Positions 1 through 37,965 of a stretch of DNA of 37,965 nt are shown one piece after another; positions within the stretch are counted from its first letter, which is position 1, and each line of letters starts with the position of its first letter. The translations under genes and the position numbers were made by a program. The notes under the pieces were generated by a model that worked only from the letters and a program-made list of their open reading frames with translations, ran no database searches and had not been told where the DNA came from. The DNA comes from a virus. The stretch is taken from the IMG/VR virus record IMGVR_UViG_3300029876_000020, positions 1 to 37,965 of that record. One strand, given 5' to 3'.

Positions 1-24
1 TGCAATTCAAAATCAACACAAAAA

Positions 25-65
25 AGCGCATGACTGCTAAAAATCCAGCAATCATGCGCTTTTTC
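25..65. terminator. Bidirectional intrinsic-terminator-like hairpin at the end of the cargo operon, downstream of int
   Basis: AGCGCATGA (25-33) pairs with TCATGCGCT (52-60). It is preceded by an A-run and followed by TTTTT. Confidence 0.6.
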
Positions 66-71
66 CTATAA

Positions 72-93
72 TTGCGCCAGCAGGAGTCGAACC
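72..93 (-). other. tRNA 3'-end-like fragment (T-loop plus 3' acceptor strand); candidate attP core
   Basis: The reverse complement reads GGTTCGACTCCTGCTGGCGCAA, which is T-loop TTCGACT, 3' T-stem and a 7-nt acceptor strand. The 5' T-stem partner is missing, so this is a fragment. It lies ~60 bp from the integrase gene. Confidence 0.5.
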
Positions 94-130
94 TTTTGCG
101 CATATCGTCTTTTCGTTATTTTATTGTTTT

Positions 131-152
131 TGACTACTTCTTGACTACTTTT
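131..152 (+). repeat. TGACTACTTCTTGACTACTTTT; one of two copies flanking the attP-like core. Candidate integrase arm-type binding sites.
   Basis: Internal direct repeat of TTGACTACTT. A near-identical 22-mer (TGACTACTTTTTGACTACTTTT) lies at 37741-37762, on the other side of the core in the circular map. Confidence 0.45.
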
Positions 153-1290
153 ATTTATCCTCATCATCATAAAATTTAATCATTTTTTCGGTGGCATCTT
201 TTAGCTTGCGCTCTCGGATATGAGTATATATTTTGTACGTTGTCGAGATGTCCGCGTGACCCATGATCTTTTTTGCCTCCAGCACTCCAACACCGGCATC
301 GTATAAGTCCGACGCGAACGAGTGCCGGAACTGGTGAGCCGTAACGGTGGGCTCCATTACAGGCGGCAATGGATTTTTAGCCGCTTTTGGGCCTCGGCGG
401 CTATCTCTGTATCTTGTCTTGCTATCACTCGGCTGAACAAGCCCCAGCTTCGTGCAATACGCAAGCCATCGGCTGTGATACTCTGCATCGGTTAAGGGCC
501 TTGCCATGCCGCCGATGATATATTCTGTCGGCTTGCCCCGGCGCGGCTCTATCTCTCGCTTGAGATGGGGCATAAGCGGGATGACCCGGACGCCGTTATT
601 GGTTTTAGGGGCCTGTATTTTGACACCGCCACCTGACCATGACACTTTTTTACTGACATAGATTTTGTTGCTTTCGAAATCTATGTCCTCCCATCGGAGA
701 GCAATCAGTTCACCCAGACGGCAGCCGGTGTACATCAGCATCCATGCGCACAGCCCAAACCCTTCGGGATGCGCCCGGAAAAGAGCAAGCTCCTTGTCTG
801 TAGGTGGTTCCCGGATAGCCGCGGGCTTCCCGGCGGGGGACTTGATATCCTGCATCGGATTGTAAGATGATCCGCTTGCAAGCCGCCACCCCCGGAAAAT
901 CCCTCGCAAGATGCTGACCGCGTTTTGGATCGTGCTTGTCGATAGCCCCTCATCTTTGAGAGACTGCCCGAAACTTACGATCATGACCGGCGTAATTTCA
1001 TCCATCCGTTTGCCCGAAAAAAATTGGACGCAACGTTCATAGTTAGACCTATATGTTGAATCCGTCCCGTCTATGATGCGTTTGAGCAACTTGTCCCAAT
1101 AATCAGCAGCAACAATTTCAAAAAGCTCTGCCTTACTTTCGGCCTCCGCTTTTTGGATTAGTGCTTCTTTGTATTTTGCCTCTGCTTCAGATTTTGTTTT
1201 TCCGTAAAAAAAGCGATATTTTCCATCCGGCATCTTTCGCTTGATCTGACAGCGCCCATCCGGGCGCATCCCTTTACTTTTTCTCGGCAT
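151..1290 (-). CDS. int: Tyrosine recombinase / phage integrase
   Basis: 379-aa ORF. C-terminal catalytic signature AHQFRHSFASDLY...GHADISTTYKIYTH (R, HxxR, Y). It sits next to the attP-like region. Confidence 0.95.
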   Translation of the reverse strand: MPRKSKGMRPDGRCQIKRKMPDGKYRFFYGKTKSEAEAKYKEALIQKAEAESKAELFEIVAADYWDKLLKRIIDGTDSTYRSNYERCVQFFSGKRMDEITPVMIVSFGQSLKDEGLSTSTIQNAVSILRGIFRGWRLASGSSYNPMQDIKSPAGKPAAIREPPTDKELALFRAHPEGFGLCAWMLMYTGCRLGELIALRWEDIDFESNKIYVSKKVSWSGGGVKIQAPKTNNGVRVIPLMPHLKREIEPRRGKPTEYIIGGMARPLTDAEYHSRWLAYCTKLGLVQPSDSKTRYRDSRRGPKAAKNPLPPVMEPTVTAHQFRHSFASDLYDAGVGVLEAKKIMGHADISTTYKIYTHIRERKLKDATEKMIKFYDDEDK

Positions 1291-1876
1291 CTCTATTCAC
1301 ATCCCTCACTGAATACGCATCATCGCCCCGGCGGGCTGCCTCGGTGCCGCAGTCACGGGCTTGATACATGATCGACATAATGGGCTGTATGCCGTTTGGG
1401 TCTGGATCTCGGTCGTTGGCATGATCCAGCTCATAGTTCGTCCCTATGGTAGAGCATACGGCCACACGGCTCGCAAGCGTGGTGTGCAGGTTGGCAAGCA
1501 CCTCGGTCAGGACGCCCAGCGGGTCAGACCCATGATCTCCATAGTAGAGGTATAGCCAGCCATCCACCTCATAATTGGACATCTCATCCACCACTGCGTG
1601 CAGTATCTGCCGCTTTTCTTCGGTGGTGATGTCGTCTTCCAGATACTCCAACAAGCCCGGATGGATACAGGCGTCTGTGTACCGCTTGGCCGGGACTCCA
1701 CACGAAACGCACCAATCGATGATATCGGCCAGCGTGACAGGGGATGCCCCTTGCTCTCTGCCCGCAATGGTCGGGCGGCTTACGCCCATCCGCTTGGCAA
1801 GCCTTTCTTGACTGATTCCTGCCTTTGCCCGCGCCATTTCCAGAGCTTTGGCAATTCGTTTATCATATTCGTTCAT
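1274..1876 (-). CDS. XRE-type HTH regulator with a C-terminal domain of unknown function
   Basis: N-terminal HTH AGISQERLAKRMGVSRPTIAGREQG. Start placed at ATG 1876, behind a G-rich RBS. Its 3' end overlaps the integrase start, so the two form an operon. Confidence 0.7.
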   Translation of the reverse strand: MNEYDKRIAKALEMARAKAGISQERLAKRMGVSRPTIAGREQGASPVTLADIIDWCVSCGVPAKRYTDACIHPGLLEYLEDDITTEEKRQILHAVVDEMSNYEVDGWLYLYYGDHGSDPLGVLTEVLANLHTTLASRVAVCSTIGTNYELDHANDRDPDPNGIQPIMSIMYQARDCGTEAARRGDDAYSVRDVNRDAEKK

Positions 1877-1904
1877 AATTCCCGCCCCCATTTCGACAAT
1901 TTCT

Positions 1905-1936
1905 CCATTACAGGATTTTGCAAAAATCTGTAATGG
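1905..1936. promoter_or_regulatory. Near-perfect 31-bp palindrome (operator candidate) in a divergent promoter region
   Basis: CCATTACAG (1905-1913) pairs with CTGTAATGG (1928-1936). An inner GATTTT/AAAATC pair is present, with one unpaired G. Confidence 0.55.
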
Positions 1937-1954
1937 ATATTTTACATCAACCTA

Positions 1955-1963
1955 TGTTATAAC
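1955..1963 (+). promoter_or_regulatory. Extended -10 promoter element TGTTATAAC
   Basis: TGnTATAAC motif ~40 nt upstream of the 2004 micro-ORF RBS. There is no good -35. Confidence 0.4.
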
Positions 1964-2003
1964 AAAGTTGTAAAAAATAACCAGCATAGGAGGTAAAAAA
2001 ATA

Positions 2004-2108
2004 ATGGCTGCTACTATGTATGTACCCGACGATATGGAGATCATCGACGGGATGCCCGCATCAAAACCAAAAGATCCGGATCGCGTCCGGGCCCCATGGG
2101 AGGAATGA
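2004..2108 (+). CDS. 34-aa micro-ORF (MAATMYVPDDMEIIDGMPASKPKDPDRVRAPWEE)
   Basis: Strong RBS (GGAGGT) 9 nt upstream of the ATG. The stop lies 2 nt before the next start. Too short for the supplied ORF track. Confidence 0.35.
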   Translation: MAATMYVPDDMEIIDGMPASKPKDPDRVRAPWEE

Positions 2109-2110
2109 CC

Positions 2111-2311
2111 ATGCCGACCGATACTATGATACTGGGATACGCCCGCAACCGTACCCTGAAGCTCATCTATGTACTCGCTAATTATGGAGCCGACGCCGAG
2201 GTCTACGACGAAATGCTGCGTCTCGCACAGCAAGCCCGCGACGACCTCGATGCCGGACGTGATCCGGCGGATCGGCTGGCCGATATCAACGGAACCATTG
2301 TTGAACTATAA
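2111..2311 (+). CDS. Hypothetical small protein (66 aa)
   Basis: ORF 2096..2311. Start moved to ATG 2111, which has GGGAGGA 6 nt upstream. Confidence 0.55.
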   Translation: MPTDTMILGYARNRTLKLIYVLANYGADAEVYDEMLRLAQQARDDLDAGRDPADRLADINGTIVEL

Positions 2312-2324
2312 GGAGGATATTTCT

Positions 2325-2594
2325 ATGAGCACGAAAAAAACTGTTGAGATGATGAAAAAAGATTGCTTGGATGATGTCAGTCGTTGGCTTTCGGAGATGG
2401 AAGCGCGCGGCATGACTACCGAAGAGCTCGACCTTCGTATCGAGCTTCTTCGCGCCGTCAACCGCTACCTTACGGAGAATGCACCGGTAACTACTACGGG
2501 CTACAATCTTGAAAGCCTGTATCCCTTTCACGGCTTCCCGATGTTCGCCCCTCCTTCCGGGGGAGCAGGTCCCTTTCCGAACTCCGAAAGTTGA
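2325..2594 (+). CDS. Hypothetical protein (89 aa)
   Basis: Internal ATG 2325 preceded by AAGGAGG. The rest of ORF 2169..2594 lies upstream of this RBS. Confidence 0.6.
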   Translation: MSTKKTVEMMKKDCLDDVSRWLSEMEARGMTTEELDLRIELLRAVNRYLTENAPVTTTGYNLESLYPFHGFPMFAPPSGGAGPFPNSES

Positions 2595-2669
2595 TTGGAC
2601 ATCGCTTCTTTTGGGCCTTATTTTCGGCGCTACCGCAAAAAAGTGGAGCCAAAACAACTAATTTCGTTT

Positions 2670-2697
2670 CCCCGTCGTCACCCGGCGGCGGGGTTTT
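2670..2697 (+). terminator. Intrinsic terminator after the 2325..2594 gene
   Basis: CCCCGTCG pairs with CGGCGGGG (one G-U pair) and is followed by TTTT. Its first 16 nt are repeated exactly at 3422-3437. Confidence 0.65.
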
Positions 2698-2700
2698 CAT

Positions 2701-2721
2701 GTGTCCACTGTGGACACTTTT
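2701..2721 (+). terminator. GTGTCCA-CTG-TGGACAC hairpin plus T-run (hairpin family copy A)
   Basis: 7-bp stem, 3-nt loop, then TTTTAATTT. It abuts the stop codon of the convergent lipoprotein gene. Confidence 0.5.
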
Positions 2722-3397
2722 AATTTCGCTTGACCCAATAATAATTTCCGTTGTACCAATAAGATTGATATGCCAATAGACCGTTGCTATTCAGCAGCAC
2801 ACCGTCCAGCGCAACAAGGCTCATATTTTTCAACGAATTTTCGCTTTTCATGAACGCTTCCACCTTGCTGCCTTCGATCCATTCATTTTTTCTGGGGGTT
2901 AAATCACCAAAGAGTCCGACCGCGCACACATACTTATAGCCCGGCTTGTAAGTCAGATTTTCCTTTGGGACAGGTTTGACGTTGGAAACGCTGATTTGCC
3001 GAAGATTGCTTCCGTCCCAAGCATATTTTGCCCCAAAGTTCATATCGAACGGAAAGCCATCCAGATAAATCGTGTTACTGTCTGGAACCTTTGGCAAAAC
3101 GGAAACATGAATGGCATACGGTTTGCTCACTTCTCCGTTTTCGGAAAGCATATAAGCATATTTATAGCCTTCCGTGCGATACCATGCTGCCGGGTCAGAA
3201 ATAGGGTATGCGGTGAAATCAATACGGGAAGGAGAGGAGGAGGAAGCCGGTGGTTCCGGCTGCTGCGATGAAGAAGAGCTATTGTCGGGTGCTTGTGCTT
3301 CTGGATTTTTTGACGCTGCGGGAGCCTCACTCTCAGAAGAACACGCGGTCAATGCTACCACAATGCACAGCGCAGCAATTAGTTTTTTGAGTTTCAT
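2720..3397 (-). CDS. Secreted lipoprotein (moron)
   Basis: MKLKKLIAALCIVVALTAC signal peptide with a lipobox cysteine, followed by a low-complexity S/P/E linker. RBS GAGG. Visibly more AT-rich than the phage core. Confidence 0.8.
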   Translation of the reverse strand: MKLKKLIAALCIVVALTACSSESEAPAASKNPEAQAPDNSSSSSQQPEPPASSSSPSRIDFTAYPISDPAAWYRTEGYKYAYMLSENGEVSKPYAIHVSVLPKVPDSNTIYLDGFPFDMNFGAKYAWDGSNLRQISVSNVKPVPKENLTYKPGYKYVCAVGLFGDLTPRKNEWIEGSKVEAFMKSENSLKNMSLVALDGVLLNSNGLLAYQSYWYNGNYYWVKRN

Positions 3398-3421
3398 TTT
3401 ATCAGCCTCTCAGTGCCTGTG

Positions 3422-3437
3422 CCCCGTCGTCACCCGG
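3422..3437 (+). repeat. 16-mer CCCCGTCGTCACCCGG, exact second copy of 2670-2685
   Basis: 16/16 identical. The two copies bracket the lipoprotein gene. Confidence 0.9.
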
Positions 3438-3452
3438 AGGGACGTTTTACGA

Positions 3453-4160
3453 TCATTTTGCCAAAAGCTGCGATTTCTTTTCGTTATATTCCGCTTCTGT
3501 AATTGCACCTATATCCAAAAGCTGCTTGAATTTTAAAAGCTCATCCGCAACGCTTTGAACTGTTTTTGGCACAACAGACTTTTTTGTTTCCATGCAACTG
3601 TTTAGCAAGGCAGTCATCCCGGCGGGATATGTCTGCACCGACAGTGTTTGCTTTCCGAGTGATAAATCAAAATGAATCGTCACATTTTCTTTGCTTTTTC
3701 CTTTTCTGGTTTCTAATTTTGCGGTAGAAGCTCCAACAATTGCGCCGACCGGCCCGGCGATAGCAGCTCCAACAACAGCGCGGCCAATCCCACCCTTGGA
3801 TTGCGTCACCGTAAAATCATCTGCGTCTGACTCGTATCCGTTGACCTCATTAAAGGAGTAAATCATTCGTGGCCCTTTATCTCCACCGCGATGACCGAAA
3901 TAAAAAAGCCTGTTTTCTTCATCCACGGAAACATAAAGCGCATCTGCATCATAAATGGAATCGGTTTCTTTGAAATTTTTTCGACGCTCTTCTTGCTCTT
4001 TCCAAAAAGAAGCTAAAGTGCTTGTTGGATATTTTGAGGCCCTAAAACCGACTTTCGAGTAAAAGAAATTCGTACAGGACGCACAAATAAGCCCATCGGC
4101 GCTTCTTTCCCGATTCAATAGGCCCATTTTTCCACCGCAAACAGGGCATATATTTGCCAT
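3453..4160 (-). CDS. Zn-ribbon / glycine-zipper / SHOCT-domain protein
   Basis: N-terminal CPVCGG...CASC zinc ribbon; GRAVVGAAIAGPVGAIVGAS glycine zipper; C-terminal SHOCT-like motif LLKFKQLLDIGAITEAEYNEKKSQLL. RBS AGGAGGA. Confidence 0.7.
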   Translation of the reverse strand: MANICPVCGGKMGLLNRERSADGLICASCTNFFYSKVGFRASKYPTSTLASFWKEQEERRKNFKETDSIYDADALYVSVDEENRLFYFGHRGGDKGPRMIYSFNEVNGYESDADDFTVTQSKGGIGRAVVGAAIAGPVGAIVGASTAKLETRKGKSKENVTIHFDLSLGKQTLSVQTYPAGMTALLNSCMETKKSVVPKTVQSVADELLKFKQLLDIGAITEAEYNEKKSQLLAK

Positions 4161-4264
4161 CGTAAGTTCCTCCTAAAATTCAAAAAGATTTATCTACCAT
4201 GCACAAACTTGCAACCGCAATTTTGCCACATTTTACAAGTTTCATTTTAATTTTCTCTTTTCTC

Positions 4265-4293
4265 TTGCTTTTTCTATAGTTTGGTTGTAATAT
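4265..4293 (+). promoter_or_regulatory. Sigma-70-type promoter TTGCTT-17-TAATAT
   Basis: -35 at 4265-4270, 17-bp spacer, -10 at 4288-4293. It points into the 3' end of the repressor gene. Confidence 0.5.
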
Positions 4294-4328
4294 AAAGCCA
4301 AGAAATACAACAAAAAGGGGTGTTACAG

Positions 4329-4439
4329 ATGACGGTTGAAGAATTCTTAGCTTATTTTCAAGATCACCCGGAGCTAATCCAAGAGGCCCTGAAGCTTATG
4401 AGGGAAATCCAAGCTAAAAAAGATTCAGCCGTTGCCTGA
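4329..4439 (+). CDS. 36-aa micro-ORF (MTVEEFLAYFQDHPELIQEALKLMREIQAKKDSAVA)
   Basis: RBS AAGGGGTG 6 nt upstream. It has its own promoter. Its 3' end overlaps the convergent repressor gene by 15 nt. Confidence 0.4.
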   Translation: MTVEEFLAYFQDHPELIQEALKLMREIQAKKDSAVA

Positions 4440-4751
4440 ATTTTCCTCTTTGGATTTCATCAGCGTCAAAATCGCGCTTCTTTCTTCAGGCGTCATCTTT
4501 TTGGCCAATTCTACAAACTCTTTCATATCCTCATTGAGCTCGCCATCCCCGGCGGGCTCTTTTTTTGTGCCCATCAGCTCCTCGACGGTGATGCCGAAAT
4601 AGTCGGCCAATTTTTTAAGAGTATCGTTTCTTGGGACGGCTCCGTTTTTCCATCCTGTGACCGACTTCGAAGTTTTTCCTATTTGCTTCGCAACATCGGT
4701 TTTTGATTTTCCAATTTTTTTGCAGTACATTACATAGTTTTCATAAAACAA
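4425..4751 (-). CDS. CI-like XRE-family repressor
   Basis: HTH GKSKTDVAKQIGKTSKSVTGWKNGAVPRNDTLKKLADYFGITVEEL. Start set to TTG 4751, 6 nt after AGGAGGTG; the upstream ATG of the ORF track contains that RBS. Divergent from the cro-like gene. Confidence 0.8.
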   Translation of the reverse strand: MFYENYVMYCKKIGKSKTDVAKQIGKTSKSVTGWKNGAVPRNDTLKKLADYFGITVEELMGTKKEPAGDGELNEDMKEFVELAKKMTPEERSAILTLMKSKEENSGNG

Positions 4752-4782
4752 AATATCACCTCCTTTTTTGTGCACATCTCCA

Positions 4783-4838
4783 AAACTCTTTGAAACTCTC
4801 TTTTTTCTCTTTACTTGGGAGTTTTAGAGAGTTATAAT
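4783..4838 (+). promoter_or_regulatory. Early rightward promoter (TTTACT-17-TATAAT) with four AAACTC(T) operator-like half sites
   Basis: -35 at 4810-4815 and -10 at 4833-4838. AAACTCT occurs at 4783 and 4793 on the plus strand. GAGTTTT (4819-4825) and AGAGTT (4828-4833) lie on the opposite strand inside the spacer. Confidence 0.55.
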
Positions 4839-4844
4839 AATACC

Positions 4845-4998
4845 GTACTCAAGAGCGAGACCCCATCTCAGACCGCTTGAGTGCTCAAGGGTTTCTCCTA
4901 GAAAGCTGCTTTGCACACATACTGGATTACCCTACCGCGCGGGCTGGCTTCAGCCATGAGCCCGAACCGGCAAAAGGCGCTATCGTACAGCGCTTTTT
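4845..4998 (+). ncRNA. Candidate structured non-coding leader or sRNA between the early promoter and an intrinsic terminator
   Basis: No plausible ORF or RBS. Competing helices: ACTCAAG (4847-4853) / CTTGAGT (4876-4882) / CTCAAG (4884-4889). A further stem: CGGGCT (4940-4945) / AGCCCG (4959-4964). It ends in the terminator at 4976-4998. Confidence 0.3.
4976..4998 (+). terminator. Intrinsic terminator in the early leader
   Basis: GCGCT (4977-4981) / AGCGC (4989-4993), 7-nt loop, then TTTTT. Confidence 0.55.
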
Positions 4999-5002
4999 GC
5001 AG

Positions 5003-5029
5003 CCTTTCCCATTTTGACCGTGGGAAAGG
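5003..5029. promoter_or_regulatory. Perfect 9-bp inverted repeat CCTTTCCCA-N9-TGGGAAAGG
   Basis: Seen directly in the sequence. No T-run on either side, so it is more likely an operator or structural element than a terminator. Confidence 0.4.
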
Positions 5030-5037
5030 AAACAGCG

Positions 5038-5107
5038 TTGCCAAGCCGAAACAGACGTAATTAGATTTCCGCAAGTCTATTATAGTCCGTTTCCGCTCGC
5101 TTGGCAA
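5038..5107. promoter_or_regulatory. Distant 9-bp inverted repeat TTGCCAAGC ... GCTTGGCAA upstream of the cro-like gene
   Basis: Arms at 5038-5046 and 5099-5107. Confidence 0.3.
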
Positions 5108-5158
5108 TGTTTTATTAGCCTTTTTGGGAAACATTTTACACAAGCGAGGTGGAAAACG

Positions 5159-5347
5159 TTGCAGACAAGTTTCAGCGTCACATGGAAGGCGGAGGCCGTC
5201 AAGCAGCTTGCTTTGCGCGGCTGGACATATAACGACCTTGCCCGCGAGACCGGGCTCAGCAGAAGCGTCATCAACCGGTATATGAGCGGCAATTATACGA
5301 ACGATAATCCCCGGTCACTGATCGATCGGGCTTTGGGGATGGGGTGA
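5159..5347 (+). CDS. Cro-like small HTH protein
   Basis: 62 aa. HTH WTYNDLARETGLSRSVINRYMSG. TTG start 6 nt after GAGGTGG. Divergent from the repressor. Confidence 0.7.
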   Translation: MQTSFSVTWKAEAVKQLALRGWTYNDLARETGLSRSVINRYMSGNYTNDNPRSLIDRALGMG

Positions 5348-5351
5348 GCGG

Positions 5352-5528
5352 ATGACAAGGAGCGCAATTTTTGCTTGTATGATGTGCTTTCTGGCGGGCG
5401 GCTGCCTGTGCGCGTTGTTGTTTATCGCCGCAACGAGGCCGCGCCGGGACGTGTTTGCCGGGTGGGCCGCCTATCTGCTCATCGTTTTCATGCTGGCCTA
5501 TAAAATCGGAGGTGCGTTGATCTTATGA
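5352..5528 (+). CDS. 58-aa two-TM membrane protein
   Basis: MTRSAIFACMMCFLAGGCLCALLFIAA...AGWAAYLLIVFMLAYKIGGALIL. ATGA overlap with the next gene. Below the ORF-track size cutoff. Confidence 0.45.
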   Translation: MTRSAIFACMMCFLAGGCLCALLFIAATRPRRDVFAGWAAYLLIVFMLAYKIGGALIL

Positions 5529-5737
5529 CCTGTTACATATTTGCAGACCTGATGGTCATGTTTGGCCGAGACGCCTACCACGCCCAGATGACCGAGACGC
5601 TGCTGCTGGTGTTCCTGCTGACCCCGCTGGTGATCGGCGGGCCGTATCTGCTGGCCCAGTGGGATAAGTTCAAACGGGCAGACAACGCCCGGCGGCGTGC
5701 CGCTTTCCGGCGGCGCATGGAAAGGACGGCGCGGTGA
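5525..5737 (+). CDS. Small membrane protein (70 aa) with a basic tail
   Basis: One hydrophobic segment (LLLVFLLTPLVIGGPYLLA) and an R-rich C-terminus. Translationally coupled on both sides. Confidence 0.55.
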   Translation: MTCYIFADLMVMFGRDAYHAQMTETLLLVFLLTPLVIGGPYLLAQWDKFKRADNARRRAAFRRRMERTAR

Positions 5738-6087
5738 TGGCACAAACAACGACGGCGAGATACACCCGCACCTGTGTGACCTGCGGGGCAGAGATGCACA
5801 ATGTAGGCCCAACGCGGCAATACTGCCCGGCGTGCCTCGGCAAGCGTGCGGCAGAGGCGATGGTTTTGAAGAAAAAGCGCCTTTACGAACAGAAAATGAG
5901 GGAGAAGATGGAGCGGGAGGCGCTGGAAGAAAAGGCCCGCAAGGCCTTTCCGCACCCGAAGAAACCCACTCAAGACAACAGCATCGGCGCGGTATGTGCC
6001 CGCGCCATCGCGGCCGGCCGCACCTACGGCCAGCAAGTCGAATTTGAACGCAGACAGAAGGAGTTGAAAGACCGTGGCGAAATCTAA
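5737..6087 (+). CDS. Zn-ribbon protein with a charged coiled-coil region
   Basis: CVTCG...CPAC motif followed by a K/E-rich helix. The start overlaps the previous stop. Confidence 0.55.
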   Translation: MAQTTTARYTRTCVTCGAEMHNVGPTRQYCPACLGKRAAEAMVLKKKRLYEQKMREKMEREALEEKARKAFPHPKKPTQDNSIGAVCARAIAAGRTYGQQVEFERRQKELKDRGEI

Positions 6088-6310
6088 CCGTAACGACGCA
6101 TGGCACGACAGTTATAAAGCCATTTTTGCAAAAACCGGCTGCATCCGGCTGACGCTGGAACAGGTCAGCGTGTGCATGGGGATCCCGGCCCGGTATGTGC
6201 GCAAGCGCTACCCGTACGGCTGGGCGAATATGGCGGGCGATAAGGGAAAGGGCCGTGGGAACACGATCCGGCTGGATACCCTGCTCGATCAAGAGTTTGG
6301 GACATACTGA
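6074..6310 (+). CDS. Hypothetical small protein, possible DNA-binding function
   Basis: 78 aa, GTG start. The segment LTLEQVSVCMGIPARYVRKRY looks HTH-like. Weak call. Confidence 0.4.
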   Translation: MAKSNRNDAWHDSYKAIFAKTGCIRLTLEQVSVCMGIPARYVRKRYPYGWANMAGDKGKGRGNTIRLDTLLDQEFGTY

Positions 6311-6329
6311 AATTTTGGAGGATACCACA

Positions 6330-6581
6330 ATGAAAAAACTTGCTGTTACTTACACTTACCACGAACACCTTACTTCTCTGAAAGCATTGGAATCTGTGGC
6401 TTATTTTGAAGTTGAGGATGATGTGGCCGCCGATATGCTGGCCGTCGAAAAGCCTTTCGGATTTGTCGCCGTAAAAAATACCCACCAAAGCCACATCGCA
6501 ATGATCGTGTATTGGATCGCGGCGGCACACAACCATTATATCCTCAGAGGTGACAAGATTTCGGATGTTACGGAAGAGTAA
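6330..6581 (+). CDS. Hypothetical protein (83 aa)
   Basis: ATG 6330 preceded by GGAGGA. Confidence 0.6.
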   Translation: MKKLAVTYTYHEHLTSLKALESVAYFEVEDDVAADMLAVEKPFGFVAVKNTHQSHIAMIVYWIAAAHNHYILRGDKISDVTEE

Positions 6582-6596
6582 GGGAGGAATTGTATC

Positions 6597-6899
6597 ATGG
6601 CAGAAAGCGACAATGCGGTGCGCGCACGGAACATCGACGAATGGGATGAGAAGTCGAAGGATTTCTGGACTGCCTCGGCGAGAATACCGAACGCCCGAAA
6701 AAAGGTGGCCCAGATGGTCAAGGACAGCGTAGACCGTGGCACACCGACCCGCGATCGGATCTGCTATCTGATAGGCAAGTATCAGTGTCGGCGGGAAGAT
6801 GAGCGCATCTCCGGCCGGGAGAAAAAGATCTACGTGGATGTTTTGGAAGATCTCCAGCGTCTTTTGGAAACGGCTATGCAGGAAGGACTTCAGAGCTAA
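6597..6899 (+). CDS. Hypothetical protein (100 aa)
   Basis: ORF with GGGAGGA upstream. Confidence 0.6.
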   Translation: MAESDNAVRARNIDEWDEKSKDFWTASARIPNARKKVAQMVKDSVDRGTPTRDRICYLIGKYQCRREDERISGREKKIYVDVLEDLQRLLETAMQEGLQS

Positions 6900-6984
6900 C
6901 TTTCCGGTTTTACACCAATAGCGGCAGGTGGTAAAACAAGAGCCGCTGCCAGAGCGCGAGAGCGCAAAACTGAAAAAGGAAAGG

Positions 6985-7602
6985 ATGGTTTGGATGCCCA
7001 CAAAAAATAGTCCCCGGAGGCGTGCGCCGTCTGCGGGCGCTTCTGGCAGCGTTTCGGCGAAGCCGGTATGTTTTCCGGTCGAAGTGCCGAAACCCGCGCA
7101 GACGGCCCCGGAGGGCTGCCACGTTATCACTCTGGCGGTGGATAAGGATGCGGCCCGCGTGATGCTGCTCCCGGATGACGCTGCTGTCCGCAAGCTGCTG
7201 GATGACGCCTACGGCCCGGCGGGCTGGTGTATGCGCCGGTATTATGCCGGGAGTCAGCTCTGGTGTCAGGTCGGCGTTTACTCGCCCGATACCGGCGAGT
7301 ACGTCTACAAGGACGCCGCCGCTATGTCGATTCCGGCCAATAACCCGGCCAAGATGCAGGAGATCACGAGCTTTCTGGCCGCTGCGGCGCTCTGGGGCGC
7401 CGGTTCGGACGTGCTGGATGTCGGCAAGCTGCTGCTCAAGACCGCGCAGGTGCCCATTGTGGAGAGCGCAGACAAGAAGCGCTGGATGCTCGGCACCACG
7501 CTGCGGGTGGATCGCTTCGCGCGGGACGACGCTGGCAGGATCACCATGGTGCAGTTCGCCACCACGGAGGGTAAAAAGATTTTATGGCCCGAAGCGACGT
7601 GA
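6985..7602 (+). CDS. Hypothetical protein; possible Rad52/Sak-like single-strand annealing protein
   Basis: Sits immediately upstream of NinB and near SSB. The motif EITSFLAAAALWGAGSDV loosely resembles the Rad52/Sak (D/S)xxKR..xxxGIG helix. Start chosen at ATG 6985, after AAGGAAAGG. Confidence 0.3.
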   Translation: MVWMPTKNSPRRRAPSAGASGSVSAKPVCFPVEVPKPAQTAPEGCHVITLAVDKDAARVMLLPDDAAVRKLLDDAYGPAGWCMRRYYAGSQLWCQVGVYSPDTGEYVYKDAAAMSIPANNPAKMQEITSFLAAAALWGAGSDVLDVGKLLLKTAQVPIVESADKKRWMLGTTLRVDRFARDDAGRITMVQFATTEGKKILWPEAT

Positions 7603-8141
7603 TCGGCAAGCTTCCGGTCGTCTATGACCCCACAAAGCAAAAGATCGTTGTGGAAAACTCGGCGGAATTTGTTAAAACGCAGATACGCCAGAAATTAGAC
7701 GACCTCGCCCACGGCTCCCCGCTGCGGCTGACCATTACCGTGGAGCGGCAGCGGAAAAAGCGCAGTCTGGAGCAGAACCGCATGATGTGGGCGCTGCTCA
7801 CCATCATGGCCGACCACTACAACGCCGGAAAGGCGGGCGGCACGACCCCGGAGGCCTGTTATATCGAGATGCTGGAAGAATACGGCCTCGAATATGACTT
7901 TTTGGAGCTTCCGGTGGCCGCCGTTCCCATCCTGCGCAATGCTTACAGACTTGTGCATATTGTGGAGCTGCTGGACAATGACCGCTGCACTGTCAAGGCG
8001 TCGATGGGCTCCAGCAGCTTTACCAGCGCCCAGATGTCGGCCTTTATTGACGGCATTTTTGACCGTCTGGCCGAAATGGGCGTCAACGATCCGAATGTAA
8101 CACAATATTGGCAGGAATGGCAGGAGGTGCCGAGGAAATGA
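7584..8141 (+). CDS. ninB: NinB/Orf-family recombination mediator
   Basis: ERQRKKRSLEQNRMMWALLTIMAD matches lambda NinB ERNRSLDQNRKLWACLGDV. Confidence 0.7.
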   Translation: MARSDVIGKLPVVYDPTKQKIVVENSAEFVKTQIRQKLDDLAHGSPLRLTITVERQRKKRSLEQNRMMWALLTIMADHYNAGKAGGTTPEACYIEMLEEYGLEYDFLELPVAAVPILRNAYRLVHIVELLDNDRCTVKASMGSSSFTSAQMSAFIDGIFDRLAEMGVNDPNVTQYWQEWQEVPRK

Positions 8142-8536
8142 CTCAAAAACGCCTAATTGATGCAGATGACCTGAAAGACACGTTACTTTTGGAGGGAAAT
8201 TTGGGCTATATCCACACTTTGCAAGATGTGGAACGGTGTATCGACGCAACTCCCACAGTACTGCATGAGTGCATTTGCCGGAATTGGCACTCAGCCAACG
8301 AAATTCCCCCTTTGCACCATGTTGTTGAGGACGGTGATGATGACGAAGAGCCTCTTGAATACGAGTCGAGCGAAAAGCTTCTTGTCTACACGGAAAATGG
8401 GCGAATCGTTGCAAATGTCCGGTATGTGAAATCTGAAAACTTTGTCGGCTGGGATGATTGGAGCGGCGGCCTGTTCAACACGAAGGTCACCCACTGGATG
8501 CCACAGCCGAAGCCACCGATGATGGAGGCGGAATAA
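8138..8536 (+). CDS. DUF551-like phage protein
   Basis: The C-terminal VTHWMPQPKPP resembles the DUF551 THWMPLPxPP ending. ATGA overlap with ninB. RBS GGAGGTG. Confidence 0.45.
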   Translation: MTQKRLIDADDLKDTLLLEGNLGYIHTLQDVERCIDATPTVLHECICRNWHSANEIPPLHHVVEDGDDDEEPLEYESSEKLLVYTENGRIVANVRYVKSENFVGWDDWSGGLFNTKVTHWMPQPKPPMMEAE

Positions 8537-8848
8537 ATGAGCGCGTCTATCATGCAGACCCGGCGGGAGTGTTACGTCTGCCGGGAAAAGTACAACGTGG
8601 CCACGGTGGCCGGGCTGGAAGAGCACCATGTGCTCAACGGCCCGTTGCGGCCCATGGCGGAGCGGTACGGCCTGAAGGTCTGGCTGTGCCACCGCCACCA
8701 CAACGAGCCGGGGTACAGCGCCCATTTTGACCACCACCTCCGGCTCGACCTGAAGAAACAGGCCCAGCGGGATTTTGAGTCACTGTATGGGCACGAGCGC
8801 TGGATGGCAGAAACGGGAAAGGATTATCTGAAATGCTCAACGTTGTAG
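8537..8848 (+). CDS. Small Cys/His-rich (HNH-like zinc-binding) phage protein
   Basis: CYVC...EEHHVLNG...LCHRHHNEPGYSAHFD motif pattern. Confidence 0.45.
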   Translation: MSASIMQTRRECYVCREKYNVATVAGLEEHHVLNGPLRPMAERYGLKVWLCHRHHNEPGYSAHFDHHLRLDLKKQAQRDFESLYGHERWMAETGKDYLKCSTL

Positions 8849-9285
8849 CAATCATGGGGCGGCTCGTCGCAGACCCGGAGCTGCGCACCACCGGGAACGG
8901 TACCAATGTGTGCAGCTTCCGCATCGCGTGCGACCGGAATTTCGCCCAGAAGGGGCAGGAACGGCAAGCGGACTTTATCGACGTTGTCGCATGGCGGCAG
9001 TCGGCGGAGTTCATTTGCAAGTACTTCCAGAAGGGCAGTCTGATCGCCGTAGAAGGCTCCCTGCAAAGCCGCCAATATCAGGACAAGAACGGGAACAAGC
9101 GCACCGCGGTTGAAGTGCTGGCGAATCAGATCAATTTTGCAGGAGGCAAGAAGCCCGGCGGGCAGCCCGTGGATGACGGCGGCGAAGCGCCGCCCAAAGG
9201 CTACCGGGAACCCGCTCCCGCTTACTCGCAGGGCAGCGCAGACGACTTTGCGGTGATCTCCGATGATGACGATCTGCCGTTCTGA
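8833..9285 (+). CDS. ssb: Single-stranded DNA-binding protein
   Basis: OB-fold N-terminus (MLNVVAIMGRLVADPELRTTGNGTNVCSFRIA...) and an acidic C-terminal tip DDDLPF. Confidence 0.92.
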   Translation: MLNVVAIMGRLVADPELRTTGNGTNVCSFRIACDRNFAQKGQERQADFIDVVAWRQSAEFICKYFQKGSLIAVEGSLQSRQYQDKNGNKRTAVEVLANQINFAGGKKPGGQPVDDGGEAPPKGYREPAPAYSQGSADDFAVISDDDDLPF

Positions 9286-9301
9286 TGGAGGTGAAATAAA
9301 G

Positions 9302-9706
9302 ATGTTTTATCGCCCAAAAGTTGTTCGTTGCCGCCTAAAAACAGGTGACAAGAGCATTGACCAAATCCGCGAATCGTGCAAAGGGCAGGGCCTCGTTTAT
9401 CGTGATTTTGAGAATCTCAAAAAAATGAACGATGCGTTTTCTGGCCTTGTTGTTGAGCTCTCATTGTGGGAGTATGACAATCATGAGAGCTATCATCTGG
9501 ATAGTTGGAAATCAGAAGATGATGAAAGAGTCATGATGGGAACCTATTATGCGGAACAACTTCATCCGTTTCCTCGGTATAAAAACGCTTTTGAAAAATT
9601 CAAGCAGGATTGGGAGGCAAAAAAATATCATTATGATGGAGCCTCACTCGTCTTCCCCCCGTCCGATGTGGAAGAATTGGGAACAATTTGCGAAGAAGTT
9701 ATCTAA
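9302..9706 (+). CDS. Hypothetical protein (134 aa), AT-rich moron
   Basis: ATG 9302 after GGAGGTGA. Its composition is clearly more AT-rich than its neighbours. Confidence 0.55.
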   Translation: MFYRPKVVRCRLKTGDKSIDQIRESCKGQGLVYRDFENLKKMNDAFSGLVVELSLWEYDNHESYHLDSWKSEDDERVMMGTYYAEQLHPFPRYKNAFEKFKQDWEAKKYHYDGASLVFPPSDVEELGTICEEVI

Positions 9707-9723
9707 TGCGATGAGGTCTGAAT

Positions 9724-10656
9724 ATGAAAAACACGACGAAAAAACAGAGCTACATCCTCGTCCTCGACTGGATGGTGGACAAGTACCACCTCAAGGGCAA
9801 TGAGCTGCTGGCCTACGCTCTGATCTATGGCTTCTCGCAGGATGGCGACAGCGAATACAAGGGCAGTTTTAGCTACCTGACCCGCTGGCTGGGCGCTGAT
9901 CGTGCAACAATAATCCGGGTGCTCAAGCGTCTGGAAAGCAAGGGACTGATCTCCAAACGGCAGGAACTTGTAGCCGGTCAGATGGTCAATCGGTACGTCG
10001 CCGAGGTGCCCGAAGAGGTCAAGGAGACCGTCGAGAGCAAGGCCGACGCACCCGAAAATCCGGCGGAATCTCACCCGCCCGACCAGTTGCAAAACGCCAC
10101 TAGTCGCAAAATGCCACTAGTGGCAAAATGCGACGGGAACCAGTGGCAAAACGCCACGGGGGGTAGTGGCAAAACGCCACCCAGTAATACTACTGGGTAT
10201 ACTACTGGGTATACTACTCCTTCGTGCGCGCGAGGCGCACAGGGGGGCGGGCCTACCCCGAAGGATGTTTTCGCGGAGTACGCCGGAGCGGACAAGCCTC
10301 TGCTGGAAGCCCTGACGAAGTTCGACGCCTACCGGGCATCCCGGCGGGGCAAGGTCTGGGACGCTCAGGCAGCGCGGGCCGTCTGCGACAAACTGACCCA
10401 TCTGGCGGATGAATCAAAAACGACACAACGCACAGAGTACATGATCGCCAGCATCATGCAGAGCATCGAGGCCGGATGGAGCGTCCTCGACCACCCAAAG
10501 AGCTGGGGGCCCGGCAACCGGGTCACAGTGCGGGCGGCTCGCGGAATCGTTGACCGGCCAGAACCCAGCGGGAACGATCCTTTTGCAAATCGGTCGTTTG
10601 AGCAGACCATTGCCAGACTCCGCAAACATAAAACGTCGAATCAATCCCAAACATAA
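9724..10656 (+). CDS. Replication initiator / replisome organizer (winged-helix N-terminus, DnaD-like C-terminus)
   Basis: N-terminal LLAYALIYGFSQDG...YLTRWLGADRATIIRVLKRLESKGLI; C-terminal ...MIASIMQSIEAGWSVL. Iterons are embedded in the middle of the gene, as with lambda O. Confidence 0.65.
   Translation: MKNTTKKQSYILVLDWMVDKYHLKGNELLAYALIYGFSQDGDSEYKGSFSYLTRWLGADRATIIRVLKRLESKGLISKRQELVAGQMVNRYVAEVPEEVKETVESKADAPENPAESHPPDQLQNATSRKMPLVAKCDGNQWQNATGGSGKTPPSNTTGYTTGYTTPSCARGAQGGGPTPKDVFAEYAGADKPLLEALTKFDAYRASRRGKVWDAQAARAVCDKLTHLADESKTTQRTEYMIASIMQSIEAGWSVLDHPKSWGPGNRVTVRAARGIVDRPEPSGNDPFANRSFEQTIARLRKHKTSNQSQT
10085..10180 (+). repeat. Five ~17-bp iterons, consensus tAGTGGCAAAAcGCCAC (candidate origin of replication)
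   Basis: Copies start at 10085, 10101, 10118, 10141 and 10164. The last two are identical over AGTGGCAAAACGCCAC. Confidence 0.7.
10187..10218 (+). repeat. 12-bp tandem repeat ATACTACTGGGT, ~2.7 copies, adjacent to the iterons
   Basis: Seen directly in the sequence. It translates as TTGYTTGYTT within the linker of the replication protein. Confidence 0.85.
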
Positions 10657-10678
10657 CAAAACCGGAGGAGAACCCACA

Positions 10679-11476
10679 ATGAGAAACATGGCTACCATCG
10701 CGATCATCAACCTCAAGGGCGGCGTCGGCAAGTCCGTCACCGCTTGCAATCTGGCCTGTATCCTGTCCGGCATCTACGCCCGGCGGGTGCTGGTCATGGA
10801 TCTGGACAAACAGGCAAACACCACCAAGTTTTTTGAGCGTGTCCAGAGTGGACACCAGAAGACCATCGCCGACGTGCTGACGCTGGACGCAAAGCTCAGC
10901 GATGTCATCGTACATACCGGATGGCCGGACATCGACCTCGCGCCCAGCAATATGCAGTTGCTGCTCGCCAATCAGAGCGTGATGTTTGATCTGGCCCGTC
11001 GGCGTGAGGACCGCATCCGGCGGGCGCTGGCACCCTACCGAACGGAATACGACTACTGCATTATCGACTGCCCGCCCGATATCGACATGGCCACCATCAA
11101 CGCGCTGGTCGAGGCCGATTGGGTCATCATCCCGGTGGACTGCGACGAGTGGGCGCTGGATGGCCTCAGCGAGATCATGGAACAGATCCGGGCCGTCAAG
11201 GCCGAGTATAACGAGCGATTGGAGATCATGGGCACACTGGCCACCAAGTACGACCGGGGCCGTTACTCCACCAAGACCATCAACCAGCTCGTCAATCTGG
11301 ATATCCCGACCTTCCGGGCCGATGATGGCACGGTGCTGCACATCGACAGCAGCGTCCGGGTCAAGGAATCCAAGGCGTTCCACCGGCCTCTGTACCAGTA
11401 CGCGCCGAAATGTAGGCCAGCCGCGCAGTATAAGATGCTGGCGGAGAGAGTGATGCAGATTGCGGAGGGAAAGTGA
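10679..11476 (+). CDS. parA: ParA/Soj-family partition ATPase
   Basis: Deviant Walker A NLKGGVGKSVTACNLA and the MDLDKQAN motif. RBS GGAGGAG. Confidence 0.9.
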   Translation: MRNMATIAIINLKGGVGKSVTACNLACILSGIYARRVLVMDLDKQANTTKFFERVQSGHQKTIADVLTLDAKLSDVIVHTGWPDIDLAPSNMQLLLANQSVMFDLARRREDRIRRALAPYRTEYDYCIIDCPPDIDMATINALVEADWVIIPVDCDEWALDGLSEIMEQIRAVKAEYNERLEIMGTLATKYDRGRYSTKTINQLVNLDIPTFRADDGTVLHIDSSVRVKESKAFHRPLYQYAPKCRPAAQYKMLAERVMQIAEGK

Positions 11477-11477
11477 A

Positions 11478-11897
11478 ATGAAAAGTGATTTGGATATCAA
11501 AGGCGCAAAAGCATTGATAGAGTTGATAGTTCCTCTTGTAGACAAACTGGAAAATTACATCAATAATTTGCGTGAAATTTCTGAAACAGTCGAAATCCCT
11601 GAAGGATGGAATGGTGCAGATGACCCTCCAGATTTGAACCACCACAGTTGGGTTGGTGATGACGGAGAGTTCATTGAATTTTGGAGCAGCGACCCAGTAC
11701 GAGCCAATGTTGTGGGTTTTGACACACAGCCGGCAATATATTTTAGAACAACACGAGATTCTGGTTGGAAAAGCGTCAATGGGATCAAAATAGAAGTTTT
11801 TTCTTGGAGTTGTTACCCCGGACTTGAAACAAAGACGTACAGAGAGTCAATGCATGAGTCGATAAAGAAAGCGGCACAGGAAGGAACGAAAAAATGA
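11478..11897 (+). CDS. Hypothetical protein (139 aa) inserted between parA and parB
   Basis: Starts 1 nt after the parA stop. ATGA overlap with the parB start. Clearly more AT-rich than either flanking gene. Confidence 0.6.
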   Translation: MKSDLDIKGAKALIELIVPLVDKLENYINNLREISETVEIPEGWNGADDPPDLNHHSWVGDDGEFIEFWSSDPVRANVVGFDTQPAIYFRTTRDSGWKSVNGIKIEVFSWSCYPGLETKTYRESMHESIKKAAQEGTKK

Positions 11898-13009
11898 GCA
11901 CCGGATTATTACATAGCCTTCTGGACGCACAGCCGTCCACCCCGGCGGGGGAGCCGCCGCTGAAAGTGGTCATGATCGACCGCAAAAACATCATCGTCAA
12001 CCCGGACAACCACAAAATCTACGTCATCGGGGATGTCTCCCGGCTGAAAGAGGATATCAAGACCAACGGCATCCGGCAGCCGCTGGAAGTGGTCGATCTG
12101 GAGGATGGCAATTACAAGCTGATCGGCGGCGAGCGGCGTCTGACCGCTTGCGAGGAGCTGGCCAGAGAGGGCGATACCCGCTTCAACGCGCTGCCCTGCG
12201 TCATCCTCAAGCTCAAGAATGACGATGACGACAAGATCGCGCTCATCACGGCCAACGCCACCGCCCGCGAGCTGACCGACGGCGAACGTCTGGCACAGTA
12301 TGAGGCCCTCAAGGAGATTCTGACGCGCCGCAAGAAAAACGGCCAGCTCGAAGGCAAGGTGCGGGATGAGCTGTGCAGAATTCTCGGCCTGAGCGCGGGG
12401 GCGGCGGCCCGGCTGAATGCGATCTCGGAAAACTGCGGCGATGATACAAAGCGGGAACTGCGGGCAGGGGAGATCACCTTGATGGGCGCATATCGGCGGG
12501 CACAAGAGATTATTGCGGCGCGGATGGCACAGCAGGAAGCAGCCAAAGCCCCGAAACCGGATAAACCGGTGTACGAAAAGCCTGTTGTTTTTGATTGCCC
12601 ACCCAAAGCGGCGGAAACGATACCGCAAAACCCAGATTATGACGAGTGGAACCTTCCACCGGAGTGCCGGGCAGCCGTGGAAAAGGCACACCGGGAATCG
12701 GCCCAGAAGCAGGAAGAACAGCAGCGCGGAAAGAAGACACTGCGGTTGCTGGCAGAAAAAACGCTGAAAGAAGATGCGCCGTGGGAACTGGCATGGGAAG
12801 ATGTTCAGTTTGGGCTTGAATATTACAAACAGCCTCTTCCCGGCGGGGCGAAGCTTTGGAAACGTGTGGATGAAACCAGAAGAGAAGCCGGTCAGACCTG
12901 CGATGATTATGCGATCATTTTGCAAGATAACAAGTTTTATACCTGTGGATGGATTTCGTTTTATTCCGGGATCACTGACCTGCTGACACAATATTTTGAG
13001 TTGAAATAA
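11894..13009 (+). CDS. parB: ParB-family protein (N-terminal ParB/Srx domain plus HTH, long C-terminal extension)
   Basis: IRQPLEVV...YKLIGGERRLTACEEL (GERRxRA-like box), followed by the HTH region LCRILGLSAGAAARLNAIS. Confidence 0.85.
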   Translation: MSTGLLHSLLDAQPSTPAGEPPLKVVMIDRKNIIVNPDNHKIYVIGDVSRLKEDIKTNGIRQPLEVVDLEDGNYKLIGGERRLTACEELAREGDTRFNALPCVILKLKNDDDDKIALITANATARELTDGERLAQYEALKEILTRRKKNGQLEGKVRDELCRILGLSAGAAARLNAISENCGDDTKRELRAGEITLMGAYRRAQEIIAARMAQQEAAKAPKPDKPVYEKPVVFDCPPKAAETIPQNPDYDEWNLPPECRAAVEKAHRESAQKQEEQQRGKKTLRLLAEKTLKEDAPWELAWEDVQFGLEYYKQPLPGGAKLWKRVDETRREAGQTCDDYAIILQDNKFYTCGWISFYSGITDLLTQYFELK

Positions 13010-13021
13010 GGAGGAACCACA

Positions 13022-13474
13022 ATGACGCCGCTGAAACCGAGAGAGTTACGGAAGCTGTATGCCATGCCTTACGACATCGAGAAGCGCCAGCGGCGCATTG
13101 AACAGTTGGAGGCGCTGCAATCCGATGGACCACAGAGTGCTTCCGATGTGGTCAAGTCTTCCAGCGGCGAGGGAAATGCCTGTATCCTGAGCCATGCGAC
13201 CGTGACGGGTACGGATGCCTCTTTTACCCGGCGGGAAGATGAGATCAGGCGGCTCAAGGAGATCAACGCCGACCAAAAGGCAAAATACCTGTACGGCCAG
13301 CGGCTCATTGAGAGCTGCGACGACTGCGAGCTCCGGGCCTTGCTGACGGCGATCTGTTCACAGGGAAAGAAGCCGCAGGATGTGGCCGTGGAGCTCATGG
13401 AGCAGGGCGTGGATATCGGGTCAGAGGCCATTCGTCGGCGAGTCGAACGGTGGATCAACCAGAATGCGAGGTAA
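13022..13474 (+). CDS. Candidate late-gene transcriptional activator (sigma region-4 / RinA-ArpU-like by size, position and C-terminal HTH)
   Basis: 150 aa. C-terminal LRALLTAICSQGKKPQDVAVELMEQGVDIGSEAIRRRVERW. It is the last GC-rich gene before the late promoter. Confidence 0.4.
   Translation: MTPLKPRELRKLYAMPYDIEKRQRRIEQLEALQSDGPQSASDVVKSSSGEGNACILSHATVTGTDASFTRREDEIRRLKEINADQKAKYLYGQRLIESCDDCELRALLTAICSQGKKPQDVAVELMEQGVDIGSEAIRRRVERWINQNAR
13438..13472 (+). repeat. 35-bp gene-junction repeat, copy 1 (32/35 identical to 14513..14547)
   Basis: GCGAGTCGAACGGTGgATCAAccAGAATGCGAGGT. Contains the 3' end of the 13022 gene and a GAGGT RBS. Confidence 0.9.
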
Positions 13475-13478
13475 GATT

Positions 13479-14162
13479 TTGGACAGAGAAGCATACATGA
13501 ATCTTATACGAGTACTCAATGCTGGGATGATTTCTGCGGAGCAATTTCGAGACGCAATATTCTTAGACGAACAAAAAAATATGAATTCTCAATCCGTTAA
13601 TCGAGAGCAAAATGCGGATATGTTTCGTTACGCAAATATTTGGCAAATGGATGAGGAACAGCGTGAACGCCACAAAAATGCAGTTGTGTCAAATCCGCTG
13701 CATTACGAAATGCAAAATAAAAACCCATGCGAGATTTGTGTAAAAGCCGAAAAACTTTATGCAAACAATCGGCTTGAGGAAATTGTTTGCGCTGATCATA
13801 CCTGCCCAATTTGGCTGAGAGACCATCCAAAGAGCAAGAAAAAAGTCAAAGTGCTGAGCGTTTCCGAATGGAAAGAAAAAATCGCAAAAGAACAAAAACA
13901 TCAAAATCCATGCGCCGGATGTAAATTCAGAAAATATCACGATTGGGCAGAACCTACGTGGATAGGGTTTTCGGAACACTACTATGATTGCGAAAATCCG
14001 GCGTGCCCAATGTGGAAAAGGCTCTGGTGGAGGAAAAACGACGATGGCACCGCTCTTCTGGACCAAGCACCCATTAAGCTGAAACGGAAGGTTCAGCACG
14101 TAGCATACGAGTTTGTGAAAAAACTCGATGACATCATCTACATGATTTTAGAGGAGGAGTAA
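13479..14162 (+). CDS. Cys-rich protein with two NPCxxC...CxxxxCPxW modules
   Basis: TTG start 6 nt after GAGGT (an in-frame ATG at 13464 is an alternative). NPCEICV...CADHTCPIW and NPCAGCK...CENPACPMW. AT-rich. Confidence 0.55.
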   Translation: MDREAYMNLIRVLNAGMISAEQFRDAIFLDEQKNMNSQSVNREQNADMFRYANIWQMDEEQRERHKNAVVSNPLHYEMQNKNPCEICVKAEKLYANNRLEEIVCADHTCPIWLRDHPKSKKKVKVLSVSEWKEKIAKEQKHQNPCAGCKFRKYHDWAEPTWIGFSEHYYDCENPACPMWKRLWWRKNDDGTALLDQAPIKLKRKVQHVAYEFVKKLDDIIYMILEEE

Positions 14163-14163
14163 A

Positions 14164-14406
14164 ATGAAACTGATTATTGCGAACAACGGTAAAGCGACTA
14201 TCAATGCGGATTATATTGTGAGCATGAAATGCTTATATACCAAACAACTTTCCACGGGCGAAGAAAAATATTCCATTGTAGCTGACACGATAAACGATAA
14301 AATTTATGTTATTCAAGATGGTCTCACGGAAAACGAAGCGACTCGACGCCTTGAAAAAATTGCAAACTATATTGTCTCCGATGAAAGCTTTGTAATTGCG
14401 TTTTGA
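14164..14406 (+). CDS. Hypothetical protein (80 aa)
   Basis: ORF starting 1 nt after the previous stop, with GGAGGAG upstream. AT-rich. Confidence 0.55.
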   Translation: MKLIIANNGKATINADYIVSMKCLYTKQLSTGEEKYSIVADTINDKIYVIQDGLTENEATRRLEKIANYIVSDESFVIAF

Positions 14407-14512
14407 GAAAACAACGGGGTTGATAGTTGCATTTGCAAAAAAGAAAAAACAAATTGTTTGATGTGCGATAATTACGGCGGCGGTGGAAAATGAAAAATGT
14501 CCGCCGCTGTAT

Positions 14513-14547
14513 GCGAGTCGAACGGTGAATCAATTAGAATGCGAGGT
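14513..14547 (+). repeat. 35-bp gene-junction repeat, copy 2
   Basis: GCGAGTCGAACGGTGaATCAAttAGAATGCGAGGT. It supplies the RBS for the 14555 gene. Confidence 0.9.
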
Positions 14548-14554
14548 GAACTGT

Positions 14555-14740
14555 ATGCGTTGCATAAACTACGAGAAGATGGAGCAACGAGTAATCTATT
14601 TGAGGGGCTACTATAATGGACTTTCAGTGGCTGAGCCAGACGAACAATTTCAAAAAATCTATGAAAAAATTTTTGAACAGTTGATGTGGGCAATGGGAGA
14701 TCAAATTGATTGCGCTCAAGATAATAACGACAAAACGTAA
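14555..14740 (+). CDS. Hypothetical protein (61 aa)
   Basis: ATG 6 nt after GAGGTG. The upstream part of ORF 14483..14740 is the degenerate junction repeat. Confidence 0.5.
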   Translation: MRCINYEKMEQRVIYLRGYYNGLSVAEPDEQFQKIYEKIFEQLMWAMGDQIDCAQDNNDKT

Positions 14741-14746
14741 ATCCCG

Positions 14747-14827
14747 TGTCCGATTTGTCCGGAATGTCCGATTTGTCCGGAATGTCCGATTTGTCCGGAA
14801 TGTCCGATTTGTCCGGAATGTCCGTTT
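14747..14827 (+). repeat. Nine phased 9-bp units, each starting TGTCCG (18-bp unit TGTCCGATTTGTCCGGAA x4, plus TGTCCGTTT)
   Basis: Perfect tandem array. It is intergenic and ends 6 bp before the extended -10. Confidence 0.95.
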
Positions 14828-14833
14828 TTGATG

Positions 14834-14842
14834 TGGTATAAT
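14834..14842 (+). promoter_or_regulatory. Candidate late promoter: extended -10 TGGTATAAT with no -35
   Basis: TGnTATAAT consensus. The sequence at the -35 position is the last repeat unit. The genes downstream are the tRNAs and the packaging/structural genes. Confidence 0.55.
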
Positions 14843-14848
14843 GAAAAT

Positions 14849-14877
14849 GCGGTTACTGGGTGAGACACCCAGACCGC
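14849..14877 (+). promoter_or_regulatory. Strong stem-loop at the predicted 5' end of the late transcript
   Basis: GCGG-tta-CTGGGTG-aga-CACCCAG-a-CCGC. Confidence 0.5.
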
Positions 14878-15004
14878 TCATTGTGGATTCGAAAACTCCC
14901 GGCGGGAAGCATAGCACGGCGATGGAACGACGTGTTCAATGGGACATGCGCCGTCCGCTCCAAAACCCAGCGGCGCACGACACGATAAAACATTCACCCG
15001 GCGG

Positions 15005-15021
15005 GTGTCCATTGTGGACAC
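15005..15021 (+). other. GTGTCCA-TTG-TGGACAC hairpin (family copy B)
   Basis: Same 7-bp stem as at 2701, 20050 and 23126. It is preceded by TCACCCGGCGG, which also precedes copy A. There is no T-run. Confidence 0.5.
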
Positions 15022-15033
15022 ATTATACGATAT

Positions 15034-15179
15034 GCTGCCATAGCTTAGTGGGCTAGAGCGCTTTGCATCTGGTACATGCAAGGTAACATTGGCGATACAC
15101 ACCACCCATGGCTCTGCGTTTAGCCAGCGCAGAAGTTAATGCGGTGTGGGCGTTGGTTCAAATCCAACTGGCAGCACCA
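15034..15179 (+). tRNA. tRNA-like gene: Thr(GGU)-type anticodon loop, 8-bp anticodon stem, ~67-nt insertion at the variable-loop position, encoded CCA
   Basis: Acceptor stem GCTGCCA/TGGCAGC is perfect. D-arm GCTT-AGTGGGCTA-GAGC. Anticodon loop CTGGTAC (U33, A37). T-arm GTTGG-TTCAAAT-CCAAC. Ends in ACCA. Total length is 146 nt rather than ~76. Confidence 0.55.
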
Positions 15180-15243
15180 GACGCGCACCCTTTGAGGGGG
15201 CGGCGCGAATAGCGGGGCATCCGGCCGCGAAAGTTCTGGATGC

Positions 15244-15276
15244 AGCGGCCCTTCCGCAAAGGGGCCGCTTATTTTT
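15244..15276 (+). terminator. Intrinsic terminator between the two tRNA genes
   Basis: AGCGGCCC / GGGCCGCT 8-bp stem followed by TTATTTTT. Confidence 0.6.
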
Positions 15277-15278
15277 AT

Positions 15279-15351
15279 GCATCCGTAGCTCAGTCGGCAG
15301 AGCAGCGGGCTTTTAATCCGTGGGCCGCGAGTTCGAATCTCGCCGGACGCA
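15279..15351 (+). tRNA. tRNA-Lys (UUU)
   Basis: 73-nt cloverleaf. D-arm GCTC-AGTCGGCA-GAGC. Anticodon loop CTTTTAA. T-arm GCGAG-TTCGAAT-CTCGC. One A-C mismatch at 3:70. No encoded CCA. Confidence 0.85.
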
Positions 15352-15365
15352 TTGAGGTGACAGCA

Positions 15366-15722
15366 ATGACCGAATCCTTTTTACAATGGCTTCGCGGTCT
15401 GATTGCGGCGGGTGACGTGCATCCGTTCTACTGTTCTTCGCAGTGGGTTCGGCTGTCGCATGAGGTGCTGGACATGGACAAGCACGAGTGCCAGATCTGC
15501 AAGCAGCGCGGGCGATACCGGCGCGCTGACCTTGTGCACCATGTCAACCACGTCAAGGACGCACCGGACAAGGCGCTTGATATCTGGTATCAGGATGCCG
15601 GAGGCAACCAACAGCGCAACCTTATCAGTGTATGCAAGGACTGCCACGAGACAGTCTGCCACCCGGAGCGGCTGCGCAAGTGTAGGGAAGACAAACCACT
15701 AACAAAAGAGAGGTGGGATTAA
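15366..15722 (+). CDS. HNH endonuclease (packaging-associated)
   Basis: CQIC...DLVHHVNHV...NLISVCKDCHETVCH. Start moved to ATG 15366 after GAGGTGA, because the longer ORF reads through tRNA-Lys. It lies upstream of terS/terL. Confidence 0.88.
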   Translation: MTESFLQWLRGLIAAGDVHPFYCSSQWVRLSHEVLDMDKHECQICKQRGRYRRADLVHHVNHVKDAPDKALDIWYQDAGGNQQRNLISVCKDCHETVCHPERLRKCREDKPLTKERWD

Positions 15723-15723
15723 T

Positions 15724-15933
15724 ATGGCAAATGTCGCGTATAAAGGAAAAGTTCCGGTTGCAATCACTATGAACGAGCCTGAAACCAGAAGATGCTATGA
15801 TGCTTCTGTTGGCTGGGTCACTGTGTATTTTGCAAAGCCGGACAAACAGATGGATGATAAAATGGCAACGGAATTCGTGAGAAAGCAATTGGAAATTGGG
15901 GTAGAAGAGGCTATGAAGTCATACAAGAGATGA
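15724..15933 (+). CDS. Hypothetical protein (69 aa)
   Basis: Starts 1 nt after the HNH stop. Confidence 0.5.
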   Translation: MANVAYKGKVPVAITMNEPETRRCYDASVGWVTVYFAKPDKQMDDKMATEFVRKQLEIGVEEAMKSYKR

Positions 15934-16075
15934 CCCACCCCCCTCCCGGAAAAACGGCCCAGACCCGGCCCTGCCTTACTCGTGGTGTCCCCTGCCTGTC
16001 GAGATTTTCTCCTGCGCACGCGCACGCGCGGGAATCATGGTCAATTTGCACAAAAACGGAAGAAAGGACAACGCA

Positions 16076-16432
16076 ATGGCAAAACGGATGAAAACGGTTC
16101 CGACCTGTGAAAAATACCGGCAGGAATTGCAGGAAATCGAAGACGCCGCGAAGGCCGCGAACTGCGATACAAACTTTTTGTATCGCACTACGCTCGATCG
16201 GTACGTTACACAGCTTGATCTTCTGACCAATGCGCAGGACGACATGAACAAAAACGGACTGACGGTCAGGAAGATCACGCCGAGAGGGGCGGAGGTCGAA
16301 GTGGCAAATCCGGCGATCCAAATCTATAACCAGACGGCCAGTGCCGCGAACTCCACCGTTTCGACGCTGCTGCGCATTGTCCAGACCTTCAAGTTTATGG
16401 CCGCTAAGGCCGATGAGGACGATGAGCTGTAA
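16076..16432 (+). CDS. terS: Terminase small subunit (P27-family-like)
   Basis: Lies directly upstream of terL. Motif ...NGLTVRKITPRGAEVEVANPAIQIYNQ.... RBS GAAAGGA. Confidence 0.7.
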   Translation: MAKRMKTVPTCEKYRQELQEIEDAAKAANCDTNFLYRTTLDRYVTQLDLLTNAQDDMNKNGLTVRKITPRGAEVEVANPAIQIYNQTASAANSTVSTLLRIVQTFKFMAAKADEDDEL

Positions 16433-18092
16433 CATTCCCCCGGAGATTTTGGAGTATATCGAGCAGGTGGAGGCCGACCAACCCCGCGCCTGTAAAGAGC
16501 AGCACGCTCTTGCTGCTCTGATCCGGCGTATTTTTCAAACAGAAGATATTTACGTGGATACCGAGCGAATGAGGAAATATTTCCGACTCGCCCGGTATTT
16601 TCCGTATGACCAGCTTTTTCCGTGGCAGACGTTTGCGCTGGGGCTGTGGTTGTGCACCTACCGCGCAGACCGCACCACCCCCCGCTTCAAAACATTATTT
16701 GCCATGGTGGGCCGTGGCGCGGGCAAGGACGGCGTGATCGCAGTCTCTTCCGCTGCCCTCATCAGCCCATACAACCCGGTGCCTCACTACAATGTGGACA
16801 TCTGCGCCAACAATGAGGAACAAGCCGTCACCCCCGTCAAGGACATTGTCGAAGCGCTGGAAAACCCGAAGTGGGAAGCGAAGCTATCAAAATACTACTA
16901 CCACACAAAGGAGATCCTGCGCGGTCGAAAAAACCTTGGCGAAGTCAAGGGCCGCACCAACAACCCGAAAGGGCGCGACGGTATGCGCTCCGGTGCGGTC
17001 ATCTTTAACGAAGTTCACCAATATCAGAATTACGACAACATCAAAGTCTTCGTGACCGGTCAAGGCAAAGTTGCCGAGCCGCGCGTGGGCTTTTTTACGT
17101 CCAACGGAGACGTCAGCGACGGCCCGCTGGACGACTATCTTGCCCGCGGACGCCGCATCCTGTTCGAGGGTGAAGCGGATGAGGGTTTCCTGCCGTTCAT
17201 TTGCTGCCTGAACTCCAAAGATCAGGTGCACGATGAAAACAATTGGTGCATGGCGAACCCATCGCTCCCGTATCTTCCGCACCTGATGCAGGAAATTCGG
17301 GACGAATACCGAGACTGGAAGGAGCGTCCGGAGCAGAACGGCGATTTTATCACGAAGCGGATGGGCATTCGAGAGGGCGCAAAGGAAATCACCGTGACAG
17401 ACTACGAAAATATCAAGGCCACCAACAAGCCCCTCCCTGATCTGAGCGGGTGGAACTGCACCGTCGGCATCGACTACGCCGAACTGAACGACTGGGCGGC
17501 GGTCGATCTGCACTTCCGGCGTGGGGATCAGCGCTATGATATCAACCACGCATGGATATGCGCCAACAGCCGCACGCTGCCGCGCATCAAGGCCCCATGG
17601 AAAACATGGTGCGAGATGGGCTGCTGCACCTATGTGGACGATGTGAGCATCTCACCTTATCTGCTGACGGATTACATCCGGGAAGCAGGACGGAAGTACA
17701 ACATCAAGAAGCTGGCGCTGGATAATTTCCGCTACACCATGATGGCCGAGGCGCTGCAAAGCATCGGATTCGACGCCAAGGACAAGGCTCGCATCAAGCT
17801 GATCCGGCCCAGCGACATCATGCAGGTCGATCCGGTCATTCAAGACTGCTTCGACCGCGGCCTTTTTACATGGGGCGACTCCCCACATCTGCGCTGGGCC
17901 GTCAACAACACGAAACGTGTCCGCAGCAGTCGAAGCCAAGGCGTTGATACCGGTAATTTTATCTATGCAAAAATTGAAGCAAAGGGCCGGAAGACCGACC
18001 CGTTTATGGCCCTTGTGGCCGCCATGGCCATTGAGGGAGAGCTGGGCACCGGTCAGGTGCAGCTCCCGAAAATCGGAGCAATCTACTGGTAA
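16413..18092 (+). CDS. terL: Terminase large subunit
   Basis: Walker A FAMVGRGAGKDGV. ~560 aa. The start is uncertain (ATG 16413 or 16422) and overlaps the end of terS. Confidence 0.9.
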   Translation: MRTMSCNIPPEILEYIEQVEADQPRACKEQHALAALIRRIFQTEDIYVDTERMRKYFRLARYFPYDQLFPWQTFALGLWLCTYRADRTTPRFKTLFAMVGRGAGKDGVIAVSSAALISPYNPVPHYNVDICANNEEQAVTPVKDIVEALENPKWEAKLSKYYYHTKEILRGRKNLGEVKGRTNNPKGRDGMRSGAVIFNEVHQYQNYDNIKVFVTGQGKVAEPRVGFFTSNGDVSDGPLDDYLARGRRILFEGEADEGFLPFICCLNSKDQVHDENNWCMANPSLPYLPHLMQEIRDEYRDWKERPEQNGDFITKRMGIREGAKEITVTDYENIKATNKPLPDLSGWNCTVGIDYAELNDWAAVDLHFRRGDQRYDINHAWICANSRTLPRIKAPWKTWCEMGCCTYVDDVSISPYLLTDYIREAGRKYNIKKLALDNFRYTMMAEALQSIGFDAKDKARIKLIRPSDIMQVDPVIQDCFDRGLFTWGDSPHLRWAVNNTKRVRSSRSQGVDTGNFIYAKIEAKGRKTDPFMALVAAMAIEGELGTGQVQLPKIGAIYW

Positions 18093-18104
18093 GGAGTTTT
18101 GAAC

Positions 18105-19331
18105 ATGTCTTTTTTCGGAAAAATCGGCGCTTTTTTCGCTCCAAAAAACGAAGGGCTCAAGCTCCCTGCACAGCAGATTACCTCGACCGATGTGCCCATC
18201 AATGCGGAAGCGGCCAAAAAGTCCCTTGCCGAATGGATGGACTGCTGGCAGGAATACCGGCTGCGTGATCTGGCCTTCAATGCCTGTGTGAACCTCATCG
18301 CAAAGGCTATCGCTAACTGCGAGTTCAAGACCTACCAGAACGGGGAAGCGGTCAAAAAAGATTACTACTATATGCTCAACGTGGAACCCAACATCAACGA
18401 AAACAGCACCGCGTTTTGGCAGAAAGTAATTTATCGCCTCTACAAAGACAATGAGGCGCTGATCCTTTCCACCCCGCGCGGCGGGATGCCGAATCTGGTA
18501 GTGGCAGACAGTTGGACGAAACCGGCGTACTTTCCGGCACAGGAAAACATCTACCGGCAAATCCAAGTGGGTGACGAAGCCTATACCCGCGATCTGAAGG
18601 AAAGCGAGGTCATCCACCTTGTGCTGAACAGCGCCGACGCCAAGGCCGTGGTAGATGCGCTATACGGCAGCTATCAAAAGCTGCTGGAAGTCAGCATGAA
18701 GAGTTTCGGCAGGGAAAACGGCCAGCGGATGAAAGTCCATGTGGATCAAGTGAGTTCCGGTCAGAAAGATTTTGAAAAAGTGTTTGCGGAAATGGTCAAC
18801 AACAACATCAAACCGTTTTTGCAGAACGATTTCGGCATCCTGCCGGAATTTGACGGCTACCATTACGAAATGATGGACGGCACCGGAAAAAGCGGCGACA
18901 CGCGGGACATCCGGGCGCTTGTGGATGATATTTTTTCCTTCACGGCGCGCGGGTTTGGCATCCCGCCTGTTTTGGTGATGGGAGACGTGGCCGGGATCAA
19001 GGATGTTGCGACCCATTGGCTGACGACCTGTATTGACCCGCTTGCCTCCCAGATCAGCGAAGAGCTGAACCGCAAGCTGTATGGCCGCCGTGTCTGGCAG
19101 CGGGGTGACCGCGTCAGCGTCGATACCTCGACCATCCAGCATTTCGACATCCTGAGCAACGCGGCCAACGTCGAGAAGATCGTCGGCTCGGCAGTCTGGA
19201 GCCCCAACGACATCCTCGAAATGTGCGGGCAGGAACCGCTCCCGTACGACTGGGCCAATACCCACTGGATGACCAAAAACATTGCGACGGTGGAGGCCAT
19301 TGCCAAAAACGCCGCATCCACTACCACCTAA
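18105..19331 (+). CDS. Portal protein (HK97 family-like)
   Basis: 408 aa. Lies between terL and the protease. RBS AAGGAG 8 nt upstream. Confidence 0.85.
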   Translation: MSFFGKIGAFFAPKNEGLKLPAQQITSTDVPINAEAAKKSLAEWMDCWQEYRLRDLAFNACVNLIAKAIANCEFKTYQNGEAVKKDYYYMLNVEPNINENSTAFWQKVIYRLYKDNEALILSTPRGGMPNLVVADSWTKPAYFPAQENIYRQIQVGDEAYTRDLKESEVIHLVLNSADAKAVVDALYGSYQKLLEVSMKSFGRENGQRMKVHVDQVSSGQKDFEKVFAEMVNNNIKPFLQNDFGILPEFDGYHYEMMDGTGKSGDTRDIRALVDDIFSFTARGFGIPPVLVMGDVAGIKDVATHWLTTCIDPLASQISEELNRKLYGRRVWQRGDRVSVDTSTIQHFDILSNAANVEKIVGSAVWSPNDILEMCGQEPLPYDWANTHWMTKNIATVEAIAKNAASTTT

Positions 19332-19346
19332 AAGGAGGACAAGCAA

Positions 19347-20033
19347 ATGCCCAAACCGTATTTTGACTATCAGCAGTCCGGCGAGGAAGCCAACATCTAC
19401 ATCTACGGAGACATCACGAGCTACCCGTGGGAACAGAGCGATGTCAGCGCCTACCGGCTGGCGAACCAGTTGGAACAGGCCGGAGACCTTGCCGAGATCA
19501 ACGTCCATGTGGACAGCTACGGCGGCGAGGTCTCGGAGGGCTTCGCCATTTACAACGCGCTGCGGAATAAAAACGCACAGGTCAAGACCTACGCCGACGG
19601 CTTTGTGGCCAGCGCGGCCATTTACCCGTTTCTGGCCGGTGCGGAGCGCATCGCCAACAATGTGAGCGCCTTCTATTTTCATCCGGTCATCGGCGGCACC
19701 TATGGCTATTCCGAGGACCTCCGCGAAGCTGCGGACGAGCTGGACAAACTGACCGAGATCGGGCTGGGGGCATTCACCAATGCCGGAATGAAGGAACAGG
19801 CCGCGCGTGATCTCATCCAAAGCAAAACGTGGTACACCCCGGAAGCAGTCCTCGACATGGGCCTTGCCACTAGCATCCAGAAGGGCCGCAGCTCCGAAGA
19901 AGCAAGCCAGAGCGTGCGTGATTTGGTCATCCGCCAGATGCTCGTCATTCCCGGCACGCCGCCCAAGGAGCCGCCGAAAGAGCCGCCCGAACCGCCGAAA
20001 AACAGCTTGCTGAGCCTGTTTTCCAAAATCTGA
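19347..20033 (+). CDS. ClpP-like (S14) prohead maturation protease
   Basis: IYIYGDI...INVHVDSYGGEVSEGFAIYNAL...YADGFVASAA pattern. Confidence 0.85.
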   Translation: MPKPYFDYQQSGEEANIYIYGDITSYPWEQSDVSAYRLANQLEQAGDLAEINVHVDSYGGEVSEGFAIYNALRNKNAQVKTYADGFVASAAIYPFLAGAERIANNVSAFYFHPVIGGTYGYSEDLREAADELDKLTEIGLGAFTNAGMKEQAARDLIQSKTWYTPEAVLDMGLATSIQKGRSSEEASQSVRDLVIRQMLVIPGTPPKEPPKEPPEPPKNSLLSLFSKI

Positions 20034-20044
20034 ATTTTGCCGTA

Positions 20045-20074
20045 AAGCCGTGTCCACCGTGGACACGGCTTTTT
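20045..20074 (+). terminator. Strong intrinsic terminator between the protease and capsid genes (hairpin family copy C)
   Basis: AAGCCGTGTCCA-CCG-TGGACACGGCTT: perfect 12-bp stem, then TTTT. Confidence 0.75.
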
Positions 20075-20100
20075 GAATACCTCAAAAAGGAGATATGATC

Positions 20101-21588
20101 ATGAACCTGAAAGAGATGTATCAGAAAAGCCAGAAGCTGACCGAACTGCGCCAGAAGCTGCACGATGCCGTCCAGAACAACAACGCGGACGGCGTGTCCG
20201 ATATCTTTACGGAGATGTGCCAGACCATCGGCGACATCAATGCCGAGGAGTACCGGGCCGAGCTGAACGGTCTGCGCCAGAGCCTCGACAACTCGGTGCT
20301 GTACGCCCGCGGCGTCCGCCAGCTTACCACCGACGAAAAAGAGTACTACCAGAAGATCACCGAGGCCCTGCGCAGCGATAACCCCAAACAGGCCCTGAAC
20401 AACGTCGATGTGACCTTCCCTCAGACCATCATCTCCCGCGTGATGGACGATCTGACCGAGCAGCACCCGCTGCTGAAGAAAATCCAGTTCACCCCGACCG
20501 GCGGTGCGATCCGCATGATGCTGAACACCGATGGCCGCAACAAGGCCGCTTGGGGCAAGCTGTGCGCTGAGATCATCAACGAGGTCACCTCCGGCTTCAA
20601 GGAAGTGGATGTGGGCCTGTACAAGCTTTCCGCTTTTATCCCGGTCTGCAAGGCACAGCTCGACCTCGGCCCCGAATGGCTCGACCGCTACATCCGCGCG
20701 ATCCTTGCGGAAGCGCTTGCCAACGGCCTCGAAGAGGGCATCGTCACCGGCGACGGCAAGGATAAGCCCATTGGCATGATCCGCGACGTGAGCGAGAGCG
20801 CTTCCGTTGTTTCCGGCACCTACCCCGAAAAGGCAAAGGTCAAGGTCACCGATTTCGAGCCCACCACCATGGGCAAGCTGATCGCACTGCTGGCCGTCAC
20901 CGCCAATGGCAAGGATCGCAACCCCGACGACCTCATTCTGCTGGTCAACCCGCAGGACTACTATGAGAAGGTCATGCCCGCCACCACCATGCGTGCACCG
21001 GATGGCACCTACCGCAACAACGTCCTGCCGTACCCCACCGAGATCATCCCGGTCTCTGCGCTGCCGCGCGGTCAGGCCGTGTTCGGCATTGGCCGCCTGT
21101 ACTTCGCCGCCGTCGGCATGAATAAGGGCGGTCGTCTGGAGTATGACGACTCGAACCGCTTCCTCGAAGATGAGCGCGTTTACCTCATCAAGCTGTACGC
21201 AAACGGTTTCCCCATCGACAACAACGCTTTCCTGAACCTCGATATTTCCGGTCTGCGCCCGCTGACCTACAAGGTCGAGACCGCCACCGCGCCCACCCCG
21301 TCCACCGATGCGAACCTGTCTGCTCTGAAGCTTGGCAACCTGTCCCTGTCTCCGGCTTTCAGTGCGGCTACCACCAGCTACACCGTTTCGACCACTGCCG
21401 CTTCCAACGTTATCACTGCCACCCCGGCCAATGCGGGCGCAACGGTTGAGGTCAAGGTCGGCGCAAAGGTCATCGAAAACGGCAAGGCCGCAACGTGGGC
21501 AGAAGGCTCCAACACCGTGACCATCAAGGTAACGGCGGAAGACGGTACCACCACCAAGGAGTATACCGTCACTGTCTCTAAGTCCTGA
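20101..21588 (+). CDS. Major capsid protein (HK97 fold, N-terminal delta/scaffold-like region, C-terminal cadherin-like Ig domain)
   Basis: Lies after the protease. N-terminal coiled coil of ~100 aa. The last ~94 aa match the cadherin-like beta-sandwich pattern (LSALKLGNLSLSPAFSAATTSYTV...TVTIKVTAEDGTTTKEYTVTV). Confidence 0.85.
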   Translation: MNLKEMYQKSQKLTELRQKLHDAVQNNNADGVSDIFTEMCQTIGDINAEEYRAELNGLRQSLDNSVLYARGVRQLTTDEKEYYQKITEALRSDNPKQALNNVDVTFPQTIISRVMDDLTEQHPLLKKIQFTPTGGAIRMMLNTDGRNKAAWGKLCAEIINEVTSGFKEVDVGLYKLSAFIPVCKAQLDLGPEWLDRYIRAILAEALANGLEEGIVTGDGKDKPIGMIRDVSESASVVSGTYPEKAKVKVTDFEPTTMGKLIALLAVTANGKDRNPDDLILLVNPQDYYEKVMPATTMRAPDGTYRNNVLPYPTEIIPVSALPRGQAVFGIGRLYFAAVGMNKGGRLEYDDSNRFLEDERVYLIKLYANGFPIDNNAFLNLDISGLRPLTYKVETATAPTPSTDANLSALKLGNLSLSPAFSAATTSYTVSTTAASNVITATPANAGATVEVKVGAKVIENGKAATWAEGSNTVTIKVTAEDGTTTKEYTVTVSKS

Positions 21589-21590
21589 CC

Positions 21591-21920
21591 ATGACGACCA
21601 TCTGGGACGGTATCCGGGAAGTGCTGCTCCCGGATATCAAGAACTATCTGGATATCACATGGGCCGATGAGGTCACAGATTCGAAAATCTGGGGCATTGC
21701 CGTCGGCGGTATGTCCTATCTGGACAGCAAGATCGGCGCGCCGCAGGATTATACCATGCCCGGCATGCACCGGGATCTGTTGATGGATTATGTCCGCTAT
21801 GCCCGCGACGGCGCAGCGGACATTTTTGAAAACAACTACCGCCACCTTATTCTGGCGGCGCAGAACGAAAGGCGGGTGATTGCCTATGCCGCGCAAACTT
21901 CCGACTCGACCGACCAATGA
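21591..21920 (+). CDS. Head-tail connector (gp6-like)
   Basis: Position, size, and the IKNYLDITWADEVTDSKIW motif. Confidence 0.6.
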   Translation: MTTIWDGIREVLLPDIKNYLDITWADEVTDSKIWGIAVGGMSYLDSKIGAPQDYTMPGMHRDLLMDYVRYARDGAADIFENNYRHLILAAQNERRVIAYAAQTSDSTDQ

Positions 21921-22296
21921 CATCTCCCAGAATTTCAACTCCGGCGTCATCGGCATCTTTTCGGCGAAGGACGTGGCCGAGATCGGCCACCAGCCGAAGA
22001 TTGAGCTGAAGAAAAAGCTTTCGACCATGTACGAGGAGCAGCGGTTGGGCATCAATCGGCTGTACCTGAGCCGCCAGAACCTCGCGGAGATCGTCCGTGT
22101 GGTGCGGGTGCCCCGTGCGCCGTTTCCGATCAGCAGCCAAGACGTCGCGCAGACCGAGGACGGCCAGCACTACCGCATCGACACGGTGCAGATGGTGGAG
22201 GGCTGTCACCCGGCGGCAATGGATATTAGTCTGCGGGCAGTCGAAGAAGACTTCGATGCCCGGCTGAAGGAGGACAAGGCCGATGAAGTGGAGTGA
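21886..22296 (+). CDS. Head closure / head-tail adaptor protein
   Basis: Position and size. Overlaps the previous gene by 35 nt. Confidence 0.5.
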   Translation: MPRKLPTRPTNDISQNFNSGVIGIFSAKDVAEIGHQPKIELKKKLSTMYEEQRLGINRLYLSRQNLAEIVRVVRVPRAPFPISSQDVAQTEDGQHYRIDTVQMVEGCHPAAMDISLRAVEEDFDARLKEDKADEVE

Positions 22297-22609
22297 CTGC
22301 ATCATTGCGGCCCACGCCGCTGTCACCGATCAGGTCAGCCATGGCGGGCGGCTGAAATCCAAACGCTATTTTGTCTGGCAGGAAGACGGAACCGTTGACT
22401 TTGAGGCTGACGGCAAGCACGTCGAGGGCTGCATTACCGGTACCACCGATCTGTTCACCCAGCAGGAATTCGACCCGTGGCGGGAGGCGCTGGAAAAGTC
22501 CTTCGACGCCTCCGGTTGTATCGCGTGGCGGCTGAACAGCATCCAGTACGAGGCCGACCGCGGTATCTGGCACTATGAGTGGCGTTGGGAGGTGGCCGGT
22601 TGTGGCTAA
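22283..22609 (+). CDS. Head-tail joining protein (hypothetical)
   Basis: Called on position only. RBS GGAGGA. Confidence 0.45.
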   Translation: MKWSDCIIAAHAAVTDQVSHGGRLKSKRYFVWQEDGTVDFEADGKHVEGCITGTTDLFTQQEFDPWREALEKSFDASGCIAWRLNSIQYEADRGIWHYEWRWEVAGCG

Positions 22610-23114
22610 AATCCGGACAGACGGCGTTGACAAGTATTTGAAAAAGCTGGAAAAGCTGAACAAAAATACGGATGACGTTTGCAAGGCCGGTGTTTTTGCC
22701 GGGGCCAAAGTCATGGGCAACAAAATCGTTGCGGCCATCGACAAGATTCCCATTCATAACCCGCCACCCGGAAAAGAACAGTTTCACGCAAATCCAAATG
22801 CGGAAAAGCTTTTGGAAGGTCTTACCCCGACTCAAGCAGAAGACTTGAAAAAGGGATTCGGCATTGCAACTTTTAACCATGACGGCTTGGCGTGGAACAC
22901 AAAAACAGGCTTCAACGGATACAATCGCATCAAAACCAAAAAATACCCGAACGGCCAGCCCAATGCAATGATCGCACGCAGTCTGGAAAGCGGAACAAGC
23001 ATCCGAAAAAAGACGCCTTTTGTTGCGCCGACTGTACGAGCGGGACGGAAAGAGACCGAAAAGGCCATGGAAAAGGCCGTGGACGAAAAGGTCAAAGAAA
23101 TCATGAACGAATAA
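22602..23114 (+). CDS. HK97 gp10-like tail completion/neck protein
   Basis: GTG start 6 nt after GGGAGGTGG. Motif ...SLESGTSIRKKTPFVAPTVRAG.... Confidence 0.55.
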   Translation: MAKIRTDGVDKYLKKLEKLNKNTDDVCKAGVFAGAKVMGNKIVAAIDKIPIHNPPPGKEQFHANPNAEKLLEGLTPTQAEDLKKGFGIATFNHDGLAWNTKTGFNGYNRIKTKKYPNGQPNAMIARSLESGTSIRKKTPFVAPTVRAGRKETEKAMEKAVDEKVKEIMNE

Positions 23115-23120
23115 CACCCC

Positions 23121-23157
23121 GGAAGGTGTCCACAGTGGACACCTTCCTATTTTTTTA
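23121..23157 (+). terminator. Strong intrinsic terminator upstream of the major tail gene (hairpin family copy D)
   Basis: GGAAGGTGTCCA-CAG-TGGACACCTTCC: perfect 12-bp stem, then TATTTTTTT. Confidence 0.75.
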
Positions 23158-23177
23158 CTCTGAAAGGAGAAAGAAAA

Positions 23178-23798
23178 ATGGCTGAAACCACTCCCAAAAG
23201 CGTTGTGACGACTGGTTTTTCCAACATCCATGTCGCGCTCTACGCCGCAGAAAACGGCGTCGTCAGCTACACCAGCGTGCACAAGCTGGGCCGCTCGGTG
23301 AGCATGAGCACCGATATCTCGACCAGCGACGACAATAATTTCTATGCCGATGACCGGCTGGCCGAGACGGAGACCGGCTCCGCGTTCACGGACGGCTCCG
23401 GCACCATGACCATCGACGGCCTGACCCCGGACGATGAGGCCTTCCTGATGGGTCTCAAGGCCGGTGATCCGGTCACTGTCGATGCAAACCAGATCGAGAC
23501 GCTGGAATATGGCGCGGACATGGATCCGCCCTATATCGGCATCGGCGCGATGAAAAAGGTACAGCGGGACGGCAAGAGCTACTGGGGCGCAATGGTGCTG
23601 TGCAAGTGCCGTTGCAAGGTGCCCGGTGATGATGCTTCCACGCAGGAAGATCAGATCGACTGGCAGACTCAGGACATCGACTTCACCATCATGCGGGACG
23701 ACAGCACCAAAAACCGCTGGAAGATCATCCCCAAAAAGCTGTTCGAAACGGAAAACGACGCAGTTGCATTTATCAAGAAGGCTCTGGGAGGCGAGTAA
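23178..23798 (+). CDS. Major tail protein
   Basis: 206 aa. Lies upstream of the chaperone pair and the tape measure gene. Confidence 0.75.
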   Translation: MAETTPKSVVTTGFSNIHVALYAAENGVVSYTSVHKLGRSVSMSTDISTSDDNNFYADDRLAETETGSAFTDGSGTMTIDGLTPDDEAFLMGLKAGDPVTVDANQIETLEYGADMDPPYIGIGAMKKVQRDGKSYWGAMVLCKCRCKVPGDDASTQEDQIDWQTQDIDFTIMRDDSTKNRWKIIPKKLFETENDAVAFIKKALGGE

Positions 23799-23801
23799 AC
23801 C

Positions 23802-24224
23802 ATGGATGACAAGTACATTGTCTGGGCAGAGATCAAAGGCAAAAAATTCCCGCTGTGCCTGACTGTCGGCGCGGCAGATGAGCTTGAAAAAGCGTTCGGC
23901 AGCATCCCGGCCATCGGCCAGAACGTCACTGACCACGCCAATAAAGAAGAGTTGGGCGAAATGATGCACACCATCCTTTCTGCGTTCCTGCCTCTGGCCA
24001 AGGCGGGCAAGGACTATCTTGCCGCCCGCGCCGCTTTTTCGGGCGAAAAAGGCGAATCCACCCCCGACGTGCCGGAGGTAGACGTTTTGCAGACCATTTT
24101 GTCCGGCACTGAGATCGTTCACAACATCTGGGCCGCTGTTGCCCTTGCCTTGCAGGGCGGCTCGTCCCGCGACGTCGAGGTAGCACCCGACAACAGCGTA
24201 AAAAACGGAGAAACCGCCATGTGA
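23802..24224 (+). CDS. Tail assembly chaperone (gpG-like)
   Basis: Position. Ends just after a slippery heptamer. Confidence 0.7.
   Translation: MDDKYIVWAEIKGKKFPLCLTVGAADELEKAFGSIPAIGQNVTDHANKEELGEMMHTILSAFLPLAKAGKDYLAARAAFSGEKGESTPDVPEVDVLQTILSGTEIVHNIWAAVALALQGGSSRDVEVAPDNSVKNGETAM
24200..24206 (+). other. -1 programmed frameshift slippery heptamer A_AAA_AAC
   Basis: In the zero frame it reads gtA AAA AAC. The -1 frame stays open through to 24400. Confidence 0.65.
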
Positions 24225-24400
24225 TCCGGCTCAACACAACGTGGTACCTGTATTATGGCCGAAAGCTGGGCATGAACGAGCACGAGGTGCTCGCGTGCCC
24301 GCTTGGCCGAATGCTGGACTACATGGCGTGCATGCAAATTGAAAACGGTGCAGACCAAAAGGTCTACGCTGAACTTGACGAGCTTGCAAATATCCGATAA
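24221..24400 (+). CDS. gpT-like extension of the tail chaperone (-1 frame)
   Basis: 59-codon open frame in -1 relative to 23802..24224. It ends 14 nt before the tape measure start. Confidence 0.6.
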   Translation: MIRLNTTWYLYYGRKLGMNEHEVLACPLGRMLDYMACMQIENGADQKVYAELDELANIR

Positions 24401-24414
24401 GGAGGTGGTAGAAC

Positions 24415-27306
24415 TTGGCGAGAACGGACATCGGCCCCACAATCAGCGTTGAGGGCGAGAGCGAATACCGCAAGCAGATGAAAAACATCATCCAGCAGCA
24501 GAAGGAATACTCCTCCGAGCTGAATCTGGTTACGGCAAACCTTGGCAAAAACGCCACGGCCCAGCAAAAGGCCACCTCCATTGCATCGGTGCTGAAAAAA
24601 CAGATCCAGAACCAAGAATCTGCCCTTTCGGCACAAAACACAATGCTTCAAAAGGCGGTCACCAAGTGGGGTGACGCCAGCACTCAGGCGTCTGCCTTCC
24701 GCACGGCGGTCAACAAAACCAGCACCGAGCTGGTGACCCTCAAAAGCCGCCTTTCCGACGCGGAAAACGGTCTGGGCGAGTTTGCGTCTGAGACCAAAAG
24801 CTCCGGCGAGAGCCTGACCGCCTCCGTCACGGCGGGCACGCTGGCCGCAAAAGCCTATGAAACCGTGGGCAGCGCCTTGCTTTCTGCGGGGAAAAAGGTC
24901 ATCCAAGCGGGCGTCAGCTATAACGCCCAGTTGGAGCAGTACCAGACCGCATTGACCAACATGCTGGGCAGCAGCCAAGCGGCAGAGCAAGCGCTGGAGA
25001 ACATCAAGCAGGATGCGGCCAAGACCCCCTTTGACACGGCGGGCCTTGTGAAGGCCAATGAGCTGCTGATCTCCACCGGCGTGGATGCGGACAGCTCGCG
25101 CAAGGTCATCCTTGCGCTGGGCGACGCTGTTTCTGCTACCGGCGGCGGCAACGACGAACTGAGCCGCATGGCGCAGAACTTGCAGCAGATTCGGAACGCG
25201 GGCCAAGCGACGTCGGCGGACATCAAGCAGTTTGCCTATGCGGGCATTGACGTCTACGGCCTTCTGGCGGACTACACCGGCAAAACCACGGCGGAAGTCC
25301 AGAACATGACCGTTACCTATGACGACCTGACCGCTGCGCTGGAAAAGGCCGCCGATGAGGGCGGGCGTTACTATGGCTCCATGTCCACTCAGAGCGAGAC
25401 GCTCAACGGACAATGGAGCACCTTGACGGACAACGCGACCCAATTGGCCGGTCTCATGACCGGGGACTTGACCGACGGCGTCAAAAACGTGGTGGGCAAC
25501 CTCAACGACCTGACCGTGTCCGCAGCAGAGGCATACAAAACGGACGGCTGGGTCGGGCTGGCCACAGAAATTGCGTCGCTGAACCCGCTCATTTCGGGCG
25601 TCATCAATGAGATGTCTTCTCTGGGCGACCATCTGGCCAGCATTGGCAAAAATGCAATCAGCATCCTCGATCAGTGGAGCTATAAGCTCAACAAAGCGCT
25701 GGGAAAGGACGCTTATGCCAAGTATGACAGCTATGAGGATTATCGGTCTGATACCAACTCCCAGAGAAACAGTGACAGCCGCCATCAGGCGGCGCATTCC
25801 GGGAAGGGCATCTCGACTACTGAAAAGCAATATGACCGGCTGCACCCGACCGTAACCAAGCCGACCGGCAGTAATTCGGGGGGCGGAACCAGAAGCCAAA
25901 GATCCGGGACGACAACATCCGGGACGACTCCGGAAAAAGCTGCGGCCGACCAGAAAAAATTGGCCAAGAGTGTAACGGACACCAACACCGAACTGCTGGA
26001 AGGCACCGGGAACATCGTCGGAGCCATCAAGCAGGTGACGGAGACCGCTGACAACACGTATAACGTCTACGACGGCACGACAAAGCAGCTCAAGGGCACC
26101 ACCCAAGAGACCGCCCAGACCGTGACCCGCACATGGACGGAAATGGTGGACGGCATCCAGAAAAATTATAAGCAGGTCGTCACCCTGCTGGATGGCGTGG
26201 AGCAGAGCAGCAAAACTACGGTCGAAAACGTCACCACTGCCGGGAAGACATCAACCAGCTCCAAAGCTGAAAAAATCTACGGCGTGGACGGCGTGATCGG
26301 CGCGCTGGATCGCACCACTCAGACCACAAAGCAGATCGAGCAGGTCATCGACCAGACGACCGGCGAAGTCAAAGAAAATGTGGTCTCCACCACCGATGTT
26401 GTGACCGACTCCTACACAGCCATGGTGGACGGTGTAGCGCAGACGGTGGAGCGCACGACTACCTACGTCAACGGCCTCGTGACTGATGTGCAGGAAAAGA
26501 CCACCGGCCTGAAGACCGAGATCAAGGGCATTCAAGGTACGGTGGGCAGCTTCTCGCAGTTCATCCTCGACCTCGACACCAAGGTGGGCGGGCTGGAAAA
26601 GGCCGCCTCCAATCTGAGCAAAAGCCCGCTGGGCACATGGTTCTCAGACCTAAAAAAAGGATACCGGGCCAGCGATTCGTTTTTCGAGGACATCGACATT
26701 GGAAGCATGGCCGTCAATGCGTTGGTATCTGGCGCAAGCGGATATGTTAGTTCCGGCGGAAACTGGGTCAGTGCACTTGTTAGCGCGGGCCTTTCAATTG
26801 CCGGGGATTTGATCGGCACAAATCTTTCGGGCCTTGCAAATGAGTCAAACGGCTGGGGCCAAGACCTTGCAACCAATATGGCAAACGGTTTAAAAACTGC
26901 CGGGAGCAAGCTGGCAACTGCCGCTAAAAATCTGGCCGGAAAAGTTGCAAGCTTCCTGCATTTCTCCCGCCCGGATGAAGGCCCGCTGCGCGAGTACGAG
27001 CAGTGGATGCCGGACATGGTCAAGGGCATGGCGCAGGGCATCAAGAGCAACGCCTACCGGCTGCGGGACGCTGTGCGCGGCATGACCGGCCAGTTGGACA
27101 CCCAGATGACCTACGACGTCGGGCGTGCCAGCCCGGCCTTTACCGCTGCTTCTACCTTCCGGCGGATCAGCATGGGCGGCATCAACGTCAATATCTACCC
27201 CCACGAGGGGCAGGACGCAGAGGAGATCGCCCAGTACACCATCGACCGACTGCAAATGATGATCAATTCGGAGGCCTCCGCAAATGGAGAAGTACCTGTA
27301 TTTTAA
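24415..27306 (+). CDS. Tape measure protein
   Basis: 963 aa. TTG start after GGAGGTGG. Coiled-coil and T/S-rich regions; position in the tail module. Confidence 0.9.
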   Translation: MARTDIGPTISVEGESEYRKQMKNIIQQQKEYSSELNLVTANLGKNATAQQKATSIASVLKKQIQNQESALSAQNTMLQKAVTKWGDASTQASAFRTAVNKTSTELVTLKSRLSDAENGLGEFASETKSSGESLTASVTAGTLAAKAYETVGSALLSAGKKVIQAGVSYNAQLEQYQTALTNMLGSSQAAEQALENIKQDAAKTPFDTAGLVKANELLISTGVDADSSRKVILALGDAVSATGGGNDELSRMAQNLQQIRNAGQATSADIKQFAYAGIDVYGLLADYTGKTTAEVQNMTVTYDDLTAALEKAADEGGRYYGSMSTQSETLNGQWSTLTDNATQLAGLMTGDLTDGVKNVVGNLNDLTVSAAEAYKTDGWVGLATEIASLNPLISGVINEMSSLGDHLASIGKNAISILDQWSYKLNKALGKDAYAKYDSYEDYRSDTNSQRNSDSRHQAAHSGKGISTTEKQYDRLHPTVTKPTGSNSGGGTRSQRSGTTTSGTTPEKAAADQKKLAKSVTDTNTELLEGTGNIVGAIKQVTETADNTYNVYDGTTKQLKGTTQETAQTVTRTWTEMVDGIQKNYKQVVTLLDGVEQSSKTTVENVTTAGKTSTSSKAEKIYGVDGVIGALDRTTQTTKQIEQVIDQTTGEVKENVVSTTDVVTDSYTAMVDGVAQTVERTTTYVNGLVTDVQEKTTGLKTEIKGIQGTVGSFSQFILDLDTKVGGLEKAASNLSKSPLGTWFSDLKKGYRASDSFFEDIDIGSMAVNALVSGASGYVSSGGNWVSALVSAGLSIAGDLIGTNLSGLANESNGWGQDLATNMANGLKTAGSKLATAAKNLAGKVASFLHFSRPDEGPLREYEQWMPDMVKGMAQGIKSNAYRLRDAVRGMTGQLDTQMTYDVGRASPAFTAASTFRRISMGGINVNIYPHEGQDAEEIAQYTIDRLQMMINSEASANGEVPVF

Positions 27307-27997
27307 CGGCCACAGCTCTGACGAGTATTTTTGCCATATCGAGCACAAGCCGGACATCCCGGTGCCGGAAGCCAAGTACGAAGAGTATGAGGTTCCGGGC
27401 CGGAACGGCAAGCTCCACGCCGACCTCGGCTATTACGACAACGTGACCGTGACCTATCAGCTCTATTTCCACGGGCGCAACCCGACCGCAGAGGATGCCC
27501 GGACGATCAAAAAATGGCTGGCCGGGACGCCGGGGACGCACCAGCTTTCGGACGGGTATGACCCGGCCTTTTTCTATCTGGCTATTGCTAAGCCCGGCAG
27601 CATTTCCAACCTCTTCGACAAGTATGGGCGGCTGTCGGTCGAGTTCGACTGCGACCCGCGCCATTTCTCGGTCGTGGGATATCAGGCGATGCAGATGCAG
27701 AGCGGCCAGACGCTGCTCAACCCGCTGGATCATGTAGCGCTGCCGTGGTTGGAGATCACCGGCAACGGCTCCGAGGGCAAGTTCACGGTCAATGGCGTGG
27801 ACTTTGCGGTGGGGACGGTGGCGAATAAAACGCTCTACTGTGACTGTGAAAACTGGGACGCCTACCTGACCGGCGGCACCAATGCCAACGCGCGGGTGGG
27901 CGGCACATGGCCCAGCTTACAGCCGGGCGAAAATACGATCAGTTGGAGCGGCGGCGTGACCGGCGTGAAACTGACACCGAGGTGGTGGACATTATGA
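27284..27997 (+). CDS. Distal tail protein (Dit)
   Basis: Immediately follows the tape measure gene. N-terminus MEKYLYFNGHSSDEYF...VPGRNG. Confidence 0.7.
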   Translation: MEKYLYFNGHSSDEYFCHIEHKPDIPVPEAKYEEYEVPGRNGKLHADLGYYDNVTVTYQLYFHGRNPTAEDARTIKKWLAGTPGTHQLSDGYDPAFFYLAIAKPGSISNLFDKYGRLSVEFDCDPRHFSVVGYQAMQMQSGQTLLNPLDHVALPWLEITGNGSEGKFTVNGVDFAVGTVANKTLYCDCENWDAYLTGGTNANARVGGTWPSLQPGENTISWSGGVTGVKLTPRWWTL

Positions 27998-29598
27998 CCC
28001 CTATTTTGCACGAGGACAGCGAGACCTCCATCCGTAATTACGGTTGGGGCGCACTAAAGGACGCGACGAGCTGTACGGTGAGCTGCGAAGAAAACGGCGC
28101 GTTCGACCTGACCCTCATCTACCCGATGACCGGACTCCACGCGGAAAAGCTGCTGGAGCGAAAGCTGATCAGCGCCGCGCCGTCCCTCTACGAAAACCGG
28201 CAGTTTTTTCGCATCTACCGCATCACGCGGCCCATGGACGGAAGGATGCAGGCCTATGCACATCATATCTCGTATGACCTCAACAACTGCGTGGTCAAGC
28301 CCTTCACGGCGAAAAGCCTGAGCGAAGCAATCAGCAAACTGCGGGGCAACATTGTCGGCGACTGTCCGTTTTCCATCTCCGCCGATTACGATACGAGCGG
28401 GGATTTTTCGGTCAGCAAGCCGATGACAGTGCGCGCGGCCATGCTTTCCAGCAACGGCGACAACCTTGCGGATACCTACGACGGCGTGTGGTCTTTCGAC
28501 GGCATGAGCTGCGTTTTGAAGCGGAAGGTTACGACCAACCGGGGCGTTCAGATCGCCTACGGTCTGAATCTGCTGGACGTGACGCAGGAAAAGAACATTG
28601 AGGACATCTACACTCACGTGTATCCCTATTGGATGAACGCCGAGAAAGGCAAGTATTACGACCTCGCGCCCATCCAAGCGTCCACGATCACCGGCTACCG
28701 AAAAATCTACCCGCTGGACTTGACCAGCTACTACGAGAAGGCCCCGTCCGACGCCAGTATGAAAAAGACGGCGCAGGAATTTATCGCCAAAAACGAGATC
28801 GGCAAGATTGAAGTCAGCCTGACGGTCAGCTATGTGCAGTTGGAAAAGTGCGTGGAGTACACCGGCTCCGGCCAGAGCAAGATCATCCTGCGGGGGGATA
28901 CGGTAGAAGTTCGCTACCTGCGCCTCGGCGTCAGCGCCTTGGCCCGTGTCACCAAAACGGATTACAACGTTCTGCTGGATCGGTACGACTCCATCCAAGT
29001 GGGCAATGTCAAAGAAAAGCTCGCCCGCACCACGGTGCGCGAGCGCAGCCGCGTGACTACCACCAACGACCGCGCCGTGGATGCAAGCCGCGTCGCCACC
29101 AACTACATTGCCGAAAAAGCAGACGGAGACATCAATTTCGGCGTCGGCGATTACTCGTACATCATCAACCGGGATGGGCTGGAGTTCAGCGGCATCCGCA
29201 ACCAGCGCCCCATCGGCGACTGGAAGGGCTATGGGTCGATGGGAAGCCAGACCTTCAAAATCGACCTTTCCGGCTACTCTGCGGTGCTGATCACATTCGA
29301 GAGCAACAAAGGCTCGACATGGCTCGCGCACGGCGGCAGTGCTGGCCCGACCTCTGTTGTGATTCCGGTCAACGGAAAACGCTACTCTTTGATGTACGCA
29401 TGGAACACCCCTCATCGGCGGGATGTTATCGTATCCAGTTCCGGCGTCTATTTTGGACCCGGATATGAGCGCACATCGAAATACATAATGATCACAGCAA
29501 CGGGCAGCACCTTTTTCAGCTTGCAGAGCCCCGGCACCGACGGATGGGATGAAAACTCTTCCGTCTGTGTGCCTTACGAAATGTACGGTTTTATGTAG
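27994..29598 (+). CDS. Tail-associated protein (Tal / prophage tail endopeptidase-like N-terminus)
   Basis: ATGA overlap with Dit. 534 aa. Motif ...FFRIYRITRPMDG...HHISYDLNN. Confidence 0.7.
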   Translation: MTPILHEDSETSIRNYGWGALKDATSCTVSCEENGAFDLTLIYPMTGLHAEKLLERKLISAAPSLYENRQFFRIYRITRPMDGRMQAYAHHISYDLNNCVVKPFTAKSLSEAISKLRGNIVGDCPFSISADYDTSGDFSVSKPMTVRAAMLSSNGDNLADTYDGVWSFDGMSCVLKRKVTTNRGVQIAYGLNLLDVTQEKNIEDIYTHVYPYWMNAEKGKYYDLAPIQASTITGYRKIYPLDLTSYYEKAPSDASMKKTAQEFIAKNEIGKIEVSLTVSYVQLEKCVEYTGSGQSKIILRGDTVEVRYLRLGVSALARVTKTDYNVLLDRYDSIQVGNVKEKLARTTVRERSRVTTTNDRAVDASRVATNYIAEKADGDINFGVGDYSYIINRDGLEFSGIRNQRPIGDWKGYGSMGSQTFKIDLSGYSAVLITFESNKGSTWLAHGGSAGPTSVVIPVNGKRYSLMYAWNTPHRRDVIVSSSGVYFGPGYERTSKYIMITATGSTFFSLQSPGTDGWDENSSVCVPYEMYGFM

Positions 29599-29608
29599 GA
29601 GGGCGAAC

Positions 29609-29848
29609 ATGAAAAAACAGGATTATCTTTTCAAGTGTCAAATCGGCCCGGATGGCCGCATCTCCGGCGGCGTATGGCTGTACAAGAAAGTGGTGCCGAA
29701 TCCGCTGCCGGAAGGAGAGCGCGTTTTTGAAGAGTTCCCGGAGTGCCGCAACGGCGGGGAGGATTACGTTTGGGACGGCCAGACGCTGACCTATGCGCCG
29801 CTGCCGGAACCGGAAAAGGAGGAAGACGATGCAGCAGATCAAGATTGA
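29609..29848 (+). CDS. Hypothetical tail-module protein (79 aa)
   Basis: ATG after GGAGGG. Confidence 0.5.
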   Translation: MKKQDYLFKCQIGPDGRISGGVWLYKKVVPNPLPEGERVFEEFPECRNGGEDYVWDGQTLTYAPLPEPEKEEDDAADQD

Positions 29849-31097
29849 TTTTGACAACCCCGGCTTGCCGCAGCACCTCGAAGCCATGGAGGGCGACGCG
29901 CAGAGTCGGTTCTTTCAGGCGACGCTGTACCGCTCCGGCGCGGCCTACACGCCCCCGGCTGATGCGGTCTACAGCATCATGTACCGGGGTTTCGGCGAGC
30001 AGAATCAGGGCTGGTATGACACCATTGAGGACGACACAGGCAAGCGCGACGCTTGCGTTGCGTCCGGCAATGTCGTGACCTGCGAGATCGACCGCCACGC
30101 ATTGATCGTGCCGGGCCATGTCAGCATCGTGCTGTGCATCACCAATGACCGGGGCTATATGCTCAAGAGCCGCCCCATCCTGACCGACGCCCGGAATGAC
30201 AACTATAACGACACCGTAGAGGTCGAAAGCTTTTTCCAAATCACGGGCAAAACCTCGGCGTGGTGGTTGCAAAGCAAGAAGGACGTCCAAGATCTTGTGG
30301 ACAAGGCAACGACCGAGGCCACAAAAGCCGAAAACAGCGCGAATGCCTCTGCCGGTTCCGCTGCCGCAGCCGCCCGGAGCGAGAACGCCGCGGCGGGAAG
30401 TGCCACGGCAGCAGCCAACTCGGCCAGCGCGGCGGAAAAGTCCAAAACGGCGGCGGCGACGTCGGAGATCAACGCGGCCAGATACGAGGAAGCCGCCAAA
30501 CAAGTGGTGACGCAGAACGCCAAAGGCTACGGCGGCGGATACTCTCGCACCTTTACTTTGACGGCCCCGCAGGCCGGGTGGACGGCGCTGGAAACGCCCA
30601 TCGGCATTTACCGCTATTATGCCGACGTGGCCCTCGCGGACTGCACCGCCAAGTGGAACGCTTTTGCGGCTGTTTTGCCGGAGAGCGCTATGGCAGCTTT
30701 CGTGGCGCGGGTGGCGAATATCATTGAGACGAAGGACGGCAGCGTGCGTCTGTATGCGGTGAACGTTCCGGACGGCGATGTGAAGTTTACTCTCTCAGTG
30801 TTTGCGGTAGGTTCCCGCACCTACAGCCTGACGGTACCTGTCAATGGGTGGGTACAGGCAGAAAACACTGTGGGGGTCAACCAGTGGCAATGCGATTTGA
30901 CGCTGGAAGACTCTTCCGTTGAAAAAGTACCAATGGGTATGGCCGCACTGGAAAACACCACCGAAGCGCTCTCCACCCCGGGCCTGAGCGCAACGATGGA
31001 GACGTTTGACGGGTACATCCGAGTTTATGCAAAGAAAAGGCCAGCGGTAGACATCAACATTGTGGTGATTCTGCTGGCAAAGAATGAGGTGAACTGA
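29829..31097 (+). CDS. BppU-like baseplate upper protein / tail fibre with an Ala/Ser-rich coiled coil
   Basis: N-terminal IDFDNPGLPQHLEAMEGDAQSRFFQATLY, then ATTEATKAENSANASAGSAAAAARSENAAAGSATAAANSASAAEKSK. Confidence 0.6.
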   Translation: MQQIKIDFDNPGLPQHLEAMEGDAQSRFFQATLYRSGAAYTPPADAVYSIMYRGFGEQNQGWYDTIEDDTGKRDACVASGNVVTCEIDRHALIVPGHVSIVLCITNDRGYMLKSRPILTDARNDNYNDTVEVESFFQITGKTSAWWLQSKKDVQDLVDKATTEATKAENSANASAGSAAAAARSENAAAGSATAAANSASAAEKSKTAAATSEINAARYEEAAKQVVTQNAKGYGGGYSRTFTLTAPQAGWTALETPIGIYRYYADVALADCTAKWNAFAAVLPESAMAAFVARVANIIETKDGSVRLYAVNVPDGDVKFTLSVFAVGSRTYSLTVPVNGWVQAENTVGVNQWQCDLTLEDSSVEKVPMGMAALENTTEALSTPGLSATMETFDGYIRVYAKKRPAVDINIVVILLAKNEVN

Positions 31098-31643
31098 ATG
31101 GCAATTGGTTCTATGACCACCAACAGCACGGTGGATATAATCGACAAGACCCTGACCATTGAGAACGCACCGGCTGACGCAAAGGCTACCGGTGACGCGC
31201 TGGCTGGGAAGCTTGGTCTGCACGACACCGCAGACAACTCTGCCAAATGGGGTGATTATGAGCGGCGTTTTAATGAGGTAACTGCTTCCACGCTTGTGCT
31301 CGTAGAAACCGCAGGAAAGTACGTTGATTTGCGTCCGGCAGATAGCATCGGATTAACAGTCGTCGTCGCCTCCGGCGACAAATACATCCGCTTTGCGGAT
31401 GGCACGCAGATTTGCTGGGAAATCGGCTGCTACGTTGACGGGTATATCACGGAAACAAATAGACGTGTTAATTTCCCGGTGGCATTTGCAAGCATCCCGG
31501 CAGTTGTTGCTGCATCTAACGCAAATATTGGTAATACGACGGTTATTGTTGGCTGGGAGTCAACCACAGGCTTTTCGATTGGTGCAGCAGACAAAAATGC
31601 AAGAGGCAATACAAGCTGGCTCGCCATTGGCCGCTGGAAGTAA
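31098..31643 (+). CDS. Tail fibre / receptor-binding protein
   Basis: APADAKATGDALAGK motif, which is common in fibres. Position. Confidence 0.55.
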   Translation: MAIGSMTTNSTVDIIDKTLTIENAPADAKATGDALAGKLGLHDTADNSAKWGDYERRFNEVTASTLVLVETAGKYVDLRPADSIGLTVVVASGDKYIRFADGTQICWEIGCYVDGYITETNRRVNFPVAFASIPAVVAASNANIGNTTVIVGWESTTGFSIGAADKNARGNTSWLAIGRWK

Positions 31644-31655
31644 GGAGGAAGACAC

Positions 31656-31931
31656 ATGGAAATTACTTTAGGCTACACCCTCGCCAAGCCCGTAGAAACG
31701 CAGGAGCAGTGCACCGCTTACGCTGAGATGGCACAGGCCGTGAACGAGCACAATGCCGCCTGTGGGGTGGGCGACACGCTGTGGGTCATTGAGGATAAGG
31801 CCGACTGCTACGAGGTGGCAGAGGGCGGCACGGTGCCGGAGCCGGAACCGGCAAGCACCCTACCCACCACAGAGGAGCGGCTGGCAGCATTGGAAGCCGG
31901 TCTCATTGAGCTGGCCGCACAGGAGGTATGA
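31656..31931 (+). CDS. Hypothetical protein (91 aa)
   Basis: ORF with AAGGAGGAAG upstream. Confidence 0.55.
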   Translation: MEITLGYTLAKPVETQEQCTAYAEMAQAVNEHNAACGVGDTLWVIEDKADCYEVAEGGTVPEPEPASTLPTTEERLAALEAGLIELAAQEV

Positions 31932-31932
31932 C

Positions 31933-32064
31933 ATGGTACAATTTTACGTGACACAGATCAAGCTCCACCGATTTGACGGCACCTTCACCATCGACGACGT
32001 GCCGACCCGCTGGCGGGCCCGCGTACAGGCCGAGCTGGACAAGGAGGCGCAGGAAAATGGCTGA
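31933..32064 (+). CDS. XkdX-like small protein (43 aa)
   Basis: ATG after GGAGGT. Lies just before the endolysin. Sequence ...FTIDDVPTRWRARVQAEL. Confidence 0.4.
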   Translation: MVQFYVTQIKLHRFDGTFTIDDVPTRWRARVQAELDKEAQENG

Positions 32065-32746
32065 TAAGACCATCTTAGACGTCTCCCGTTGGCAGGGCCG
32101 CATCGACTGGGACGCGGTGAAGCGCAGCGTCAAAATTGACGGCGTGATGCTTAAAGCCGTGTCCACCAACCGCAAGCTGAGCAAGCGCAAGGATGGGTTG
32201 TACATTGACCCGACATTTGAGCGCAACTATGCCGAATGCAAGCGCGTTGGTCTGCCGGTTGGCGTATACTACTACACCTACGCCACCGATAAAGAGATGG
32301 CAGACGCAGAGCTTGCCTTGCTCAAGACTGCCTTGACCGGAAAGACCTTTGAGCTGCCCATCAGCGTGGACGTGGAGGACAACAAAATCAAGAAGCTGTC
32401 CACACAGGCGCTGACCGACCTTGCCGCCTATGCGCTTGCTACGGTGGAGCGCTGGGGCTTTTATGCTCTGCTGTATGTCGGGCTAAATTTTGCGCAGACG
32501 GAGTTGTACATGGGTGGCGCGGCGCTGCGCAAGTACGATGTATGGCTGGCAAGATATCCCAGAGACAAGAGCAAGACCAAACCGGAGGACAAGCCCAAAA
32601 CAGACTTTTCCTTTGGGATGTGGCAGTACACCAGCACCGCCAGCGTGCCGGGCGTGAGCGGCTCGGTAGACCTGAGCCATGCGTATAAGGACTACGCCGC
32701 CATTATTGCGAAAAAGGGGCTTGACCGGCTCCGGGAGGGCGCATGA
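32057..32746 (+). CDS. GH25 muramidase endolysin
   Basis: ILDVSRWQGRIDWDAVK...GVYYYTYA...DVWLARY signature. Confidence 0.88.
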   Translation: MADKTILDVSRWQGRIDWDAVKRSVKIDGVMLKAVSTNRKLSKRKDGLYIDPTFERNYAECKRVGLPVGVYYYTYATDKEMADAELALLKTALTGKTFELPISVDVEDNKIKKLSTQALTDLAAYALATVERWGFYALLYVGLNFAQTELYMGGAALRKYDVWLARYPRDKSKTKPEDKPKTDFSFGMWQYTSTASVPGVSGSVDLSHAYKDYAAIIAKKGLDRLREGA

Positions 32747-33132
32747 GCGAAAAAGAAGCTTTACTGTGGGTTCTGGGCGTTCTTGGCAGCCTGTGCGCCG
32801 CTGCCATCACGGTCGACAAGGTGCTGGACATCATCCATAAGTACATCAAAAAGGCAAAAGCCCCTGACGATGCGCAGAACAAACGCATTGACGCCATTGA
32901 AAAGCGACTGGCTGCGGTAGAAACCGTTTCCACACAGCACGCCGCGGCCCTTAGACGCGACATGACGCGATTTGACGGCATCGATGAAGAAATGCGTCTC
33001 GTCCTTGTTGGCGTGCAGAACCTTCTGGATGCGCAACTGTCCGGCAACAACCGCGAAGGTATGCAAAAAAGCAAATCCGATATCAACAACTACCTGCTGA
33101 AAGGAGTAACAAATCATGGAAGCAATCCTTAA
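32743..33132 (+). CDS. N-terminally membrane-anchored coiled-coil protein (lysis-associated)
   Basis: One TM segment (LLWVLGVLGSLCAAAITV) followed by a coiled coil. ATGA overlap with the endolysin. Confidence 0.5.
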   Translation: MSEKEALLWVLGVLGSLCAAAITVDKVLDIIHKYIKKAKAPDDAQNKRIDAIEKRLAAVETVSTQHAAALRRDMTRFDGIDEEMRLVLVGVQNLLDAQLSGNNREGMQKSKSDINNYLLKGVTNHGSNP

Positions 33133-33457
33133 AACCATTCTCACACCCCTGCCCGCATGGCTGGCACTTGCGCTCATCGTTGTGGGCGCTGTTTCGCTTG
33201 TGCTGGGGCTTATCCGTCTGGGCTACGGCGCGGCGGTCAAAGGCACTGTGCTCGATCTCATTGCAAGGGCGGAGCACGAAATTCAGGGCACGAAGCGCGG
33301 CGCAGAACGCAAGGCGTGGTGCGTCAAGATGCTGCGTCACTATCTGGATAACAGCAAGTGGGGCAAGCTGGTCTCGTGGGCAATCACCGAAGAGACCATG
33401 AGCAAGGTGATTCAGTTTTTCTTTGACCGGGCAAGGGAAGCCCTGCAAAAGCAGTAA
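33116..33457 (+). CDS. Holin (LL-H-family-like)
   Basis: N-terminal TM segment (LPAWLALALIVVGAVSLVLGLI) followed by ...GTKRGAERKAWCV.... Confidence 0.5.
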   Translation: MEAILKTILTPLPAWLALALIVVGAVSLVLGLIRLGYGAAVKGTVLDLIARAEHEIQGTKRGAERKAWCVKMLRHYLDNSKWGKLVSWAITEETMSKVIQFFFDRAREALQKQ

Positions 33458-33467
33458 GGAGGATATC

Positions 33468-33746
33468 ATGGCAAGCACTACATACGAGCATTTTGTTGAC
33501 ACTAACAAAATGTACGCCGCACAAGAGCAATTTCGTGACATCACGAAAATGGTCTGCGCACGTTTTCGTGGACTCACGAAAACATGCCATTCTGCCGACG
33601 TTGTCAAAATGGTGACGTTTTGTCACCGGTTTGCCGTCATTGGCAATATGGTGCGCAACGCCGGAGAGCTGCCGCAGCCTTTCTGGCTCGGTGCTGCCCG
33701 TGGCGGCGGCTCGTATAGTCTTTCCGCCAGCGTTGCAAGGGCTTAA
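33468..33746 (+). CDS. Questionable ORF (92 aa) spanning the palindrome cluster
   Basis: Excellent RBS (AAGGAGGA). However, the 'protein' repeats xxxKM in step with the DNA palindromes, and the ORF overlaps the next ORF by 116 nt. Confidence 0.3.
   Translation: MASTTYEHFVDTNKMYAAQEQFRDITKMVCARFRGLTKTCHSADVVKMVTFCHRFAVIGNMVRNAGELPQPFWLGAARGGGSYSLSASVARA
33489..33646. repeat. Cluster of five inverted repeats
   Basis: CATTTTGTT-N6-AACAAAATG (33489-33512); TTTCGTGA-ca-TCACGAAA (33531-33548); GTTTTCGTG-gact-CACGAAAAC (33562-33583); GGTGAC-gtttt-GTCACC (33611-33627); TTGCC-N6-GGCAA (33631-33646). Confidence 0.9.
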
Positions 33747-33924
33747 TGCAGAACAGATAAAAGCTGTGATAAAACGTGCGCCGCTTGGGAGGTATGACCG
33801 GAAAATCGCCCGGTTGCGGTACGTTGATCAGCTATGCCAAGTTGATATTGCAGCGCGTGTGCCGTATTGTCGGACATCAATCGGCAATAGACTGAAAATT
33901 ATTAATAAAATGCTGAATGTGTGA
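33631..33924 (+). CDS. Small sigma-region-4/LuxR-like HTH protein (start uncertain)
   Basis: C-terminal LNAEQIKAVIKR...RKIARLRYVDQLCQVDIAARVPYCRTSIGNRLKIINKML. There is no convincing RBS for any candidate start. Confidence 0.45.
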   Translation: MPSLAIWCATPESCRSLSGSVLPVAAARIVFPPALQGLNAEQIKAVIKRAPLGRYDRKIARLRYVDQLCQVDIAARVPYCRTSIGNRLKIINKMLNV

Positions 33925-33994
33925 AAAAATCCCCTGCTTTGCCGAAGCCCTGCGTTCCACGCGAGGTACTTTGTAAGCGAAGCGGGGGATTTTT
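33924..33994. terminator. Bidirectional terminator between convergent genes
   Basis: AAAAATCCCC (33925-33934) / GGGGATTTTT (33985-33994), with an inner GCTT..AAGC extension. Confidence 0.6.
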
Positions 33995-33998
33995 AGTT

Positions 33999-34322
33999 TT
34001 ACAGAAGATTATAATGCTCAGCCAGCAAAAAGCGGACGTATGCCGGGCAGTCCCGGCTTCCGGCGCACCAGTTCTGCACCGTGCGCAGCGGAATGCCCGC
34101 CCGCTTTGCAAAGGCGGTCTGTGACAGGCCAGTACGATCTACCAGTTCCCGCATGGACAGGTGCGCCAGATCCCAGATGACGGACAGCCGCTCCTTCTCG
34201 GCGTCCAGATCAATGCAGTCGGAAGCATCGTCCGGGACGCTAAGGGTGATGCTGTTGAGGAACGCTGCCATGGATGCTTCCGGGTCGGCAGCCATATTAA
34301 AAAGTTCAGCACTGGTATACAT
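33999..34322 (-). CDS. HTH DNA-binding protein (aca-like position)
   Basis: LSMRELVDRTGLSQTAFAKRAGIPLRTVQNWCAGSRDCPAYV. Start at ATG 34322 after AAAGGAAG. Confidence 0.7.
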   Translation of the reverse strand: MYTSAELFNMAADPEASMAAFLNSITLSVPDDASDCIDLDAEKERLSVIWDLAHLSMRELVDRTGLSQTAFAKRAGIPLRTVQNWCAGSRDCPAYVRFLLAEHYNLL

Positions 34323-34374
34323 AGTTGACTTCCTTTCTTTCGTGTGATAGGATAATCGTACACCTCCATGTGAG

Positions 34375-34386
34375 GTGTCTTTCACT
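34375..34386 (-). repeat. 12-mer AGTGAAAGACAC (minus strand) in the leader of the HTH gene
   Basis: Identical 12-mer at 35152-35163. Confidence 0.85.
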
Positions 34387-34431
34387 AAGGTCCCCTAGTC
34401 GGTGTTCGTGCGCCGTCTGGGGGACTTTTCT

Positions 34432-34716
34432 TTACTCCATATCTTCCAGAGCTTCAAGATACTTCGGGTAAAGGTCTTCCACGACGGCCTGTCTCTCAAC
34501 GTCGTCCATACTGCCGTTCATGAGTGCCTCGCCCTCTTCATCGGAGAGTTCGATGCTGGTAGTGACCATCAGGTCGCGAGCGTCCAGATGAGAGGTCTTG
34601 ACGTCGCCATCATCGGTGAGGTGCGCGTAGATCATCCAAACGCCGTTGTCGTACTCAATTTCGGTACCGGTGGCCATGACCTTAGTGGCAAACTCGTCAG
34701 CAGTTAACTTTTTCAT
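34432..34716 (-). CDS. Small, highly acidic protein (94 aa)
   Basis: About a quarter of residues are D/E by my count, and few are basic. RBS AGAGGTGA. Confidence 0.65.
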   Translation of the reverse strand: MKKLTADEFATKVMATGTEIEYDNGVWMIYAHLTDDGDVKTSHLDARDLMVTTSIELSDEEGEALMNGSMDDVERQAVVEDLYPKYLEALEDME

Positions 34717-34732
34717 TTTGGTCACCTCTTTC

Positions 34733-35125
34733 TTACAAAGCAAATGCTTTCGTCAGGGATTCATTGACGGATGCAGCAGACTTGGACAGCCCGGTGTGGA
34801 TAGTCCAATCAGCCAGATCGAGATAAGCACCGTACAGAGCGTTGAGAACCCGGCCACACTCGGCGTTGGAGATCTCCTCACCGTTGAGATTTGCCGAGCG
34901 GATGTTGCCGGAGTTATAGGTGCAATAGGTCAGGCCGATGATGGACTTCCCGGCTTCGTTCAGGTACAGGCGAGACTTGCTGCCCCTTTCCCAAACACGA
35001 GCACCAAGCACCATGGCTTTTGCAATTCGCCATGCTTTCTTCAGAGCTTCGCTCATGGTGATCTTCGCGGCCTTGCGGATCTTCCAAGCGGTGTTCATGA
35101 TGTCGTGCAGGTTGAAGTTTTTCAT
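34733..35125 (-). CDS. Hypothetical protein (130 aa)
   Basis: RBS GGAGGA 7 nt upstream. First gene behind the strong promoter. Confidence 0.65.
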   Translation of the reverse strand: MKNFNLHDIMNTAWKIRKAAKITMSEALKKAWRIAKAMVLGARVWERGSKSRLYLNEAGKSIIGLTYCTYNSGNIRSANLNGEEISNAECGRVLNALYGAYLDLADWTIHTGLSKSAASVNESLTKAFAL

Positions 35126-35151
35126 TTTTCGTTCCTCCGTTGTGGTTTCAT

Positions 35152-35163
35152 GTGTCTTTCACT
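35152..35163 (-). repeat. 12-mer AGTGAAAGACAC at the predicted transcription start of the minus-strand operon
   Basis: Identical to 34375-34386. It begins ~7 nt downstream of the -10. Confidence 0.85.
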
Positions 35164-35169
35164 GTCTAT

Positions 35170-35198
35170 AGTATACACCCACTGGGTGCAAAAGTCAA
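35170..35198 (-). promoter_or_regulatory. Near-consensus promoter TTGACT-17-TATACT with the palindrome CACCC-AGT-GGGTG in the spacer
   Basis: The reverse complement of 35170-35198 reads TTGACTTTTGCACCCAGTGGGTGTATACT. Confidence 0.7.
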
Positions 35199-35240
35199 GC
35201 GTTTTTCAAAAATTTTATACTCATTGAACGTATTTTTTTA

Positions 35241-35282
35241 CCCTCACGCTGCCCTTTGCAGTGTGAGGGCTTTTCTTTTTTG
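35241..35282 (+). terminator. Intrinsic terminator in the leader of the plus-strand cargo operon
   Basis: CCCTCACGCTG / CAGTGTGAGGG 11-bp stem (one G-U pair), 7-nt loop, then CTTTTCTTTTTT. Confidence 0.7.
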
Positions 35283-35357
35283 TCCTTCGTTGTACCTTCG
35301 TTGTCTCTCGCTTTCCGGGAAAGAGATAAAATCATCCCAGAAGAAAGGGGGATCTAT

Positions 35358-35804
35358 ATGGGATATCCTTATGAAGGATGGCGGCCCGGCCCGTACGGGT
35401 CGCAGCCTATGAGTAGCTACGGGCAGAACCAGTACATGCCGCAGATGCAGGGACAGACAGGCCAGATGGCCGCACAAAACCCGTTTACCATGGTGCCAAC
35501 TATCGCAGACGTGGACAAGGTCATGGTACAGCCCGGCGAAACGCGCTGGATTATGGTGCAAAACGAGCCTGTCATGGCTGTCAAAAAGGCAGACACGATG
35601 GGCTACGCATCCGGCGAGTACTACCGCCTGACAAAGATCGACCCGGCGGCGATGCAGACACCGGCAGAGACGCAGTATCTAACCTCTGCGCAAGCAGATC
35701 AGAAGATACAGGCTGCCGTAAAGGCCGAGGTAGAGCGTGTGATGGCGCAGTATCAGACTGCCCCGGCGGCTCCTGCAAGGCCCGCAAGGGCAAAGGAGGG
35801 TTAA
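35358..35804 (+). CDS. Hypothetical protein with a Q/M/P/G/Y-rich N-terminus
   Basis: MGYPYEGWRPGPYGSQPMSSYGQNQYMPQMQGQTGQMAAQNPF... RBS AAAGGGGGA. Confidence 0.6.
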   Translation: MGYPYEGWRPGPYGSQPMSSYGQNQYMPQMQGQTGQMAAQNPFTMVPTIADVDKVMVQPGETRWIMVQNEPVMAVKKADTMGYASGEYYRLTKIDPAAMQTPAETQYLTSAQADQKIQAAVKAEVERVMAQYQTAPAAPARPARAKEG

Positions 35805-35807
35805 GGT

Positions 35808-36035
35808 ATGGCAAATCCTTTGATGCGCTTCCTAGGCGGCACCTCCGGCTCATCTATGCCCGGCCCGATGGGCAATGTGATGCAGATTTTGCAGCAGTTC
35901 CAGCAGTTCCGGGCCTCTTTTAAGGGCGACCCGAAGCAACAGGTGGAGATGCTGCGCAAGTCCGGCAAAATGTCAGATGAGCAGTACCACCAGCTAGAAG
36001 CGATGGCGAAACAGATCATGCCCTTCCTCAAGTAG
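35808..36035 (+). CDS. Hypothetical protein (75 aa)
   Basis: ORF with AAGGAGGG upstream. Confidence 0.6.
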   Translation: MANPLMRFLGGTSGSSMPGPMGNVMQILQQFQQFRASFKGDPKQQVEMLRKSGKMSDEQYHQLEAMAKQIMPFLK

Positions 36036-36041
36036 TCGGAG

Positions 36042-36057
36042 AGTTGTGCGCACAACT
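36042..36057. promoter_or_regulatory. Perfect 16-bp palindrome AGTTGTGCGCACAACT
   Basis: Self-complementary over all 16 positions. It lies in an intergenic gap inside the cargo operon. Confidence 0.5.
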
Positions 36058-36095
36058 TGAAATATATTCACAATTCGCAAGAAAGGAAATCAACT

Positions 36096-36737
36096 ATGGA
36101 TAACATGTCTTTGAGCGATATCGCTGCCGTGACCCGTGGCAACGATAACGACGGCTGGGGACAGGGCGGCGCGTGGTGGATCATCATCCTCTTCCTGTTC
36201 GTCTTTATGGGCGGCGGTGGCCTGTGGGGCAACCGTCAGGGCGAGTATGGTCAGTATGCCACTGCGGCAAGCCAGCAGGAGATCCTCTATGGCCAGCAGT
36301 TCGGCCAGATCAACGACCGCCTGACCAACATCGGCAACGGTATCTGTAATCTCGGCTATGAGATGCAGGGCAACATCGGCCAGCTCGGCAAGGAAGTTGC
36401 TCTGGCACAGGCTGGTACCAACACCACCATCCTCCAGACCGGTAACAACATCCAGAGCCAGCTCGCACAGTGCTGCTGCGACAACCGTCTGGCAACGGCC
36501 AATCTGTCCGCTCAGATGGACAAGCAGACCTGCGCGATCAACTCCAACATTGACGCGAAGTTTGCCGAGCTGCAGAAGCAGCAGTATGAGCAGACCATCG
36601 CGGCCCAGAATCAGCGGATCAGCCAGCTGGAACTGGCCTCCCAGATGTACGGCGTTGTGAAGTACCCAAACGGCTACTCCTACAATGCGGGTCCGAGCCC
36701 CTTCTGCGGCTGCAATAACGGCTGCGGAAACATCTAA
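36096..36737 (+). CDS. Membrane-anchored coiled-coil protein with a Cys-rich C-terminus
   Basis: TM segment GAWWIIILFLFVFMGGGGLW, Q/N-rich helical repeats, a CCC motif, and the ending FCGCNNGCGNI. Confidence 0.6.
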   Translation: MDNMSLSDIAAVTRGNDNDGWGQGGAWWIIILFLFVFMGGGGLWGNRQGEYGQYATAASQQEILYGQQFGQINDRLTNIGNGICNLGYEMQGNIGQLGKEVALAQAGTNTTILQTGNNIQSQLAQCCCDNRLATANLSAQMDKQTCAINSNIDAKFAELQKQQYEQTIAAQNQRISQLELASQMYGVVKYPNGYSYNAGPSPFCGCNNGCGNI

Positions 36738-36763
36738 CACATACGCCCTTTAGGCGAGGATTG

Positions 36764-36796
36764 GCGGGGCGGCAAAAGCTGCTCCGCTTATTTTTT
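36764..36796 (+). terminator. Intrinsic terminator immediately upstream of the RBS of the 36812 gene
   Basis: GCGGGGCGGC-aaaa-GCTGCTCCGC (10 bp, two G-U pairs), then TTATTTTTT. Confidence 0.65.
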
Positions 36797-36811
36797 AAGG
36801 AGGATATGACT

Positions 36812-37210
36812 ATGTCTAGGTCTGCTATCTATACCGCCAACACCACCCCCACCGCGCTCGCGGTCGGCAACATCATCCCCGTGGGAACCACGGTGCGCCG
36901 TTTTGGCCAGTGCATCCGGCAGGACGGCAACACCATCACGCTGGCCGGGCCCGGCTACTATCTGGTCAACGCCTCGGCCACCGTCGCACCCACCGCCGCC
37001 GGTACGGTCTCCGTTACCGGCCAGAAGGACGGCGTCGCTGTGATCGGTGCCACTGCGGCCGCCACTACGACCGTAGCAGCCGAATCGGCAAACCTGTCTC
37101 TCGATTTTATCGTCCGCAATGTCGGCTGCGGCAGTTCCATCCTGTCCTTTGCGCTGGGCGGCGCAGAATCTACGGTCTCCAATCTGGCCGTGACCGTCAC
37201 CAAGCTGTGA
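36812..37210 (+). CDS. Small all-beta protein, possibly a BclA-C-terminal/TNF-like jelly roll
   Basis: ...GPGYYLVNASATVAPTAAGTVSVTGQKDGVAVIGA...ANLSLDFIV... pattern. RBS AAGGAGGA. The fold assignment is a guess. Confidence 0.55.
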   Translation: MSRSAIYTANTTPTALAVGNIIPVGTTVRRFGQCIRQDGNTITLAGPGYYLVNASATVAPTAAGTVSVTGQKDGVAVIGATAAATTTVAAESANLSLDFIVRNVGCGSSILSFALGGAESTVSNLAVTVTKL

Positions 37211-37223
37211 GGAGGTAACTGCC

Positions 37224-37733
37224 ATGTGTTACGATAATCTACGTGCACGCATGTGCAAGGAGCTTCATGATATCGAGGAGCGGGGGACGTTCTGCCGCTG
37301 TGATCTCGACGACGCCCACAAGCTGATTGAAAGCATCTGCGGCCTCGACGCCATGTCTGCCCCCGCTGAAGAGCACCACAAGGCCGACAAGCACGAAACC
37401 GCCCACGTTGAGCACGCCGCCCATCCGGCACACCTCACCCTAGAGGACGCGAAGCGCTGGACGTCCAAAATGCAAAACGCCGACGGCACCACCGGCTCCC
37501 ACTGGACGCCGGATCAGACCAGCGCCGTGATGTCTCAGCGCGGCCTCTCCTACGACAAGGCGGATTTCTACGCCGCCATGAATATGATGTTTTCCGATTA
37601 CTGCATGGTTGCCAAGTCCTACGGCATCGATACCGCGAACTTTTACGCAGACCTCGCCGCCGCCTTTTTGACGGACAAGGACGCCGTGCCCGGTAAGATC
37701 GTGAAGTACTGGGAGACTATCGCGAGCGGCTGA
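37224..37733 (+). CDS. Hypothetical protein with a His-rich linker
   Basis: ...EEHHKADKHETAHVEHAAHPAH... then WTSKMQNADGTTGSHWTPDQT. RBS GGAGG. Confidence 0.6.
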   Translation: MCYDNLRARMCKELHDIEERGTFCRCDLDDAHKLIESICGLDAMSAPAEEHHKADKHETAHVEHAAHPAHLTLEDAKRWTSKMQNADGTTGSHWTPDQTSAVMSQRGLSYDKADFYAAMNMMFSDYCMVAKSYGIDTANFYADLAAAFLTDKDAVPGKIVKYWETIASG

Positions 37734-37740
37734 AGTGCTC

Positions 37741-37762
37741 TGACTACTTTTTGACTACTTTT
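37741..37762 (+). repeat. TGACTACTTTTTGACTACTTTT; partner of 131..152. Candidate integrase arm-type sites.
   Basis: 21/22 identical to 131-152. The two copies flank the ~190-bp attP-like core region in the circular map. Confidence 0.45.
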
Positions 37763-37787
37763 CGCACGTCAAAAGCTGAGACTATGC

Positions 37788-37807
37788 GTTAGTATCTGTT
37801 AGTATCT
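37788..37807 (+). repeat. Tandem GTTAGTATCT x2
   Basis: Seen directly in the sequence, inside the attP-like region. Confidence 0.85.
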
Positions 37808-37965
37808 GCAATTCAAAATCAACACAAAAAAGCGCATGACTGCTAAAAATCCAGCAATCATGCGCTTTTTCCTATAATTGCGCCAGCAGGAGTCGAACCT
37901 TTTGCGCATATCGTCTTTTCGTTATTTTATTGTTTTTGACTACTTCTTGACTACTTTTATTTATC
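37807..37965. repeat. Direct terminal repeat, copy 2 (identical to 1..159)
   Basis: Base-for-base identity. Confidence 0.95.

Follow-up and report, generated by a model that had tools for sequence, protein, structure and literature searches.

At the boundary between the early and late genes of this gut-bacterial prophage, a phased array of short direct repeats runs up to an extended -10 element that has no -35 partner, and the question is what such an array is for. The original prediction read it as a set of activator-binding sites replacing the -35 of a late promoter and gave a ParA/ParB centromere as the alternative. We analyzed the array within the window, by which we mean the whole 37,965-nt stretch of DNA, and compared it with 22 related loci from phages of gut Clostridiales/Lachnospiraceae. 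The promoter reading was favored because the array keeps a fixed register to the -10 in all 22 loci, is always accompanied by an upstream gene of the family encoded at 13022-13474 (here called the 13022 family), covaries in its core with one residue of that protein, and matches the pattern of the Ltr and Alt activators, which were defined by experiment (PMC3753634, PMC3152322). Judged from these features of the sequences, it is likely that the array and the extended -10 form an activator-dependent late promoter of the Ltr/Alt type, the array being its upstream half and cis target. The features are collected in Table 1.

Table 1. Coordinates of the array, the promoter, and the genes and elements around them in the window
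Feature	Position	Strand	Remarks
ParA-type ATPase	10550..11476	+	Context for the centromere reading
ParB_N-domain protein	11894..13009	+	Directly 5' of the activator gene; context for the centromere reading
Proposed activator gene	13022..13474	+	150 aa, pI 7.6
Repeat array	14747..14827	+	Nine 9-bp units: 6-bp core TGTCCG + 3-bp spacer ATT/GAA/TTT
Extended -10	14832..14842	+	TGTG (TRTG -16 motif), G, TATAAT at 14837-14842; -35 hexamer absent
Predicted late transcription start	14848..14850	+	6-8 nt after the -10 + onset of leader conservation
Structured 5' leader of the predicted late transcript	14849..15033	+	5' hairpin 14849-14877, internal covarying hairpins
17-bp palindrome	15005..15021	.	GTGTCCA-TTG-TGGACAC; leader end
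Atypical tRNA-like gene	15034..15176	+	143 nt; canonical acceptor, D, and T arms; Rfam call only
HNH endonuclease ORF	15240..15722	+	PF01844, E = 2.3e-5; first protein gene of the late unit
Intrinsic-terminator-like hairpin	15244..15269	+	10 pairs, 7 GC, then TATTTTTATG
tRNA-Lys (UUU)	15278..15352	+	tRNA call
Small terminase subunit (Terminase_4)	16037..16432	+	Domain match
Large terminase subunit	16341..18092	+	Domain match

The array reads (TGTCCGATT TGTCCGGAA)x4 + TGTCCGTTT, with TGTCCG starting at 14747, 14756, 14765, 14774, 14783, 14792, 14801, 14810, and 14819. The spacers ATT and GAA alternate four times and the final one is TTT. TRF returned a period of 18, with 4.6 copies, 98% matches, and a score of 157. 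The nine units at an exact 9-bp phase were thereby confirmed. TGTCCG occurs 41 times in the window (20.7 ± 5.1 in shuffled sequences), nine of these being in the array. A degenerate scan for nGnnCGnnn, with at least three phased units and on both strands, found no second phased array in the 38-kb window, and a single array fits a single late promoter. Origin-like iterons were seen elsewhere, at 10085-10218, within the replication-initiator gene. We rejected the possibility that the array is a coding repeat because it is placed after a stop codon, because the only ORFs crossing it are unsupported ones of 41 to 97 aa, and because the arrays of relatives contain 10-bp links, which would break any reading frame.

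As predicted, the array ends 6 bp upstream of the extended -10: the intervening letters are TTGATG (14828-14833), and TGGTATAAT follows at 14834-14842. TGTG-G-TATAAT is the full Gram-positive "-16 TRTG" extended -10. There is no -35: at 17 bp upstream of the -10, the hexamer reads CGGAAT, and a scan for two-hexamer sigma-70 promoters does not call this one. From its position and the onset of leader conservation, the late start is predicted at about 14849. Taking this as +1, the core centers extend from about -99.5 to -27.5; the proximal units cover the -35/spacer region, and the last repeat falls between the -35 and -10 positions. One point against the activator reading is that a promoter with a consensus TRTG-n-TATAAT could work with no activator at all.

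All 22 loci harbor 9-bp-phased nGnnCG cores, the last of which always lies 15 nt before the TG of TGnTA(T/A)AAT, and most relatives keep the form T(A/G)TG-n-TA(T/A)AAT. Variation in copy number among related phages, proposed beforehand as a check, was indeed found: there are 3 to 9 units per locus, and the register to the -10 is unchanged whatever their number. In the relatives, the array is followed by a conserved structured leader, tRNA genes, HNH, terS, and terL, and the gene order in the window and its relatives is SSB - Rep - ParA - ParB_N - 13022 family - (accessory ORFs) - HNH - terS - terL. A 13022-family gene lies upstream in every array-bearing locus. In L119, L120, L143, L144, L135, and L130, the array starts 0 to 37 nt past the stop codon of this gene; in the window, the two are 1,272 bp apart, and the interposed ORFs (13380, 14164, and 14483) are not conserved. 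The linkage persists even where the proteins are only 36 to 46% identical and the terminase is of another type (L135 and L139). The ParA and ParB_N genes are likewise always upstream in this lineage, which weighs against the activator reading.

Two distant relatives were uninformative: in L138, a terminator and convergent genes come after the gene and there is no array, and the contig of L140 ends too soon. Two unrelated phage contigs (L093 and L016) encode 150-aa proteins with sigma-r4/GerE-like HTHs, and in both the 3' end of the gene is overlapped by a 9-bp-phased TGTCCG array; the match of the two proteins to the 13022 family profile was not significant in hhalign. Neither megablast of 13000-16500 nor tblastn of the 13022 protein matched any of 50,697 GenBank phages, meaning that there is no cultured relative among them. 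A loose scan of the collection for TGTCCGN3 x3 returned 117 stretches, only about 10 of which were relevant, most being in-frame coding repeats of unrelated viruses. Scanning genome contigs yielded two MAG matches only and no further arrays.

Downstream of the predicted start, most of what the original prediction had listed was recovered: the stem-loop (14849-14877) and tRNA-Lys are present, and HNH, terS, terL, and portal genes follow. Its second tRNA gene turned out to be only an atypical tRNA-like element, in which an 84-nt insert takes the place of the anticodon/variable region (putative anticodon loop, CTGGTAC) and for which ARAGORN made no call. The leader matched no Rfam family, even at permissive thresholds, and its segment between two copies of CCCGGCGGG is absent from some relatives. 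The palindrome at the leader end occurs five times in perfect form within the window (2701, 10839, 15005, 20050, and 23126) and is kept in all relatives. The proposed GTGTCCA hairpin family is therefore real, but its suggested tie to the array comes down to a 5-nt resemblance. The terminator-like hairpin, which has equivalents in L122 and L145, separates the leader and tRNA-like element from tRNA-Lys, HNH, and terS. The true start of the HNH gene is probably after the tRNA, near 15365.

Two genes, at 13022 and 14555, had been named as possible sources of the activator. The second was rejected: the product of 14555-14740 (or 14483-14740) is acidic (pI 4.5), has 62 to 85 aa, carries no DNA-binding signature, and belongs only to a PHROG of unknown function; among the relatives, it is present in L012 only. 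The first was retained, being always upstream and having a residue that covaries with the core. Its product has a helical hairpin at the N terminus, then a beta-hairpin that is conserved (residues 40 to 63), and a three-helix HTH at the C terminus (residues 102 to 148). Members of the family have 140 to 157 aa, and their pI, 7.6 in the window, ranges from 5.8 to 9.0 in close relatives and from 5.6 to 11.8 in distant ones.

Sequence searches with this protein gave no Pfam, PHROG, or NCBIfam match above threshold, and the family profile found only a spurious collagen-adhesin match among PDB sequences. Alignments by hhalign to 80alpha RinA (probability, 0.1) and TP901-1 Alt (probability, 0.15) were not significant. 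Sub-threshold, weak matches to Sigma70_r4_2 and TIGR02937 were seen in 8/32 and 7/32 distant members, respectively. The full-length AF2 model (pLDDT, 86.7) ends in the three-helix HTH. Among viral proteins, Foldseek repeatedly matched this model to entries annotated as DUF1492, Sigma-70 region 4, or ECF sigma, those labeled "Sigma70" or "DUF1492" having E values of 4e-4 to 5e-2; in the PDB, it found only coiled-coil look-alikes (prefoldin and V-ATPase stalks), none of them significant. The model of the C-terminal domain (pLDDT, 90.5) superimposed on region 4 of ECF sigma factors (6dv9_F, 3hug, 2h27, and 3vfz) with a TM score of 0.61 to 0.66 and an rmsd of 1.6 to 2.0 A, all with E > 1, and the HTH domains of StbA, Fur, and ArdK scored equally well.

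The repeat core covaries with residue 139, which lies in the last helix (EAIR-x-RV-RW), predicted to be the one for recognition. This residue is R/K with TGTCCG (10 loci, 46 to 100% identity), C with CGACCG, S with TG[AC][AC]CG, and N with TGAGCG, TGCCCG, or TGATCG. L119 is a mosaic in this respect: residues 1 to 99 of its activator are 100% identical to those of the window, the last 51 residues are 85% identical, and the core is changed. This covariation suggests that the C-terminal part carries the specificity. Where gene and array abut, it could partly be due to physical linkage; the pattern is also kept where 1.0 to 1.4 kb separate them.

We thus propose the following scheme. The 13022 product would be made from the early/replication operon, and its sigma-region-4-like C-terminal HTH would bind the TGTCCG cores head-to-tail, one copy per 9 bp, the helical N-terminal part probably providing cooperative binding. 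The two promoter-proximal copies, centered at about -36.5 and -27.5, would stand in for the -35 and recruit or stabilize the host sigma-A RNA polymerase on TRTG-n-TATAAT. Transcription would then proceed from about 14849 through the structured leader, the tRNA genes, HNH, terS, terL, and the structural genes, while the upstream copies would boost occupancy cooperatively. With the last copy locked in register to the -10, the number of copies (3 to 9) would be free to vary. A wrapped or filamentous nucleoprotein complex, as the 9-bp spacing had suggested, is plausible. A bolder version builds on the 9-bp (rather than 10.5-bp) phasing together with the variable copy number: the protein would form a head-to-tail helical filament on the array, the proximal end of which acts as a surrogate -35, and the copy number would be an evolvable cooperativity or threshold "timer" of the early-to-late switch, the filament maybe also rendering the polymerase terminator resistant. 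We consider this version rather doubtful; if true, it would combine activation of the Ltr type with antitermination of the Q type, under a simple one-residue/two-base recognition code.

The conserved terminator-like hairpin stands downstream of the promoter but ahead of the first late protein gene, so that control could lie in elongation instead of initiation. The promoter would then be constitutive, and the 13022 protein loaded at the array would make the polymerase resist the terminator, as lambda Q does at PR'/tR', or else the leader RNA would be a put-like element. Several features suit such a mechanism: a regulator gene just 5' of a strong consensus promoter, a last repeat between the -35 and -10 positions, a conserved structured leader, and, in L122 and L145 as well as in the window, the hairpin with its T-run ahead of HNH/terS. 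In lambdoid late leaders, tRNA genes occupy the same position. However, no Pfam match links the protein to any antiterminator Q family, reading of the first 30 transcribed bases by eye revealed no -10-like pause element, up to nine tandem sites are unlike the known Q-binding elements, and a sigma-r4/DUF1492-like fold with repeats after the gene is the pattern of Ltr activators. We regard Q-like antitermination as unlikely. Occlusion of the strong extended -10 by a phage repressor bound to the array, which would keep the late genes off until its removal, is very improbable. Proximal units over the -35/spacer region and consensus -16 and -10 motifs are what one would expect of it, and direct-repeat arrays such as stbDR do serve as operators (bioRxiv 10.1101/2022.04.29.490116). 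Nevertheless, the protein linked to the array comes from the lytic early/replication operon, the place of late activators (PMC3753634), so that a repressor made then would block the late genes when they are needed, and no protein of the lysogeny module is linked to the array.

The centromere reading, in which the array is parS-like, bound by the ParB_N protein, and segregated by ParA, with the promoter overlap as a by-product or a means of silencing, draws on the conservation of both genes upstream throughout the lineage. Phased direct-repeat centromeres over promoters are known, e.g., StbA/stbS, with 9-bp repeats and a 2-bp spacer in 2x5 copies, and TubR/tubC (bioRxiv 10.1101/2022.04.29.490116), and the StbA DNA-binding domain was the second-best, though not significant, PDB match of the isolated C-terminal HTH model. 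The core does not follow ParB, however. In L119, ParB residues 1 to 215 (ParB_N and the central part) are 98 to 99% identical to those of the window, yet the core is CGACCG and not TGTCCG, while L135 has an unrelated 474-aa ParB_N protein and the same TGTCCG core. HTH-type ParB proteins normally use palindromes as sites, and the array repeats are direct; the 17-bp palindrome, with one of its five copies inside parA, is a better parS candidate. Furthermore, the array lies 1.7 kb downstream of parB, in exact register to the -10 of the leader/tRNA/HNH/terminase promoter and not that of the partition operon, and the element also has an integrase and att-like repeats. Despite the ParA and ParB genes upstream, this alternative was thus not supported, and a centromere is highly unlikely. 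Repeats upstream of terminase genes can also be terminase-binding sites. A packaging site (pac or cosB-like) for the small terminase would, however, leave the fixed register to the -10 without explanation, and the array, which precedes terS by 1.2 kb in the window and by as much as 2.7 kb in L143, stays with the 13022-family gene when the terminase switches from Terminase_4/HNH to Terminase_2/Terminase_3 (L139). Replication iterons are likewise a poor fit, given that the origin-like ones lie elsewhere, and we give next to no credence to either function.

The activator reading proposes a late-gene function for a family without Pfam or PHROG annotation, carried by abundant temperate phages of human-gut Clostridiales/Lachnospiraceae, and places their late promoter. 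The loci would also provide a natural series for DNA reading by sigma-region-4-like activators, in which the central bases of a 6-bp core go with a single residue of the recognition helix and 3 to 9 sites are present while the register to the -10 stays fixed. As a motif, phased nGnnCG units with TRTG-n-TATAAT after them are also useful for marking the early/late boundary when metagenomic phage contigs are annotated. Array and activator together might find use in gut Firmicutes as a phage-inducible promoter that is orthogonal and tunable.

Several known systems resemble parts of this arrangement. As in lambda Q/PR'/tR', the regulator gene lies immediately 5' of the late promoter, which is followed in turn by a leader, a terminator, and the late genes, and tRNA genes occur in the leader region; however, there is no Q-family homology and no evident sigma-dependent pause element, and a multicopy array takes the place of the single Q-binding element. 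The array can also be likened to the middle promoters of T4, which have a sigma-70-type -10 and an activator box near -30 instead of a -35. However, MotA recognizes a single 9-bp box and not an array, needs AsiA as a co-factor, and is unrelated to the 13022 protein. StbA-stbS of R388, TubR-tubC, and the omega heptads of pSM19035 share with our array many head-to-tail short repeats over a promoter. On such arrays, a small HTH (or RHH) protein binds and can form a filament-like complex (bioRxiv 10.1101/2022.04.29.490116). Their periods are 11, 12, or 7 bp, however, and they control or segregate their own par/maintenance operon as operators, whereas the array described here is locked to a late-gene promoter and does not track ParB in its specificity.

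The closest likenesses are to the late activators of phages of Gram-positive hosts. In the Lactococcus phage TP901-1, the alt gene (ORF29, DUF722) lies directly 5' of the late promoter, repeats such as GACACGAAA / GGCACGAAA follow its stop codon, a long leader with a tRNA-like sequence precedes terS, and Alt recognizes a series of repeats at -76 to -32 (PMC3152322). These repeats are fewer and about 11 bp apart, whereas our array reaches about -100 and -27, and Alt matches DUF722 (4e-72), which the 13022 family does not. We also compared the Ltr superfamily, comprising RinA, ArpU, LtrA/Sigma70_r4, LtrB/DUF1492, and LtrC (PMC3753634, PMC3152322). None of these five families gave a significant sequence match to the 13022 protein, whose pI is about 7.6, not >8 as described for Ltr proteins; there are 3 to 9 strictly phased 9-bp units instead of 2 to 4 repeats of 7 nt, and gene and array are kept apart in the window by 1.27 kb of additional ORFs. 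Additionally, our array enters the core promoter, its last core being at about -27.5; RinA, in contrast, depends on sequences located >155 bp 5' of the mapped start. Nevertheless, Ltr proteins are small (about 130 aa), recognize direct repeats that lie just distal to the gene encoding them, activate the terS promoter, and have their specificity in the C-terminal part (PMC3753634). This agrees with a 150-aa protein, repeats beginning 0 to 37 nt past its gene in six relatives, only one target, placed 5' of the late operon, a C-terminal specificity suggested by the covariation of residue 139 with the core, and a predicted sigma-region-4-like HTH as in LtrA, LtrB, and RinA, the RinA of 80alpha matching both DUF1492 and Sigma70_r4. 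Overall, this locus most likely represents a phage switch of a known type that uses a protein family not annotated before.

The array at positions 14747-14827 of the window reads TGTCCGATT TGTCCGGAA x4, then TGTCCGTTT, and contains nine TGTCCG cores, the 6-bp word of each unit, at a spacing of exactly 9 bp. TRF described it with a period of 18, 4.6 copies, 98% matches and a score of 157. TGTCCG was itself commoner than chance, with 41 occurrences in the window (9 of them in the array) compared to 20.7 ± 5.1 in shuffled sequence. When both strands of the window were scanned with a degenerate pattern of three or more phased nGnnCG units, no second array emerged. TTGATG lies between the array and TGGTATAAT, and TGTG-G-TATAAT at 14832-14842 represents a full '-16 TRTG' extended -10. 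This promoter has no -35, and a two-hexamer scan of the window made no call here. Taking the predicted start, ~14849, as +1, the core centers are located at -99.5, -90.5 and so on to -36.5 and -27.5. The sequence, TRF and the scans confirmed the original prediction of a phased nine-unit array abutting an extended -10 without a -35.

A scan of viral contigs and a subsequent protein-guided retrieval step provided 22 informative related loci. In all 22, the array was 9-bp phased, with exactly 15 nt from the start of its last core to the TG of TGnTA(T/A)AAT. The number of units ranged from 3 to 9, and the 3-bp spacers varied freely (ATT, GAA, AAA, GTT, GAT, TTT). A few arrays (L030, L005 and L145) contained one 10-bp link, which rules out a coding repeat. 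Conservation picked up again at the predicted start and continued through the leader. A fixed -10 register together with conservation from the predicted +1 is the pattern that should be expected of a promoter-coupled element, and judged from these comparisons, the array, though still evolving, is conserved and stays locked to the putative promoter.

The leader (14849-15033, ~185 nt) is a conserved structured RNA with a 5' hairpin at 14849-14877 and covarying internal hairpins; it matched no Rfam family. Its invariant stretches are CCCGGCGGGAAnCATAG, CTCAATGGG and GCGCCGTCCGCTyCAAAAyCCAGCGGCGC. The stretch flanked by two CCCGGCGGG copies is missing in L120 and L147 and, from this comparison, looks like an optional module. 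Downstream of the array, the order is leader, tRNA-like element, tRNA-Lys, HNH, terS, terL and portal. The tRNA-like gene, at which ARAGORN made no call, has a structured insert of 84 nt in place of the 15 nt that the model expects. In the window, the putative anticodon loop reads CTGGTAC (GGT); it is CTGATAC (GAT) in L119 and a variant in L145. In other relatives, this position is taken by an ordinary tRNA (Met, Trp, Ile or Thr). A conserved terminator-like hairpin is located inside the late leader, upstream of tRNA-Lys, HNH and terS. If it terminates transcription, late expression requires read-through or antitermination.

The window is a temperate siphophage-like element (see the table). 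Inside the replication initiator gene, three short tandem iteron families (17, 23 and 12 bp), overlapped by a palindrome, occupy positions 10085-10218, likely the origin of replication. A complete ParA/ParB_N pair (10550-13009) is kept across the phage lineage despite the integrase and the att-like terminal repeats; possible explanations are alternation of these phages between an integrated and an episomal form, or a different role for ParAB. Near the right prophage end, positions 33928-33991 matched the Rfam family DUF3800-VIII RNA (68.8 bits, E = 3.7e-11). We found no similar cultured phage, and the relatives came from human-gut metagenomes and Clostridiales/Lachnospiraceae MAGs.

Coordinates of features in the window and, for the hairpin, in two related loci
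Feature	Coordinates	Remark
Integrase	151-1290	minus strand
att-like direct repeats	130-150 and 37936-37956	TTGACTACTTC; both window ends
Replication initiator gene	9724-10656	internal iterons 10085-10218
ParA	10550-11476	
ParB_N protein	11894-13009	
150-aa ORF	13022-13474	after ParB_N gene
Palindrome copies	2701-2717, 10839-10855, 15005-15021, 20050-20066, 23126-23142	
tRNA-like gene	15034-15176	CCA to 15179; acceptor, D and T arms normal
Terminator-like hairpin	15244-15269 (L122 5666-5686; L145 6186-6211)	GC-rich, then TATTTT(T)ATG

A homologue of the 150-aa protein encoded at 13022-13474, the proposed late-gene activator, was found upstream in every array-bearing locus. The stop codon was separated from the array by 0-37 nt in six loci, and the ORF of P0047, a cluster representative, runs on into the array. 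The linkage was kept at 46% identity (L135, four TGTCCG units 4 nt past the stop) and even at 36% identity (L139, three TGTTCG-type units past the stop and a different terminase type). Homologues that were 98-99% identical were nevertheless associated with different numbers of units (6 in L118, 7 in L129 and 9 in the window). In the window, gene and array are separated by three small or unknown ORFs, which are not conserved among relatives. A 260-aa ORF with two CxxC...CP(I/M)W motifs (13380-14162) is located between the two; a similar insert is present in L131 and L132 and missing from most relatives, and it looks like an accessory gene that was inserted at the gene-array junction. The other activator originally proposed, 14555-14740, had to be abandoned, since its product is acidic, occurs only in L012 and lacks a DNA-binding signature.

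The 13022 family is narrow: 127 close homologues were retrieved, and 1.84 billion proteins contained only 45 representatives at the 50% identity level. The family carries no Pfam, PHROG or NCBIfam assignment. The AF2 model of the 13022 product (pLDDT 86.7) predicts a helical hairpin formed by residues 12-34 and 66-97, a beta-hairpin that is strongly conserved (40-63; invariant D42, K45, G49, G51, N52, C54 and H58) and a C-terminal three-helix HTH. Foldseek against viral models repeatedly matched equally sized phage proteins annotated as DUF1492, Sigma-70 region 4 or ECF sigma, and distant family members matched weakly to Sigma70_r4_2 (8/32) and TIGR02937 (7/32). The isolated C-terminal domain (pLDDT 90.5) aligned with ECF sigma region 4 structures at a TM of ~0.63 and an rmsd of 1.6-2.0 Å. 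No structure match was significant for the 55-residue HTH, and the StbA, ArdK and Fur HTH domains scored alike. The model is consistent with a sigma-region-4-like label for the predicted HTH.

The last predicted helix carries the motif EAIR-x-RV-RW, which includes residue 139, and this residue tracks the repeat core. Arginine (lysine in L135) accompanied TGTCCG in ten loci at 46-100% identity, cysteine accompanied CGACCG (L119, L120, L143 and L144), serine TGCACG/TGACCG (L124-L128) and asparagine TGAGCG/TGCCCG/TGATCG (L141). This covariation comprises about four independent changes of residue 139. The pattern also holds with 1.0-1.4 kb between gene and array (the window, L129, L124-L128 and L141), indicating that it does not merely reflect a shared recombination block. 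Compared to the window, the L119 activator is 100% identical over residues 1-99 and only 85% identical in its C terminus, and the core is changed.

As an alternative, the original prediction had considered a ParA/ParB centromere, with ParB bound to the array. This is not supported by two comparisons: L119 ParB is 98-99% identical to that of the window over residues 1-215 despite the changed core, and L135 encodes an unrelated ParB_N protein yet harbors TGTCCG. The L119 and L135 comparisons thus argue that repeat specificity would lie with the C-terminal helix of the 13022 family, not with ParB. A better parS candidate is the 17-bp palindrome GTGTCCA-NNN-TGGACAC, present in five perfect copies in the window (0.07 expected), one within the parA ORF and one at the late leader end, and found in 26/26 related but 0/122 unrelated loci. 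The ParB_N protein may recognize it as a parS site, or its copies may form a family of RNA hairpins with a role in processing or stability. An array serving as a repressor operator would be illogical, as the linked protein is made from the lytic early operon. A packaging site or replication iterons are contradicted by the array position, by the terminase type change in L139 and by the iterons already present within the initiator gene.

We consider Q-like antitermination unlikely. Because a terminator-like hairpin with a T-run precedes tRNA-Lys/HNH/terS, with equivalents in L122 and L145, and because the late promoter, which is consensus-like, may be constitutive, the 13022 protein or the conserved leader RNA might act on elongation. 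However, the 13022 product has no Q homology, and no pause element is evident.

The reading of an activator-dependent late promoter, on the other hand, holds on comparative evidence and structural prediction. Activator copies would sit head-to-tail on the cores, one per 9 bp, with cooperativity probably provided by the N-terminal helical part. The two proximal copies (~-36.5 and ~-27.5) would stand in for the -35 contact and stabilize the sigma-A holoenzyme on the extended -10, and distal copies would increase occupancy locally. With one site every 9 bp, each protein would be rotated by ~-51 degrees around B-DNA relative to the one before, so that the complex on a long array would be helical or wrapped. 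StbA/stbS and TubR/tubC are known to form complexes of this kind (bioRxiv 10.1101/2022.04.29.490116).

Two unrelated phage contigs, L093 and L016, encode 150-aa proteins with sigma-r4/GerE-like HTHs. Their 9-bp-phased TGTCCG arrays (5592-5627 and 570-605, respectively) overlap the gene 3' ends and are followed by an extended -10 or terS, which independently supports the pairing of such a protein with such an array. In L083, an unrelated IMG/VR contig like the other two, a 9-bp-phased TGTCCG array (6319-6381) likewise overlaps the 3' end of a 150-aa regulator gene with a sigma-r4/GerE-like HTH, but is opposite in orientation to it. Terminase genes lie downstream of the arrays in L093, L016 and L083. 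These cases suggest that TGTCCG at 9-bp spacing is a recurrent solution for late activators.

Quiles-Puchalt et al. defined the Ltr superfamily, comprising RinA, ArpU, LtrA (Sigma70_r4), LtrB (DUF1492) and LtrC (PMC3753634). Ltr proteins bind to direct repeats located just past the gene that encodes them, and terS/late operon transcription both requires them and needs no other phage activator. Their repeat specificity is set by the C-terminal part (PMC3753634), an experimental result paralleled by the predicted C-terminal specificity of the 13022 family. 80alpha RinA matches DUF1492 and Sigma70_r4, and in 80alpha (L134 2222-2245), TTTTTGAT follows the last RinA repeat as it follows the last unit of the window array. 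TP901-1 Alt, a DUF722 protein, is described as recognizing a repeat series at -76 to -32 (PMC3152322). Just past the alt stop codon (L149 2487-2560), TP901-1 harbors the repeats GACACGAAA / GGCACGAAA, ~11 bp apart, which resemble the TGCACGAAA / CGCACGAAA units of the serine-139 arrays (L124-L128). The window system resembles the Ltr/Alt systems in position, architecture and predicted specificity. However, the 13022 product (pI 7.6) belongs by sequence to none of RinA, ArpU, LtrA-C and Alt. We therefore file the 13022 family as a putative new family, outside these groups, that would work like an Ltr/Alt activator. The system is set apart by up to nine sites, a strict 9-bp phase, a reach into the -35/spacer region and copy-number polymorphism. 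Overall, sequence and model place the window system as a probable new, unannotated member of the activator-plus-repeat class of late promoters known from Gram-positive temperate phages; its array is unusually long, strictly phased and copy-number-variable.

Follow-up and report, generated by a model that had tools for sequence, protein, structure and literature searches.

An RNA gene in the window, that is, in the whole 37,965-nt stretch of viral DNA analyzed here, belongs to a real and conserved family carried by viruses of gut bacteria. The RNAs of this family keep the body of a tRNA and have mostly lost a working anticodon arm. The family is previously undescribed, in that it has no Rfam family and a literature search (for its motif, for long phage-tRNA variable arms and for tRNA-like phage RNAs) returned no description of it. 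We give roughly an even chance to the reading that these are non-decoding, tRNA-scaffolded RNAs in which an extra domain is the working part, a decoy or anti-defense role being the likeliest one.

The original prediction, made from the sequence alone, described a tRNA-like gene with acceptor, D and T arms, a discriminator A and an encoded CCA. All of these are confirmed, at the following positions:
15034..15179, + strand: the whole tRNA-like RNA gene, 146 nt including the encoded A73-CCA (from the RF00005 match and the family)
15034-15040 / 15169-15175, + strand: acceptor stem GCUGCCA/UGGCAGC, 7 of 7 pairs
15043..15059, + strand: D arm, with stem GCUU/GAGC (15043-15046 / 15056-15059) and loop AGUGGGCUA containing G18 G19
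15152..15168, + strand: T arm GUUGG-UUCAAAU-CCAAC (from the sequence and the tRNA model)
15176 and 15177-15179, + strand: discriminator A73 and encoded CCA

The tRNA covariance model of Rfam (RF00005) matches positions 15034-15176 with 44.0 bits against a gathering score of 29 (E = 2.6e-6 for the whole window), and in this alignment 84 nt of the element replace 15 positions of the model. Besides this score, the fold has the 7-bp acceptor stem, the D arm with G18 G19, the UUCRANY T loop and the G53-C61 pair of a tRNA, as well as U8 and A9. The + strand of the element folds better than its shuffles (z = -2.06), whereas the - strand does not (z = -0.61). What the element retains of a class I tRNA is the acceptor stem, the D/T elbow and, for its own type, an encoded CCA. 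A default ARAGORN run on the window does not call the gene, and the intron mode of ARAGORN yields only a forced and unconvincing “tRNA-Gln(ctg)” with a 49-nt intron.

Between the anticodon and T arms lie 68 nt (15084-15151), within which a conserved domain of approximately 65 nt is folded. A 13-nt single strand, ACAUUGGYGAUAC, is followed by a rod of about 50 nt, and the two are joined by a 4-bp pseudoknot:
15086..15098, + strand: conserved single-stranded motif ACAUUGGCGAUAC, whose last C (15098) starts the closing helix of the arm
15090-15093 / 15123-15126, + strand: pseudoknot UGGC x GCCA (from RNAalifold and Y-R covariation)
15098..15148, + strand: rod-like extra arm, consisting of a closing helix, an irregular middle and an apical hairpin (from folds)
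15098-15103 / 15143-15148, + strand: closing helix CACACC/GGUGUG
15113-15118 / 15128-15133, + strand: stem of the apical hairpin, UCUGCG/CGCAGA
15119..15127, + strand: apical loop UUUAGCCAG, with A-R-C-C-A at 15122-15126, which is present in every member and pairs with the motif

The two helices of the rod had been recognized in the original prediction, and they covary in homologues. What it missed were the conserved single strand, the pseudoknot that this strand forms with the apical loop, and the lack of conservation of the “anticodon” hairpin. Apart from Y, the motif is identical in the first 9 types aligned, and members found later carry up to three substitutions. The closing helix and the apical hairpin are retained in 18 sequence types (combined p of ~1e-22 in a shuffle test), with pair types that vary from one sequence type to another; these helices were aligned sequence by sequence, so their figure of 100% paired arises by construction.

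RNAalifold predicted the UGGY x RCCA helix unprompted. Of the 18 types, 9 have C-G at its Y-R pair and the other 9 have U-A, with none broken, such that the pseudoknot is supported by one covarying pair together with three invariant pairs. Three further members also fit the pairing. Related tRNA bodies carry different states of the Y-R pair (compare the A with the C types, and B with L013), and therefore at least two independent switches have taken place. Two other partners for the motif were considered. One was the 3' NCCA of the element itself, rejected as a partner of UGGY since Y and the discriminator do not match (A73 opposite C in the window, C73 opposite C in the D types). The other was the T stem, with which pairing is inconsistent between types. 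When IMG/VR was scanned with a pattern for the domain outside a tRNA frame, chance matches in coding sequences and Agathobaculum prophages were the only results.

Pattern scans were also used to gather relatives of the element. The family as we define it comprises RNAs with acceptor, D and T arms, the motif 1-5 nt past the anticodon arm, a closing helix that starts from the last C of the motif, the A-R-C-C-A loop, and Y-R complementarity. It includes 57 distinct sequences among 116 loci from gut phages, metagenomes and prophages, the last of these in Butyricicoccus, Agathobaculum and an Oscillospiraceae MAG; the carrier hosts are Clostridia. A tRNA body, the motif with at most three substitutions and a rod-like arm with the A-R-C-C-A apical loop are common to all relatives, and the window element has all five of the defining features, which were drawn from these 57 sequences. 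It recurs with 99.3% identity in 13 IMG/VR loci, although a few of these belong to one and the same contig. Within the family, a cultured lysogen, Agathobaculum sp. Marseille-P7918, carries two copies. Marine matches (Ga018...) and candidates L115, L123, L133, L160 and L173 were excluded as false positives of the scans; these are the 3' half of tRNA-Met behind GGCGATAC repeats, or coding sequence. A search of the INPHARED phages returned no annotated relative of the element, the neighboring tRNA-Lys being the only match, and Rfam searches at E <= 10 over positions 14800-15400 returned no ribozyme, riboswitch, T-box, Y RNA, tmRNA or intron.

Base pairing is maintained across the family despite divergence. 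Among 18 diverse members, 98.2% of the cells of the cloverleaf and pseudoknot are paired, and double-sided changes are seen in 16 of the 25 pairs. The covariation score is 0.684, compared to 0.211 in shuffles (none of 500 reach it) and 0.05-0.21 in slid controls. The acceptor, anticodon-arm and T helices all covary in these members. Across the family, the acceptor stem has double-sided changes at all 7 pairs (99.2% of cells paired) and the T stem has them in 3 of 5 pairs (100% of cells paired), with U-A to C-G double changes in type B, whereas the D stem is invariant or has one-sided changes. Furthermore, substitutions within types avoid the motif, the loop and the closing helix, a pattern that, as read from these alignments, is indicative of purifying selection.

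The following features surround the element in the window:
14747..14842, + strand: putative promoter region, with nine TGTCCGnnn repeats at 9-bp spacing (14747-14827) and an extended -10, TGGTATAAT (14834-14842), from a repeat finder and the sequence
15007..15023, + strand: palindromic hairpin GUGUCCAUUGUGGACAC, 10 nt upstream of the mature 5' end and part of the exchanged cassette
15180..15277, + strand: structured trailer, with hairpins H1 (15182-15207) and H2 (15217-15243) and an intrinsic terminator (15244-15269) plus T-run, from a terminator scan
15278..15352, + strand: ordinary tRNA-Lys(UUU), the neighbor in the same tRNA slot, from ARAGORN and Rfam

The adjoining tRNA-Lys had been predicted as normal, and both ARAGORN and Rfam (66.3 bits) agree. 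A late promoter had also been proposed. The extended -10 and the repeats upstream of it speak for such a promoter, but there is no -35, for which reason a promoter scan omits the region, and a late promoter at 14747..14842 is plausible but unproven. Because the product of an upstream 150-aa open reading frame matches no Pfam or PHROGs family, we refrain from naming it a late activator. The palindromic hairpin, after which comes an A/U-rich leader that ends in AUAU, is conserved 5' of every A and A' copy, even where the flanks are unrelated; the same palindrome serves elsewhere as a hairpin with a U-run. The trailer (fold z = -2.22) is conserved with compensatory changes in related loci.

In all loci, the element is on the same strand as the late genes, and it typically lies directly upstream of terS/terL or inside the structural block. 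Only 4 of 57 loci with the same HNH-terminase module carry a family member, and relatives with this module have tRNA-Met and tRNA-Trp (sometimes Lys) in the slot instead. The cassette spanning 14958/14990-15252 is 95-97% identical between loci with flanks that either share 73-82% identity or do not align, and near-identical copies of it are placed in unrelated contexts, including the middle of tRNA arrays. Judging from these comparisons, the tRNA slot ahead of the packaging genes holds the element as accessory cargo that is exchanged horizontally. No defense system or partner protein co-occurs with it in the +/-6 kb neighborhoods examined; the only recurrent neighbors are terminase, portal and replication genes, none of them common to all types. 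The Pfam and PHROGs matches of the submitted window ORFs include no nuclease, CCA-adding enzyme, synthetase-like protein, RNA ligase or splicing endonuclease.

This arrangement bears on the alternative explanation that survives best, although we consider it unlikely: that the element acts in cis on the late/packaging operon. It would then be a tRNA-shaped leader cut by RNase P/RNase Z that defines or stabilizes the downstream mRNA or, in another form, part of a termination/antitermination switch together with the following hairpins and terminator. The constant orientation and the usual position just 5' of terS/terL or within the structural block are in keeping with such a role, as is the intrinsic terminator that follows the element in the window and in type-B and other type-A loci. 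H1 is also 71% complementary to the arms of the terminator. However, close relatives with the same HNH-terS-terL module have plain tRNAs in this place, and therefore the element is not needed for late expression. The presence of near-identical cassettes in unrelated contexts counts against this explanation as well, and the trailer/terminator spacer module is also found between other tRNA genes, after ordinary tRNAs. Moreover, a processing signal would need no conserved pseudoknotted domain. Nevertheless, given the usual terminator just upstream of the terminase genes, the element may have some cis role in late transcription.

Somewhat less probable in our judgment is that the element functions as an elongator tRNA that has an oversized variable arm and is charged by the host and used by the ribosome (as Thr in the window and Ile in most copies). 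On this explanation, the arm might shield the tRNA from nucleases directed at the variable loop or the anticodon, and phage tRNAs with altered loops are known tools of counter-defense. The relevant structure in the window is as follows:
15061..15083, + strand: anticodon-like hairpin with an 8-bp stem (15061-15068 / 15076-15083) and loop CUGGUAC (15069-15075), fold z = -2.29

Several features agree with a decoding function. All core tRNA features are intact, CCA is encoded, and the loop has U33, GGU and A37. In addition, G1-C72, C2-G71, G35 and U36 of the window element are the ThrRS identity elements of E. coli. The original prediction had described the gene as Thr-type, and the 8-bp helix that it noted is indeed present in the sequence. 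However, the helix has 8 bp in place of the usual 5, which shifts the position of the anticodon with respect to the acceptor end. Furthermore, most of the near-identical copies carry GAU rather than GGU; position 35 of the “anticodon” is G in some copies and A in others that are 99% identical elsewhere, with nothing else changed. Sister type A' has a triloop, and the D types combine 6-bp stems with 4- to 5-nt loops, including tetraloops; overall, the loops of sister types measure 3-6 nt. The Thr identity thus does not hold.

Across the family, the anticodon arm is the part that is not conserved, with stems of 5-8 bp and loops of 3-7 nt. U33 is near-universal in tRNAs, but among the 15 types with 7-nt loops it is found in 4, with A33 replacing it in 10 and C33 in 1; N-N-U36-A37 is kept in 14 of the 15. 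A decoder would be expected to combine a 5-bp stem, a 7-nt loop with U33, a purine at 37 and an anticodon that is constant among orthologues, and this is not the combination found here. Many members do have a regular 5-bp stem with a 7-nt loop, and in three such types (L125, L144 and L250) U33 is also present. Some members of the family could therefore still decode. Because the anticodon arm is free to vary and position 33, in loops of 7 nt, is usually A instead of U, we conclude that the family is not one of normal decoders. The insert, and not the anticodon loop, is the most strongly conserved part, and a conserved extra arm next to an evolutionarily free anticodon arm favors a non-decoding tRNA-derived RNA over a Thr-decoding tRNA.

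As a separate observation, the anticodon-like loops across the family mimic the set that reads ANN codons (Lys UUU, Asn GUU, Thr GGU, Ile GAU and Ser GCU), and the D types carry a G-1:C73 pair like that of tRNA-His.

A very doubtful explanation is that the ~65-nt block is an intervening sequence, removed by unknown self-processing or by host enzymes to leave a tRNA of ordinary size. The cloverleaf is normal apart from the block, which forms one discrete piece; the sequence at its 5' edge is conserved, its two ends meet at the closing helix, and ARAGORN can call an intron when run in that mode. Removing it, however, would still leave the window type, A' and the D types without a usable anticodon arm, and the variable loop left over would differ between types (5-7 nt), which means that no precise junction is conserved. 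Group I and group II introns are at least ~200 nt, have a P1-P9 or domain I-VI core, and usually occupy the anticodon loop. The block is far below this size and sits in the variable region, and no ribozyme or intron family of Rfam matches it at E <= 10. The original prediction had likewise judged the insert too short for a group I intron and devoid of a tmRNA-like reading frame, in agreement with the Rfam result and with the tmRNA mode of ARAGORN, which finds no match to the element. Archaeal bulge-helix-bulge introns have two 3-nt bulges separated by a 4-bp helix and are removed by a splicing endonuclease of the host. In the consensus structure here, a 14-nt single strand contains the 5' junction and the 3' junction coincides with the end of a 6-bp helix, the hosts are Clostridia, and neither an RNA ligase nor a splicing endonuclease is among the Pfam/PHROGs matches of the submitted window ORFs.

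Finally, rejection by default tRNA finders and the aberrant anticodon arm might suggest a decaying tRNA pseudogene with a random insertion, but we dismiss this explanation given that the same architecture occurs in 57 distinct sequences at 116 loci, the insert motif is conserved throughout with no more than three substitutions, compensatory changes are found in every helix class, and identity reaches 99% across phages with diverged flanks. The homologues and their covarying stems also decide among the options offered in the original prediction. A tRNA disrupted by a small insertion is refuted, because no other part of this widespread family is as conserved as the insert, whose helices covary, whereas a tRNA with a novel extra arm and a tRNA-derived regulatory or decoy RNA are both compatible with the data.

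We therefore return to a non-decoding RNA that is built on a tRNA scaffold. The RNA would be made from the tRNA slot that heads the packaging/late gene block and, by its likeness to tRNAs, would be matured as they are. Cleavage by RNase P at the conserved AUAU|G leader would set the 5' end, trimming or CCA addition would complete the 3' end, and the product would be a stable L-shaped RNA. With an anticodon helix that is 3 bp too long in the window type and A in place of U33 in most sister types, the RNA presumably cannot decode, and so its tRNA body would provide a scaffold and a handle by which tRNA-binding factors recognize it, with selection acting on the pseudoknotted extra domain. Acting in trans, the RNA might be a decoy, sponge or inhibitor of a host factor that handles tRNAs, for example a defense nuclease that targets them. 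This decoy/anti-defense role is plausible but unproven and of low certainty. Because the anticodon arm is not conserved, serving as a decoy for anticodon nucleases cannot be the function of the whole family.

More tentatively, and with less than an even chance in our estimate, the family may represent a new class of phage ncRNA, a self-processing, stable tRNA scaffold that presents a pseudoknotted domain. Such an RNA might bind and block a host enzyme directed at tRNAs, either a defense nuclease or a toxin that modifies 3' ends. Alternatively, it might be a charged carrier that is aminoacylated but kept off the ribosome and brings its amino acid to a non-ribosomal reaction. The carrier version fits because the loops retain the bases read by LysRS, AsnRS, ThrRS and IleRS although U33 is lost, and because the D types have G-1:C73.

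Phage tRNA genes are now viewed as weapons in a contest over the host tRNA pool. To our knowledge, all characterized anti-defense phage tRNAs are decoders of ordinary size. The family described here indicates that gut phages also keep and exchange tRNA-derived RNAs that have no conserved anticodon arm, many of which are unable to decode. No variable-region structure of comparable size and sequence conservation was found in Rfam or in the literature searched. Should the domain bind a host factor, it would constitute a new type of RNA-based counter-defense or host manipulation, and also a natural case of the “tRNA scaffold” principle of RNA engineering. The family is absent from virome annotations because standard tRNA finders miss these genes, but the motif ACAUUGGYGAUAC allows them to be found. 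Furthermore, the cultured Agathobaculum lysogen with its two copies makes experiments possible.

Among known systems, several share parts of this architecture. Known variable arms are simple hairpins of 10-25 nt that have no conserved sequence. Like class II tRNAs (Ser, Leu and bacterial Tyr), tRNA-Sec and allo-tRNAs, the element adds a helix to an L-shaped core in the variable region. Unlike class II arms, this region measures ~65-70 nt and includes a conserved 13-nt single strand, a three-tier rod and a pseudoknot. The 4-bp D arm is like that of class I, the anticodon loop is dispensable, and the single hairpin of 10-25 nt, 3-bp D stem and tertiary pairs that define class II are not seen. 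Lengthened anticodon and acceptor stems have been described for tRNA-Sec and allo-tRNAs (PMC7609411).

The element resembles tmRNA in that an acceptor/T-arm module is combined with pseudoknots between the halves of a tRNA-like domain. However, tmRNA has no D stem or anticodon arm, is 260-400 nt long and includes a tag reading frame; neither ARAGORN (-m) nor Rfam finds a tmRNA match here, and no reading frame is conserved among types. YrlA RNAs, Y RNA-like tRNA mimics that are linked to rsr (Ro60) genes and in some cases encoded by phages, are likewise non-decoding copies of the acceptor, D and T arms in which another module replaces the function of the anticodon. Unlike YrlA, which ends in a Ro-binding stem and has an acceptor-like stem closed by a loop, the element has an open acceptor stem with CCA, places its extra module in the variable region, and gives no match to this class in Rfam. 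The pseudoknot recalls the T-box discriminator (UGGN x tRNA NCCA), with a 4-bp helix of U-A, G-C, G-C and a covarying last pair N-N'. Unlike a T-box, both strands are in one molecule, RCCA, instead of forming a free 3' end, belongs to a hairpin loop 5' of the stem strand, and Y does not match the discriminator of its own RNA (A73 with Y = C in the window). Rfam at E <= 10 finds no T-box match to the element, and the resemblance may be coincidental.

In tRNA arrays of gut Caudoviricetes, theta (HDV-like) ribozymes lie immediately 3' of tRNAs (PMC10879173). By contrast, the trailer at 15180-15277 consists of three plain, independent hairpins, the last of which is the terminator. [quoted passage not shown] An HDV-like fold of the trailer was rejected, as only 1 nt is left for a P2 strand, P1 has no G-U pair, and no HDV family of Rfam matches at E <= 10.

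Also comparable are the phage tRNAs that neutralize tRNA-cleaving defenses, such as PARIS, whose AriB acts on Lys, Thr and Asn tRNAs (PMC12409363). [quoted passage not shown] Named examples are the Lys, Thr and Asn tRNAs of T5 against PARIS AriB and the tRNA-Tyr of T5/T6 against retron-Eco7 and Septu PtuAB. Like these, members of the family are accessory genes in tRNA slots that depart from host tRNAs at the sites read by nucleases, the anticodon loop and the variable arm, and their ANN-reading set of loops overlaps the targets of AriB. Whereas the phage anti-defense tRNAs are of normal size, decode and replenish the tRNA pool, the RNAs of this family carry a large added domain and many of them are non-decoding.

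The element at window positions 15034-15179 is a tRNA-like RNA gene that is structured, under selection and exchanged horizontally; a variable-region domain and the tRNA body form its conserved core. Its sequence (146 nt, + strand) agrees with the original prediction in its stems, loops and insert.

Features of the element and its flanks (window coordinates)
14747-14827, + strand: nine TGTCCGnnn direct repeats with exact 9-bp spacing, upstream of the element
14834-14842, + strand: extended -10 TGGTATAAT without a -35, into which the repeats run
15007-15023, + strand: palindrome GTGTCCAnnnTGGACAC, a hairpin just upstream of the element
15034-15040 with 15169-15175, + strand: acceptor stem, 7/7 pairs
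within 15034-15179, + strand: U8 and A9, then a D arm containing GG
15061-15068 / 15076-15083, + strand: 8-bp hairpin with loop CUGGUAC
15084-15151, + strand: region of ~68 nt that replaces the variable loop
15152-15168, + strand: T arm of textbook form, followed by A73 and an encoded CCA
15180-15277, + strand: downstream spacer with hairpins H1 (GCGCACCC..GGGGGCGGCGC) and H2 (GCAUCCGG..CUGGAUGC) and a terminator
15244-15269 plus T-run, + strand: intrinsic terminator, 3' of the two hairpins
15278-15352, + strand: ordinary tRNA-Lys(UUU) after the terminator, followed by the HNH, terS and terL genes

The searches that had been proposed with Rfam and the intron and tmRNA modes of ARAGORN were carried out. 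The Rfam tRNA covariance model scores the element at 44.0 bits (E = 2.6e-6; gathering score 29), in an alignment that skips 84 nt against 15 model positions. ARAGORN does not call a tRNA here under default settings, makes the strained call “tRNA-Gln(ctg), 49-nt intron” when introns are allowed, and finds no match at the element in tmRNA mode. A permissive Rfam scan of 14800-15400 returned no further family beyond tRNA. When folds were compared with those of shuffled sequences, the + strand of the element gave z = -2.06, and the arm alone and the anticodon-like hairpin each gave z = -2.29; the - strand (z = -0.61) is not better than shuffles.

No related annotated phage was found in INPHARED. 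A near-identical element (99.3% identity) is present in 13 IMG/VR loci, some of which share one contig, and one further locus carries it at 85%. On some of those contigs, the motif that opens the insert, ACAUUGGYGAUAC, is found again in another tRNA-like gene that looks unrelated. Pattern scans using this motif and the T loop recovered 55 IMG/VR stretches, four genome contigs (Butyricicoccus, two from Agathobaculum sp. Marseille-P7918, and an Oscillospiraceae MAG) and ~40 true metagenome matches, and relaxed scans found more divergent members. With false positives removed, the family comprises 57 distinct sequences in 116 loci, and ARAGORN called none of the members tested.

All sequence types of the family (among them A, to which the window's copy belongs, A', B, C and D) share the acceptor, D and T arms, the nucleotides of tertiary interactions, the motif, which begins 1-5 nt past the anticodon arm, and an arm of ~50 nt. 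The “novel extra arm” of the original prediction is thus a conserved feature. The motif is invariant except for Y in the first 9 types and carries at most three substitutions in later members. Its last C opens the arm by pairing with a G situated 2-3 nt 5' of the T stem, and this closing helix is followed by an irregular middle segment and then by an apical hairpin, whose loop of 7-9 nt includes A-R-C-C-A in every type. Unconstrained folds of most members form a five-way junction, i.e., a cloverleaf plus the extra arm. The arm-internal helices differ in sequence between types, and their 100% pairing figure holds by construction because they were aligned per sequence. The fair control is therefore a shuffle test in which ARCCA is fixed in place and both a terminal closing helix and an ARCCA-presenting hairpin are required. 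Individual types reached p = 0.0004-0.1 in this test, and combining 18 types, which are not fully independent, yields p of ~1e-22.

On a plain MAFFT alignment of the 18 types, RNAalifold recovers the acceptor, D, anticodon-arm and T helices and, unprompted, predicts a further helix in which UGGY in the motif pairs with RCCA in the apical loop. Among these types, the first pair is U-A in 17 and U-G in one, the next two are each G-C in all 18, and the Y-R pair is intact in all of them, split evenly between C-G (9) and U-A (9). In the same alignment, 98.2% of cells are paired and 16 of 25 pairs have changed on both sides. The covariation score of this alignment is 0.684, compared to 0.211 for shuffles (0/500 attain the observed value) and 0.05-0.21 for slid controls. 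Three later members (L219, L247 and L250) likewise fit UGGC/GCCA. Types A and C have a common T arm, and type B and locus L013 a common acceptor; both states of the Y-R pair thus occur on similar tRNA bodies, indicating that the switch between C-G and U-A occurred at least twice. The UGGY-RCCA helix crosses both helices of the arm and so makes the domain a pseudoknot. RCCA, at the 3' side of its loop, could stack on the hairpin stem, and the remaining 2-4 loop nt spanning a 4-bp helix would be sterically ordinary for an H-type pseudoknot.

The window genome is that of a temperate siphovirus-type phage encoding an integrase, HTH repressor, SSB, ParA, ParB, HNH, small and large terminase, portal, ClpP-type protease, tail fibre and GH25 lysin. 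By its sequence, 14747-14842 looks like an activator-dependent, perhaps late, promoter; the repeat units at this place differ in relatives (e.g., GACCGnnn in L064). Between the extended -10 and the element lies a leader of ~190 nt holding a tRNA-Trp 5'-half remnant and the palindromic hairpin. The remnant, from a tRNA-Trp(CCA) (..gcgccgtccgctCCAaaaccc.., ~14945-14985), has a homologous truncated copy in L061 and L068, and related phages carry an intact tRNA-Met and tRNA-Trp pair at the corresponding place. Older tRNA genes seem to have been eroded by cassette insertion. The palindrome recurs elsewhere: in L069 (~1610-1640) it is bordered by runs of A and T, as a bidirectional terminator would be, and in L077 it lies with a T run downstream of a type-B element. 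It seems to be a portable hairpin/terminator module of these tRNA slots. The H1-H2-terminator spacer is likewise reused between different tRNA or tRNA-like genes (upstream of type B in L077, after tRNA-Trp in L067). H2 contains compensatory changes. With 71% complementarity between H1 and the terminator arms, alternative pairing (attenuation) is conceivable. A theta/HDV-like ribozyme in the trailer was rejected based on Rfam and the fold. Elsewhere, a full-length match to the Rfam DUF3800-VIII RNA (33928-33991, + strand; 68.8 bits, cut-off 40.2), with the lysis region on one side and an HTH gene on the other, is a second structured RNA candidate of this phage.

The gene behaves as accessory cargo. 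Close relatives of the window HNH protein are encoded in 57 loci. In nearly all of these, the slot 5' of HNH is occupied by tRNA-Met and tRNA-Trp, with Lys as well in some, and only four (L001, L030, L013 and L025) have a family member. A cassette from ~14958/14990 to 15252 retains 95-97% identity despite flanks that are at 73-82% (L030, L146) or unalignable (L058-L067). Type B lies directly 5' of a different terminase in 39 of 56 loci, one member (L113) sits between portal and capsid genes, and others are inside tRNA arrays (L097, L126, L013, L219, L247). No protein gene is common to the neighborhoods of all types, and the extra domain was not found outside the tRNA frame in IMG/VR. Some phages carry two different members, in tandem ~100 nt apart as type A then type B (L061, 1826-2228, and L068) or ~1 kb apart (L065), so RNA dosage or diversity may matter.

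The “anticodon” arm, in turn, varies across types. The window copy has an 8-bp stem and the loop CUGGUAC, which reads CUGAUAC in 11 of the 13 near-identical loci; type A' has the same stem with a triloop, L247 a 6-bp stem with a 6-nt loop, and D types, from cultured or MAG genomes, have 6-bp stems with loops GAGC, GAUGU or UGAUC. Fifteen types have a 7-nt loop, with UUU, GUU, GGU, GAU, GCU or, once, CCA at positions 34-36. U36-A37 is kept in 14 of these 15, and position 33 is A in 10, C in one and U in four. Judged from sequence, the loop often resembles that of an ANN-reading tRNA, but the U-turn nucleotide is specifically replaced. This replacement and the over-long or truncated arms argue against decoding as the conserved function, and thus against the rival explanation of a genuine decoding tRNA that its arm protects. 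For the window copy, the 8-bp helix alone would make normal decoding unlikely, given tRNA geometry.

Other tRNAs of this slot vary as well. In relatives (L047, 1616-1691; L002, 2567-2641), the Trp-position tRNA carries anticodon CTA, labeled “Pyl” by ARAGORN, and could be an amber suppressor, and the Met-position tRNA carries AAT. The slot therefore undergoes anticodon switches, comparable to GGU/GAU in the element. L219 has a second tRNA-like gene of 68 nt (GCCCTTGTAGCTCGGATGGTAGAGCAAGCGCGAGCGCAATTGTCGGTGGTTCGATTCCACTCAAGGGC, near 860-930), ~15-85 nt downstream of the family member, with normal acceptor, D and T arms, a short GC hairpin as anticodon arm and no insert; tRNA mimics without an anticodon may be more widespread among these phages. 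In three D-type members that lack an anticodon loop (L113, 2268-2403; L114 and L117, both - strand), the acceptor stem is extended by an eighth pair, G-1:C73, with CCA after it. This pair characterizes bacterial tRNA-His and is the main element by which HisRS recognizes its tRNA.

In nearly all types, the leader ahead of G+1 is A/U-rich and ends in AUAU, a form favorable to RNase P that suggests tRNA-type maturation of the transcript. The product would be a stable L-shaped RNA that does not decode, with the extra domain carrying the function and the tRNA body engaging tRNA-binding machinery. By analogy, a trans-acting anti-defence or decoy role is tentatively favored, because the gene travels as phage accessory cargo, because the loops mimic a Lys, Asn, Thr and Ile set that overlaps the tRNAs targeted by AriB (PMC12409363), and because certain defences cut tRNA variable arms (PMC13096335). 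Alternatively, the insert could be an intervening sequence that is excised, as the ARAGORN intron call would have it. The element could also act in cis on late transcription; members are without exception on the strand of the late genes, and a terminator often follows. Another rival is an aminoacylated carrier that is kept off the ribosome. The pseudogene reading is refuted by the selected, covarying structure of the family. Of the options originally offered, the extra arm and the tRNA-derived RNA both stand, and a disrupted tRNA does not.

Neither Rfam 15 nor the literature searched (for the motif as text, tRNA-like RNAs of phages and long variable arms) yielded a description of this family. 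A catalogue of ~10,000 candidate viral RNAs mentions tRNA-like candidates, in passages that do not describe this architecture. A conserved domain on a tRNA-like RNA carried as phage tRNA cargo thus appears to be new, with its function put forward as a proposal. Like YrlA, tmRNA and viral TLS elements, the element is a tRNA mimic, but it lacks the defining features of each of these families. Class II tRNAs have their extra arm at the same site, and their defining features are absent as well. The UGGY-RCCA rule is formally equal to the UGGN-NCCA pairing of T-boxes, although the pairing in the element is intramolecular and the strand context is opposite.

Follow-up and report, generated by a model that had tools for sequence, protein, structure and literature searches.

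A probable acr-aca-type anti-defence operon with an Aca10-like regulator and a variable cargo slot in a putative Faecalibacterium prophage

What is a three-gene operon doing as the only minus-strand unit of a phage's right arm, set between lysis genes and a cargo block that both run the other way? The prophage-borne operon (genes A, B and C, 33999-35198, with one promoter and one terminator) lies in the IMG/VR virus record IMGVR_UViG_3300029876_000020, of which we analysed positions 1 to 37,965; this whole stretch of 37,965 nucleotides is referred to here as the window. The original prediction recognised in the operon the architecture of acr-aca loci, and our analysis arrives at a similar answer: the locus is probably an anti-defence operon of the acr-aca type in a temperate Faecalibacterium phage. 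Support for this reading is strong where regulator and architecture are concerned, and for the two cargo proteins it is unproven. The promoter, the palindrome, the three open reading frames (130 aa, an acidic 94 aa and a 107-aa HTH protein) and the bidirectional terminator were all found where they had been placed. The location holds as well: the operon lies between lysis genes and cargo and against the late genes, with the endolysin, holin-like and cargo genes on the plus strand. The features are as follows.

1274-1891: CI-like repressor adjoining the integrase, separate from gene C
32057-32746, plus strand: endolysin
to 33457, plus strand: holin-like genes
33922-33994, bidirectional: intrinsic terminator at the 3' end of the operon, arms 33925-33942 and 33977-33994
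33999-34322, minus strand: gene C, 107 aa, XRE-type HTH at residues 58-91 (nt ~34050-34151)
34323-34386, minus strand: structured leader of gene C, with the leader repeat (34375-34386), the hairpin ACACCUC/GAGGUGU (34360-34378) and a third stem
34387-34428, minus strand: GC-rich terminator-like hairpin directly 3' of the B stop codon (I5)
34432-34716, minus strand: gene B, 94 aa, pI 4.08
34733-35125, minus strand: gene A, 130 aa, pI 9.7
35126-35169, minus strand: conserved 5' leader (ATAGACAGTGAAAGACAC ... GGAGGA RBS), kept across cargo families
35170-35198, minus strand: operon promoter, -35 TTGACT (35193-35198), 17-bp spacer, -10 TATACT (35170-35175)
35172-35192: predicted operator O1, TTTGCACCCAGTGGGTGTATA, with the core palindrome CACCCAGTGGGTG at 35176-35188
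35218-35230: predicted operator O2, CGTTCAATGAGTA, a degenerate second copy centred 42 bp upstream of O1
35409-37733, plus strand: cargo block past the operon

Genes were called with a codon log-odds model trained on the phage's own structural genes, in which A, B and C score 49, 49 and 29, respectively. A long antisense open reading frame (34646-35227) is outscored by them in this model and was rejected. Megablast of the structural genes matched no named phage. The closest named homolog of C comes from F. prausnitzii, and we infer that the operon belongs to a temperate phage, a putative Faecalibacterium prophage.

The near-consensus promoter claimed for the operon matches at 10 of 12 positions and is the joint best within 31000-37965. 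Since eight promoter-like sites are seen in this region versus 4.2 ± 2.0 expected, the promoter match alone is weak evidence. What lifts the palindrome in its spacer above chance is that it is conserved in about 70 related loci, that its variants differ symmetrically from class to class and that it covaries with the HTH protein. O1, the predicted binding site of a C dimer, fills the spacer between -35 and -10 and overlaps -10, which is abutted by the core palindrome. O2 of the window has just one well-kept half-site, the promoter-proximal TGAGTA; the O1-O2 spacing of 42 bp (four helical turns) recurs in 67 of 74 loci, and the class of O2 follows that of O1. Promoter, O1, O2 and leader are kept upstream of six different first-gene families in the related loci. 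A 12-nt stretch of the leader (35152-35163) is repeated exactly at 34375-34386 (repeat D12).

The protein that would act on these operators consists of a family-specific N-terminal domain of ~55 aa and an HTH recognised by Pfam as HTH_3 (E 6e-5, residues 58-91), of the YiaG/HigA/MqsA-like XRE subclass. In PADLOC it has one weak, HTH-only match, and a scan of genome contigs returned distant HTH relatives only. At 90% identity its family comprises more than 619 clusters, versus 11 for A and 31 for B. In the 80 related IMG/VR viral loci of our comparison set the C gene is a fixed point between lysis genes and a divergent cargo block, and both are found beside it in 51 of the 64 loci whose flanks are long enough. 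The genes that share the operon with C are variable: the 80 loci show 25 operon architectures, drawn from about 24 co-oriented and mostly unrelated small gene families. Their products have 57-130 aa, lack enzymatic or membrane domains and are mostly very acidic (pI 4.1 in fam11, fam24, fam40, fam54 and fam65, and 4.9-5.1 in fam41, fam55 and fam68). The guilt-by-association check suggested by the original prediction thus finds a conserved C beside a variable slot, and it is the conserved promoter, leader and C gene that frame this slot for cargo exchange among related phages. An AP2-like gene, fam10, comes after C in 28 loci, and an AP2 gene also neighbours the locus of Streptococcus phage Javan242; AP2 genes are reported to be frequent in acr loci (10.1101/2023.05.22.541795, the AcrIB2 preprint).

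Three operator classes, all with the dyad symmetry kept, pair with the C protein without exception in 73 loci. Class C[CT]C..GGG goes with QNW (58 loci, and two more QNW loci with a hybrid right arm, CCC..GAG), class C[AT]C..GAG with QGW (6 loci) and class CGC..GCG with QDW (7 loci), and several cargo families are found within each class. Among 41 distinct C sequences just two columns, 84 and 89, fully predict the operator class, followed by column 87 at 0.87 and all others at 0.6 or less. Judging by sequence, the same code of residue and operator extends to distant lineages: in Streptococcus phage Javan242 and in the gut phages MT835558 and L145, D is combined with ACGCAA(T/C)GCGT, and in Lachnospiraceae and Ruminococcus MAGs, N is combined with CACCTA(A/T)TGGGTG.

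This pairing bears on whether C might instead be a general transcription factor of the phage, for example a late or lysis-lysogeny regulator, with the small genes as unrelated passengers. HTH proteins are abundant in phages, and a one-mismatch copy of the palindrome at 8488-8500 could be taken for a second target. This copy, however, sits inside a coding gene and was rejected as an operator, being probably due to chance, while the single exact copy of CACCCAGTGGGTG across the whole window is the one in the promoter of C's own operon. The phage also has a separate CI-like repressor beside its integrase, and operator and regulator remain paired while the cargo shuffles. A general regulatory role is, in our opinion, scarcely probable.

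A probable relative of C is found among solved structures. When the family profile of C is compared with 177,635 PDB sequences, Aca10 (7XI5) comes second-best (E 1.2e-3), a short and modest match over ~40 residues, and the single C sequence gives E 0.19 against 7XI5. The Aca10 contacts Q22, R34, Q37 and R44 correspond to Q68, R80, Q83 and R90 of C, which are invariant or nearly so, and the contact Q38 aligns with N84, one of the covarying residues. At the positions aligned with G49 and E52, which take part in the Aca10 dimer, C has Y95 and F98 instead. The minimal 19-bp operator that experiments defined for Aca10, ATACGCTCATTGAGCGTAT, is present at 19 of 19 positions, as the reverse complement, between -35 and -10 in three related loci (L020, L032 and L034), and the C proteins encoded there share 77-80% identity with that of the window. 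The window is without an exact Aca10 19-mer at its promoter; its own operator, TTGCACCCAGTGGGTGTAT, matches at 12 of 19 positions, and O1 sits at the same promoter position as IR2 of Aca10 (PMC9410881). We regard C as an Aca10-like protein and a putative autorepressor.

The likeness extends to the operon. In acrIC7-acrIC6-aca10 of Pseudomonas citronellolis (PMC9410881, PMC7913775) two small genes are likewise followed by an XRE-type HTH gene. The two loci also have in common a strong promoter, a perfect-dyad operator that fills the -35/-10 spacer and overlaps -10, contact residues shared by C, sister loci of the QGW class with the identical 19-bp operator, and acidic cargo; most AcrIC proteins are acidic (PMC7913775). 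There are differences, however. C has 107 aa versus 65 aa of Aca10, with the ~55-aa N-terminal domain as the extra part, and the dimer-interface residues of Aca10 are not conserved in it. The operator of the window belongs to another specificity class (CACCCA.TGGGTG), its locus adds a second operator 42 bp upstream and a structured, attenuator-like gap before the regulator, its cargo is unrelated to AcrIC6 and AcrIC7, and the presumed host is a Gram-positive gut anaerobe. Altogether, the acr-aca-like architecture proposed for the operon is borne out by a conserved HTH gene beside a variable slot, an operator kept across cargo, covariation of operator and residues, and the link to Aca10.

It is more difficult to see in the locus a type II toxin-antitoxin module of the HigBA or MqsRA kind, with the toxin first, in which C would be the antitoxin, or basic A the toxin and acidic B the antidote with C as a third-component regulator. 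Such modules share with the locus the HTH subclass of C (Pfam Xre-like-HTH, E 0.0056; weak PDB matches to HigA-2 and HipB at E 0.6-1), the order of partner then HTH, and a palindromic operator in the module's own, autoregulated promoter. Moreover, wherever A (pI 9.7) is present in the related loci, B (pI 4.1) comes after it, without exception. B, on the other hand, is found in 13 related loci, 8 of which lack A, and also beside other neighbours, and so moves independently of A. One conserved C, its N-terminal domain included, stands beside eight or more unrelated partners or, at L012 and L015, beside none, which is incompatible with specific toxin neutralisation, and no constant pairing of partner and HTH was found. 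The partners are mostly acidic and not toxin-like. No toxin family was found in Pfam, NCBIfam or PADLOC, in agreement with the earlier remark that no toxin fold is recognisable. A toxin-antitoxin unit, kept before as an alternative, is disfavoured by these data, and we consider it very unlikely.

With the acr-aca reading preferred, A and B become candidate anti-defence proteins. A has an N-terminal helical pair, weakly similar to Phage_Gp111 and phrog_28198, and a core domain (residues ~34-110) that belongs to a large unannotated superfamily of 567 clusters at E <= 1e-3. When this superfamily was scanned in 63 loci, a C-family neighbour was seen in just 5. No match to A was found in Pfam, NCBIfam, PADLOC or PDB, and its model has only uncharacterised proteins as matches in BFVD. 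A match of A to a pentapeptide-repeat DNA mimic (6omx, E 0.003) was not reproduced with the family profile and was judged spurious.

B had been called DNA-mimic-like. Its acidity stands (24 D+E, or 25.5%, versus 7 K+R), while mimicry itself is suggested by charge only. The structure prediction proposed as a check gave B a confident AF2 model with an alpha/beta fold (pLDDT 86, pTM 0.78) and no fold match in PDB, AcrIC5 included (best E 0.55); the AF2 model of A is poor (pLDDT 61). It should be noted that the structure of AcrIC5 was solved in 2022, so that the PDB search for B is negative despite it. In BFVD, B has a suggestive match to a 179-aa protein named 'AcrIC5-like domain-containing' (E 0.023, TMq 0.66), where the alignment may use another part of that protein. 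Pfam recognises the AcrIC5-like domain in no member of the B family, and we treat the connection with AcrIC5 as a lead only. Tblastn of B against GenBank phages returned nothing, even at E 10. Neither A and B nor the other slot families show similarity to a validated Acr or anti-defence protein in Pfam, PHROGs, NCBIfam, PADLOC or PDB sequences.

The cargo could also work for the lysogen rather than against the host, as a prophage moron or defence cassette whose small proteins serve superinfection exclusion or a minimal anti-phage system, with C setting their level. Morons classically sit, like this unit, between lysis genes and prophage end, with a promoter of their own and terminators on either side, and in other temperate phages variable hotspots at this position also hold defence genes. 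In addition, every slot family is without an assigned function, which leaves room for such roles. Several observations point the other way, however. PADLOC has no match apart from the weak HTH-only one for C, and the cargo proteins, small (57-130 aa), mostly very acidic and devoid of enzymatic or membrane domains, do not fit this role well. The regulator and its operator resemble the Aca family that controls validated anti-CRISPRs, and an operator occluding the promoter suits shut-off and not steady lysogenic expression. We hold this explanation to be unlikely.

Returning to the acr-aca reading, the region between cargo and regulator may add a further layer of control. The B-C gap of 110 nt is not empty, as it contains the terminator-like hairpin and two more hairpins, which refines the earlier description. 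Folded as a whole, the gap reaches -35.3 kcal/mol (z = -4.5). The hairpin behind B is possibly a leaky attenuator between cargo genes and regulator; counterpart hairpins with other sequences and short U-tracts occupy the same spot in fam11-C, fam63-C, fam65-C and L037 loci. The third stem of the C leader pairs with the RBS of C, and loci of the fam11-C and fam24-C types keep this leader as well. The distance from the preceding gene to C shrinks to 18 nt where the arrangement is fam9-C or fam41-C, so that C is co-transcribed there from the operator-bearing promoter.

Taken together, these features suggest how the operon might work. Once the DNA enters a cell free of the regulator, the near-consensus sigma-70 promoter would fire, and A (130 aa) and the acidic B (94 aa), candidate inhibitors of host defence, would be made in a burst. 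Read-through of the leaky hairpin after B would then yield the Aca10-like C, whose dimer is predicted to bind O1 in the -35/-10 spacer and probably also O2, a weaker site that lies 42 bp further upstream and faces the same side of the helix. RNA polymerase would be excluded and the operon shut down.

Among Firmicutes, similar settings are known from the acrIIA1 loci of Listeria prophages and the AcrIB2 loci of C. difficile phage. There, as in the window, the locus adjoins the lysis cassette where the prophage ends, variable small genes are linked to an HTH autoregulator, and AP2-domain genes are associated (here fam10 and the Javan242 neighbour). No sequence relation to AcrIIA1 or AcrIB2 was detected, and the Listeria HTH protein AcrIIA1, unlike C in our reading, is itself an anti-CRISPR. 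F. prausnitzii carries type I-C or type I-E CRISPR-Cas, depending on the clade (PMC12716062), and with these types in the presumed host genus they are the first candidate targets for A and B.

The operon is of an already known kind, acr-aca, and its A and B are new candidate proteins. Faecalibacterium is among the most abundant human gut commensals and hard to manipulate genetically, and our literature search gave no paper on anti-CRISPRs, or on anti-defence proteins of another kind, for Faecalibacterium phages. The locus offers a tractable entry point, with a conserved regulator as bait, a defined operator and roughly ten small cargo families, and inhibitors so found could aid genetics and phage work in gut Clostridia. 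More tentatively, the slot may be a natural library of about ten new anti-defence families of Faecalibacterium and related Clostridia, among them the first to inhibit the type I-C/I-E CRISPR-Cas of these bacteria, and B would have a fold absent from solved structures. Within the same tentative picture, the C family would represent a portable code, in which residues 84 and 89 are read against three operator classes, one of them identical to the Pseudomonas Aca10 site, and its N-terminal domain and RBS-sequestering gap a timing or sensing layer undescribed for Aca proteins. Covariation of operator and residues, together with an Aca10 operator that recurs unchanged in phages of a Gram-positive gut bacterium, is a clean natural experiment on change of HTH specificity.

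At its 3' end the operon closes with the bidirectional terminator that had been claimed for it: the hairpin folds at -31 kcal/mol (z = -4.7) and can work both ways, since an A-run and a T-run flank it. Rfam RF03075, the DUF3800-VIII RNA, matches here at full length (33928-33991, 68.8 bits versus a threshold of 40.2), and of 13 related Faecalibacterium-phage loci that were scanned, 9 have this motif where the operon ends.

The sequence of the window is that of a temperate siphovirus-like prophage whose right arm has a single minus-strand unit, A-B-C, divergent from a plus-strand cargo block (35409-37733). As originally predicted, this unit lies between the lysis genes and the att-proximal cargo and runs against the late genes. 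A near-consensus promoter with a palindrome in its spacer, three genes in the expected order (the second acidic, the third an HTH gene) and a bidirectional terminator at the unit's end were likewise all recovered.

Features of the operon and its phage setting (window coordinates)
151-1290, integrase
1274-1891, CI-like HTH
about 16.4-18.1 kb, TerL
32057-32746, endolysin
to 33457, holin-like genes
33925-33942 and 33977-33994, arms of the long hairpin at the operon 3' end, A and T runs on its flanks
33999-34322, minus strand, gene C, 107 aa, Pfam HTH_3 at residues 58-91 (E 6e-5)
34432-34716, minus strand, gene B, 94 aa, 24 D+E, 7 K+R, pI 4.08
34733-35125, minus strand, gene A, 130 aa, pI 9.7
35170-35175, minus strand, -10 element TATACT, near-consensus, 17-bp spacer from the -35
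35176-35188, palindrome CACCCAGTGGGTG, core of predicted operator O1, filling the spacer and abutting the -10
35193-35198, minus strand, -35 element TTGACT, near-consensus
35218-35230, O2, second operator copy, CGTTCAATGAGTA, degenerate

The promoter is among the best consensus matches of the right arm. In a codon log-odds model trained on structural genes of the same phage, A, B and C score 49, 49 and 29; an antisense ORF (34646-35227) was rejected as a gene by this model. The 3' hairpin folds at -31 kcal/mol (z = -4.7) and is matched full-length by Rfam RF03075 (DUF3800-VIII RNA; 33928-33991, plus strand, 68.8 bits versus a threshold of 40.2). A scan of 13 related Faecalibacterium-phage loci placed the motif at the C operon's 3' terminus in 9. 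This RNA has no function assigned (PMC5737381), no DUF3800 gene was seen near the match, and here the element looks like a conserved terminator. It is shared by a small plus-strand ORF, convergent with C, that ends there (33745-33924; like sigma-70 region 4 or a transcriptional regulator, phrog_36, E 7e-4), with a low coding score and no good start codon in the window, and with homologues (fam12, 55 aa) in 25 related loci.

C is the constant element of the locus. Clustering at 90% identity gives more than 619 clusters for C, 11 for A and 31 for B; of the named C clusters, one from Faecalibacterium prausnitzii is nearest. We compared 80 IMG/VR loci encoding C (75-100% identity), three of which (L001-L003) are essentially the same phage as the window. 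Enough flank was available in 64 loci, and in 51 of these the same divergent cargo block lies on one side of C and the lysis cassette on the other, while C's co-oriented partners, about 24 families in 25 architectures, change from locus to locus; the guilt-by-association search proposed for the HTH gene thus bears out its pairing with small genes.

Main architectures around C
fam9 (115 aa)-C, 28 loci
fam11 (70 aa)-C-fam10, 17 loci
A-B-C, 4 loci, window included
B-C, with or without fam40, several loci
fam63-C; fam65-C-fam10; fam11-fam41-C; fam54-B-C; fam68-fam54-B-C, a few loci each

Many of these families encode small, highly acidic proteins (fam11, 24, 40, 54 and 65 at pI 4.1; fam41, 55 and 68 at pI 4.9-5.1). 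Searches of Pfam, PHROGs, NCBIfam, PADLOC and PDB sequences matched no known family except for fam10 (zinc ribbon plus AP2/HNH-like), which lies 3' of C in 28 loci; AP2 genes are reported to be common in acr loci (10.1101/2023.05.22.541795). A toxin-antitoxin module is an unlikely reading of A-B-C, because one conserved C with its N-terminal domain cannot specifically neutralise at least eight unrelated partners, and no toxin fold was detected. In L096 an extra run of small acidic genes beyond C (4529-5887: fam53, one for a 90-aa fam54-like protein of pI 4.1 and one for a fam68-like protein) suggests that some relatives carry a more extensive anti-defence island. About 12 related loci (L004-L007, L009-L012, L015-L019) have an AT-rich canonical XRE HTH ORF (MATAKEIGIGIKNARL...) directly 5' of C, between it and fam9 or the promoter; this ORF may be fused in frame with C into a two-HTH protein of ~198 aa.

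Six different first genes are preceded by one and the same layout: O2, an AT-rich stretch, TTGAC(T/A), the spacer with O1, TATA(A/C/T)T, the conserved leader AGACAGTGAAAGACAC and the RBS. O2 lies upstream of O1 at a centre-to-centre distance of exactly 42 bp, or four helical turns, in 67 of 74 loci, and its class follows that of O1. Three operator classes, all keeping dyad symmetry, correspond one-to-one with a motif in C in 73 loci.

Operator classes and matching C motifs
CAC(C/T)CA.TGGGTG, TVQNWC(A/V)G(S/T)R (QNW), 60 loci, 2 of them with a hybrid right arm (TGAGCG or TGAGTG)
(A)CGC(T/A)CA.TGAGCG(T), TVQGWCLGER (QGW), 6 loci
CACGCA.(T/C)GCGTG, TVQDWCGEKR (QDW), 7 loci

Across 41 distinct C sequences, the class is fully predicted by columns 84 and 89 alone, with a normalised mutual information of 1.0, against 0.87 for column 87 and ≤0.6 for the rest. 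Since several cargo families occur within each class, the operator/regulator pair stays together while the intervening genes shuffle. The code also holds for more distant elements: Streptococcus phage Javan242 (promoter TTGACAATATACGCAATGCGTGTTATAAT, QDW), gut phage MT835558 (TTGACATACCACGCAACGCGTGGTAATAT, EDW), Lachnospiraceae and Ruminococcus MAGs (CACCTA(A/T)TGGGTG, QNW) and, for the operator side only, L145 (TTGACATAATACGCAATGCGTGCTATAAT), where the C-like gene comes after one for an acidic protein of 60 aa. Javan242 and MT835558 repeat the layout of the locus too: the lysin and a promoter come first, small and often acidic genes follow, and after the C-like HTH there is an AP2-like gene or the integrase.

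The C-family profile matches Aca10 (PDB 7XI5), repressor of the Pseudomonas citronellolis acrIC7-acrIC6-aca10 operon, at E 1.2e-3, second-best PDB sequence behind the uncharacterised Atu1735; a single C sequence as query gives E 0.19. The HTH domains are about 40% identical over roughly 35 residues (counted from the alignment). Of the published Aca10 DNA contacts (PMC9410881), Q22, R34 and Q37 align with C residues Q68, R80 and Q83, invariant in the family, R44 with the nearly invariant R90, and Q38 with N84, the covarying position. The minimal Aca10 operator, ATACGCTCATTGAGCGTAT, lies between -35 and -10 of its operon (PMC9410881); its 19-mer recurs 19/19 (reverse complement) at the same position in three QGW-class Faecalibacterium-phage promoters (L020, L032, L034), upstream of fam63/fam65; for DNA specificity to be kept this closely between phyla is unusual. 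The window's operator, of the QNW class, shares 12 of 19 positions. However, C is longer (107 versus 65 aa), has a family-specific N-terminal domain of ~55 aa (diverged in Javan242, MT835558 and L081) and lacks the Aca10 dimer residues G49 and E52, so we call it Aca10-like, not an Aca10 orthologue. C is very probably an operator-binding autorepressor.

The AF2 model of B, a confident one (pLDDT 86, pTM 0.78), is an alpha/beta fold, for which a PDB fold search found no match (best E 0.55; the AcrIC5 structure was solved in 2022). The most notable BFVD match was an 'AcrIC5-like domain-containing protein' of 179 aa (TMq 0.66, E 0.023, probability 1.00); the resemblance is a possible lead, since the alignment may run through another part of that target, and Pfam found no AcrIC5-like domain in the B family. 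B occurs in short (94 aa) and long (121 aa) forms and moves independently of A. The model of A is poor (pLDDT 61). Its core (residues about 34-110; consensus GAxRWxKGxxxRLYLN...GLxxxxYxSGNISSAxLxGExISNS, from 34733-35125 on the minus strand and relatives P0163-P0309) falls in an extensive superfamily that lacks annotation (567 clusters, E ≤ 1e-3); no PDB relative was found. Of 63 viral loci with this superfamily, only 5 have a C-family neighbour. Some members are fusions with a C-terminal HTH (P0176, P0201) or with long acidic tails. The N-terminal helical pair of A resembles Phage_Gp111.

A moron or defence cassette serving the lysogen is a less likely reading: regulator and operator tie the locus to a family controlling validated anti-CRISPRs, and the cargo resembles typical small acidic inhibitors. 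We consider the whole model, with its anti-defence cargo, reasonably likely; that the cargo is specifically anti-CRISPR is a tentative proposal. Depending on the clade, F. prausnitzii has CRISPR-Cas of type I-C or I-E (PMC12716062), the Aca10-linked AcrIC6 and AcrIC7 target I-C and I-E, and most AcrIC proteins are acidic (PMC7913775), a host context that seems compatible with the anti-CRISPR proposal.

The 110 nt between B and C have a predicted fold of -35.3 kcal/mol (z = -4.5).

Elements of the B-C gap
34387-34428, GC-rich terminator-like hairpin directly 3' of the B stop codon
34375-34386, exact 12-nt copy of the operon leader (35152-35163)
34360-34378, second hairpin

A third stem is predicted to pair with the RBS of C. 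Hairpins of other sequence with short U-tracts occupy this position in fam11-C, fam63-C, fam65-C and L037 loci; loci of the fam9-C and fam41-C types have a much shorter gap, 18 nt. A-B-C would be co-transcribed with partial attenuation in the gap, which could yield cargo protein in excess of repressor and a later shut-off.

The overall system type is already known. New are a clade of N-terminally extended Aca10-like proteins from Firmicutes phages, a putative three-class operator specificity code, paired operators at 42-bp spacing, a structured gap ahead of the regulator gene, and, from phages that infect a keystone commensal of the gut, about ten candidate anti-defence families not characterised before.

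The divergent cargo block encodes proteins of 131, 75, 213, 134 and 169 aa; the 213-aa one (phrog_16490) has a TM segment, is Q-rich and has a Cys-rich C-terminus, and the 169-aa one is DUF7841 (E 3e-26). Related phages have alternative sets there (fam 1/4/17, 1/4/6/5 or 1/18/19). Between the block and the operon promoter/O2, a 12-bp GC-rich hairpin followed by a T-run (35241-35269, plus strand), its 3' half conserved in related loci, may shield the cargo genes from antisense transcription. A one-mismatch operator copy, CATCCAGTGGGTG, at 8488-8500 within a coding gene (8138-8536) is probably due to chance (an estimated 0.04 or so expected). The phage also encodes a tRNA-Lys (anticodon TTT; 15278-15352, plus strand), and a second Rfam tRNA match (15034-15176) was not confirmed by ARAGORN.
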